Shown one piece after another: positions 1 through 64,000 of a stretch of DNA of 64,000 nucleotides. The notes below the pieces were generated by a model. That model was not told the origin of the DNA. It searched no databases and saw only the letters and a list, made by a program, of their open reading frames with translations. Made by a program: the position numbers and the translations under genes. Location: positions 10,044,001 through 10,108,000 of the forward strand of contig OZ176053.1 of NCBI GenBank assembly GCA_964247055.1, written 5' to 3'. Source of the DNA: Paragordius varius. Its lineage: Eukaryota > Animalia > Nematomorpha. Each line of letters begins with the position of its first letter. Within the stretch, counting starts at the first letter, position 1.

Positions 1-3000
1 TGAAAATCAGTAGGTATCTTGGACTTTCGGGTAGAAAGGGAAGTATGCATACTTGAGCGATTGCAGGAAATATTGATAGAGCTAATATTAATAATAATTT
101 TTCAATATTAAACAATATAAATATGACATATAAAATAGCGCTATATTTAATTAACAGTGGTGTACATAGCTGTTGTAACGAGTGTACATAGACCAAAACC
201 TTCTCCTATGCAAGATTTAATTTACATTTTTTCATGTTACGGTACCTAAAACTGGCTAATTTGATATTTATCTCAAAATTCAATTTGATGATACACAAAA
301 ATAATAACTAGGATAAAAAATATATAATTTGAGCTAGCGTATTCATTTGCCGCAAAAATTATTATTTGTTGACAACCTAGTTTTCTGAAATATTGAGAGA
401 AAATCGAAATCGAGCAAAAAGTGAAAATTAAGGATAACTCAAAAAATAATGATAGAATATGAAATATTATTGTTTATTATCATTTTAGGAGATATTTTCA
501 ATATATAAATAGCCTAAAATCATATAGTTAGGGTTTCTATAAAATATCAGGTCAAAAGATGGCGTTTTTCTTTTATCGCACTTAAAAGACAAAAAAATTT
601 AATGAAACTTTATTTAAATAATGTGTTTTAATTATTTACTACCTAAACTCACTATTAAAATCTTAACATTCATATTTTATTTAGGAAAATAAACTTCTAT
701 ATCAAAATAAAACTAAAATTATTGTTTTTTATTTTTGCATTTTTTTGTCATCTGGTTTATGAGTGTATGAAAAATTTATACTGTTTTATTTTGGATTCTT
801 AAATTAGTGGGAATTATTAAGTATATAATATATACAAAATAGGATTGAAAATAAGTGGAATATCAACCAACAATCCGTACAAATCCCAATACAAATATTA
901 ATTTGTCATAAAACAGACTTGTTACAGGAAATTGTAAGGATTGTTGGTTGATATTCCACTACTTTTTAATCCTATTTTAATTGTATACTTAATAATGCCT
1001 AATCATGTAAGAATCCAAAATAAAACAGTATAAATTTTTTATATACTCATAAACCAGATGATAAAAAATGCAAAAATAAAAAAACAATATTTTTGGTTTT
1101 ATTTTGATTTAGAAGTTTATTTTACTGAATAAAATATGAATGTAAAGATTAGTGAGTTTAGGTAGTAAATAATTAAAAAAAATTATTTTAATATAGTTTA
1201 AATAAATTTTTTTGTGTTTTAAGTGTGATAAAAGAAAAACGCCATCTTTTGACCTGATATTTTATAGAAACCCTATATGATTTTAGGCTATTGATATATT
1301 GAAAATATCTCCTAAAATGATATTAAACGATAATATTTCATATTTTTCTTATTTTTTGAGTTATCCTTAATTTTCACTTTTTGCCCGATTTCGATTTTCT
1401 CTCAATAATTCAGAAAACTAGGTTGTCAACAAAAAAAAATTTTTGCGGCAAATGAATACGCTGGTCATAAGCTATCTCATGAAAAAAAATTTTTCGTTAA
1501 ATCAAAATGACCCTCTTTTTTGCACACAGTGTTATATATTACCTTTCATTTAATACTTTGCGCTTAAACGTATGCATTGAAGGAATAGAAATCTTTATTG
1601 TCATAAAAACTATGGTATTCATTAATATAAAAAAAGACTATAATTCCACACTTATGCATACGGAAAAACCGACGTTCGACATATTTCTGCTATTTTAAAA
1701 TTGAAACGTAAAATATTTATGTACCTGGCTTACTATGCATCGTTTTCTACCCTTAAAAATCAATAAAATTAACTATAAAAAGTTTTTCAAAAATACTCCT
1801 AGTGTACTTTTATTACAGCGCTGGGTGCTCCAAACTCCCTCTAAATACACGGCCATCGAATAATAATTTTAATATATATGTATGTATGTATGTAACTAAC
1901 CGAAAAGAAGGGGCCAAAGGGACTCTGTCCCCATTATTTGTGGTAGGCCGAGAACTTGTGAAATAAAGATTGCCAAACTAAGCATCACTTGATGAGCTGA
2001 ACACATTGAACCTCTCAAATTTATAGGTGCCACTTCGGCCAGATAGATTGAAACCGCCCCTGAAGCTATGCCTAAAAATGTGTTTTACATAATATCTTTC
2101 AAATGTTTAATTTTATCATTCATAAGTTGATAAAATAATTAAAGATTGAATTATAAATTGTTATATTTTTTATGTTTCCAATATATTCTTACCATTATTG
2201 AAACCAATGAAGAGCCGTGCTATAATGAGCATTTCGTAAGAGGATGCAAGTTTGCAGGTTAGAATAAGGATTGCGGCCAAGAATGTCAATATATTATTCG
2301 TAATTAATGTACGTTTCCTTGATAAAACGACACAAAATGTAATATGAGAAAATTAATTTATGTATACCGCAAAAAAACTAATTAAAATCTCAAGTTGACG
2401 ATTGTTTCTCATTTTTAAGTACCGCTAGTTTCTCCAAAACAAAAAAAGGTTAAATTAAACAATTTGTAATTAGTATCCAATCCATACAACCTTTGAATGT
2501 AAATGAATTAATTACTTTCTTTGTCATTAACGCAAATTACTATAGATTTAGAAATATCAAAAATTTAATTAGCACTTACTCAATACAATAACTAAAACAA
2601 CGCATAATATTTAAAAAAATTAAATCACACATAGGACTCCCCAATCATTTCTCATAATAAATAATAAACAGCGAACATAAACTAATTGGCGGTTCATTTT
2701 GTATTAATCAACACTTGGCTACAACACACTCATTTTAGTCCTTCGATTCAAATTGGGGTAGTTGGATACCCCAGGACTGTTTAAAATCAAATACTTTAAA
2801 AAGTATAGAAGGAATCGAAACCATGGCAAAATTTTGCACTTATATAACATTAATAAACCGAAATATATTACTAATTTTAAGTTAAAACCGAAAGGTAAAA
2901 ATTTCGTAAAAGTGACATGTGTGAAATGGTAAAATTAAAAAATAATACAAATAGAACCGCTTTTTCTATTTCTATCCATGTAAGATTTAATATAAATAAA

Positions 3001-4547
3001 AAATTATCTTTGTTTTTACCCTTAAAATTAAATGAAGACGATATTTTGCAAAAATTTTATAAAATAAAAATGGCGGCCAAGTAATTTGACATGAAACTTT
3101 TTTTCAAAACAAAATTTTATTTAGATATTTTGGCTTATTTATATAATTTTTATTAGGATAGAAGCAAAAATTTAAATTGGGACCGTTTCCTTCAGTAGTT
3201 TTTTAAAAATTATAATTTAAATTTAGTCTGGGGTATTTAGATACCCCAATTTGAATCGAAGTGTTAAAATCGGCATTCTCTTAAACTTAGTAGTTTGTGA
3301 GTATTACGCCATCGTATCTAAAAAACAATAGATCCTTCTTTTAAAATTTGTTTAAAGATAGTTGTAAAATAATTCCAAATATTAATGTAAAAAAGCTGAA
3401 TATATAATATAAAATTTAATTCAATTCAATCATTGCTGCTCAAAAAGGGTCATGATGCAGATTAATTTCTATCATAATTGGAGCCATTATGGCGAAGTTT
3501 ATCCTGTAATTATTAAAAGAAAATTACCGGCCTAAAAAGTCGCAAAAGAATCCGGATGATAAACCGCCAAACAGACCACTCATATTGGCTATGGCAACGG
3601 TTAAAGCCCAATAACCTGTCACTTGAGATTTTCTCATATATATGTTGTGTCTGTGATAGTAGGTCGTATTATACCAACCCGTAACAATCTTAGAAATATG
3701 ATAATAATAATAATAATAATTATTTTTATCAAATTAAAAGTTAAGCAATTATTTATATGCAATTGTTTATGCTTATTTAAGGCATTTTGAATATTATCAC
3801 AAATACTTTCTGTTTTAGATAAATATAATGGAAAAAAATGATATATTTATGTGTTTAATATTTAAATCAAAATTAAAATTATCTTTTTTTATGATGGATC
3901 TACCTTTTGTGGTGCGTTAACCACACCAATGGCCCAACCATATTGAAATGAACTTAAGGTTATGGTTAAAACTGTGATTGCCAACATGCGTGTCAATTTC
4001 TAATTGAGAAAAAATACACTATTGAAATAAATAATAAACTAAGTTTCTCAAGTTTGAATGCCATTACCTTATTTTTAACATGAATATGCGTATTAACATC
4101 CAGCGGTTGTGGAACATGGTCAGAAACATTACTCACTACTGCGCGGGGAAATATAGATTTGCGGGTAGTTCGTCTTCGAATATAATCAATCTCTCTGCCT
4201 TCCGTATCGAGGGGACCTTCATCCTGGTGACTGAAATTACTAACCTGAATATTGGCTAGGGATGGTTTAAGTTCCTCGTGCATCTCATCCAACTTGGTTA
4301 AGCGGTCAACCGATAAAGTCATTCTATGCTTTTTGGCTGCAGCGCCTAAATTAGCTATTTTTTGGACCAAACTTGGCCGATTAGCTGAGACATCGTAAGT
4401 GGCTAACCTTGGACGTTCAAATTTCGATAACTTTGGTTCGTTCGGTGCTGGAATTTTATTAGACGGCGTTAATTCAGGGACAGGGGCTACATTACCCTTT
4501 ATAAATCCGTTTTTTAGTTGTCTAATTGTTTCCTCCTTTTGTTCCAT
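1..4547 (-). CDS. SLC2A/GLUT-family facilitated sugar transporter, paralogue A (multi-exon, continues past window start)
   Basis: Hand-spliced GT-AG exons 4547-4068, 3999-3904 (KLTRMLAITVLTITLSSFQYGWAIGVVNAPQK), 3688-3528 (...GLFGGLSSGFFCDFLGR), 2317-2193 (KRTLITNN...SSYEMLIIARLFIGFNNG), 2071-1901 (IYLAEVAPINLRGSMCSAHQV...), 81-1 (LSIFPAIAQVCILPFLPESPRYLLIF). Sugar-porter motifs present: GWAIGVVNAP, E-x-A-P-x-x-L-R-G, PESPRYL. Exons 2-5 are 96/161/125/171 nt, identical to the plus-strand paralogue. Confidence 0.93.
336..1462. mobile_element. Foldback/large-TIR non-autonomous element (near-perfect ~1.1-kb palindrome) in an intron of GLUT paralogue A
   Basis: Left arm ~336-887 (agcgtattcatttgccgcaaaaat...agtggaatatcaaccaacaatcc) is the reverse complement of right arm ~928-1462 with scattered substitutions and indels. 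Spacer ~40 bp. No ORF; no clear TSD found. Confidence 0.85.
2708..3267 (+). mobile_element. piggyBac-like (TTAA-flanked) MITE, copy 1
   Basis: TCAA-CACTT...cttcgattcaaattggggta start; taccccaatttgaatcgAAGTG-TTAA end. Homologous to copies at 11628, 31827 and 42277. Lies in an intron of GLUT paralogue A. Confidence 0.85.
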
Positions 4548-5570
4548 GTTTGATTGATTTCAAAATTGTGTAAAGATACCAATGTATGAGGTAATTAAGT
4601 AAATTTATTCATTGATGAATATGAAGTTATTGGGGCGCATATCTCAAATATTTACGGTTTAAAAAAATTGGTTATCGAAATTCAATATTATTTTAACCCT
4701 TTCATAAAGTTATGTGATTGATAAGGCGCCTATTAATCATGATAAAAATTAAATTTATAAATATTTTTTCAATATTTAAGTTAAACAAATATAAAAGTTT
4801 ATATAAGGTATAAAAGATAAGGAAAAAAGTGCCGTTTTTATGCCAACGTTATTATAATATATCTATCTATATTGATATATTGTTGCACATTAATAACATG
4901 TTAATAGCTTAAAAACATAGTTTTATCTTTTGTTTATTTTTTCAAAAAAACTAAATTGTTTCAATCAGCAAAATCAAGTGATATGCATTTCATATTCAAT
5001 ATAGTATATGAAAATTGGGATTTATCGTTATATTTTTTCGTATTGTCAAATCATAAAAACCATAATGTACCCAAAGTGGGCCCAAAAATTCAATCAATTT
5101 ATTATGGTTACGATTTGGTCCAATTTTGTGTGTGCACATATGAATAATATAAAAAATATCCGTAGGCTATTAACTTTCAATTGTCACAATTTAACGGTAA
5201 AAAATTCACCCAAATTGAACTATATATTCAAAACTAGTACATGTTTCCATATAAAATCTTAAAATACAATTGGTTGTTTGGTTGATTGGTTGGTTAGTTG
5301 GTTGGTTGTGGTAAAGAAATAAACTCCTGGACATAAAGCGTAAATTCCCATAAAATTGAGACGATGAGTTATTGAATTAAATGTCATATAGGCGCTTAAG
5401 GGCCCATAAAATGAATAGTCAATTTGTAATGTAAGGATTATATAAATTTGTTAATAATATTTATAATAAATTTACATAGTTTGAACGGATTATAAAGAAC
5501 TCAATTTTATGCACATTTCATCGTTAGATTAAGGTTAATATTTATATCTAATAATATTAAGAGGATAAAT
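4548..5570. promoter_or_regulatory. Probable shared bidirectional promoter/5' UTR region between divergent GLUT paralogues
   Basis: About 1 kb separates the two divergent ATGs (4547 minus, 5571 plus); contains a (TTGG)n tract at ~5272-5310. Regulatory role is inferred from the geometry only. Confidence 0.5.
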
Positions 5571-8500
5571 ATGAGTGATAAAAATATAATCCCTAACAAT
5601 AATAAATCCAAAAGAAAAATAACTAAATTTATAAGGAGAAAATCTTCTAATGATTCTCTGGAAAACGGTACACCTTCACCCACAGAAGATAATGTAAATG
5701 AGGTTGACAATCCTAATACCAATACAGATTCCATGCCACATCCTAGTCGAATTCACCCAATGACCATCGGAGACTCTGATGAAATTGATGATACAGATTT
5801 CGATTCAATCGATCTGAATGATGATGACGGTGATGCGAATCATGAAAAAATTAATGGAGACCTTCATCAAAAGGTAGATACATTTAAACGACAATCGGCT
5901 CATAGAGTGAGTCGTGTGCGACAAAATGAAGCTGATATAAAACCTAAAACTAGCCACATACGGAAACAAGAATCTGCCCTAAATTTGGTCGAAGTTGGAA
6001 AAAAGATTTCGTTAGTCGAAACACTTGGCGGTGTTCGACGCAGAGATACACAGGAACCAATAAAGGATTTGGTAGACAAAGGATCAGATACGGCTGAACC
6101 AAAGAAAAAAGTTAGTTTTAATAAATATAAACCAACCGTTCCTACCTATCTTATGAATGATATCATGAGTACTAATCCCCAAGAATTGGACGAGGACACC
6201 GAGTTACACGTAAAGAAAAAAGTACGATTTTTTATTTTTCTTTTAATAACGAACAAAGGTGAGAAAATAGAAAATTCGGATGTTCTTCTGTTATTTTTAA
6301 TTGGTTCTATTTCATAGATATTGATGTAAACTAATTTAATTTTTTAGAATGTCACATGTATGCTCCTCTGCACAGTTTCTGCCATTGCATTGAGCTCCTT
6401 ACAATACGGCTGGGCTATTGGAGTAGTTAATGCCCCACAAAAGGTATGAAATACTTATTGTTATAAAATTCAGATATTATAATAATAAGACACCTTGGTC
6501 CAAAATATGATCTATGGAGAAAAATAAATGTGCATTGTGTGTAAATATATAATTTTTCGTTTTTTCTTGCTTAAATTTCATATATTTTGCAACTATGTGA
6601 TCATAAAATATATTACACACTCATTTAAATTTTGCCATATTAACTAATATTATATATATTACCCATATATGCCCAATAAATATGGCTGTTTACTGTATCA
6701 TCTTTCTTACAAATCTATTTGTATTAGATTGTTACTAATTGGTACAATGAAACAAATATTCAGCGCCGTGGTGTCGGTATCTCGTACAGCCACATGACAA
6801 TTCTGTGGGCAATCACGGTTGCCATATACAATGTGAGTGGCTTCTTTGGTGGTTTAATGGCCGGATACTATTGTGACAGATTTGGCAGGCATGATCATTA
6901 ATATGTTTTATAGGAAAAATATAAATAAGACAATGTGTTATTTATTTTGTTTTAGCTATTCTATTTAAAATACCTAATATGAGATGTTAAAGCTAGTAAT
7001 AAACTTTATTTGAATCGTAATTTGGTTAAACAAAAGAGGGCTGTTTTATTTCTATATAAAATCAAGGATATAAATCAAATATATTGGAAAATTATTTTTG
7101 TTTTTTATAATACATTAAAAAGTTGGCAACTGAAATTAGCTAATGCAATAAAAAATTTATCGAAATTAAGCATTTTACATCATAAAACGATCACCCTTTA
7201 AATAGTTTATGATAAAAACAACCAGAAAAAATAGCCAAAATAGCACCTCCTTTTTTAAAAAATAGAATCCTAGCTTAAATATATGTTTCTTATCTTATAT
7301 AAAAATAAATGGTATAAGCGTGCAATTTTTTAAAAAAATTTGGGATTCATTCGCCATTTTTTAGGCGGTATATCAATTTGCTTATATAGCTATAATACCC
7401 GGATAGTTTCACCACTTGGCAATAAGTTTTTATCACCTTCATAACGACGCTATAAATTGAGCCTATAATTTGGGGCAAAGCTCGCTGAAAATTATTTTAA
7501 AAGTAAATTCGACATAAGAGGCGAAATACTAGACCTATCCGACCAAAAAATTTAAATAGCGTTTACCTTAATAAAATATGATGGTGACTGCAAACCTAAT
7601 GACATTGCTTTTTCCATTATTAAATTACAAAGTAAATTGTTATTATATGATTTATTTTTTATCACAGAAAGAAGACTTTATTGATTAATAATGCCATAAC
7701 GTTTGTTGGGTCAATTTTATTTTTAACATCCAAAGTAGCATCATCGTACGAAATGGTAATTCTTGGCAGATTATTTATTGGATATAACTGTGGTAACTTA
7801 CAAATTAATTAATACTAACCCTAACCATGGCATTTTAAACTATTTAATCCAAAACATTTTTTTCCTATTTATTAATTATTTATATTGTCATATTTTATAA
7901 CATCAATAGGAGTCAGCTCAAGTAGTGTGGCCATTTATTTGAGCGAAATCGCACCAGTCAACCTCAGAGGAGCTGTATGTTCAGCTCATCAAGTTTTTCT
8001 CAGTTTAGGCATAGTGTTATCCCAAATTATAGGATTGCCACATGTTTTGGGTACCGAATCCGGTTGGCCAATCTTATTTTGTAAACATATTTAATAGTTT
8101 TACTCTCAGTATTTTAAATATCTTTTAAACTATTATTCGTAATCGTTTACCAATTTAGCACTTGCAATTGTTCCCGCTATCATACAATTGGTGGTTTTGC
8201 CAATGATGCCAGAAAGTCCAAGATATTTGTTGATTTATAAAGGGAGAGAACAGAGAGCTAGAAAAGGTGTTCCATTCTAATTTTCATTAAGAAAGATTGA
8301 GAATTGAGTTCTACCTATGGATTTATAAAATAACAATATTTTTGGTTGATTATCATATATAATAATTAAATTTCATTTAATATAAAATGAAGCATTACAA
8401 CGACTCCGAAATAGTGATGATGTTGAAGATGAAATTCAACAAATGAAGGTGGAATACGAAGATCAAAAGCGATTGCCTAAGGTCACATGGTCAGATATGA

Positions 8501-10499
8501 TTAGAAAGGGAGTATATCGAAAACCGCTAATTATATCAAGTGAAACGCATGTTAGTCAGCAACTCTCAGCTATAAGCGCCGTAAAATATAATTTTAATGT
8601 TAAATATAGGAAATGTATTTTCTTAAAAAGAGGATACCCAGGGTGATATTATAAAGTGTGCGCATTTTTATCTAAAAATGTTCCAAAATATATTCTACAA
8701 GCCTTAATAATTTTATTTTACGCTAATGTTTTGGTGTCAGCCAAAGGAATATTTATGATTAAAGAGCATACGGAAAATTTGAATTTAGCAAGGCTTTGAA
8801 ATGCAAGGAACGGGAACCGGTCTGGTCCCTAGGAAGACTAGAGTCAGGGTGGTTCCTGTGAACCAGGTGGGCTTGTTGAAGATTTAACGGTTACAGAACC
8901 GGTTTTTTTATATTTGGAACCGGTTCCAATTGGGTTAAATTATTTTTACAACATAATATCATAATAATATAAACTATAATATCAGCAATAGATCACAACA
9001 TAATTTATTAGGAAAAACAAAAGGCCAAATTTATAAGTGGTAGGTGATAAGTGTGTCATTAATGGAGATTTTTATAAAACTATAATGATTTCAACAAGGA
9101 ATCAGCTGGTCAAACTATTTTTCAGATTTGAAATTATAAATTATATGATCATTTTGAAAATGTTTGAACAACAAATGATATTCTTCCATTTTGATGGGCC
9201 CGAAAAAAGGTTATCATAGAATAAAATTTAAATAATAAATTAAACAATAATTTTTTTATTTTAAAAATATAAACATATGGGAATCACTTAGTTGGAGGTG
9301 GAACCGAGACTAATTCCTAAGATTTTTAAATGGAGCAGGGGTGGTATTAACCCAACGAAACCGGTTCCTGATATTTTAGCAATCGGGTTTCGGTTTAATA
9401 TGGTTCAGGTTCCGGTTCGAATCCCTGAATTCAGTCATTTTTCAATATTTTTTAGTTAAATAATTTAGTAATTTAAGATAAATATAATTTTTCATCTAAA
9501 ATTTAACATTCCCACAAATTTATTGGTATATTACCAGTTATAGTGTACATAAAGCGATTTAGTATAACAAACTTTATATCATATATATACCATAGGTTTT
9601 ATCCTATTCCACAAGTTTATTCCTTAAAGCAAATCTCTCGGACGACAATGCAAAGTATGCTACCATTGGGATGGGAGTTTTGTACTTTTTATTGTGCGGA
9701 CTCTCTTCTCTAGTGGTGGAACGAGCCGGTCGAAGAACACTTTATTTAACCGGGTTGGGTGGAATGTGGTTTAGCTCAATTCTATTGACCATCATGTTAG
9801 TGCAAAGCAATAGGGGCAAAACATGGGCATCATATTTATCCATACTCTTTGTCTTTACATACGTGGGATTTTGTGCAATAGGACCAAGTATAATAACTTC
9901 TATTGCTATAATCTATTTTTGAACAATGTTAAATAGCCATATTTACAAACAAAAATTATAACGCAACATTTCATACATTGACCGTATAACTAATAAATAA
10001 TTTAAGGTGTCATTGCGTGGTTCATCGCTTCCGAATTGTTTACGCAAGCCGCTCGGCCAAAAGGCGCAAGCCTTGCTGTATGTTTCAATTGGGGGTCAAG
10101 TTTTATAGCTGTGCTATTATTTCCTATCTTATTAGTAAATAATTTAAATACTTAACTTTTTATTGGAATAGTGTGTTTTAACTTTTCTATTAATATCCAT
10201 CACTTTAAATATTAAAACTAAACAAATTTTACACGAATATATATTTTTATTGTCAATAGGCAACTATTGGAGATTACACCTTTTTAGTGCTCATGGTTCT
10301 ACTTACCCTATTTTGGTTTTATACCTACTTCTTTTTGCCTGAAACTCAAGGACGTACTTCGGATGAGCTTTCACGCCTATTTATGTCAAACGAAGAAAAA
10401 AGTGCCATTTATAAATTTTGGAAAAATTATCGATTTCGTCAAGCAAAACGACGACATCATCCCCACAGACATCAACATAACTATGATACTCGGATGTAA
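5571..10499 (+). CDS. SLC2A/GLUT-family facilitated sugar transporter, paralogue B, with 217-aa cytoplasmic N-terminal extension
   Basis: Exons 5571-6221, 6348-6443 (LQYGWAIGVVNAPQK), 6728-6888 (ends at GC donor), 7668-7792, 7910-8080, 8159-~8265 (PESPRYL), 8393-8580 (SQQLSAISA), 9596-9887 (VVERAGRRTL), 10007-~10134 (WFIASELF...NW), 10260-10499 (PETQGRT...stop). All 12-TM sugar-porter signatures appear in order, and the frame is consistent across junctions. Confidence 0.95.
8804..9427. mobile_element. Degenerate non-autonomous DNA transposon with subterminal GAACCGG motifs (hAT-like)
   Basis: Multiple gaaccgg/ccggttc motifs cluster at both ends in opposite orientation; right end ...ccggttcgaatccctg resembles the reverse complement of left end caaggaacgggaaccgg. 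No matching TSD. Intronic in GLUT B. Confidence 0.5.
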
Positions 10500-11083
10500 A
10501 ATAGAATAAAAGATTGTAAATTTTGGATAATAAATGTTAAATATAATTTTTTGAAATTAGCAATACACATATGAGATTAAGAGATATGTTAGCTGAATAC
10601 ACATACCAGCTCATATGTCATTTTTACCTCTTTTTGTGATATATTTATTTATGTGATTTGACCGTTTTTATAACCATCATATAAACAATATAATGGGGTA
10701 TATTATAATGATATGCTTAATAATGTAATACAAAAAACAGATAGATAACACGAATTGATAAATATTGTGTTAGTATTATACGCACTTTCTTACCTGTTGG
10801 GGTAGGTTTTTACAGGAAATATAAAAATATTTCATTATCTAGGAGCCAATACTAGCCTTTTGGGAGCATTACACAAAAAGATATTTGATTGAAAAATGTT
10901 AAAATCCTAATCTAAAGGTTTTCGTCGGCAAATATTTTTTGGATTTTTTTTATAAAGAGCCAATAAACTGGAAATAATATTATGGTTAAAATAAAAAAAT
11001 TAACAGATTAAACATCAGCTGTTTAATGTTATTTACATAATTTACACATACGGAATAAAGGGCTTACACATAATATTAATAAA

Positions 11084-11346
11084 TACAGTAAAAATTGAAA
11101 TTATACGGTCAAAACGTAAAAACAAATATATTTTTCAAAAGACAACCATACTTTTTCAAATCTTTTTCATATAAAAGCTGAGATCTAATATATAAAATTG
11201 ATTGTGCTAGTAAGATATATCCACTTTACAATATTAAATAATGAGTTATATTTAAAAATATTAAGAGTTAAAAATAATGGTTGTCGTTTGAAAAATATTT
11301 ATTTTCATATTTTTACGTTTTGTCCGTATAATTAATTTTTACTGTA
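11084..11346. mobile_element. Tc1/mariner-type MITE
   Basis: TA-CAGTAAAAATT...AATTTTTACTG-TA with ~65-bp imperfect TIRs (11086-11149 vs ~11277-11344) and a TA target duplication. Confidence 0.75.
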
Positions 11347-11410
11347 TATAAAATTTATTCTAGCAAAAATGTCCAGAAAGAAAAATACACGAAACTTATG
11401 TTGTAATATA

Positions 11411-12280
11411 TTTAATTTAAATTGGGGTATCTATATACCCGAGACTATATTTAAGTTAATTTTAAAGAACCACTGAAAGAAACGAATTTAATTTATGCTT
11501 CTACCCTAATTAAAATTATATAAATAAGCCGAAATATTTAAATAAAATTTAGTTGAAAAATGTTCCATATCCAACTACTTCGACGCCATTTTTATTTTAG
11601 AACAGTTTTGCAATATATCGTGTTTATTTAACACTTGGATACAACAGACTCATTTTAGTCCTTCGATTCAAATTGGGGTAGTTGGATACCCCAGGCCTGT
11701 TTAAAATCAAATACTTTAAAAGGTATTGAAGGAATCGAAACCATGGCAAAATTTTGCACTCATATAACATTAATAAACCGAAATATATAAAAAAATTATA
11801 TTCAAAAAGACTTGATATTATTTATTTTAAGCAGAAACCCTAAGGTAAAAATTTCGCCAACGTGACATGTGTGAAATTATAAAATCAAAAAATAATACAA
11901 AATAAACCGCTCTTTCTATTTACATCAATGTTAGATATTATTTAATAAAAAATTAGCTTTTATTATACCTTGAAAAAATAATAAAAACGATATTTTGCAA
12001 AAATTTTGCAAAAAAAAATGGCCGCCAAGTAGTTTGACATGGAATTTCAAAACGAAATTTTATTAAGATATTTTAGCTTATTTAGCTAATTTGTATTAGG
12101 ATAGAAGAATAAATTTAAATTAGGACTATTTCCTTCAGTAGTTTTTTTTAAATTTTAACTTTAATTTGGCCTAAGCTATTTTGATACCCCAAATTGAATA
12201 GAAGTGTTAATTTTTAAAGCTAAATTTAAAACTATTTTTATATTAGCATTGATAGCAAAGAAAGCGCAAAACAGAGTTAA
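11411..12280 (-). mobile_element. Older, decayed minus-strand copy of the TTAA MITE, interrupted by copy 2
   Basis: 11411-11627 matches the right part of the family in reverse orientation (aattggggtatctatatacccgagact...cgacgccatttt). The match resumes after 12210 (tttaaagctaaattt...cattgatagcaaagaaagcg). Confidence 0.65.
11628..12210 (+). mobile_element. piggyBac-like MITE, copy 2 (intact TTAA TSDs)
   Basis: TTAA(11628-11631)-CACTTGGATAC...GAAGTG-TTAA(12207-12210). Confidence 0.9.
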
Positions 12281-12419
12281 TATATTTAGAAATATTTGTT
12301 TTTGGCGTTATATAAATAAGTATTATGTGTTATTATAGATAATTTTAGGAAAATTCTAGATTTTTCCAATCGAAAAATTTCAGAATATCTAAATTTTGAT
12401 TTTTATCTTCTAGATTGAT

Positions 12420-12672
12420 CAGAGATGTCCTATATACTCCCTTTTAAATATTTATACACCTCGCAATAAAAAAATTAAAAAAATAATATTTAAAGAATTT
12501 AAGTAAAATTGATAAATTTTCCGAACATCAAACAAAAATTGTTAAAATAAATCGTAATTATATTGTGTTTGTAATTTTTTCAATCTTATGTTGTAAATCT
12601 ATTAAAATATTTATTTTATTGCTCCCATATTTGTCATGTGCAATCCGAGAGCCATTGTGTTGGACACACCTG
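12420..12672. mobile_element. hAT (Charlie-like) MITE, degenerate
   Basis: cagagatgtcc... left end; ...gtgttggacacacctg right end followed by TTCTAGAT. The same octamer occurs 4 nt upstream of the left end. NTCTAGAN is the known Charlie target preference. Confidence 0.5.
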
Positions 12673-13350
12673 TTCTAGATTATAAAACAGAAATATTAAT
12701 AAAACCTCTCTTCAGCTACCTGTAATATAAATAAGCAATGTTAATATATATATATATATATAAATATATCCAAGCGATGTAATGTTTATAGATAAATTTA
12801 TCCGGTTTGACTCTGTTATAAATGCATTCAGTCTATTCAAAAGTTATCACAAATTCAATTATACAGTTGCAAAATCAATTAAGTTATTCGTTCTTAATTT
12901 AAAAATCATCAAATTATTCAAAAAATTTTTAAAGAACTCAAAAAAATTTCAAAACCTTTTTAGATTGGAATTGGGGTCAATATTGTTAATGTTTTGGATG
13001 TTAAACCATTTTATATTAATTTTAAGGATGTTACATAACCGTTTATGCCCAAAATGTTGAATAACTGAATTATAATCTGACAAATATATCTATTAAATAA
13101 AAAACCATTTTTTTAAACATTGAAAATATGAATATACTCATTTCTATAAGAATGGTTATTCATATTTTAATTTGAAGATTAATAACATGTTTAAAAAGCC
13201 CATATTTTGTTACTTTAGAACAGTCCATTTTTTCTTATTTTTTTAATAATGTGTTATGTCATGGTTTTTTTTACATATTTTATTTTTTATTATTTGGTCT
13301 AAACAGTTTATTTCGCTTAGTTTATCAGAAGAGGTTTATTCTTTTATTAG

Positions 13351-16300
13351 TTATTAATGAAGTTTAGGAATCTTTCCGAATTAGATATATGGGATTTATT
13401 TGGACAGAAGAATCTGAAAGAAAATCATAGCCATAATATAAGTTATCGAAACATAATTATTTATTTTCGAGAAAACGCTAAAAATTCAAATAACCAATCC
13501 ATGAGAATTTATATTAAGTATATTTTTATGTAATATTTGGTCAAATTCGGAATATGATCTAGCAAAACCATTCTTGCACCAATCAATTTTACATATAAAT
13601 CTGAGCAGAAACAAAAATATTTTAGATCCAAAATTTTACAGCGTAAAAAAAGACCATCATAATATATCACCCATCCCATTAACAAATGAAATTATTTTGT
13701 ATAAGAATTTTTACGGCAACGTTTTGGAATGGAAAAATTCTGTTGTTGCAATAACCATATTTCAAAACAAGGTTGTTAATATTGTTTATCAAAAACATCA
13801 AAAAAGTTGGTCTATTAGATAGAGGAAAATATTTGAGTATAGTATTCTTTTTGGTTATTCGTGTCTGAATTTATGCTAACATTTTTCCTAATTACCAATA
13901 ATTTTGAGCAAACATATTAATAAAAAAATATTTTAAAGTAAACTATATGTTATTTTGAATAACTTCTTTATCCAAAAATTTATGTTTCCGTCAAGATTTA
14001 TGGTACAATTTTATATGGAAAAAATTCTTTCAAAATTCGAGCGGTGCAAAATTGCTCATTTACATACGTGGGGTATATGGTTTTGGGTAGGAGCAATGAC
14101 AAAAATAATTTTTCTAGAGATTACATACATGCAAAAAACTTTCATAGTTTAATAAACCTTTCCAAAAGATCTCCACCTAATGATAAAACTAAATGTCAAA
14201 ATGGAAATCCATTCCAAATAATGCTTGGAATATACGTAGATCGTATAGCATTAATTGATCCTGTTATCAATGGTGATGTGGCTTTATTAACACCCTACCT
14301 CATATCGACCTTTAATTTGGTCTCATTGGCATATTTGCATCCGACACTTGGCGTCAAAATTATAATAACCATTGTTCGCATAATATATTTGTCTGGGACT
14401 GAACATCCTTTATTCATTAGGGCTGATAGGTATCTAGATTGGCTCGTTGATTTTAATGAACAATATCCAGATCGAAAGTGGGATTCGGCAATGCTTCTTA
14501 CAGGGTAAGTATTTATTAACATTTGATATTAATCAAGAATGTCCAATTAAGTACATCATTTTTTGACAACTGTTGATAGAATTATACTAAATCTTGCACC
14601 GTTTTGGTAATTTACATAAGGTTTTTATGTGTTAGACTTTTTCAGTTAATAGGTAAATAAAATATACTAACTATTTTATTACCTAACCATATATTTAAAG
14701 CGATTAGTTTATTTTAAATTTAAATAAAGCTGGTTACCAGCAAAATGTTAACCCTTTTGGGCATTTAAGAACAGCATTTGGCCAAGAGCTAGAAATTAAA
14801 AAAATGCACCCCAAATATATTAGTAAACATTATAGATGGCATTTTGAAACCGTTTGTCAAGGGCTATCAGAGAACGAAAAGCGTTTAAATTTTTTAGAAT
14901 TATAGTATTCAAGCGCTTGGTATGGATAAAACTATTATTCCTCGCTAAATGTTAAAATTTAAAATGTATTTTAACATTATTTTTAATAAAATAAAAAGAT
15001 AAAATTGTCTTTGATTTGCAGGCTTGATTTAACGGATGAAGGTAAGGATACCAGCACAGAAGGTCTTGCCTACGTAAATACCATGTGTGAACCGAAAAGT
15101 TGTGGAGTGTCCGAAATATTTCGGCAAGGTTTTTCTGCATATCGTACACTAGTCCATGAACTGGCACACAAGTCAATAATTTGCTATGATATAACCTAAC
15201 TAACTGACTTTTATATATTAATTATCACACAATGTTCTTCCAGATATGTCAAATATTTTATAATTATAGTAAACTCATGTTAAATTTAAGTTGCATACTA
15301 AATAGAATCACGCGAAAACGCCACCATATTTTTATAATTTTTAACTTTACAACATTCTATTTTTTATTAATTATACCCTACCTGAAAACACTTTCAGCTA
15401 TAAATGCATTATTGCCCTTTTATTAAATAGGGCTGGTTGGTACTTAAGTATGTGGACATAATATTTAACATATAAATCTAAAAAAATATATACTTTTTTT
15501 GATTATTCTTGTTGATTATTTTTATTTTTTTCAATGGAAACTAATAGCAGAAATAGGCTTGATTCAACCTTGTTACAATGTCTAAATTATTATCAAAAGT
15601 AAAAATTTAGTTGTTAGGTATAATGCGATACTTAACTAAGTAGACGCAAAAATATTTAAATTTATTTATTTTAGCAAAAAATATTTTGGGCTAAAAAAAA
15701 TAATTAACATGTCAAATAGTGCAATCACAATTAAAATTAAATTGGGTTTATAAAACCTTTAATCTATTTCGATGGTAATTTACAGAAAATTATTTGTTAT
15801 TTCCTAATTACATAATAAATTGCTCTATTAATATTATTATAAATTTATCCATAGTTTAGGTGTGCAACATGATGATGAAAATCCACTAGCAAATCACTAC
15901 GATTGCCTATCGAAAAATTATATAATGCGTGCTATCGAAGGCACACCAAGCCATTTTTGGTCATGGTGCAGTCGGAAATCTTTAGCTCTCACGATACCAC
16001 AATTTAAGTGCATGTGTAAAAGTAACACTTCAATCTTGGGTATGTTTATAAAATAAATAGTATCAGGGTTTGAAGCCCAGGCGAAAAAAATGGAGTCGGA
16101 TCAGGGTAGAGACGTTTAGAACCAGATTGGGACATTTTAGGGTGAGAACGGTGCCTTTCTCCTACCAAAAGTTGGAAAAACCTGGCGTACCAACGGTTTT
16201 TGCTTAAATTGAGGGAGGGTCTGGTAGGTGGTTCTAATTATAGTTCGAAGCCGCTGGAAAAACATTTTATATAATTCTTAATGTTAATACATATTTAACA

Positions 16301-19300
16301 ACGAGTTTTTAAATAAAGTTTAGATATTAATATCATAATAGACTCGTTAAGACTTTAACTGTCTTTCAAGAGCACGTTACTTAAACAATTTCGTTTGAAA
16401 AGTTATAGATATAATTATAAAAATAGACGATTTTCACCATTTAATAAATAGGCACAAATTTAGTTATATAAAAACAATATAATACCAAAAATAGCCCACC
16501 GTTTACTGTAAGCCATGTACGAGATTGTGGTGTAAAATAGGAATAGATAAAAAACGACCCAAAAATCGTAAAAGCATACGTGTAAGCTCATTCAAGTTTA
16601 ATTAATATATATGCACCGATCTTGGTTCCACTTTTTATTCGATACTGGGTAACGTAAAATTAAAAATTTTCGAAAAAAACTTTCCAATTTATCTATGAAG
16701 TGCGGAAAACGTAAAATTTTTTATACAAGAATATTGATCTTAGGTTTTTTTTTGTCAAGCGCCTTTTTAAATCCTGGGTTGCCCTTCCCAATTATTTTCC
16801 CATTTACAACTTGAACCAGCTAGCAATGTTTCAGAAAGTGCATAGACTCATCAATTCAGTAATTTATATTTATTCATTTAAGGATCTTAAGTCACTTTAT
16901 AAACCTACCAAAGCTTGAGTTAAGTCCGACGACACGTAAAAGGGCAGAGCTAGTAATTATATGTACATATTTGTTATGCAAATCTGAAAGATATACTTTA
17001 TTTTTATATCATAACTTTCACCGTTATTTGAATTGTATTATTTTCTATATTTTTTGTGTAATATGTAAATATTATAACCTTTGTTACTTGAAATTTTATT
17101 GTTATAATGCAAATTATGTACAATTAAAATTACTATATATAAACCCTAAAACCAAATTCAACTCATTTCACATTTCTTATATTATCTCCTCATCTTTACA
17201 AGTTAACAACTGGTGGCAATTCATTTTCACATTTCTCTTATTATCTCTTTATCTTACAAGATAACATTGGTAGCCAATTCGAGTACCGAACTAATCTAAC
17301 AAATAACCTAACACAACAGTGGAACCCACCGGGTTCCAAACTCGGATGGTGGGAGAGTCCAAAATGCAACAACCATGACAATGTCAATTGCCATTATCAC
17401 CAACATGTCCAACAAAAATAATGATAATACCAATTATAACAATGGTAATAATTTTAATCGATTACAACAAATCCTCGGACAATTCGCGCAAGGGTTATGG
17501 GAGCGTTCATGGGCCAAGCAAATGTCCCGCCTGGAACCGCAATTGCAAATGCGGAAAACCCAACCACTTCGCTAATGTAGATCAAAAAAACACTGCCAAA
17601 AAAAAATGTTCAACCGCCATTGCACTGAAAGCGAACGGGCTAATAATCTATAGCAACTTTGGAATCATTATCAACAAATGGCTGGGGAGGACTCCCACAT
17701 CATTCAACATTTGATGGATGGGTAAGTAAGATTGGCGCGGACAAGCTTGTAATAAGATTGATCGGTAAGACGCCTACCTCCCCAGGCCGAGCTAAAGCAA
17801 CATCCTCGAAGATTTCAACAATAAGAGGATGTGTCAGTTACAAAAAGGACACAGTTAAGATTCCTTACAGCGCCGATAGTATTTCAGTGCGCCTGGACCA
17901 GTTTAAAAATGGTCTAGGTTGGCGTGAGGCATAGATCCAATGAAACACGTCGACACACATAACATGAGATGTTATCTTTCAAACTAAGATTCGTCGACAC
18001 ACCCACGACACCGGTCACTCAAACAATAGTAATGATAGTGCTCACGACAATAACACTAATATTAATGGTAACATTATTGATAAAATAACAATAGCAATAA
18101 TGACAATATCAATGTAAATCCGCACGAGCGTCGTTACCCCGAGAGAATTTGGCGGAAGCCGGTCCGGTTCTCTTAAGGGGGAAGTGATGTTATGCAAATC
18201 TGAAAGATATACTTTATTTTTATATCATAACTTTCACCGTTATTTGAATTGTATTATTTTCTATATTTTTTGTGTAATATGTAAATATTATAACCTTTGT
18301 TACTTGAAATTTTATTGTTATAATGCAAATTATGTACAACTAAAATTACTATATATAAACCCTAAAACCAAATTCAACTCATTTCACATTTCTTATATTA
18401 TCTCCTCATCTTTACAAGTTAACAACTGGTGGCAATTCATTTTCACATTTCTCTTATTATCTCTTTATCTTAAAAGATAACAATATTATATCGTTTTTAC
18501 AATATAATAGTGGTTCAAACTCGTTCATAACTATTAGAAAATGAGCCAAAGCAACCCAATATTCCAAGAAAAAAGGACGGCGAAGAAATGCGAATTAATA
18601 AAACAATTGAAAGAGAAATGATGGAGACATTACCCGGGTTAATAGTTTCGCTTGATCAACAATGCTACTATATATATGGAATATTGTACTATGCAAGGTT
18701 TATAAATTGTCAAGAATTGCAATGTTTGACCGATCGACCCTATGGTGTAGGGTATTATAGGATAGAACCTATGGAAGGTACTTATTGTGCCGAAAATAAA
18801 TTTTGTATAAATCAAACATGCCAAGAAGGAACTGAAAAAGGTAGATAATATATTTTTTATTTATATTTTTAGAAAGGGGGATTGTTTTGTTATTAATATT
18901 TAAAACATACATAGATTGGCCATTATCCTATAGAACCAAGAAATTTAAATCTATATCCGGCGGATATTCTCCTTGGAAATTAGAGCCAAAAGCAAGAGTG
19001 CCATTGTTGGAGGGTAGTTTAATAAGAGATAATATATCTATTCCTGAAAACAATAACTATAACAAAACCCGTACACAACTTGAAAAGAATTGTGTTAGTT
19101 CGTGTATTAAAGGATCCATATACACATCCATTTGGTTATCAACATGTTCTAACCCCTATCCACAAAATGGTGGAAATGCATGCGCTAATAAAGCTATCAG
19201 GACTTATGTTTCAACGTGTATACCAAGTAAAAAGGTTACATGACTTCCTCTTTTATCGATTTTTTGATAAATTATTGAGTCGAAATTATTATCTTCCAAG

Positions 19301-21464
19301 GTAGTTTCTTGGATCGGTTATGCGCACAAGGGTTTTTATAGTACACGAGGAAAATTTGTTACATTTATTAGAATAATTAAATTAATGATAAAAATAAATC
19401 AAATAATATTTAAGTGTATAAAAGAAATAGGTTTATGAAAATATCACACTTTCTAGTATATATGGCTAATGGCGGAATACGGATGTTAACTGCACGCGGT
19501 CAAGATAACCAAAACTTTTAATTTTACAAAAAAATTAAATGCCGACTGCCCCGATCTTAGTATAATACAGTAAAGATTTGAGGTTCAATGTTTGCAATTA
19601 AAGCTTATTTTTCTCAAAAACTTATTTTCTTTCACAAAATTCAAGATATTGCGCATTAACAAGGTTGCTTACTCTATCCATTCTCACTTTCTAGCACAGT
19701 TTTTTTATGAGAAATAATACGATATTATGGAGGTTCACACATATAAGAGTGTATAAAATGAATTGCGAATCCTTTACATGGTTGAGCTGAGCTCTCATCA
19801 TAATTTTTTGAACTGGTTTTTTAAAGTTGTATATCCAAATATTATATTTGCGAAATATAACATTGCTATATATTTAGGAAGAATGCAAAACTTTAGTAAC
19901 ATACGATGAATACGATGCAAAATTTTGTGAAAATATGGCTCACCTCCATCCTGATTGGAACTTTATCAGTTTGGTTGTTCAAAGAAATATTTCATCATGC
20001 TATTATTCTTGTTTGACTCAAAATAGAAGTTTAGTGCCCCTTTTACGAAAGTTTTATATGGATGGAACTTTGTGCTCAACGGATTACAATGATGGAACTG
20101 ATAAAAAATATTGTATAAATCAAAGATGCAGAATATTACCTGTTATGCCAACCGATTTTAATGAAAATAATCTTTCACCCGAATCAAAATGGCAACTAAA
20201 CACTACCAGGTTTAAAATATTTTAGTGATGGTTTATTAATGTTTTTGATAGTTAGCATTATAATTTCAGAATCCAAATCTTACAAAAATAGAACCGAAAC
20301 CGGACTAGATTGCCTTTTAAAAGTTAATAATGAGACTCAAGTATATGAGTGTAAAATTAACCTAATGAACACAAAAATATGAACAATACTAATATATTTT
20401 AAATATATACTAGCAGTCTCGAAGTACATTTTCGTCATAGTAGATTAATTCTTAAAATTTTATTTATTCTAAAGATTGAAATTCAAATATTAGTAAATTG
20501 TCAATTGTAAGATTTAACTATTTTTTTGGTGATAATAGATATTTAATATAAATTTTGGATAATTTTTAAAAAAAATAAGCATTTAAAAACCACTCTTGGC
20601 GAGCAGAACACAGTTTTGGCAACACTATCTAATACCATGCATGGTAATTGTTGCCAACCCATCGATATCGGCTTCTCAATCTAAAAAACCGGGTTTAATT
20701 TCAGTTTTTCAGTTGTTTTTTTTAAATCCATAAAATGACAAATTTAATTTATTTGAATTGTAATGGACTGAATTGTTTTATTTATTTCCTCTATAAGAGT
20801 ATTTTTAACTAATCAATCAGCACCAACAACATGGCTATAGATGCTAATGTATTAAAATCAATATAAATTTTTAAAATTGTGTGCCGTTACAATTATTTGC
20901 AATAAAAAATTTAAAACTGGCTTTTAACTTTTTTTAACACTTTTTAGTAAACTAACGACAAAAACCCAAATATTTAACAATTCAATTTCCAAATCAACTC
21001 TTGATATCGATTCTACTACAACATGGGAAAATGTAGAAATTAACACTTTAAAATCTACTCAAAACAAAATAACAGTTCAAAGAACAAAAAAGTTAACCAC
21101 TTTTCCGAAAGTAAAGACTAAGAATCGACATTCAACCATGTCCTATTCAACACCCTTATCTTCACCTAAATCATTTTCTGGTAATTTATCTTTAAAATCT
21201 ACATCATTGCAACCAGGCATCAAATTGGCATCTATTTTACTAATCACTTCAATCTTATTGATAATGATAATCTGTTTGATCCTTTGTGTTCAATACTACG
21301 TTTTATTACGCAAAAAGCAGGCATTAGTATCCTCAGAATCAACAATAAACTATGATCAAACTAAAGGAGTTGATGCATATGCGAATGCAAACGATGGATA
21401 TCAATATTATGAACCCTATAATAATTATTATGATATTAATCAAGATACTAAAAAAGCTGGTTAA
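13351..21464 (+). CDS. ADAMTS-like reprolysin (M12B) zinc metalloprotease with C-terminal transmembrane anchor; signal-peptide exon unresolved
   Basis: Frame-consistent GT-AG path: 13351-13441, 13563-13771, 13996-14504 (prodomain end, LSKR furin-like site, ...WDSAMLLTG), 15022-15171 (GLAYVNTMC...HELAH), 15855-16021 (NLGVQHD, YIM Met-turn, WSWCS), 18538-18840 (LPG..DQQC...EGTYC...C disintegrin-like), 18915-19234 (GGYSPW...CSNPYPQNGGNAC TSP1-like), 19878-20209 (DGTLC...YCINQRC Cys-rich), 20948-21464 (S/T stalk, TM, tail). Zinc motif HELAHNLGVQHD is intact. The 16021/18538 junction is the least certain. Confidence 0.85.
16972..17266 (+). repeat. 5' LTR
   Basis: Direct repeat of 18188-18482 with TG...CA termini. 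Confidence 0.93.
18188..18482 (+). repeat. 3' LTR
   Basis: Direct repeat of 16972-17266, preceded by a polypurine tract. Confidence 0.93.
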
Positions 21465-22920
21465 TTTTTATCTCTAACGTATATAATAAATTGATAGGCT
21501 ATCTAAATTTTAACAGAAAAAGAAAATTAGATTAACAAATAGCTTTTAACACATTTTATACGTAAATATTGATAATAATTTAAGCGTACCTTCTGTTTAT
21601 AATAAATACCCAAATGTTTAAATAAAAAGTTGTTCCCACTTTTCCATTTATTCTCATATATAATGTTTGGTTCCAAATTTTGGCCTTTCTTTGGTGTATT
21701 TCAATATTTGAATTTCTTAGAATGTACAAAGGGACCCAAAAATTTGATACGTTATCAAGCATAAATATATTCTTAAGCTAGTATTAAAAAAGTTCCACAT
21801 GTATTTTTCGTGTGAGATTTTTTGACAATTAATGAATTAAATATTTATAGATATTCACAAAAAAATAGGATTTAAATAAATGAAAATTATGTCAGAAAAG
21901 TTTTTTTTTAGGAATAGTTAATAAACATTTTAGAATAAAGCTATAAGAGTTTAAATGAATAAAAAATATATATTGGTTAGGCAATACTTTTGGGTTAATA
22001 TTTAACCCTAAAGTAATATCAGACAAAATAACCTGTTCATTATAATTAAATTTGAGAGCTTTATTATTGGACCTTAGAAGAGGGTTGCAAAAAAAATAAT
22101 TTGAGAAATATTCTCATAAAATCTCAGTAAAATTGATATTTTTTAAAAAAATTTCATAAACCTGAATAAGGGGTGTACTAGTAAAAATTGTGTTTCGGTG
22201 TTATATTACCTAGAGTTAGAAATGTATTATATTCTATTCCTATATTCAGACCACCAGGGTTTATGAATTAATGCGGCCCACGAGGCTCTTTGTGAACACT
22301 ATTGCTCTAGAAGTTATAAAATAAGTTATTTTTAACTATAATTTCAAAATACGTAATATATTTATTTTCATAATATTTAATACAAAAAATACCCCATATT
22401 CTTAATATAAAAAATTCACATAAAATATTTTTATTTATTAATTTTAAAGACTAAGTTGGCTTTGAAGCGTTTCAGAAATTCTAGCCATTAACATTCACTT
22501 ATGTGCCTAGGTATTAATTTTTAATGGTTCGATTATAGTCGAGTTATACTAAGCTGCTCGTAAATTCAGTTTCAAAAATCCTATTTTTGGTGCAATCATC
22601 TGGAAACATATGGGACCAATTAATTTTTATAGTCCTTTGTTATTAAATAATGTGTGCGCAGATGGTCCACTTTTTTAGTTGTTTCCTTTTTGGTTGATGG
22701 GGACAAAACTGAAAATGGCTTTAAAGGAGATTAGCACTATATAAAAATGGCGATAAAGCTAATGTTTTTGATTAAACAGATGTATGTTGCACTAATTTGT
22801 GTTGGTAAAGAGGATAACAAAACGAAAATAGGGGTCAGGAATGAAAAACAAACTTATTTTATGTCATTTCTATCTCATATCCAAAAAATTACTTTTACAA
22901 TAGTAGAAAAAATATACTTA

Positions 22921-23105
22921 CAGTATGAGGAAGTATATATTGCCAGAAAGCTTTTTATTATTAAATAGCATTGCAGCAAAGAGTATTATTATTGGCTAGT
23001 AATAGTAAAAAGTGAATAAAATAACTATAAGCCAATAATACTGCCCTTTGTTGTATATGCTATTTGGCAATAAAACTTTCTAGCAATGTATACTTACTCA
23101 TACTG
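22921..23105. mobile_element. Palindromic Tc1/mariner-type MITE
   Basis: CAGTATGAG...CTCATACTG with ~75-bp imperfect TIRs. TA on the left flank only. Confidence 0.65.
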
Positions 23106-26100
23106 CAATTTGAAAATGTTGGGTTTTAAAATTGAAAAAGTAAAATCATTTTATAGAAAACGTTTTTGGTTTAAAAATTCCTAATATGGTTGCCATTTCG
23201 ATCCCTGGTAACTTTATTTGTAAAACAACAAATATTTTTTCATTAATCTATATCAAAATAAATGTTAATAAATTCTAAAATATTTTGATTTTGGGGTAGA
23301 AAAATTTCAAAAAATCTTCTTAGATCTTATTACCGCAATTATTGGTTGAACATAGGTTTGGCAAAGTTTAAAATGTGCAACGAGAGGGGGAATGTAAGGA
23401 ATCCGTTATAATTAATTAACTTTTCATTATAATCTAGGTAACTATTGATCAAAAAAATAATTTTTAGCCTTTTGCATTGTTAGTTGTTAATTAAATATAC
23501 TTTGTCAATACAATCCAAGTTATAAATAACAAGAGACATTTTTTAATTAAGTAATGAAATTTTCATAAGGAACGTAAAAATGTTATACTAAGTAATGGTT
23601 ATAAATTTTTGTTATTAAATTAATTAAATTTCAACCTAAATTTACACCAAAAAAATATATTTATTAGGTTAATAATAAATGGAAAAAATTAAGCTCCTAG
23701 TAATCGGATTACCAAACCTTTTTCTCATCATTTGACCACTTCAAACTTTTTTATCTTGTTGTTTACTAAAATCTTAAAATAGTTTTTTAAAGCGCTTATA
23801 AGATTATTTTTTAACGACGTAGGAAACAATGCTTAATATTTTTAGGGATTTCAACCATGGCTATATGATTACCTTTAGTGTCATTTATATTGTTTCTATT
23901 TTTGTTCCCTCTTAAACCATCATATAAATTACCTTATCAGAGCAAAAAATCATCATCGCACGCGTTCGAAAAAATTACATGAATATTTTAAATTTTAATT
24001 ATCACATAATAATATAATTTTTAGGAAATGCACCACCGTTCCAAATCCGAGATGATTTATCAACTATTAATACTGATCCATCATAAGATTAAATAACTTT
24101 TTTATTTACGATTTAGAACTTCAGGAAAATTATATCATGTTAAAAATACTAAAAAATAACTAACAAAACATATTATACCAAGTTTTAACATGCAACAAAA
24201 TAAATGAAACACGCTAAAATTATGCTTATTTCTCTTTTGTTAGAGTAAACCTGTATAAACATTTACGTATGAGATAATTTTTTTCTGAACTACTTAAAAT
24301 ATGGATAATTTTTTATTATTATGCCGAGTTGTAATTGACTTTTGTTTCGTTATTTTAACAAAAAATGGAACAACATATATTAAAATGATAATAGGTAAAA
24401 TAATTAGTGGTAAATAATATTTTTTAGATGAAAAGATTGGGCATAATCTCTGCGAATAGCGGATAAATATAACATAAACAAATATAAAATAGTTAAACAG
24501 ACCAACACATCTGCACATAAACATCAAATTATTGAATAAAAAATTTTTATTTGCATCGTCATTTAGTTTTTTTAGTCGTAGAAAATGACTAGTGTAAAAA
24601 TTAAGAAGTTAAGCAGGAGCTCAAATGTGATAAATGGTAGTAGTTATATGCAATGTATGAGGCAATCATTCTATGAAATAGGTAAATAAAGCCCGAACAT
24701 ACAAATACAGATTGGCACAAAATCATTGATTTTATGTTGAATGAAAAAGTTTAAGGTATTCGGAATTAAGTTATTAAATCCAATCATTTCGATATGATAA
24801 TTAGAAAAGCTTGCATTTTTGGCGTTCGATGCATGAATCCGTGATGGCGTTCCCCTCCATTCAACCCCTTGCATTTTTAAAAAAATTAACCAAATCAAAC
24901 CGTACTCATAAATAATGTTTGTTTTATGTATTTATAATAACCGCCCTACCTACGCCTCTGAATAATTTAAAATCTTCGGTCGAAAATTGGCAAAAATAAT
25001 TTAATTAACCAGCTTTTTAAAAAAAATGAAGGTCGCATCGCAGGAAATTTATAGATTTGCGATAATTTTGTATAAAATTATTATTTATTCTACACCTGAC
25101 CAATGTCAAACTTTAGTTTTACTGCCCTGGCAGCCACCTGTATGTTTTTCAAGATTAAAATCTTCTATCCAAAACCTGCGCTACATTCTTTTAAAAAATG
25201 TATAAAAAAACTACTTTTATATATATTATAATCGGTTAAGTGATATTTCATGAGTAAATTTATACCAATAATAAACATTTAGAATTTTAGCGATTGGATT
25301 TTAATAAAATTTATTGATTATATATTCTGCTTGAAAAGGCCTAGGATTTTGTAAAAATCATTCCTCTGACGAAATTATCTAAAAAGTAAAATCGTCAAGC
25401 TTAATTAATTTATGGGAATACGGAAAAGGCTAAATATTTTACTTTATTTTATAACCATCATTATTAATAATACAACGTGTGTCAACACTATAAAGCCGAT
25501 ATACATTCTAGCTTTTGAAATAAAAAACATATAAAAATTTAAAGGGAAAAATCTTTGATAACATATTTATTATTTTATTTATCAATGAAATTAATATTCG
25601 TAAAATTAATAAAATCCTAATCCCTACCTCTATTTCTTATCTTCCTATGCTATCTGATCGTTAGACACCATTTTTGCTTTTTTAATATTTTTTCAGAATA
25701 CTAATCTTAGCAAGAGGCAAAATGATTTTTAGAAAATTTGATATTTTATATAACAATTTTCGCGTTTATCCTTCTGATAACGAATAACCTAATAAATTAT
25801 TTATTAAAAAATTAATAATAATGATATTAATTAAATGGTCGTTAGAAATTAGTTTGGTTATTTTAATGTTAATACAGTTATTATTATATAGAACTCGTTT
25901 CGATTTCCATGTTTGGTGTAGCAACAGTAAATGAAATCTGAAAGTAAGAACATTATTTAAACAAAATTATATGATCTCAACAGTTAGGGAAGACCAAATT
26001 ATTTGAAGTAATTTAATCCTTTTTTTCCTATAAATAATAGGTTTTTTTAATTTTTTTAAAAAAACTCAATTCATAGGCATTTCTGAGATATGTTATATTG

Positions 26101-28130
26101 AAACTTTTAAGTTTTATAATTATTTGTAAAGGCTAGGTATATATAAATTCGATGCAATGCTTATCTATAGGAATATACATAAGGTGTCAAATTTATGTCA
26201 AAATAAGTTTTTTTAACTTTGTAATTTTTCGATAGAAAAACTCACCAGCTTATAGAATTCCAAAAACTTAAGGGCACTTGCATAAAGAAAAACACAATTT
26301 TAAGAAGCCAGCTAAATTTTCGTTTTGAATTTTTTTTATTTAATTAGCATAGATAAAACTTAGAAAATCAGAAATAATATTAAAAGTAAAATTTTAAGCT
26401 GTCTCAATAAAGCTTGGACATTTATAAAGTGATGCTTCTAAAATGCAAAAATCAGAAATTTTCAATAATTAAAAGAAATATATAATTTTTTGTAATAATT
26501 TAAATAGAGTGAAAAAATTCTAAAGTAAAAATAAGCCTATAAATTATAAAACTAATTTTGTAATGTTAGTTCATTGCAAAAACACATATTTTTGTTGCAC
26601 ATCTTGAATTGAAAGGGGCACATGTTATTATAAAATAGTAAAAAGCTGGTGAAAAAAACTAAGTGAAAGCTAATGCTTTACTCAAATTTTTATTATTTTA
26701 AAACCCGCCATATACATTTTATGAAAAATGATATATTTTGATTTAATTAGAAAATCAGATTTTCTATATTTTATACATACTTTAATATGTCGAAGTTTAT
26801 TGAAATAAGTTTATAAAATATGTGTATAACTATTCTTAATTTATAAAGAAGATTTCTAAAGAGCTAAATGCCTAACATCAATTTTTAGTTTATATTCCAT
26901 AAATATGATCCCCAAATCTTTATTTGGATTCTGAATGTATATATATATATATATCCAGAAATAAAATTTAAAATGTTATTCCTAATATTCGCACATATTG
27001 ATGCCTATTCATATAATGTTTAGAATTTAAGGGTAACTCTTTTAGGTGTGTAATTTTTGCTAGAGTTGATAGTAAGCTTAAATTTGAGGGTCAAACACCA
27101 TGTAAAAGAAATAAATCCAAAAAAGCAAAAACAAAAAACAACTGATTTTATTAATATATTAACTTGCATTTAACGTTGCTTTAAAGCGCTTTTGTAGTTT
27201 GATGATAAATAGAAAAATATCCGGATAATAATTATTAGGTTAAATAATGATGATTGAGACAATTCGGGAAAAGGCAAAAAGACTTTTTGGAAAAATTTTT
27301 TATTGATATTATTATATATCAAGGTTAGATAGTATGAAATGGTCTATATATAGTCCCTGAAATTTTTTGCAATAAAAAATCAAGCCCATGGTGAAAAATA
27401 AAATTATCATTTGTCGACGTTTTAAAAAATTTTTATCCGTGGGTAACTAAAACTGTTTGATTTGGCATTTCCTGGAGCTAATCAATACCGAAGGACATTT
27501 AAAGTAATAATTGATTTCAGCCTTAAAAAACGGTCTAAAAGCGTGCAAAAGTTTCGATTTATCATGAAATGCAAAATCGGTTTATAACTTTGAATTTATA
27601 TTTTGAAAATCATAAAAAACACACTATTCAATTCGAAAGATTAAAAAAAATTCTCATATAATATGACTAATTAATATTATAATATTGGAATACAACCTAA
27701 TATTAAACCCATAAATACTATATTTTATAGTAATTAAAAACTTCATGCTGTGATTTTAAAATACGCCTGTAAAATAATGTATTTTTAAAATATTTTATTT
27801 TTGCAATGCCACATCACACTTGGAGATTTTTGGCCCTATAAAAATAAGTTACAGTAATTAAATAATATGTACACACTAAATCCATAAAGTAAGATAACCA
27901 TTTTTAATAATAGTTAAGGTTGCTTAATCCTTAAAATATTATATTATCCAACTAAACCTCTTAACGCAGATATGCCTATATAAATTCGTTTGGAAATCCA
28001 AATTTTACTTTTTATTTTTTTTCATTGTTTTTTCGTCCATCTATACCATTTTATATTATTCTCTGCATATTTCACCTGTGCGAAATTAAAAAATTTATCA
28101 AATCCGATCAAATTTTCCCGTTTTAACCTG

Positions 28131-31100
28131 ATGATTAATTATTATAAATTTACTCTAATACTCATCATCTTCTTTGTATATATTCGGAATGGCGATTTCA
28201 ATCCACAAATCGTATCAAAACAATTGATGGAATCGAAACCGAATGTAAGAGAACGGTTTTTGATAGGACGTCATAAACCACTTAGATTTCAAAGAGCTTA
28301 CTTAACCGATGCTCTAAATACATTCCCATTTTATTTTGATGACATGTATGACAAGCGGGGTTGGGACAAATTTAACTCTTGGGGTAAACGATCTTTCTAT
28401 GGCCATAATAGATTCCCCTACGATGAAGCCAAACGCGACAAATGGACAGCTTTTAACAGTTGGGGCAAAAGTATGCAAAACTAATCTTAATTTTGTTCAG
28501 AATCGTTTTTGAGTCAAATAATGTTTGACGAATAAACGGCTAAAATCACGCTTTGACCATAGGATATTATAAAAATATGTTAGAACTCTACAGTCACAGG
28601 AGACAGGGCGATGGCTTAACGAGGATTTGTGACGGCCCGATGCCTATTTCATTAGTCTCATAAAATCTTTTTTACAATTTTTATTAAAATTGGCTTCTAT
28701 TCCTGTGGTAATTTAAAAAATGTGTTTTTGAAAATGTTTATCTATTTTGGTAAGCTCTTGTATATTCAATATTAATATTGATAGGATCTATATTGATGAT
28801 TTAGTGCGATATTTTGGGTACGCTACCATTTAATTAATTGTTTTTTGTAACAATTTATGTAAGAAGTTTAATATTACATAACTTATTTCCGTTTTAAAAA
28901 ATAAGGTGGCCGATATCGCTTTATTTTTTATTACCATTTTTATTATGAAGCTAATTACCGACGATAACAGAGTAATTATTATGATTACGGAGTTATTAAA
29001 AAAGGTTTCTTACGTTTTCTAGGTATTACTGAAGATATATATTTTATTTCAGTGGTCAATTAGCAACGATTATAACATTTCTCATGGGAGACATAAACAT
29101 GGTTTTATGGCACATACCAAAACTATTTAAAAAGCAAGAAAATTTAATGTTGATTAGTGATAATTAGTTATTTGTCATCATAGATGACCTAGTGTTCCGT
29201 AATTTATGACTAAATTTTCTCCAGCTACACCATGTGCTATGATATGTGTTAAATAATTTATTAATTTTTCTATAATATCTATTAAAATTCACCGCTATAT
29301 ATTTATCAAATAACTTCAATATCGAAACAATAACGTAAAAATATATATTAAATTATGGATTAATAATAAAAGAGAAGTTTTTAAAAAATAAAAGAATGAT
29401 CAAGTTAGGCAAGCGTCTCCTAAGCGGGTTTATTAGCTAGCCCTTCTTTTTCTATAATAGTTATTATGAGATAAGACTAGTAAAAAAGATGTATGCCCTA
29501 AGAAGTCTCAAAGAATAATTATCGGTAAAGAGGAATAGAAATTAAAAGGCTTAACAAACAACTTTCATATCGAAACGATATTAAATGTAAAAAAATATAA
29601 TAATTTGTGGAGTCATTATGAAAGAAAAGATATTAATAAACAATAATTTCTTTGAACTCCTGATTTTGTGCGCAGTGTGTATTGACAAATTATTGGAACG
29701 AAAAATACTATGCGGTAAATTTGTAAATTTTTATTTTAAGAAATTAAAAATTGATATATCTGAAATCACTTATATGGCCCTAAATTTTGAGAATAAACCA
29801 GTATAAATGTATAGATATCATTATATTTTTATGATCCTGGATCAATGTTTATTTTCTAAGGCAGGTGTCCAATATACTTTGTTCGGTTCTCAAAAGTGCT
29901 CTAAAAAATGTTGATACAAAAAAGATTTAAATCAATTTACCACTATTTAGCAAATATATCATTTAAAATTGAGCTGAATATAGATTTAGAAAAACGAAAA
30001 TATATTAAAACAATATGCGAAGTCTGTGTTGGCTACATTTGTTATAAAGAATTTTTTGTTTTAAATACAACTTAATTTAGTAATTATCATAAAATTTCCC
30101 AAGAGCTATTTGGAATGATATGTAAAAATGTATGTAATTTATACCAATTTTATAATATAAATTAAATGGTTATTTTGGCTCATTACAAAAATTTTGAATT
30201 AAAAAAACCCTCTCAAACTATTGCGAATAACAAATTGACTCATCTCAAACCTTAACCACCAAAAATTTCCAATCTTATCATTATTTTGTTGCAGGTAAAT
30301 ATAATTAATTTAATTTTTTTAAAAATCTGATTTGTCAATATTTTAAAAGCTATCGAAATTTGATAGTTTGAAAATTGACAAGATTCTAAATATTAACCTG
30401 TTTAATGTATGAATATTCACAAAAATTTAATATGTAATGAAGTACTAGGTTTTATAAAAGACTCTCTATATTTTATCAATAGCGTTAATTTTTGGATTTC
30501 CTTAGCTGACTTTAGATTAAATCTTTAACTTAAATCCAATAACAAATATAACTAAGCATTATATATATGCCCCTTAATGTAAAAACGTAAAATATGCGTC
30601 TTTACCAAATTAATGATATTTAAATAGTCTAAAAGAATAATGTCCAAAAACTAGAGAAGACGTAAGAAAATTATACGTCTATTATAAAAAATCTTCAATT
30701 TTACTACGGGGTTTTCATAAACTATAAAATGTAAATAATTTATGAAGGGACTTATCTATGATCCCAGTTATTAGAGGTCGATCACTTTTGATTAGCCTTT
30801 TTAATTTTGTGAGTCGCTTTTTTATACAATCTTTTATTGGATAGGATATTATGATGATTTGATTAGTGATTATGCTGATAGATACCAAAAAAAAGCTTGG
30901 AGCAGTTTAAATTCCTGGGGAAAGCGAAAAGGTAATAATATATATGTATATAATTCCCCAGAAAAAACATCCCAGTCAATCGAAACAATTATCCCAATCA
31001 AACGAAACGTTTTCCCCCAATACAACAATTTCGCAGTTAATCAAAACGTTTCCATTCGAAAAAAACATTTTTCCAATCAAAAAAAAACAATTTATCATTC

Positions 31101-32655
31101 GATAAAAATTTTCTTAAACAATAAAAACGGTATCAATACAAGATATAAAATTAACTTTAATCATCATGAGAATACATACCAATGAAAGGGATATTATATT
31201 TTTAACAGCACATTACTCACTGCTTTCATTGTTTTTAACTCCAATATCGCAATCAGCCTAATATTATATTTTATTATATGTAATCCATTTACAGCTGGGA
31301 ACCAACCTCAAATATTTCATGTCCATTCACCTTTTCGAATTCCCTCAAATATAATTGGATGTTTCTAAGTTGAGTTAACTAAACTCTTGATATTAAATTT
31401 ATTTTTGGTATAGGTTATAAATTTTTCTTAACATGTAAATTTTATATTTTGTTTTAATATATAATGGTTAAAAAATTTTTTTTTATAAATAAAACACTTC
31501 CATAGAGGGAACATGTTGATAATTTATGCCAAAAATAAATCTTAATCGCAAGTATAATTTTACTTAGCTCAAATATGCCCATATTATTTAGAGTGAATTT
31601 GAAAGATAAGCGGAAATGCTTAGGATTGGATATGTATAATTTCATGACATTAGATTTAATGATTGCGCAATATTGAAATTTTATATAATGAAAAAATGCA
31701 GTAAAAAATTTTGCTGTATAATGCTTTTTGGTATGTTCAATATATTAAATTTGTTTTTATATCTAGATTCAAAAATAAAACCAACTGGGAAAATGTTTTT
31801 GTTAAATGGGAAAACGTTTCAATTGTTTAACACTTGGATCAACACATTCAATTTAGTCCTTCAATTCAGATGGGGTATTTAAATACCCCAGGCCTGTTTA
31901 AAATATTCTTTAAAAAATATGGAAGTAATCGAAACCATGGCATTGCACTTATATAACATTAATAAACCGAAATATATAAAAAGTTTTATTCAAAAATACT
32001 TGATATTACTTCTTTTAAGCTAAAACCGAAAGGTAAAAATTTAGTCAACGAGACTTGTGTGCAATGGTAAAATTGAATAACATCATAAAATAAACCGCTA
32101 TTTCTATTTCTATCAATGTTAGATGAAATTTAAATAAAAAATTAGCTTTAATTTTACCTTAAAATTAAATGAAGACGATATTTTGCAAAAATTTTGTAAA
32201 AAAATGGCGTCGAAATAGATGGACATGGAACATTTTTTTAAAACAAATTATTATTTAGATATTTTGGCATAATAATATAATTATTATTAGGATAGAAGAA
32301 TAAATTTAATTGGGAATTTAAAATACTAACTTAAATTTAGTCTGGAGTATTTAGATACCCCAATTTGAATCGAAGTGGTAAGAAAATGTTTATTTTGACG
32401 GGGATATTGTTTTCTCACTGGGAAAGTGTTTCGATTGACCTTGGAAAATATTTTTTAGACTGGAAATTGGGATAACATATATTATTATAGCAAAAACTGG
32501 CAATCAAATTTAAATATATATTAAAAGGATTTAGAACCTTTGCATCAAATATATAATTAAAATTAATTTTCGATATATTAGATTTTGAAGATGATGAAGT
32601 GGCTGATAAAAGACAAGACCGTTGGAGAGAATTTCATTCTTGGGGGAAAAAATAA
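28131..32655 (+). CDS. Myoinhibitory peptide / allatostatin-B / WWamide neuropeptide precursor
   Basis: Exons 28131-28470 (signal peptide MINYYKFTLILIIFFVYIRNG; KR-GWDKFNSW-GKR; KR-DKWTAFNSW-GK), 30845-30931 (KK-AWSSLNSW-GKR), 32582-32655 (KR-QDRWREFHSW-GKK*). Both introns are phase-1 GT-AG. Dibasic convertase sites and Gly amide donors flank each peptide. Confidence 0.92.
31827..32381 (+). mobile_element. piggyBac-like MITE, copy 3
   Basis: TTAA-CACTTGGATC...GAATCGAAGTG-GTAA; in intron 2 of the neuropeptide gene. Confidence 0.85.
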
Positions 32656-35514
32656 TTAAACTTCCACAAAATTATTTTCAAGTCATCATATATTCAATAT
32701 TTTAATTTATATCGATTGTTCGACAGGAACTTTCAAAATTAAATTTGGCTTTAATAAATACAATTTGTGGTTCTGTACTAAATGAATACAATTCATAAGA
32801 TCGATGTTATTAAATTCCATTATTAAATTATTTATTATTATTTAACAAAAAAAATATTTTTTAATCTGTTTCAAAGGTATAATCATTAACGTATTCAGCT
32901 AGAAAACCTCGCTTTAAGATTTCAAGAATCGGCACCTATGAATGTATTTTTATGTGACTTGTAAGGCCCAAAAGACCTATGGGAACCCTAATACAGTATT
33001 CTAACAAAAAATATATATTTCATCAGAATATTCTTGTACTTAATGTGTTTATAGTGGATACCAATTAGGTTAATAAAAAATATCAATATTATAAAAATTA
33101 AAAAATTATTTCAAAAATTAAAAAAAAAATTGGTGGGCAAATTTGTGTCAGGAAATTTTTGAATTTTATATTTTTATACACATTTAAAGCCATAGAATAA
33201 ATCAAAAATTGAACTCAATACATATTTTTTTATTTTTTTAATATTAAAAATAAAAATTAGTCATTAAAAACCCTATTTTACAGAGGTGGGGAAAACCGGG
33301 GCTATTCACAAAAATGATTTTTGGCTCAGCTGATTTATATAATTGAAATAATTTTCTATTGCATTTCAATGAGGTTATTTTCCAAAATAGACAAGATTCT
33401 TTGATTAGAAGCGCATTTGACAGGAAGTTTACTCAGCTAATTTTAAAAAGCGTTCTACTCCAGTCTTTATTTCATAAGACAAATACTTAAACCATTAATT
33501 AGTTCATAATATTATTATTTTTTCAAAAAAGGGTTTATGGAATTATTTCTGGCACTTGTTTATTTTAAATCGATTATGGGGAGGCCAAACACAGAGGTCC
33601 ATTTTAAAAAGTGGCTCGATTATGTTCAGCCTATTCAATAATTTAGAAAACGTTCTTTTATTTTTCTCCGTTTTCTAGAAATGCCTCAAAGACAGAATTT
33701 TTTGGGATTTTATATTTTACAAAAACCCTTATTTTCACACGCGATAGGGGGTGGGGGAAATATAGGGTAATAGGAAAAAGTGTAAGTAAAGGATGTAGAG
33801 TCCTAATCAGGATATTCAGTTCCCGCCCGTTAACCATTAGAATTCTAGGGTGAGGAAATGCATTCAGAGTTTAGGTTTGATTTTAGTCTCTCCAAACATA
33901 TGTAAAAGCCAATATGTTAGGTGTATTGTAAACTAGTGAGGTGAATATTTTTATAAAATTAATGTTAAATCTGCCGTTTTGGCTATAAAAGAAAAAAGCT
34001 TTTTTTGTTGATTTTCTGGAGCCTAAAGTTTTAAATGATTGCCAGAAGGCTATGTTGGGAAGAAGCGCAATAAAAAATGAGCAAAAAATATCATTTATTG
34101 TATTTGAATGGGTTGCTTAAAAGCTAATTACATTTTTACAAATATATTATTTACCAGAAAAAAAGCCACTTCTCATAAAGAAAATTTGTTTGTTGTTAAT
34201 ATCGAAATTATAATTACTCATAGTGGGCCAGGTTTTAAAATATAGGTTTTTGGATTCAAATTTTTAGATAGCGTTGGTGATATTATAAACCGGATAAATG
34301 GAGGAATACCATAAAAGAATTGATTGCAAAATGCCAATGAATTTAGAGGTGTTATCAGCTTTTAAATATATCATTTTGATTGTACGCTAAATATTTTTTA
34401 CTTATAAAATCATGTGTCATGTCATGCGTAATGAAACTATGATGGCTCAAATAAAACTAAAACATTCAAAAAAATATATGAATAAAAATAATGTCCCTAA
34501 CTATCTTTCTATGTGATTTTCATTCGTTTAGTGCATTCCTGTCAATAATAGTCCTTATTAATAAGAACGGCCATATGTTTTTTCCAAATGATCTACATCG
34601 GAGTAATATTTTCCATATGGTGGAGTTAAATCTAGAATCGGCTCAACCATGACGGGCTCATTTATTAATGAACTCGTAAAAGTAATAAACATGGTCCCAT
34701 GAGCTTTTGGAACACTGTTGCAATTGCGTGGTTTTTATCAGAAAATATATTACATATTTTAAATAAAATATGGTGGCGAAAAAAAATTTTAGAATAAATT
34801 CTGAGATGATAGGTATTCTTCGGCATCTCATGTTAAAAAGTATTTCTGTAGTATTTTATGGTGATTTTTTCCCTTTTTGATATGTGCGAAATCGCTCAAA
34901 TTTTTTAAATATAAATTCTGCAAATAACTCAATTTTAATTTAAAAATTTATGTATTACATAGAGATTCAACTATATTTAAATTTTTTATACGTTGCAACA
35001 ATCATTTTTGCTCTGAAATCGTAAATTAAATATAATTTTGCTCTTTAGACGCATTGGTGAGTTTGAGTATCTGAAATAATAGGTAAATTTATTTTTTCTG
35101 GCTTTAAGTGTCTCGTGTTATGTCACAAGTTCTGGCCGCTAAAAATCAAATTGACCATAAGTCACTAACAACAAAAGGCCCTTGATTCAAAGATTAGCCT
35201 AAACAATCTTCAACTTTAACCTTCTTTGAGGCTTTCTCCCATTACCGCTGATGTAATTCCATCTTTTTGAAAAATACATAATTTTAAACTCAATGTATAA
35301 AAAGGGAAACATATATTTATTAGTGGAAAATTTGAATGCTTTTCTTTTTTAATAATCAATGTTTTATATCCATAAACCCGACTCTTCATAAAAAATATGT
35401 TTATCTATACATAATTTATAATATACTATATGAAGAAAAGTAAACAAGAGATACTATTAAATTATATAATACATGATGTATATAAAATGTATCAGTTAAA
35501 ATTTGCTATTCAAA

Positions 35515-36243
35515 TCAATAATTTATATTCATTAAGTCGTTCAATTCTTGTTCAGTAAGAGCATATGTTTTGTTACACGATAAGAACTCATTATCAGAAC
35601 TTAAGTAAATGGCTTTGCATTGACCATTGCAGAGATAAGGAGAACACATAATAATATGAGAATTGGCCCAATTTTCGGCAGTTTGTTTGACTTTATGGAA
35701 ATCATTGCACGTTGTAATAGTACAAGGTCGACATGAATAAGTTATCTCTAATTCGGTAGGTGATGAATTATCCTCTGAACAAGCCAATTGGGCATTTTCT
35801 ACAATCTAGAATGAATTAAATTTTGTTTTACAGATAGGTAAATTTATCACGTAATAATCATTAAGAGAATTGGTAAATAGTATCTACCTTAGGCTTGATT
35901 GCTCCTTTATGCCGGGGGTACACAGTCTTAAATTCTAAATTTTCTTCATTGTATTTGGAGATTATCCATGATTTATTATACAATATCTACATTTATGAAC
36001 GAATGAATAAAAATATAGATTTAAATCTTTCATTAAAGATATAACTGATTCTTGCGTTAATTAAAATCGAAAAACTCCTTCCAAAGTAAAAAATTTTAAG
36101 AAATTTATTAATTGTTTAAAAACCAATTCGGTTATACCACCAAAAAATCATTGAAAAAATTAAAAAAATAAAAAATAGTCTACCAATAACAACCCGATAA
36201 GATAAATGAAGAATATTATATACATTCGACGATGTGGTTTCAT
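35515..36243 (-). CDS. Unrecognised Cys-rich protein with N-terminal signal anchor/peptide (3 exons; may continue further)
   Basis: Phase-0 GT-AG exons 36243-36184 (MKPHRRMYIIFFIYLIGLLL), 35986-35888 (ILYNKSWIISKYNEENLEFKTVYPRHKGAIKPK), 35805-35515 (IVENAQLACSED...SCRPCTITTC...CSPYLCNGQCK...SCNK...NY*). Together they give a 149-aa product with 8 Cys. No family recognised. Confidence 0.55.
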
Positions 36244-38184
36244 GGCTAACTTTATATGATTTGTAAAAACGATTTTGATGATAACCTTAATATTTAATTT
36301 AGCGAAATATTAAGAAATGTTATGATCTTTTATATTATATACAATTTTTTATAACCAACATAATTTTGGTAAATAAATATATTTATTTATTCAATAAATC
36401 AATATTAAGTAAAGTTTATTTAAGGGCAGCGTATTTACGCCAAACATTATAGGGGTGATTGAAAACAGGTATGTTTGTTTTATCAAAACATATCTGGTAA
36501 AAAATAATCGTGTGGGTCAAAGATGATAGTCAATATTTAATTTACAGATGTGGGCCACAAAATATTTAATGTTACAGATAGGAAATATTTAGTAAAATGT
36601 GTGGGGTAACAAGAATAAACAAAGTTAAGTGTAAATTTTGAGGAGGTAAAACCGATAGCCGTAAGAATAACAAAAATAAACGATATTTGTTTAACAATAG
36701 AGAGTCAAATAATTGAAGGGAAAACAGGGACTGAAGCGCACTAAAACGAGATCGATGGACACAATAAAGCTAGATAATTACAAGATTAAAGCTATAGATA
36801 GAGTTCTATGGCAAGACAGCTAGTTGTCTCACATGATCGCTCCCACAAGTGAAAACATGCAATGTAACATTAATAGCACATTTAGCTTTCATAACCCAAA
36901 AACCAGGGATCATGCTTCATTGAAGAGTAAAATTCAAAAACTCAGTTTTGCAGTCAAGTTACTTTGAAAGAATTTCCAACTTTAATTTCTGAATATTGGC
37001 TAAAAAGTTGAAATTAGATTATATTAATAAATAAAGATAATATGCTGAAGTAGCTTTAATTTATATTTTGTGTTAAGTTAAGTTATTTGTCACCAAGCTA
37101 TTTCTTTAATTAAATATTAAAAAAATTAAATTAATAAAAAGGGAGCAAATTGAAAAAACATCTATTACCAGGTTTCAAATTGACTTTAAAATGAAAACGT
37201 AATGAAACAATCTTTCTCGTTCTTGCTATTTGAGACTTATTCGGAAAAAATAGTAAATATTTCAATTTAACAAAGATTTTGTGAACATGTTTTTAGATTC
37301 CAAATTTTTCACGGGTGAGAAAGTCTCGGAGGGCCGCGTGTTGGCCACCTCTGATGTAAATTTCTAATTTCATAACTTTTTGCCATTTTTTCTATTCCCT
37401 AAGATCAATTATTGTTTGAAGGTTGGAAAGGGCACTTGACAAAAGATAAATGATTGTATTTTTTATAAATTGAGTATGTATGTTTATTTTAAAAATCCAA
37501 GCATTGACAATTAAAATGTAATCCCTCCCTATTGGTTTTATTTGTACATATTGTGCAGCCCTTAACATATAACATTTCATTTCTTCTTCTAATTCATTAT
37601 TTATACCCAACTAATTTTGTTTTTAAATTTAAGATAATGAAAATTTCCCAAAAGATTTGATTTTCGAATTGTGTAACCCGGAACAAAATCCAGTTTCAAA
37701 AAAATTCAGTGCATTAATTATTACTGAATTCGATCATAGCTACGAATTTCCCGGGAAACATGCCCTACAAATACAATTGAGTGACAATGGGGCTAATTTT
37801 AAAAGCCCTTCAATCATATCTTTTATTAATATTTTTAATTTGAAGGCCAGTTTTTTTGTAAAGAACTGTTGTTTTATAATTGGGCCGGACACGGGATAAT
37901 CTAAATATTTATAAAAATAGAAAATGCTGGCATTGAGATCTGTTTTCGGATAACTGGTAGACCCATTCAAATCCAAACAACGAAAAAATATAATCATTAA
38001 TGAATGCCCCGACAAAAGCTTTGCCTCTTTTTTGAATTAGGCCCCTCATTCGGGCCCACCCCGTGCGTTTTTTTTGAAAAAGAAGTCCAAAAAATAGTGT
38101 CTTCGAGACAATTTTTACGAGTTGACCATTCGATTTCAAATTTAATTTTTTTTACTTTTTTTCGATTGCGCCGAACATAGTTGG

Positions 38185-40078
38185 CTCGCGTTTTTAATTT
38201 AGCCTTCTGCTAACCCGCTTCCCCCGTAAATAATTTTTTGAATCTATTTTTTGCCCAAGGTATGAGACCGTAAATATTCAATGAGGATTTTAGGTATTCC
38301 CTGTTAAAAGGCAAAAATTTTAGTCGGGTGTTTTTTATATATTGGCTGCTGAGTAAGGAGATACCCGCTAAAAACTGCCCCGTCATATCGAAATAGCGTG
38401 CCTTTGGGGCTAAATTTCAGAAAACCTATCAGAAGTTCAATAGGTGCTTAAAATATTACCCATAACAAGGCAAAAATTTAAGTCATGCGATTTTTTAAAA
38501 TTTGCCGTTAGTTAGGGCCTACATCCTGAAAAATGGGCCATCATAGAATGATTTTTCAGTTTTGAGGCGATTCCAAAAACAAATGGGAGCATATGGAATC
38601 AATTATGATTCCAGGTCTCCGTTGAAAGGCAAAATAATCAAGCGCTCGCATTCTTTTGTATCAGCTTCTGGAGGGAGTTACCCGCCTAAAACTGCCCCAC
38701 TATATCGAAATTGCGTTGTTTAGGAGTTATTCTTCAGAAAATTTATCAGGCCATATAAGTTAAATAAGGGTTATGAATATTACCCTTAAAAAGGCAAAAA
38801 TTTAAGTTCTTTTTAAATTAGCCTTTAATTAGGCCCTTTACGCCCTAAAAAAGGCGCTATCATTGAACTACCAAAAACTACTAAGAAAATATGGAATGAA
38901 TGATGATTCCTGGTATTCCCCTTAAAAGGCAATAATTTTTATCGAACGCCTTTTTTATATAGGCCTCTGTGTAGGGGGATACCCGCCTACAACTGCTCCA
39001 CCATATTAAAATTAGGAGTTAATTTTCAGAAATCAGGCCAAATAAGTTATATAAGGGCCTGAAAAAAAAGGCAAAAATTTAAGTCGAACGAATTTTTTTA
39101 ATTAGCGGTTAAATAGACCCTTGCCCTGAAAAAATGCGCCACCATAGAATAACTTTTTGGGTCTGAGGCATTATTTCGAAAATTTCACGATATGAAATCA
39201 ATCCTAATTCCAGGTATTACCCGAATTAAGGCAAAAATTTTAATCGAGCCTTTTTTAGCTTGCCCCTGGTTAGGGAGTTACCTACGTAAAACTGCGTCAC
39301 CATAAGGATACAGCCTGCCTTTGGAGCCAAATTTCAGAAAACCTATGAGACTGTGTGAGTTCAATAAGGCCTAAATTATTTATTACTCCTTAAAAAACAA
39401 ATTTTAGTATAGGGGGTTATTTTAATGACGCTAAGTAAGGTTTTACGCCCTGTATAATGGGCCGCCATAGAACATTTTTTAGTTTTGAAGGAATATTTCC
39501 ATGATCTTATAGAATAAGGAATCCATGATAATTCCAGATATTCCCCATATAAAGGCAAAAATTTTGCCAAGCGCTTTTTTATACCTGCGCCTGGGTAAGG
39601 AGCTACCCGCTAGAAACTGCGCCACTATATAGAAATTGTGTTGTGTTTGAGCCAATTTAAGGGAAAATTTATGATGCCATATAAGCTGATTAAAACTTGA
39701 ATATTACCCGTAACTAGGTAAAAAATAATTCAGGCGTTTTTTTATTAGCCGTTAATTTGGGGCCTTTATGCCCAAAAAATACGCTATCATATAACGATTT
39801 AATGTTGAGGTATTTTTTCGAATAACCCATGAGACGCTGGTATTAAAGTGATTCCATATTTGCCCTATAAAGGCAAGAATTTAACTCGGCGCTTTTTCCA
39901 TATATGTCTATGGGTAGGGATCTACCGGTTTAAAACTGAGACGCATATAAAAATGGAGTGGTTTTGGAGCTAATTCTCAAAATTGAAGAAGCCATACGAG
40001 TTCAATAATGGCCCATAAAAATAAAAATTATAGTATAGCGGTTTTTTCTGTTAGCCATCAATTTGGGGCTTTACACTA
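38185..40078. repeat. Diverged tandem array, ~300-325-bp unit (about 6 units), each a dimer of ~155-bp subunits
   Basis: Unit starts (ggtattccc..aaaggcaaaaattt) at ~38293, 38614, 38912, 39213, 39537, 39857. Each unit has a second aatattaccc..aaggcaaaaattt block midway and one tacccgc-aaaactgc block. Confidence 0.85.
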
Positions 40079-41149
40079 GTAAACATTATTATGAATGCAC
40101 AGTTTTGAAATTCTTTAAAGCAAGTTTATTCAAAAATTCACAAGCTCTGATGTAAACTATCCCTAAATGTAAGTGTCCACAATGAAAAGGTACTAAGTAA
40201 TCTCAAAAAAACAATATACCTTCAAAAAATATTTTCTCCCCATCTCGAAATAAAATTAATAATAATATATGCTCTCTCTATTTTAATTTAACAGAGAAAT
40301 ATTATTTTATTATATGCTTCAACCTTTATAATAACCAAATTAAATGAATATAAATTAGTAACATAGATATTCAAAGATATATATTGACAATATTACGTCC
40401 ACAACATATAGGTATAGATATTAAAAACTATAAATACAATGATTTAAAAAATTATAAAAAGAACATGTGACAATGATATTGTAACTCAGGTTCATTGCAT
40501 TACGTATAAATCTTTCGCCTTTTACTAAAGATTTCCGTGCATAGAACCAGTTATGAGTCATAAATCCATTTTTGGTAAATTTTTCTATCCTCTTTGAGGA
40601 TCTATTCCTTCATTATATAAAAAATTAATGTTACATGTAGTGTTTACGCATCCATGACGCCCAACATCAGGAAATCGACAATATTTTTATTTAATTAAGA
40701 AGATTAATTTACTTAATAATGTAAACATAAAAAACAAGGTTTAATCACAACTTAAAAATATCTGAGATCATAATAAATTAATTAGGAGTATAGATCGCGT
40801 ATAAAGGGAAAAAAATTTGCCCTCCTCCAAGAATTCCTGCCTCGTAAATATTTATAAATTGCTTGACTTTGATTAGTGGTTTTGAATAGAAAATATTGAT
40901 TATTCAATTAGGAAAGATCTATCCTTATTATGGAAACGAGAGTTTCGATTTTTGATATTTTTAAAAATCTTTTTTTATCGGGTAGGTGGGACACAGGATA
41001 ATAAAAAAATGGTTAACCTATGATTGACACATAAATAAAATGATATCCATTATCAAAAATAGGGTTTAAGGCCAATATTTAACTTTTTTTACAGGAATGC
41101 CGAATTAAAATAATAATGATATAAATATCTTATTAGATAATTTGATAAT

Positions 41150-41635
41150 TAGTGTTGTTGGTGTAGAAGGGGGTTCCGAATTGACGACATGACTAAGCCG
41201 TCTTCACGATTGAGTCTAGGATTAGACCTTTTGATCTGATAGACTCACGTATCCGGCGCTTATCGTATTGATCTATGTTAGTGATTACTTTACGGGTTAT
41301 AATGTGATGGTGTGGATTATATGCTCTGCTAATTCGAAGAGGTTTTTGGAATATATTGGTCATGTTCATATCGGGTTAAGATTGAGCGTCCAGACTCTCC
41401 TATGTAGTTATTACAGAAAGAGGTAATTTTATAGCCATATGTGACGCTTTCTTTTGGAGTTTTGTCTTTACAGCTGTGAAAGATCTATTTATTGAAAGGC
41501 TTTTATATAGCTTTAACGTTATATTTGTTGGTTGTGAAATCCTTGATGTATTGTATAACGACAAAAGAGATTAAATTCTTATTTTCAATTGGTGTATGGT
41601 TCTTTAATTTATTAAAAAGGTTATTGAATAACCGT
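41150..41635 (-). mobile_element. Decayed Penelope-like retroelement fragment (GIY-YIG endonuclease end)
   Basis: Minus-strand frameshifted translation gives GYSITFLIN...VVIQYIK...KDKTPKESVTYGYKITSFCNNYIGESGRSILTRYEH...ELAEHII...KRRIRESI...LNREDGLVMSSIRNPLL. This matches the PLE linker, GIY-YIG and C-terminal LNRDDG pattern, with in-frame stops. Confidence 0.85.
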
Positions 41636-42113
41636 TTTCTTTATATTGTATTTATTTCAGAGCATTTTTAATTAATTTTTATCTAATTTTTCATCTGATG
41701 AAGTTGATACTACTATAAATGAAATATAATAAATAAATATTATTCTCGCTTTTGAGAAATGAAATTGATAATTGTTTATAAGGGTATATAGAATAAATTA
41801 AAATATATTTTATATTATTTACAACTAAATATAACCCGCAAATTCTGATCCTTTTAAGATTAAAATCTGTTTTTCGATCCTTTAATATTTCTCTTATAAT
41901 AAAAAATAAATTTATTCAAAAAGCAGGCTTAAAACGATTGCTATTCAGAACTGTAAAAATTATTTGTAATATAGCTATGTCAAATATATACATAGTTGAT
42001 AAAAACAAAAAAACTTTTTGCCCCTTCTTACCAAATTTGGCTATAAACTAATATATCTTTTTTGGGAACTTTAAAAAATAGTTAAAAAAGATATACCATG
42101 TACAATTCCAATA

Positions 42114-42193
42114 CACCCTTGAACAATTCATATTCACCCTCGAACAATTCAAATTTTCCCTTGAACGATTCATAGAAAATTAATTATGCGTTT
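42114..42193 (+). repeat. Three 21-bp tandem units (cacccttgaacaattcaaatt), arm of a small MITE family
   Basis: Period 21 at 42114/42135/42156; same motif at 53634-53862. Confidence 0.6.
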
Positions 42194-42276
42194 TCGGGCG
42201 TATATAACTCTTTATTAATATGTATGGCTTAGTTTATTATTTTCAGTATGATTTAAAAAAGATTACCAACTTTTCA

Positions 42277-42866
42277 TTAACACTTCGATTCAATTTGGGG
42301 TATCTAAATACCCCAGACTAAATTTGATTCTTTATTTTTAAAAAACTACCGAAGGAAACGGTCCCAATTTGAATTTATGCTTCTATCCTAATAAAAATTA
42401 TATGATTATACCAAAATATCTAAATAAAATTTTGTTTTGAAAAAAAAGTTCCATGTCAAACTACTTCGCCGCCATTTTTATTTTACAAAATTTTTGCAAA
42501 ATATCGTCTTTTATTGATTTAAAGGGTAAAATTAAAGCTTATTTTTATTTAAATTACATCTAACATTGATAGAAACAGAAAAAGCGGTTTATTTTTTATT
42601 ATTTTTATAATTTTACCATTGCACACATGTCACGTGGACAGAAATTTTACTTTTCGGTTTTAGCTTAAAATAAGTAATATCAAGTATTTTTGAATAAAAT
42701 TTTTTATATATTTCGGTTTTTTAATGTTATATTAGTGTAAAATTTTGCCATGGTTTCGATTACTTTCATATTTTTAAAAGAATTCAGTTTTAAACAGGCC
42801 TGGGGTATTTAACTACCCCAATTTGAATCGAAGGACTAAAATGAATGTGTTGTATCCAAGTGTTAA
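42277..42866 (-). mobile_element. piggyBac-like MITE, copy 4 (intact TTAA TSDs)
   Basis: TTAA(42277-42280)-CACTTCGATTC...GTATCCAAGTG-TTAA(42863-42866); reverse orientation relative to copies 1-3. Confidence 0.9.
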
Positions 42867-43120
42867 ACATTGCCAGATAAGCATTATTAATCGTAAAATG
42901 TTGGCAAAGAAAATTATTTTTAGGTACACAGCTATATTAGGGGTGATGGACTTTATATTGAACTTACTTTAATATTATAGCAGGTGTAATGTTAAATAAG
43001 TGTATAAAATGTAGCGTAGTGGGAAATTGATTTTTAAATTGTTTTGTTAATATGATATGAAATAGGATATTTTAAATATTATAGGTAATCGATCAAAACA
43101 AACAAGTGATTAGTTTATAC

Positions 43121-43665
43121 TAAAACTGGCGTCAAAATAGTTTTATATGAAACTTTTTTTCAAATCTAATTTTATTTAGATAAATTGGCCTTATAATACA
43201 ATTTTTCATTATGATAGAAGCATTAAATTTAAATTGGAACCTTTTCTTTCAGTAGTTTTAAAAAAATATTAACTTAAACATAGTTTGGGGTTAGAGACCC
43301 CAATTTGAATCGAAGGAAATTCATAAAACCCTAATATCAATTATTTTATGGATATATATGAATGCAAAAATTTAGGTAACATGATACCAATGCATTAGCT
43401 AAATTAATAATAATGAGAAATATATCACTACTGCTGTTTATATTCATGTTTTAATTTTAAAAATAATGACTCATCTGTGCGATATTTTGCAAAAATATTG
43501 GAAAACGTCCAAGTAGTAGTTTGATCCGATTTTTCAAAACTATATTTAAGATAAATATTTTGCGTTATTTATATTTTTAACAGCAAACCTAATGGGAAAC
43601 CGTCCCTAGTAGTTGAATATTATCATTATGGTCTAGGATTAATTCCCTTAAAGGAATCGAAGTAA
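43121..43665 (+). mobile_element. Two decayed partial copies of the TTAA MITE right half
   Basis: ~43121-43315 (...gaccccaatttgaatcgaagg) and ~43480-43665 (gatattttgcaaaaat...gaatcgaagt) resemble the right half of the family. Confidence 0.55.
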
Positions 43666-43979
43666 AATGGAATCTAAAATATGTGAAAATATATTTTCAA
43701 TCATTACAATATATTTTTTTATTGATGTTAAGCTGTTCATTTTAGATAGTTGGTGTTACTTAATAGAGTGGAGCTTGTAAAACTCTAATAGAAACCTTTT
43801 TTTTATAATATTAGTAATTTTTTTTATAAAATTTTACAAGCCATTATTAAGACATATAACAAAGTCCGAGGATATTAAGTTATTAGGGATATTAAAAGAA
43901 TATTTAATATTTTTAAGAAATAAAAATAACATCCCAGATATTGTAGTTGCTTACAAACATGTGTTGACAATGCAACCAT

Positions 43980-46900
43980 ATGTCTCGTCTCGTTGATTAT
44001 TTTGTGGTATTGGCTTATGATTTTGAACGTAAAGGTAGCTTCAAATTATATAATTAGATCATGGTAAAATAATTCAAAAGTTTCCACTTTCAGATTGGGC
44101 AGATTCTAAATTTATTGAAGGGATAGAACTGGTAAATATATAATAAATTTAATTATAAATAAGATTAAATATCAATGTTAGTATATATTGTTGCAATTTA
44201 TATATTTTTTAACAACGTAATTTATTACATTTAAATGGCTTTATATATTTATTTACAATCTAAATATTTCCTAAAAGTCAATTTTTTTGAGATACATATG
44301 AGAATTATTTACACATCAATTTTTTAGTGGTGTCATTTTAAATTACTTTAATTGCACACTTTTTTATAGATAAGCACTGATTAACCTTCTTCCTTTTCTT
44401 TTTTATTGTCCATAAACTTCAATTAATAAATAAATATATGATTTTTTATAATATAATAAATAATGTGGTGTAAGCTCCATTTCATTTGTTCAATTCCAAA
44501 TAGTCTTACAACATACAAGTTTTTTTTTAAATTTATTTTTTTTTAAATATTGGTTAAAGTCGAGCCAAACGGAATATTTTGAATAAGATAGTTTTTTTGA
44601 AATCATGGATGTAAGAATTTAAAATACATATATATATATATATATATATATATTACATTTGTAAAATTTATAAATTAACTTATTTTTTAAGTTAATATAA
44701 ATAGATAACTCATGCCTTTATATTACAAATATATATAAATATATATTCAAACACTTCATTACCTTTTCACTTTTTTGTTCCAGTATACCTTATGGGATAA
44801 TTATATATCCCAGAGCTCAAGTTTTGTAAATAAACTACAGTTTAATAAAAGATATATTAGTTAAAATTTAATTATTGAAATAGTCCTGTATTAGATAAAA
44901 GGATATATTATTACAGTTTTGTAACCTCCGAAGCAGATGTTAAACACGAGCCCGCGGGCCGCATTCGGCCCTCCAAAATATTTTTGCAGCCCGCAAAAAA
45001 TTTCAAATACAAAATTTACAAAATTTAGTAAAATTGAATTGCTTAAACAAATTTTTAAAATAAATCTTTCCGAATTTTGACAATGAATAGATTTTTTTTT
45101 AAATTAAATAGTAGTTTATTTTTAGAGTCTTATGTTTGAAATGTAAAAAAATATTTGTTTATTCCCATATATTGAGCGTAGGCCGCCCGCGAACCCATTT
45201 GTGTAGGCCAACTTGCTGTAAACTCTAAAATTGAGACAAGTCCTAAACACGATTGATATAAACAGCTAATTTTAAATTCAAAATATAATACTCTTTTGAA
45301 ATAAAACCTGTATTACTTAACTTGATCTTTACAATTTCTAATCATACTATTGAATCAGCAATTTAAAAAAAAGTCGGTGAAAAAGTTTCAAAGAAGGTTT
45401 TTATATTTTTAAATAATTTTCAATGAAGCAGCGCCTGCTTAAGGAAGCATTTCGGACTTATACTTATATACTTTTTAATATAATTAATTTCAAATCGCTC
45501 GGCATACAGAATTACCCCAAAAGGTCATGGAGTGTTAATATCAGTATTATATATCTATTAAATTTTTTCATTTTTTATAATTCGCTTCACTTTAAAAATC
45601 TATCTCAGCGTTAAATCCCAATACCATTACTATGTCTATAAATTGTCCTTTAAATTAGGGCCTTAACCAGGCCATTTCCGATTTTATATTAATTATATTA
45701 TGAGAAACAAAGTTTCATGTTATATTATTTTTTTTAGTTTTGCCAACCAAAGGGCTGGAATCTTACCAAAATCTCAAGAAATTCCGATGAAAATGTATTG
45801 ACTCCTACTACTAGCAACATAATAAAATTTAATGATATTAATGATCAATCCCCTCAAAATCATACACATGTTAAAGATGAACCCACCTTTTTTGTATCTG
45901 TTCTCACAGACATTAATGGAGATCGCCATTATTGTGCATGTTTAACGTTTAGGGAAACGTATTATGAATTGTTATCAACTAAAGATGGTTGGTTTTTTTA
46001 TTTATTAGCATAAACTAGTGATAAGAATTCCTGTTGTTAAAATGATCAATTCTTGTTTGAATCAGTATAATTAATAAGGACTTATATTATAATTTGCATT
46101 TTTTGATATGTGGACAAAATATCTGTTTAGTGTAGATTTTCCCTATAAGGACCTCTAAATGCGGTTTTAACCTAAACTGCGTCCATAATCTAAAAAGCTT
46201 GTGCTTATCATCACACACTTTTATTTAACCTAGGATAGGGGTCATTCATGTATTATTCTGACAATTGGGATCTTTACATATATTAAATGTTTTTTAATTT
46301 AAAATTTTAAACTATATACAGATGCCAAAACATGTGAGGATGTGTATGGGAAAGATAAACCTTTTCAACCATTACCCCAACAAAATTCTCATGATTTCGA
46401 ATATTTTGATTTGCAGACCAATAATTTTTTCAATGTCAAAAATCGGATTGATAAAAGGGTTTCTACACCTAATGGCTCATTTAATGTTACTGAAAATAAA
46501 AATTATATTAAAGATGAACTCAATAGATCATATATGAATATAGGCAATTGTTTTTCCAATCCTTTAATTGGAAAAGAAGGATTATCATCGTATAATGAGG
46601 CCTATGATAGAACTTCTCTTTACCAAAAGTTAATTTCTTTATTATATAAATACCAATCTTGATTTTATTAACATTTAACCTCATATATTTAGCCATGACG
46701 GTTGTTCCACTTTAACCCCAAATCATTTTACATCATCATTAAGTTCGTATGGTTTGAATGGTAATAATCAAAACCCATCATACTTAGCACCCAAATGTTT
46801 AGTTATAATCTCGCGACATCCATTTTTTGACCTATTTAGGGTAGGATATTTATTTAATATTTGTAATTGTTAAAAATTCACCCCTTTTAAATTATATTTA

Positions 46901-49900
46901 ATTGAAACAAATAACAATTCATTAAATTATCTAAAAAATTGATCTTATTAATTTTTATATAGAAGTTCCTTGGGAAAATTTACACGACTTATTTGGATCA
47001 TCAAAATTCACCGCCCGATAATATGGTTCTAGAATCTTTGATTGCAAACCTTTTATCTATTAATGTGTCTCTGCCGTTATTTCAATGTATTTTTTTATTA
47101 CATATAATTTAAAATATTTTTTATGCTGTTATTTTTTTTTGTTTCTATCAATATATATATATATATATATATATGTTCAGATTTTTTTAATTTATTTTTT
47201 TACTAGGCTGGAAACTTTTAGTAGTTAGAGGATAATATTAATAGCAAATTATATCACTTGTTTAATTATCAATTGAAAATGATTTATTTTTTATCAGAGT
47301 GTTACTTAATTAATCCTTGGCATAAATACAAATATACTTGAAAATGTTTTGACAATAAATATTTAATATTACACTTTATGAACCATAAAGTTTCAGCCGA
47401 ACAACTATACAAACCATTTAACGAATCCAATATTACTTCTATACCCCCAAATGTACCTATTAGTTTGGATGAGAAAAGCTTGAAATCTAATCTTAACAAT
47501 TTATTACATCATAAAAAGGATTATTTACAAGTTTTATCCAATCAATTTCCTATTACAGATAGTTGTGTTGCAACATTTTTTAGCCAACTTGGTATTATTA
47601 ATTTTTTTTATTCAAAAACATGTAGTCATATTTTATACGTGTTTATAAATACGCATTTTATCATTTAGGTGTTAAAATTACGATAATAAATGATTAACTC
47701 TATCTTCATAAAAAATATGTATAATGCGTTATGTCTCTAATTTTTTTTTGATACATACACTATTTAGGTATTCATAATTCACTTACATTGGTGATGGCCT
47801 GTTTAATGGACCACAAAATATTGTTTCATAGCAAAAGTTATCAACGGTTGACTGATAGCTGTCATGCTTTAACTAGCCTATTATTTCCCCTAAAATACTT
47901 GTATGTTAACATTTTTACTGTAAATAATTAATAGAAATTTTATTACCATGTTTTTTTACTTAGCTTGATTGTGTCGCCAAAAAGCTTATATTTAATAATA
48001 TTTACAATAATGTTTAAATACAAATATAAACATTTAATGGCATTTTTGAAACTAATTTCATCCATACATATTTTAATGTTTTATTTACAAATAATGGCAT
48101 TTTACAAAATTATATTCTAATGTAATGAAATAGAAATGTTTATATACCAATACTCCCTTTCACCTTACTGGAAATACTCTATGCGCCTACACCGTTTATC
48201 ATTGGTTTACATGCCGATATATTGGAAGAAAACAATGAAATGGTTGTTATAATCTTTTGTAATTTTTTTAATCATTTTGTAAACCTTTTTTGTTTTTGAT
48301 AGAATGATATTATAACTTGTGATTTGGATATTGGATTGGTTACAATACCTCCAGAAATAAATATTCCAATTATCCCCGCACCCATATATCAAACAATAAG
48401 AACTGCCTTGGAAAAAGTATATTTCTGCGAATTATCTTGAAGTTTATAATTTTTGTGTGATTAATTTTTTTGATACTTTTTTGTGCTAATTATATTACTT
48501 ACTTTTATAATTGAAAAATTAATTTAATGATATATTAAAAGGAAATAAAATTTAACATTTACCATATAAATATGATAAAATCGATTTAGTATAAAATTTC
48601 TTATATTTAACATCATAAAAAATCCCTAGTTTATAATCATATGAAAATAGTTGCATGTTAAAACAGTAATAGCTTTTTTCACAAAAAAGCTTGCATTATT
48701 CCGATTAATAATAGTAGTATTTAATTAACAATATGGTCTCAAGTTTTTACCAAAGATATTTGACTTTATTTGCTTTTTTATTTTATAACCTTTCGATAGA
48801 TTATTAACCCAGAATTGGAATATGCCGACAATGCTTTTCAATCTCTATCATGTAGTCTTACTCCTCCAAATTTATTGGTATGTATAATTAATTTCACATT
48901 TCATGTGCATAAAAAATTTATTTTCATACATATAGGACAAAGAAATTAGATCGATATTTTTACACATGTATGCCCGTTTATTCAAAGGCTACCACTCTTG
49001 TTTAGTGTTGAGTCGAATTATACCAAAGCCATATATCACATTTGATAAGGTTATATCAATATGTTTGCGAAATTTGAAATACAACTCTTTAAATATATAT
49101 GTTTTTTAATCGATATTTAATTTGCCTTTGTTAGTTCGATATATAATTTATATTATTTAGATATATATATATATATATATATATATACACTAATACAAAA
49201 TCCTATTTATCTAAGTTAACATTCATTAATGATATTTAGTGTCAAATTTAGCTTTGGTAATTTTAACGGTTTATAAATAAAGTCCAAGTCGTCTAAACCA
49301 TCTAATTAATTTATCATTTAATCTGAATAAACTTTTCAGCTTATTTTTCAATATATTAATTTGTTTGTTTATAGAACAAATTTTTGAAATATCACGGGTT
49401 GGTTGGGAACACTTTTATGAACAGATTGTTTGAAAGTATGGCCTTTCAAACTTTCGTTAATGAACGAGGAAATCCATACCGATCTTATGATATTTTTGAC
49501 CAAGTTTAACCTTATAAATTTATCTGTAGATTTATCATCATCATCATCAAACTCAAAATATAATGTTACATTTTGAAAGCACTCTAGCTCCATATATATT
49601 GAATATGGTAACATTTTTTTCTCAAATTTGTTATAACCTAAACCAGGGGTGTCCAACACAATTGCCGTTGCGGGCCTCATTTTTGATAGAAATTCCGACA
49701 GGCCGCATTAGCGAGATATATAAGCATTAACAAATATTTTATTAGATTTTAAAAATATGTGTGTTAAATAAACTATTTTTTAACGATTTTTTCTGGTTTG
49801 CCGAAATTCGGAAACACTTATATAGAAAGTTTGTTTTAGAAAATCTATTTTACTTGGATTCAATATAAATTTTTATAATATCTCGAGGGCTGCAGAAATA

Positions 49901-52900
49901 AATGGAGTGTTGGCCACCCCGTTCTAAACATATAATCCCATTGAAGACCTTTAAATTTTATAACAGAAATTTGTACCAAAATTAAGGTGTAGTATTTCTT
50001 ATTTTATTTTTGGTTGAATTCTATCATCATTTTTTAAAAAATCCGTTTTAAACTTCTTACCCTTTTTGATGTAATTTTTACCTTTTATCTAAATCCCATA
50101 GTTTGGAATATTTTTATCCAATTTTAAACTGAAAATTTGAAACGGTATTATCATGAAAATATAATATAAGCAGGATAAATTATTATAAACCTATAACATT
50201 AGGAAACCAATCTTCTAAATAGCCTTGTGCTACCAGATCCAATATCAACACGCACAATGCCGAAATCGAACTGTATTCATGGAAGTAAGCAAACACCTTA
50301 CACTCAGCTTGCCAAAGAATGCAATATTTTGGAGCGAAGACCGTTTCCCTATTTGAATCAAACTGTTGTCATAGAGTTCTTGGACATAATATCGAAAAAA
50401 GTATATGTGTTTTATTTTTAAATCATTATAAACAATACCATGATAATGACTATTATTATGAAACATTTAACAAGATTTTCCCCAAAATTATGTTTTTGAG
50501 TTAGCTGTATAGGAAAAAAAATAATTTTCGATTGTTTTTACCGCATCATGATATCCAAAATAACCACAAAATAATCATTTATAGGGAATGACCACTTTAT
50601 TTTTAACGTATTTTAATAAACGAGGATTTTATTTAGAAATCGGAAAGGAGCATGGTAATTAGTATTATTTACTTCATAGGGGCAAAAAGCTCTTTACAAG
50701 TGCGTAAGCGAGGTGTATTCTATATACAATAATGAATATTTATCCTTTTCTAGAACAAATGTGAAAACCCGGTTAGAAATTTAGAGTCCAATTTGATGAT
50801 TGAAAACTCTCTGACTGTTTTAGAATCAACGACTTGCATTAATCTCAAGACTTCGACCACAACAAAATTAAACAAAAGATCCCAAACATTTTGTCAATGT
50901 CTTGAGAATATACTTAGAGGTGATTTGCATGAGGCAAAAAAGGTCAGTTTAGCTCTAAATATCAATTATATGAATAAATTATTGTGTTTTAAAAAGTTGG
51001 CTTTATATAATTTTTTCATGTTATATTTAATATAAGCGCATTATGCACGCCATATTATTCTTAAATATTTTTTTGGTTTTTCCAAAAATTAAAATTTTTT
51101 TTTATACCTTAAGGTTTCCTATAAAAAATTAATTAGCATATGAGGAGATACAATATTTTCAATAGACATTCCCTTCAGCTCTCCGTTTATTGCGGTCTGA
51201 TTTGGAAATGCGAACTCTTTTTTGTGAAAAGTTAACTCAATTTTCTTCTGCCATCACAACTCAACAAGCAGAAAATGGGACAAATATTTGTAACAAAACC
51301 ATTTTAGATAGCACACAATTCGACATGATTGTCCAATTTGTTAATGCTCTTTTGGAGGTACTATGGTTTTTTATTTCATTATAAAACTTTTAATTAGCCG
51401 TCGCATTTAAATATTGGTCTAAAAACAGTAAGGCAGCATAAAATCGCAGATCATTAAAAAATGTTTTTACAGCCATTTAAACAGTTCAAGTATTTGTCAT
51501 TTCTTAAATATTCAAATTTTTAATGTTATATAGATTTAAAAATCTGCTTATTAAAAGTCCACAAATATATAAATATACAGTGCGAAAACATCAACGATGA
51601 TAATGGATTGGCTGCATCAATTCTACCCTTATCCAGCATATTTTGTCAGGTTTAAAATTTTTATTTAACTAAGTTATTAAATCTATTTGTAATAAAGGTA
51701 TTTTAATTAATAGTTAAATAATTTGTCTAATATTATTATGAAAGTTTGTGGAACACACGGAAAATTAAATGTTTGTAAATCTATCTAGAAAGTCTTTTAT
51801 AGCCTGACCTTTTAGTTTCTAATTTTTATAGTATATTTTATCTTATTAAATCAGAAATTGGCTACGGGAGTCATACAATTCATTTATACAGTAATCCAAA
51901 ATCATTTGGTGTGGACTAATATGACGTTTTGGGAAACTTCTTTTTACATTGATGTACAGGTTCAACTTTTACGACATTATCAACAAACAAACCCAGAGTT
52001 AACATCAAAGGCCAATGGACATATATTAAATTTGGCTGCTAATTTGGTATACTTTTTATGTTAATTTTCAATATTTTTTAAAATTTTTCATGCGCAATTA
52101 TTTTTAATGTTATAAAATTACAATTATTCTTTTATAAGTTATGATTAATTGTTAGTCCTTTTTTACCTTATTATGAATCATTAAATTGCAAATATTTTTA
52201 TAGCTCCGTAATTTCAGTGAGTTACCATCTGATTCCGTTAAGGATATGATTGAAACCGAAGAATCTATTATCTACAGTATGGTTATACATTATGTTAATC
52301 AGATCATATATTTGCGTATCCCATTGGAACTCACAGATGAAAGCCCTCTATTATTTTATAAAACAAATAAAAACGAAAAAATATCTGAAATTAACACCAA
52401 TAATTATTTAATGCCAAACCTATCGAGCTGTGGAAAGAGTCTTAGTTATAAAAATAGTACGACAGATTCTAAATCACCTTCTGTCAATCGGCTCTCGATA
52501 AAATCTAGTAGCATTTATTCAAACAATAAACGCGTGTTTGCAAATGCTGTTCATAAACCAAAGATAGCTTTAACTAAAATGGCAAAATCTGTATTGCATT
52601 CTACCACGTTATCTAGACGCCATTTTAGTATAACATCTTCTAAAGCAACTCCCTGTGAACCATTTCACAAGTATTGTAGAATTATTTTGTCTGAATATTT
52701 CGTTTGTTTGCCTTAAATGGTAATTATAAATAATATAATACGAAATATAATATATCGAAAACGTTAACCTATTAAGAACAAAATGAGGATAAAAAGGCTG
52801 GTTTTCCCTATAAACAATAATATTCTTTTTCGTTTTAGACTGTGCCTTTTTAATAATATAATACTTTTATTTTTAAGATAAAGTATATATTTTATATATA

Positions 52901-55900
52901 GCAACATAAACACTACCGACGCTTACCCAACGATAAATAATAATAATAATAACCATGGCCTTAGAAATGGGTCTTATATATTTGACGACAATGATGATTT
53001 CTCAGACTCCGATAATGATATGAATGAGAACAACGATAATGGCAGTTTAGATGATGATGAAGATGGAGCTAGTTGTTCAACAAGCAATTTTGATGAGGAA
53101 AGCGGTTTCGAAGATACGGCTATTATAGCTAACAACCAAGGAGGAATAAACACCGAAAACAACATTATAAATCACGCATCCATATTACACGTAAAGAGCC
53201 AAATTGACCCTGGAAAAAACTATAATCATAACGAAACATGCTCTTTAACTCGGCAAAATGAAGTTGTAAAAGAGGCAAAAGGAAAAGGTGAACAAGAGAT
53301 TATCATGTTAGAAGAATTGATTGATTCCCCAATGAATCAACATGTCTTACAACTTATCAAGGATGTCGAAAAATTTATCCATAGGTTTGTTGATAAGGTG
53401 TGTGGGGATTTGGGTGTAACTGCCCGTCACATGAACAATCTTTACCAAATGATTCCAGGTTTGGGTTACAAAGAAATAAAATATACGTTTAAAATATATT
53501 TGTGTTTATTTGAATACGCATTCATTTTGAAAGATATACATGTAAATATAAAAAACTGAATCTTTCATATTTTACTTTAATATGTATTGCGAATTAATAC
53601 TAACCATATATAATATATACCAATTAGAGTTCACACCCTTAAATAATTCAAAATCACACTCGAACAATTCAAATTCACCCTAAAATAAATTATGTGTTTA
53701 AAATTAAAAATTACCTATATTTTTTATATTAAATAAATTGTTTAAAATTAATTGCTCAAAAAATAATAAATGCCATAAGAATATATTTTATATTAATGAT
53801 AAAGTATATTAGCCCGAAAACACATAATTTTTTAGGGTGAACGAATTGTTCAAGGGTGAATTTAAATCGTAAATGTTATATATATATATATATATATAGG
53901 GTAATTAATTTTTATTACAGACTATTTTATAATAGGCTTGATCAGTATGCATGTCGAAATGCTAGAAAATGTTCGATCTCAGATTACTACTATACCCCCT
54001 TCTTTATTGGTAATCTATTCTTAAATATTAGTTTGTTAAGCATGATTCAAACCACATATTTATTAATAAATTATTCATTAGATCAATCATATTTTACCAC
54101 CACTTTTGCCATTTGAAACGATAAACAAGGAATGTAAGGAGGGGATTCGTGTCTACCTGTTTTTTGGACCAATGTTAACGCCCTATACAATGGCTCAAAA
54201 GCATAAAAATATGGGTTTTCTCAACCATTCATATTTTCCCATAAAACAAGAGTCCAATACTAGAACTAAAACTTCGCCTAATAATACTCATTTAATCTTG
54301 AACCAAAAAATTCTATCATCACATACACAATCATCATCACCTCATACTAAACAATCAAATATTTTGATCCGAAACGATGATATATGTCAATTGGTTCCGG
54401 CTCATGGGAATTTGTATGTTACGAATTATCGGATAATATTCCGTGGAGTACCCATCCATGAACACGGTAAAGCCTATAAGTTAATTATTACAAGTGCCAG
54501 AATTTAAATCTTTTTATTGAAGTTTTTTATATATAATGTTTTAATTTTTTAAGCTAAATACAACATTATAACTTATTAGTTGAAATAATGTATTTTAGGT
54601 ATAACCCTATTTATTACTCTATCCATATGTATTATAGCTCACGAATCCGATATTCTTATGAGCATTCCATTATGGGCTTTGTCAAAAGCCACCATGGTTG
54701 ATATAAAACGGTCTTCCTCTTCAATTTTTTCCAAAATTTTTCAATACCAAACTGGAAAAAATAGTGCCACCACAAACGGAGGAGCACATAATTCTGCAAC
54801 CAATTTCGGTATCTTACATAACACAAGTGATAAGAATCTCAACAAATTTACAACAGCCCTTGTCTTAAAATCGTTGTCATTTCAGGTAATATTTTGTTTC
54901 AAATGTAACAAACGAAAAAAGCATATATAATCTAATTATTTGTATATTCGTCTGTGAAACACAAATAAATTTTAAGTTATATCATAAAAAATTTTTTACT
55001 TTAACAATAATTATTAGTTAAATCACAGTTGAAGGAAGACATTTTTATATTTAGATAATGCATATTGTGCTTGATACGAATTTTGTGACAAACAGCATTT
55101 CTCATTACAAATGTACTCAACATATATGCTCATACTTTAATAATGTGGTTTATCATCGCAATCTATCCAAACCTTACCCCTTACATATGTTACAAACTAG
55201 ATTTAATTCCACCAAAGTTTTATATACGGCGATTTCCATCCTTCCCGAAGCAAATATAGCGGTTGAAACTAACAAAGGATATGAAAAGAAAAAGTCACAT
55301 ACTTTTAAGTATGATTGATAATTGTATATAAAGTATAAAATTATATTATAATTAATATTAATTAACATTAGAATGTTAAAGAAAACGACTTCCAATATCT
55401 TACATGTATCTTCAGCACTTTCCAAAAAGTCAAATCAATTAGACTCAGGAGCAAAAGATATAACTACTACGAATGGTCAGATAAGTTTTAAAGTATGCGG
55501 CTAAGTTTATTTTATAATAATATTAAAAATAAGTTAATTTAATGATTTAATAGGGCTTATTATCTTTTACAATAAGTAAGTTTTATTTTTAATATTTTTT
55601 ATCATCTAATATAGAGTAGCAAACCATCAATGCATTATTATACAGATCAAGACTATATTTGTATTCGAGATTTTATCAGAACAAAATTAATTAGTGGCGT
55701 TAAGGAATTGAATAATATTAAAACTAATGAAAAGAGTTTACGCAATGGTGAAACTAATGAAATGGCAATGTTATCTTCATTTTATACGCTTTCAAAGTGC
55801 AATCAGAAATATAAAATCCCGAGGTATTATTTGTGATTTATCGTCCAATATGTTTGATATATATTTATGTTTTAGCAGCCATATTAATTTATTAGAAGCT

Positions 55901-58900
55901 ATTATTTTTTTAAAATGTATATATGAAGTATAATTACATAGTTTAATTTATAAACTTATTTCATAAATATTTAGTTATCCACCATATTTTGTGATACCTT
56001 CAAACCTTTCAGAATCTCAAGAGGATATTTTGAAAATTGGCAAAGGATACAAAAATAATCGGTTAATGATAAGTTCATTATACATTATAAATATTTAAAG
56101 TATCTATATTTATTTTGAAAAAAACATACCGAAATATATCAATATATTGTGTATATTTTTCGAAAATGTTTAATAAATTTAATTGTTTTTTTTTTCAATA
56201 AAAATAGTTTACCGATCATTACTTGGAAACATCCAATATCCAAAGTATTGTTACTTCGTTCATCATCCCTAAGTTCTCATCAACTGATCAAAATGTTTAA
56301 AACTGGAAAACATATGCCAACAACACTAAAAAATGGTATTTATTAATCATTTTTGCCGTGCATTAATATTTTTTAATAGCTTTTTTATATTTTTACTTTT
56401 ATATTTTTGGTAATAGCATCAAAAAATGTCAAAATCCATGCTAATCAATTACTAAATAATTTGCAAATAAACAATTTACCCACCCTGTCAGATACCCGTA
56501 GATATTTTATGAATTTACGTCAAACCGTTAGGCAAGAAAGGAATGAACTTGGTGATAATTACACATTTTCTCAACCGTTTTCGCAAAATGTGGTAATTGA
56601 AATAACCAAAGAAATGAGAATGCTCATAAACAGAGCCCACGAGGGAGAAAGTAATTGTTTTGTGATAATATTGATTTTATGTTGCATACGTTAGGTAAAA
56701 ATGCTTTGATTACATTAGATGAAAATTAATTAAAAATTTGAGGTACCTTTTTATATCTTAAAAATATCTGTATTGTTTTGTTACTTAGATTCAAGCCAAA
56801 TTAGCAGTAATATACCCGATGCCAAAAAATGTATGATAAATATTAAATATATATATTCCTATTAGAAATTTTCGATTATATTTTCTCGCTATATTAACTC
56901 ATATAATTGAATTGTCCTCAGATAAACTTTGGAAATATATTTTAGATATGAGGCATTCGCCTATCCCGAACCCTCAACAAAACTTGCAAAATATAAATAG
57001 TAATACATCTTATAAGAATCAAGATTTACCAGATATATGTTTTATTGGAGAAAAACAAAATTTTAAAGTATTTTAATAGTTTTTGTGTTAGTTATTTATA
57101 ATAGACTTGTAAATTAAGTTGATAAGTTTAATTATAGTTATCCTATTTTAATTTTGGTAGATGTTTGCTACCATGTTTAAAGATTGCAATAATTTTCAAT
57201 TTATCCCCTTCATTTATGATGGGGTTGATGATGTAAGAAAATCATACAAAAAATTATTTTCCCTCGTTAACAATGCCGATTATTTAATGGATACATGTGA
57301 ATCATGTGATAAAGAACAAAGTAGCCCAATTCATGCGGCAGAAAATCCAATTTCGTCCGTTAAAAGTCCTGTTTTTTCAGATTTATCACCAAAATCTTCA
57401 CCTCTACTTGAGACAAATAATGTTTTGATTGGAAAAAATGGTTATATAAGTTTATATCCCTAATATAATTAAAAGTAGTTTTTAGTTATTATTATTTATG
57501 TTATTGTTTAGATACAATCTCACCGTCTAATAAACCCTTAAATAATACCAATTCTGAGAAATTACAAATAAAATCTTTAGGTTACTTGTCGATGCTTGAA
57601 AAATGCGGATGGTTACAACAGGTAAATTTATTTAAACAAATATATTAACAGCTAATTTATTATTGTTTGCGACTTGAACAGTAAAATTTGACTATCGTTT
57701 AATAATGATATTATATGGACCAATAAATTTTTATAATAATATTTTATCATTCCAAGATAAATTTTAAAACTTTTTTTTGATCATAAATAGATTTATAATG
57801 TGTTACGCATTTCTTCAATAATTGTTGAAATTATGGACTCTTTTAATTCATCCGTGATTGTTGGCTTAGAAAATGGATGTGACATTACTATTCAGGTATT
57901 GAATGATGTTTTTTTGCAATTTATTTGTTTACTAACTTCTTCATATAAAGTTGATTGTGTTGTTCAATCTATGTATAATATCTTATCACGCTTATTGAAC
58001 TTATTTGATTTCAATTGTTATTTACAAGATACTTTACTAATTTGATCAATAATTTTTCGTTTTTTTAATATTTTAGATTGTCTCAATCGTTCAATTGTTA
58101 CTTGATCCGTATTACAGAACGATTGATGGATTCAAAACTCTAATTTACAAAGAATGGTTTTGCCATGGACATAAATTTGGTGAACGAAATCGCTATGGTA
58201 ACAACAATAACATGATGATTGTATCACAAATTAAATCCACACTCGCCACCAAAACTAATTCTTTAAACAGTGTTAATAATACCGCTGCTTTAAATGAAAA
58301 ATCATTGGGTAATCCCGAATTTCAGAATGATGTAAACTTATGCACCACAACGGGTACTATGAATGAAAATGATGGGGAAAATGTTAAAACAAACAGTGAG
58401 GCGACATCATGTTATATACCCATTTTCATTCAATTTTTGGATATGGTTTATCAGGTTTGCTATTAATGAATATTATTCCTTATAATATTCATTTAATTTT
58501 CTGAACCATAGATTGCGATTAAAGTTTAATATGTTTGAAGTGGAATTGTTACGAAACCTGAGTTAATTAATTATATAGCCTAAATTTTTTATTTTTAATA
58601 TTTAAAGACGTTTGAATTCTCCTTTGATTAAACGATCAAAAAAAAGTCACTAAAAATTAATTATTTTAATATACACACTGATACATAGCAAAAATCTGTT
58701 TATACATAATATACACTGTCTTTTTACCTTTTAATTATTTTTGTGTGAATGTAATGTAAATTCTTTATATTTAATACAAGCGGCAAGTTTAAGATAATTT
58801 TATGCAATATTATAATAAATCAATATTTGCATCATCATAAAGCGTTTCCTTTTTCGTCATATAAATTTAGCTTTTAGTAAGATAACATAATGTTTTGTTA

Positions 58901-60594
58901 TTATAGATTCATAGAAAGTTTCCTTCCTATTTTGAATTCAACAGATTTTATCTTGAATATTTGGCTTTTCACAGCATATCTGGACGTTACATGGATTTCT
59001 TTTTCAATTGTCATGCCGAACGAAATATTTTTGAGGGTAATTTTTTTCTTTTGAATTTTTTAAAAAGTATAGTTATTCCTTGCATTCAGTAAGAAAACCA
59101 GAATCGCCGTTCCCAATGAGTTGAAAATGGATTCTCTTAATTATATTAAATATTAAATTTTATATTCCTCTACTATATTATTTACATTTAAAAGTATTTT
59201 TTTACAGAAAAGTAGCATCATATAATAATTTTTTTTGGTTTTTTAAATGGTTTTAAAAATGGATCTTATAAATTTATAAAAAACCAAATTTAACAGCATA
59301 TGACTAAAAACATTGAAATTGGAAAAGACAATATAGCCCAAAGATGGAACTAATGGTTGCGGTTTTCCGTTTTTTGGCAAAAAACATTAATTATATTAAC
59401 TTATTATTATTTAGATGCACTTAAAAATTTTGGCCGAGATAATCCAGACTCTAAATTATCTACAACTGATCCAGTAACTATATGGGAATCAATAGAAGAA
59501 ATTCAAAAAAATAAAAGATTTACCTTTCACAATCCTTTGTACGAGAAAATGGTAATTATATTATACATATATCCAACAAATCTTTAACTATTCTATATTT
59601 TGATAAAACAATATAGGTATTTACCAACATTAAAGCTAAAATTCAGGGTCTTAAATATTTTAAACTAATTCTTTTTCATACCAAATTAATATATATACAT
59701 AGCTTTTTTTCCAATTGTTCATAGGTTATAAATGAGATTTCTTTGCCGCCTTTGCGTATATTTTGCACAAGTTTAGCCGATCTATGTGTATGGCCCTATT
59801 ATTTACGAATGTCACATACATTGTATGATGGGAACTGTTTTGGTGCCTACGATCAAAACTTTTGTCATGAATCAACAAGCAATTATAACGGTTTAACCCC
59901 CATCACGGAACCTGAAAAAAATGTTGTAATGCATTATAATGCGCGTTGTTTGAAATCAAATTCGTTTCCCTTGTATGGGTCTCATGAGTTATCATATTTT
60001 CATCTTGTTGAAAATTATGATCAAAAGTCAACTCATAATGTAGCCGAAACTACTATGTTGACTAAATTCATGGGGGAAAACGGTGTGGAAATTAAAGATT
60101 CGCATGAATACTGTAAACGCATTATGATAGCCTTAGTTTTGGACCTTATGAAAGGAAACTTGAAATATCCAGTTGGTGGGAAAATTATGGATTATATGCG
60201 AAAATTGGATCAAGTATATATATTTTTATCATTTTTGACATGCTAATTGATATATGGTGTTTATTAAATTAATTTTTTAGAAGAGTTTTCATCAAAACAC
60301 TTTGGAGCATACCACAACCACCCTGAGTTCAAACCATAACTTCCAAAAATTTGATTGTTCTTTCACTCATGCATTCAATTGTGATTTTTGTACTCATGTG
60401 ATAACTAGGGAGCATATAGGTATATAAATTATAGTTTAGAGTCTCTTTTTTCATTTTTTATCAGGACTTAAATTGTATCCACACTTGTGAAAGCTTTAAC
60501 ACTCGCCTACCCAGTGCTGACAATGATGATGGAAAAATTGCGTAGTTTCAGGGTTCGAACTGGCATGCAGTGTGATCCGACGTCCTACCTACCT

Positions 60595-60640
<46 letters not shown>

Positions 60641-62773
60641 TTTAGTTTATACCTGTTCCAAGTGCAATTATCTATGTCATGATGAGTGTTTACATTATGT
60701 CATAAAATTGCAATGTTCTTTCAAACTTAACCGTGAAAATTTGGCCAATGGCAATCCATCAAAAGGCTTAATAATTAAAAAGGATGATAAACCAAGATCA
60801 GGTACAAATATGACTTTTTTGGTTTTTAATCATGAGTTTTAAAAACAATTACAAAATTTTTTAGCGCTTAAAGTTAATTTATGCAATAATGTTAAGTATT
60901 TTTTTCCTAAATTTTGCTTATTTATGGTTATTTATTATGATTTTCCACAATTTGTAAATTTATATAATTATTATTTTTTATGTTAGATGAAAAGATTTGG
61001 TTAAAAAAGACAGATTCGTCTTTGTATGATGAAAACAAAAGCAAACCCAAAATTTGGAATACACAAAACAATGATATGGATATTACCAAGTCTTTTGATG
61101 ACTTTAATGATGTACTATTACAACATTTTGAACAGGAATCTCATAATAAAGCATTGTCAACAGTTAATGTGTCAAATGATTACAGTCAAAATTTTAATGA
61201 AAATAACCAATTTAAAAAAATGGATAAATTTGTTAATCCAAATTCGAGCCAAAGAAATTTAGCTTATAACTTTGAAAATTTGAATAACAATAATAATAAT
61301 AATAATAATATTTATGACGAACGTGATATCACCAGTGATTCACAAAATATCTTAACCAAAAAGCATAATACTAGTTTAATTAGCATATATGAAAATATTA
61401 GTAAAAACGATAAAAAAATTACTTACTGTAATCTCACAAATACCAACCCCAAACGTTCACAACAGAATATAAATAAATCGTCATCAACCAGTGATAAACC
61501 AGATAAAAGTGATTCTTCATCCATAAATACTTCAGGTATGTTTACACATTATAACCATTAAATTTAGACTTAATTTAGTTCAAGGCCGAAACATTTCGCA
61601 TATAATTTTGAAATATTTTAACCCACATTTTAAATTACAGATATGAAACTATAACAAGAAATGCAAAAAACTTTTTACTACGAATTGACACCAAGTTTTA
61701 ATGGGAAAATAGCGTAAAAACTATTTTCCCAATATTTTATAATTATTAAATTATACTTATTAACATACGTACTATGCATTTCTTAGAATAATATTCACTC
61801 CTGCTATTTTAGTAGAATTCAGGTTATAACATATTTTAAATGAGTTTAATTACTTAAAGTGGAATGGATACACAAAGGCCAAAATAGGGTTTTAGAGAAA
61901 CGTAAAATATATTTTGTGAGCAAAATAAAAATAACCAATGAAATTTATAACACCATATTACTGATCATTGTTAATATTTGTTTATATTAATAGGTATATC
62001 CACGCTTAGCACTCAAACTGGCATCCCATCAATCCCCAATGATAATTTTTCCAGTACCTATGTCTCCTCTTTAGCAAATGGAAAAAATATATCCAATAAA
62101 AATGGACTCAAATTGACTCGTAATATTATATAAACTTTTTTCTATTGAAAATTGTTTAACTTAATCACCGCTAATTATATATGCATAATGTAATAGTTGG
62201 GAAAGATTTAACACTGTGCGAAAAATCCGTTCAACAATCGATTTACTACCAAGGATTTTTATACAAAAAGTCTGGATCTTTGATTAAAGAATGGAAACCA
62301 AGATGGGTCGTATTAGATGCAGTTCGTCATGAGGTAATCATAATTTTCAATATGTTATAAGATATATTATTTGTACTTATTTTTTTATACATTTTTTTCT
62401 TTTTTATAGTTACGTTATTACGAAAATGAAAATGATCGAATTTGTCGGGGAGTCATTGAATTGTCACACCCATATAGTGTTTTCCCTTGTGCTAATGCTC
62501 CACTAACCTCGGAAAAGTTGGATGAAAATCAACCTCATCAGTATTTTGAAGTAGTTTAATACATTTATTTTACATTTTATTCACACAAATATTATTATAC
62601 TTTTTGACAAATACAAAGTATGGAACGGTAAGAATAGTTAAAAATATTAATTTTTTTATTTTAATTTATAATAGATTCATGTTGAAAAACGTACCTATAC
62701 ATTTGCGGCATTTGACAGTCATTCAGCCAAAGAATGGATATCGCGCTTGAGGCATTTAAGCACAATACACTAA
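43980..62773 (+). CDS. SBF: SET-binding factor / myotubularin-related pseudophosphatase (MTMR5/MTMR13 family), DENN-GRAM-myotubularin-C1-PH
   Basis: Exon 1 [14 protein letters not shown] (43980); [12 protein letters not shown] (44058-44131); [28 protein letters not shown] (45738); DENN core [23 protein letters not shown]; d[20 protein letters not shown]; [23 protein letters not shown] (~54400); inactive PTP motif GLENGCDIT, then [23 protein letters not shown]; C1 domain (~60318-60714); PH domain [15 protein letters not shown]...AKEWISRL; stop 62771-62773. Not every internal exon boundary was checked. Confidence 0.95.
44929..45215. mobile_element. hAT (Charlie-like) MITE, degenerate
   Basis: gcccgcgggccgcattcggccc near the left end; ggccgcccgcgaaccc...gtgtaggccaacttg at the right end. 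Intronic in SBF. Confidence 0.55.
49644..49921. mobile_element. hAT (Charlie-like) MITE
   Basis: CAGGGGTGTCCAA...TTGGCCACCCCG termini; 8-bp flanks ACCTAAAC / TTCTAAAC (6/8 match). Intronic in SBF. Confidence 0.75.
53634..53862. mobile_element. Small MITE-like inverted repeat built from 21-bp units
   Basis: Left arm cacactcgaacaattcaaattcaccctaaaataaattatgtgtt pairs with right arm aacacataatttttagggtgaacgaattgttcaagggtgaa. Intronic in SBF. Confidence 0.6.
60598..60632. repeat. (TA)n microsatellite (shorter ones at ~12745, 26937, 44629, 47153, 49163, 53877)
   Basis: Directly visible dinucleotide runs. Confidence 0.9.
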
Positions 62774-63092
62774 TTTACTCGTAATTTAGAGTTAATTATT
62801 ATTATTACCTACTATTAATTACAATTTAAAAAATGCATTTAATTATGATTGATATTCATTTCTGCCATGGTAGATGTTGCATTAATTTGAAATGATTATT
62901 TTGATACTGTAGTCAATTTAACACCCTTTTACAAATATTTATTATACAAAATAAATCAAAAAATCATTTTATTTCATCAGTAAAGTCAATAAAGTTATCA
63001 AAACGAAAAATTGTTAATTTATCATATGAATGTATAAATATAGATAAATATGTGTAATTTTATTTGCATTCAACTCGCACATTGATAATTTC

Positions 63093-64000
63093 TTACTCAA
63101 AGAATTTATCGATTCTTGGACGATTGTTAGAATTTGTTTTGGCTTGATAATTATTAGTGTCATGAGATCCTGGTGCATTACTGCAAAAATCCATATTGAT
63201 AGGGTTTGTAATATTGTTTGTGACATTTGATCGACCATTTAATACTCCATCCGAGGTTTGATCATTCTTTTTCCCGTGTCTTATATTTTTAGTATGATTC
63301 AAAATATTTTTGGTTGGTTTACAATCTGGGCCAATGCTCTTTTTAGCTGACATTTGTACTTGATTACTAACATTATTTTTATAATTGGCGGGTATATGGT
63401 GTGGACCCAGTTTCAAAGTTTCTTTTTTCAGTTCATCCAAAATATCACGTCTGAATATTGTATCTTTCTTATTAGCCAATACACGCAATGTATTCCGGTC
63501 AGCCCGTATCATACCAAATTTCATACCCGATTGTTGATTCATATGATGATTTGCGGGAACATATCGATGTGGTCCACTCTCAATATTATTATTATTGAAA
63601 TGGGATTTATTATCACCGCTGAAACCACCGTTTGGGAAATGGTTATCTAAAAAACCTATTTTATTTGCCATCCCATTTTTCCCAAAAGTTTGTTTCTTAT
63701 TACCAAACATCATTATCCCATTATTTGGGTATTTATAGCTATTTTGCTCCATATCATAATTCAAAGCTAAATGTTCGTAATCTTTGATGTCGGCACTGTT
63801 TGCATCAAATTCATTCAACAACCGTTCATTAAACTTTGGATTATTAATTTTTTCTGATAAGGCCAGGAAGCGTTTGGCAAACGCCGCATCTAATGTATTG
63901 GTAGTATACTTCCGTGTAGTCAACCTACCATCTGCCCGAATAGTCATATTTTTTGCCAAATTTTGGGCCACTGATCTTCGACCACGCAGTCCTACACCAA
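63093..64000 (-). CDS. 3' portion of an unidentified gene (open frame of at least 302 codons running off the window end)
   Basis: Long stop-free frame in AT-rich DNA (…GVGLRGRRSVAQNLAKNMTIRADGRL…RIDKFFE*), convergent with SBF (stops ~320 bp apart). No domain recognised. Confidence 0.75.
   Translation of the reverse strand, partial: GVGLRGRRSVAQNLAKNMTIRADGRLTTRKYTTNTLDAAFAKRFLALSEKINNPKFNERLLNEFDANSADIKDYEHLALNYDMEQNSYKYPNNGIMMFGNKKQTFGKNGMANKIGFLDNHFPNGGFSGDNKSHFNNNNIESGPHRYVPANHHMNQQSGMKFGMIRADRNTLRVLANKKDTIFRRDILDELKKETLKLGPHHIPANYKNNVSNQVQMSAKKSIGPDCKPTKNILNHTKNIRHGKKNDQTSDGVLNGRSNVTNNITNPINMDFCSNAPGSHDTNNYQAKTNSNNRPRIDKFFE

Follow-up and report, generated by a model that had tools for sequence, protein, structure and literature searches.

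The window analysed here, a stretch of 64,000 nucleotides from contig OZ176053.1 of the hairworm Paragordius varius, carries two GLUT1-like genes in head-to-head arrangement, paralogue A and paralogue B (Table 1). The model of paralogue B comprises 2160 nt and 719 codons with 0 internal stops, and its junctions are based on homology, reading phase and conservation. All introns are GT-AG apart from intron 3, which is GC-AG (donor AG/GCATGA), with a GT donor at the equal phase in the Gordionus orthologue. The open reading frame of exon 1, with its high content of Asp, Lys, Asn and Ser, begins at the first ATG downstream of a stop. The sizes of exons 2, 3 and 7 are presumably those found in human SLC2A1. 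The four membrane-segment motifs quoted in the initial annotation all occur in the model: ETHVSQQLSAISA continues into VLSYST across the exon 7/8 junction, the TM8 string YATIGMGVLYFLL lies at 9656-9694, the TM10 string FCAIGP/S/VIAWF spans the exon 8/9 junction, and FNWGSSF of TM11 lies at 10084-10104.

Table 1. Features of the A/B locus, with positions counted from the first letter of the window and equivalent residues in GLUT1 numbering.
Feature	Position	Strand	Content	Basis of residue matches
Paralogue A, 5' half	1..4547	-	runs past window start	
Paralogue A, exon 1	4547 down to about 4068	-		
Paralogue A, TM1-TM6 exons	near 3996-3901, 3691-3527, 2337-2191, 2072-1899, 91-2	-		
A/B intergenic region	4548-5570		1023 bp, common to both paralogues	
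Paralogue B	5571-10499	+	10 exons	
Exon 1	5571..6221	+	217-aa N-terminal cytoplasmic extension; membrane-adjoining conserved block ...YKPTVPTYLMNDIMSTNPQELDEDTELHVKKK at end	
Exon 2	6348..6443	+	96 nt; TM1 ...LSSLQYGWAIGVVNAPQK; Y26, W28, A29, I30 (GLUT1 numbering)	
Exon 3	6728..6888	+	161 nt; loop 1 with NET glycosylation sequon, TM2, DRFG(R) motif	
Exon 4	7668..7792	+	TM3 and start of TM4; Pfam Sugar_tr positions 76-114	
Exon 5	7910..8080	+	TM4-TM5; E146, R153, Q161 (SAHQVFLSLG); clade-specific P141A, G157C, L162V	
Exon 6	8159..8266	+	TM6, PESPRYLL motif	
Exon 7	8393..8580	+	188 nt; intracellular helical domain and first half of TM7; H490 (=Q279), Q493/Q494 (=Q282/Q283), A497 (=G286), S499 (=N288, codon 8575-8577)	PDB alignment, GLUT1 residues 228-289
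Exon 8	9596..9887	+	second half of TM7, TM8, TM9, start of TM10; VERAGRR; S503 (=Y292), Y530 (=N317, codon 9683-9685), C534 (=T321), C593 (=F379), A594 (=E380)	PDB alignment, GLUT1 residues 291-383; pocket table
Exon 9	10007..10134	+	remaining TM10, then TM11; S598 (=G384, codon split by intron), V599 (=P385), A601 (=P387), W602 (=W388), E607, R614, N625 (=N411), W626, S629 (=N415)	PDB alignment, GLUT3 residues 384-422
Exon 10	10260..10499	+	TM12, PETQGR, 45-aa basic His-rich C-terminal tail, TAA stop	

The nearest relative of paralogue B is XP_065320574.1 of Gordionus sp. m RMFG-2023 (P0151; 73-75% identity). This protein, the orthologue of B, and its neighbour P0152, the orthologue of A, are both annotated only as 'SLC2A1-like'; they are likewise arranged head-to-head and possess the same derived pocket and N-terminal block. 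In tblastn, exon 5 of paralogue A is 78% identical to P0152 versus 63% to B. The Gordionus gene spans 32 kb, compared with 5 kb in P. varius, and its public model lacks exon 1 and contains an inserted stretch of about 17 aa with low confidence. B, P0151 and P0152 do not differ in their pocket residues, which amounts to one fixed pattern across the orthologues of both paralogues in a second genus. Two further Gordionus proteins, P0153 and P0154, retain N288, N317, F379 and G384, and N415 is retained in P0153 (P0154 ends earlier). In the tree, these sequences form a hairworm-only clade (100*) containing (P0153,P0154) and (P0053,(P0152,(B,P0151))). To find further members of the A/B clade, exon 8 was used in a representative search, and P0151 and P0001 in word searches, of protein collections without P. 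varius; for this clade, all proteins retrieved were from Gordionus. A 944-aa protein (P0002) that appeared close by E-value was rejected, being a tandem-fused Trichinella model with a canonical pocket.

Paralogue B is an intact gene maintained by purifying selection. Among the exonic variants listed for it, 17 of 19 are synonymous (binomial p about 5e-9), and the listed indels are all intronic or upstream of the start codon, with the exception of one in-frame 3-nt insertion (AAC, behind position 5594 in exon 1). It could be supposed that B is instead a decaying duplicate, a pseudogene or otherwise non-functional copy in which the pocket changes stem from relaxed constraint, given that it belongs to a tandem duplicate pair, has one non-canonical GC donor and gained no RNA support. 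The run search found no RNA sequencing runs covering the gene: the runs holding the locus (X1 and X4) are DNA, with the introns covered, and runs X6 and X7 touch it only through a repeat in intron 7, where nothing relevant beyond short inverted repeats was found. The contig from run X1 covers 6799-7682 with 0 differences. Decay of this kind is nevertheless extremely improbable, because of the predominance of synonymous variants. It is also opposed by a frame without stops or frameshifts over its whole length, by the restriction of frame-breaking indels to sequence outside the exons, and by derived residues that are identical in the orthologues and the sister paralogue; moreover, GC-AG introns splice normally.

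The family membership and fold of paralogue B are clear from several comparisons, with the PDB and Pfam searches run exon by exon and the joined 719-aa model used in local alignments and trees. Exons 3-10 give collinear matches to Pfam Sugar_tr (PF00083) over profile positions 43-452, seven of them above the gathering cut-off of 22.3 bits and exon 3 slightly below it (21.4 bits); exon 2, whose 32 aa of TM1 are too short for a match of their own, had none in Pfam. In exon-wise phmmer searches of PDB sequences, exons 7, 8 and 9 had GLUT1 or GLUT3 as the top match and exon 5 had GLUT5, so that, of the four exons searched, three have GLUT1/3/4 as their best relatives of solved structure. Class-I placement follows from QQLS in TM7, from the nearest relatives being GLUT1/3/4 and invertebrate Glut1, and from trees that put B among the GLUT1-likes. 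The protein is about 41-43% identical to GLUT1-likes of vertebrates and chelicerates, and 48% to Priapulus; it has in common with vertebrate class-I GLUTs (SLC2A1/3/4; 4pyp, 4zw9, 7wsm) and invertebrate Glut1 orthologues the 12-TM fold with its intracellular helical domain, the QLS motif, the loop-1 sequon, and the GRK, PESPR, ERAGRR and PETxGR motifs. The AlphaFold model of P0151 (pLDDT 90.3), which carries the pocket of B, has the 12-TM MFS fold with an intracellular helical bundle and superimposes on glucose-bound GLUT3 (4zw9) with a TM score of 0.95 and an rmsd of 1.4 A, in agreement with the preserved fold of the initial annotation. The cytoplasmic salt-bridge and gating motifs had likewise been read correctly as retained: B, P0151 and P0152 all have RFGRK, E146/R153, PESPR, E329/R333/R334, E393/R400 and PETxGR, and the full set of alternating-access residues kept comprises R92, R126, E146, R153, PESPR, E329, R333/R334, E393, R400, E454, R458, W388 and W412.

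The substitutions reported earlier for the sugar-binding pocket, Q279H, N288S, N317Y, E380A and N415S, were reproduced by exon-wise alignment to solved GLUT1 and GLUT3, in which the printed equivalents are H490, S499, Y530, A594 and S629. Q282/Q283, W388 and N411 are retained in the PDB alignments and Q161 in the local alignment, and W412 is also shared with GLUT1. The loss of 'both prolines' of GPGPIP needs amendment, since this motif has three: P385 is replaced by Val and P387 by Ala, but P383 is retained. Three remodelled contacts can be added to the earlier list, namely Y292S, F379C and G384S. As a result of Ser at 288 and Tyr at 317, the full hexose-coordinating set (Q161, Q282, Q283, N288, N317 and W388, with E380 in vertebrates) is incomplete in B. 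B also departs from class-I GLUTs at F72Y, Y28W, N29A, G157C, L162V, A403G, V418A and G419V, and in its N-terminal extension, whose conserved block is specific to the clade.

How unusual these states are was judged against 140 other GLUT1-like proteins (147 sequences in the pocket counts). Ala occupies position 380 in 76 of 147, so that E380A represents the prevailing state among invertebrates, and Met occupies position 317 in 53 of the 147, arthropod Glut1 such as that of Penaeus among them; residue 279 varies, and most invertebrates have Ser in place of P385. The changes at 380, 317, Q279 and P385 thus lose their weight as evidence for a remodelled hexose pocket, since comparable replacements are common in invertebrate GLUTs, but the claim of remodelling stands for N288S, N317Y and N415S, together with the three added contacts. 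Asn occupies position 288 in 141 of 147 sequences, and Ser there is confined to the hairworm A/B clade; the pocket changes specific to this clade, which also set B apart from class-I GLUTs, are N288S, Y292S, N317Y, T321C, F379C, G384S and N415S. All hairworm paralogues that have a residue at 387 carry P387A. Across the 124 columns that are at least 90% conserved in the 140 other proteins, 21 are altered in the A/B clade, at 5 of 12 pocket columns versus 16 of 112 elsewhere (Fisher p=0.03), a modest enrichment (p about 0.02-0.03).

Single pocket changes do not prove a loss of glucose transport, because Penaeus Glut1, with Met at 317 and a non-Glu residue at 380, reportedly transports glucose. 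It may be asked whether paralogue B is still an ordinary hexose transporter, with changes that tune affinity or kinetics for arthropod haemolymph and a pocket that has been re-packed, Tyr317 against Cys379. Such a carrier would agree with the class-I placement and QLS motif, with the five retained core contacts (Q161, Q282, Q283, W388 and N411) and with the wide occurrence of non-Asn 317 and non-Glu 380 among invertebrate Glut1 orthologues. Asn376 of the yeast hexose carrier Gal2 is taken here as the presumed counterpart of GLUT1 N317, following the 'TM8 conserved Asn' of the published work. Mutation of the same-numbered residue in Hxt11 (N376M) leaves glucose transport in place with a higher Km (PMC7000353), in favour of a tuned glucose carrier. 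In Gal2, however, growth on glucose is not sustained by N376Y, glucose uptake is lost in N376F, and the Tyr replacement makes pentose transport unresponsive to glucose; larger or more hydrophobic side chains in place of this Asn disturb glucose binding near the CH2OH group, and the L-arabinose carriers NcLAT1 and MtLAT1 naturally have Phe there (PMC8695581, PMC7000353). Paralogue B resembles these proteins in placing an aromatic residue where the conserved Asn adjoins the glucose CH2OH group, although these are hexose carriers of fungi, proton-linked or facilitative, with only distant homology to it. Ser288 is moreover accompanied in the A/B clade by six more simultaneously fixed changes in the cavity helices. 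In addition, canonical-pocket paralogues coexist in Gordionus, and the A/B pair was therefore free to diverge. Taken with these points, retention of glucose as the ordinary substrate appears rather unlikely.

The initial annotation had offered two functions for B, a carrier for another solute or a sensor resembling yeast Snf3/Rgt2 with a 217-aa signalling-like tail, and we consider the former the better half of that inference. In Snf3 and Rgt2, the hallmark is a long C-terminal signalling tail with conserved repeat motifs, whereas the 217-aa extension of B is N-terminal and its C-terminal tail has only about 45 aa. No domain was found in the exon 1 extension in Pfam, its first ~95 residues are unique to B, and long extensions are ordinary in arthropod Glut1, where isoforms of 740-918 aa are common. 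It is conceivable that B, by analogy with the yeast sensors, is a non-transporting transceptor that signals via this disordered extension, whose membrane-adjoining block recurs in paralogue A and both Gordionus genes with a GT donor after each, and that the altered helix Pro and Gly residues (P141A/S, G157C, P387A and G419V) damp the conformational cycle. We would nonetheless consider this improbable: the fungal sensors are not orthologous to B, the salt-bridge network for alternating access is wholly retained, the changes cluster in the ligand site and not in gating elements, and a sensor would be expected to retain its ligand-binding residues.

A pocket similar to that of the A/B clade has been arrived at independently by a nematode-wide family. 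Its members have S/T/A288, Ala292, Tyr317, Ala321, Ser384 and Ala/Ser415, an altered residue 379, L162V and L280I/V, so that six positions form a shared signature (S/T288, small 292, Y317, small 321, S384 and A/S415). The family differs from A/B at 30, 168, 379, 380, 387 and 411, with Y30, D168 and A411 and both P385 and P387 kept, and it forms a separate long-branched clade, apart from the hairworm GLUT1-like clade (100*) in which A/B is nested. Common descent was rejected by the AU test (delta lnL 33, p=0.008), applied to an A/B plus nematode grouping that was named after viewing a first tree. The Caenorhabditis elegans member, which carries a generic name, is probably F53H8.3, according to its label in one source and to UniProt accession Q20734. 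When expressed in oocytes, F53H8.3 gave no 2-deoxyglucose uptake, in an experiment with no surface-expression control for this protein (PMC3691140). Identity of the family with the functional C. elegans glucose carrier FGT-1 was rejected: its C. elegans protein begins with MVTSRY, in contrast to the MGVNDH encoded by the fgt-1 primer (PMC3691140), and Trichinella proteins named at source 'Facilitated glucose transporter protein' have a canonical pocket. Candidates other than FGT-1 and R09B5.11 were reported with BLAST E-values above 2e-36 against hGLUT1 (PMC3691140). As the nematode family shares about 35% identity with GLUT1, this is a discrepancy that gene-model revision may explain.

Considering these lines of evidence, we propose, with a probability of about 0.55, that paralogue B is a functional class-I (GLUT1-type) facilitative carrier under purifying selection with a changed substrate. 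Glucose is probably not its main substrate and something else would be carried; transport by B is itself a prediction. The A/B pair would be part of a hairworm-specific expansion of GLUT1-like genes, in which the central site may have been re-specified on the A/B branch, before the A-B duplication and the split from Gordionus, through the seven clade-specific changes and second-shell changes in TM1, TM2, TM5 and TM11. Because the alternating-access residues are all kept, B is best pictured as a uniporter that still cycles and may bind another solute, or hexoses in a much altered way. Both of the Asn residues whose hydrogen bonds reach the C3 and C4 hydroxyls of glucose are absent from it, with Tyr at the TM8 Asn as in the Gal2 mutant; Y317 and C379, where bulk is gained and lost near the glucose C6 group, might compensate mutually. 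The retained Q161, Q282, Q283, W388 and N411 and the QLS motif fit a sugar-like ligand, and ordinary glucose uptake would presumably be handled in Gordionus by P0153 and P0154. A precedent is offered by SGTP2 and SGTP3 of Schistosoma mansoni, class-I GLUT homologues without glucose transport that exist alongside working glucose carriers (PMC4653847). Like B, they are fast-evolving class-I GLUT paralogues of a parasite, but they retain the 'invariant' glucose-binding residues, exactly those that are replaced in B (PMC4653847).

GLUT1-type carriers are among the best-understood transporters, and N288 and N317 are regarded as near-invariant sugar contacts. The A/B clade, in which both and five neighbours have been replaced under purifying selection beside canonical paralogues, may thus serve as a natural experiment on how specificity is determined in the SLC2 fold. 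Within insects and other arthropods, hairworms are described as taking up nutrients across the body wall. The literature search yielded no paper on Nematomorpha together with glucose transporters. More speculatively, and on balance unlikely, the convergence of A/B with the F53H8.3-type family could mark a new SLC2 substrate class, with A/B possibly taking up a non-glucose solute of host haemolymph; this could be trehalose, the obvious candidate, or a polyol or a sugar without C6. The A/B pair hints at a nutrient uptake route of hairworm juveniles within their arthropod hosts, and the parallel pocket of the orphan nematode family would provide a second, genetically tractable entry via C. elegans.

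The exons of paralogue B were assembled by homology and splice signals, reading 5500-10600, into a ten-exon model of 2160 nt and 719 codons with a single terminal stop, in which exons 3 to 10 are collinear along positions 43-452 of the Pfam Sugar_tr profile. GT-AG borders are present at eight introns, and the predicted donor of intron 3 is GC (AG/GCATGA, window 6889-6894), with no in-frame GT alternative close by. The Gordionus orthologue has GT at this position in the same phase, and the GC-donor stretch is matched exactly by a DNA contig of a public run. All four peptide strings quoted in the initial annotation were recovered in B, two of them crossing exon junctions. Printed alignments to solved structures confirmed Q279H, N288S, N317Y, E380A and N415S (GLUT1 numbering) and the retention of Q282, Q283, W388 and N411, with Q161 kept in a local alignment. 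The reported loss of the GPGPIP prolines needs correction, as the motif has three prolines and P383 is retained. Separately, short inverted repeats and palindromes of the GGAACCGGTTCC type lie in intron 7 at ~8800-9440, and this stretch has the look of a transposon fragment or a dispersed repeat; contig depth of the public run X4 increases across it, and the small runs X6 and X7 reach 9230-9264 only.

Exons of paralogue B and the start of paralogue A (window positions)
Feature	Position	Strand	Remarks
B exon 1	5571-6221	+	217 aa, no Pfam match
B exon 2	6348-6443	+	32 aa, no Pfam match
B exon 3	6728-6888	+	Sugar_tr match just below gathering cut-off
B exon 4	7668-7792	+	Sugar_tr match
B exon 5	7910-8080	+	Sugar_tr match; GLUT5 the first solved-structure match
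B exon 6	8159-8266	+	Sugar_tr match
B exon 7	8393-8580	+	Sugar_tr match; solved-structure search led by human GLUT1 or GLUT3
B exon 8	9596-9887	+	Sugar_tr match; solved-structure search led by human GLUT1 or GLUT3
B exon 9	10007-10134	+	Sugar_tr match; solved-structure search led by human GLUT1 or GLUT3
B exon 10	10260-10499	+	Sugar_tr match
Paralogue A	exon 1 starts at 4547, gene continues past window start	-	divergent from B

A profile-free search of exon 8 against 1.8 billion representative proteins returned one close relative (82% identity) and then none above ~50%. This relative belongs to the horsehair worm Gordionus sp. m RMFG-2023 (Nematomorpha), and its full-length form, XP_065320574.1 (P0151), is 73-75% identical to B, so that the window belongs to another gordiid species, one with no proteins in the collections that were searched. 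The Gordionus genome has a G+C content of 26.9% (bioRxiv 10.1101/2023.06.26.546503), matching the ~27% of the window, and the P0151 gene likewise lies head-to-head with a second Sugar_tr gene (P0152). Exon 5 of A is 78% identical to P0152 and only 63% to B or P0151, indicating that A and B are the orthologues of P0152 and P0151, respectively, and that the duplication is older than the species split. The 1023-bp intergenic region common to A and B (4548-5570) may be a bidirectional promoter; the introns of A are much longer than those of B.

For a survey of the pocket, B was aligned with 146 other GLUT1-like proteins and numbered by the 492-aa mammalian GLUT1 (P0168). Positions 279 (Gln, Met or His), 317 (Met in 53 sequences, chiefly arthropod Glut1, Penaeus among them), 380 (Ala in 76, Glu in 49, these being vertebrates) and 385 (Ser in 81) vary among the 147 GLUT1-likes, and changes at these positions, read at the outset as pocket loss, are therefore little informative singly. 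Other states were confined to the hairworm A/B clade, namely Ser288 (Asn in 141/147), Ser292 (Tyr or Phe in 140/147), Cys379 (Phe in 140/147), Ser384 (Gly in 141/147), Ser415 (Asn in 131/147) and, at position 317, Tyr; Ala387 is common to A/B and the other hairworm paralogues (Pro in 141/147). An unbiased scan was made of the 124 columns with 90% conservation or more across 140 non-hairworm sequences, with the A/B clade represented by B, P0151 and, where the fragment spans the column, P0152. Altogether 21 of these columns were altered in the clade, namely 5 of the 12 on the pocket list and 16 of the 112 not on it (Fisher p=0.03), the list being taken from a GLUT1 docking and mutagenesis paper (PMC9867014) plus the contact residues initially named and G384. 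The remaining altered columns mostly belong to cavity-lining helices (Y28W, N29A, L162V, G157C, L280V/I, T321C, P387A, A403G, V418A and G419V).

In the trees, B and P0151 were joined successively by P0152, by P0053 and by P0153 with P0154, the last three being further hairworm GLUT1-like paralogues, and this hairworm-only clade (SH-aLRT 100%) was placed among ecdysozoan and other GLUT1-likes. Both P0153 and P0154 retain N288, N317, F379 and G384, and P0153 also retains N415, where the P0154 fragment stops; P0053 is intermediate, with C379, N384 and T415, yet N288 is retained. B, P0151 and P0152, the three A/B sequences available, share one and the same full derived set, which arose on the A/B stem, and thus the remodelled pocket is old and fixed. 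Because paralogues with a canonical site persisted alongside A and B, the pattern is one of neofunctionalisation and not decay.

In two public DNA runs that contain the B locus, a second haplotype or strain is also represented; no RNA run containing this stretch was found. Among the best-supported exonic single-base differences listed, 17 of 19 are synonymous (chance fraction 0.22-0.28; binomial p ~1e-9 to 3e-8), and the length differences listed are all intronic or 5' of the start codon, bar one in-frame AAC (Asn) insertion at window 5594, in the Asn-rich beginning of exon 1. Set beside these differences, the reading of B as a dead gene is very improbable. The second haplotype has about half depth and many intronic indels, and the sampled animals are quite heterozygous. 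The salt-bridge and gating residues (R92, R126, E146, R153, PESPR, E329, R333/R334, E393, R400, E454 and R458) are all kept in B, P0151 and the part covered by the P0152 fragment, as are W388 and W412 where covered, and a loop-1 glycosylation sequon is present in B and P0151. Evidence on the fold of B was taken from P0151 as a stand-in, whose AlphaFold model (49-sequence alignment; mean pLDDT 90.3) superposes on glucose-bound, outward-occluded GLUT3 with a TM score of 0.95 at 1.4 Å. A ~17-aa insertion in P0151 (residues ~182-198, modelled with pLDDT <50) is probably a retained intron.

A distant match from the nematode Panagrolaimus (P0110) has Tyr317 and Ser384 too, and a search with it revealed a GLUT-like family throughout nematodes (P0299-P0366 and P0415). 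Its pocket, conserved across the family, has T/S/A288, A292, Y317, A321, Y379, G380, S384, A411, A/S415, S419, Y30 and D168. This family forms a separate long-branched clade, and forcing it together with A/B was 33 log-likelihood units worse (AU p=0.008), which rejects common ancestry and indicates that the likeness is parallel evolution. Columns changed in A/B were also changed in the nematode family more often than others (11/21 versus 27/101; Fisher p=0.02). The C. elegans member is UniProt Q20734, which we infer to be F53H8.3, the label of one member in one source; Kitaoka et al. (PMC3691140) reported that oocytes took up no 2-deoxyglucose through F53H8.3, in an assay of that protein without a surface-expression control. 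A 944-aa Trichinella model (P0002, KRY83453.1) comprises two tandem GLUT1-like units, joined either in the gene prediction or by a true tandem fusion.

No Pfam domain match was found in the 217 residues of exon 1. When the first exons of B, A and both Gordionus genes were compared, the last ~45 residues of the B exon formed a conserved block, ending ...PQ.LD..T.(L/I)HVK(K/N)K directly before TM1, and a few basic/Ser patches upstream aligned too, while the first ~95 residues are acidic, Asn-rich and specific to B. This comparison shows a real, partly conserved extension with a possible function in sorting or regulation; arthropod Glut1 isoforms (740-918 aa) frequently have long extensions. A sensor resembling Snf3/Rgt2 had been suggested from this 217-aa tail, but the extension is N-terminal and the tails of those sensors are C-terminal, and a sensor role for B is improbable. 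The extension of A has 160 aa and ends in the same block. The XP_065320574.1 model begins at a Met within exon 2 and lacks the conserved upstream exon of the extension (Gordionus locus L001:10001-10384).

N288 and N317 hydrogen-bond the C3/C4 hydroxyls of glucose in GLUT1 and GLUT3 structures. A hydrogen bond from N288 is likewise described for GLUT1, in which I164 and F379 pack on the C6 group (PMC9867014). In yeast Gal2 and its relatives, a conserved TM8 Asn adjoins the glucose CH2OH, and a bulkier or more hydrophobic residue there hinders glucose binding and spares pentoses, which lack this group: Gal2 N376Y fails to sustain growth on glucose, glucose uptake is lost with N376F, and Phe occupies this site in natural arabinose carriers (PMC8695581, PMC7000353). 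By analogy, S499, Y530, C593, S598 and S629 of B (positions 288, 317, 379, 384 and 415) would abolish or strongly alter glucose recognition; with its gating network intact, B is predicted to go on cycling as a carrier. Owing to the pocket changes and this network, we favour B as a facilitative carrier of a non-glucose solute (probability roughly 0.55); of the original proposal of a non-glucose carrier or sensor, the carrier half is the better one. B may instead still carry hexoses through a re-packed pocket, in that Y317 and C379 possibly compensate each other and M317 is present in the Penaeus Glut1 sequence, which we take to be a glucose transporter; set against the pocket changes as a whole, we regard this as rather unlikely. 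If B is a non-glucose carrier, trehalose, the chief insect blood sugar, is a speculative candidate substrate.

Our literature search found no work linking Nematomorpha with glucose transporters, and the annotation of the Gordionus genes reads only "SLC2A1-like". Among published cases, Schistosoma SGTP2/3 comes nearest, although there the invariant binding residues are kept (PMC4653847). The case for B rests on inference, but B is of interest for both transporter and parasite biologists.
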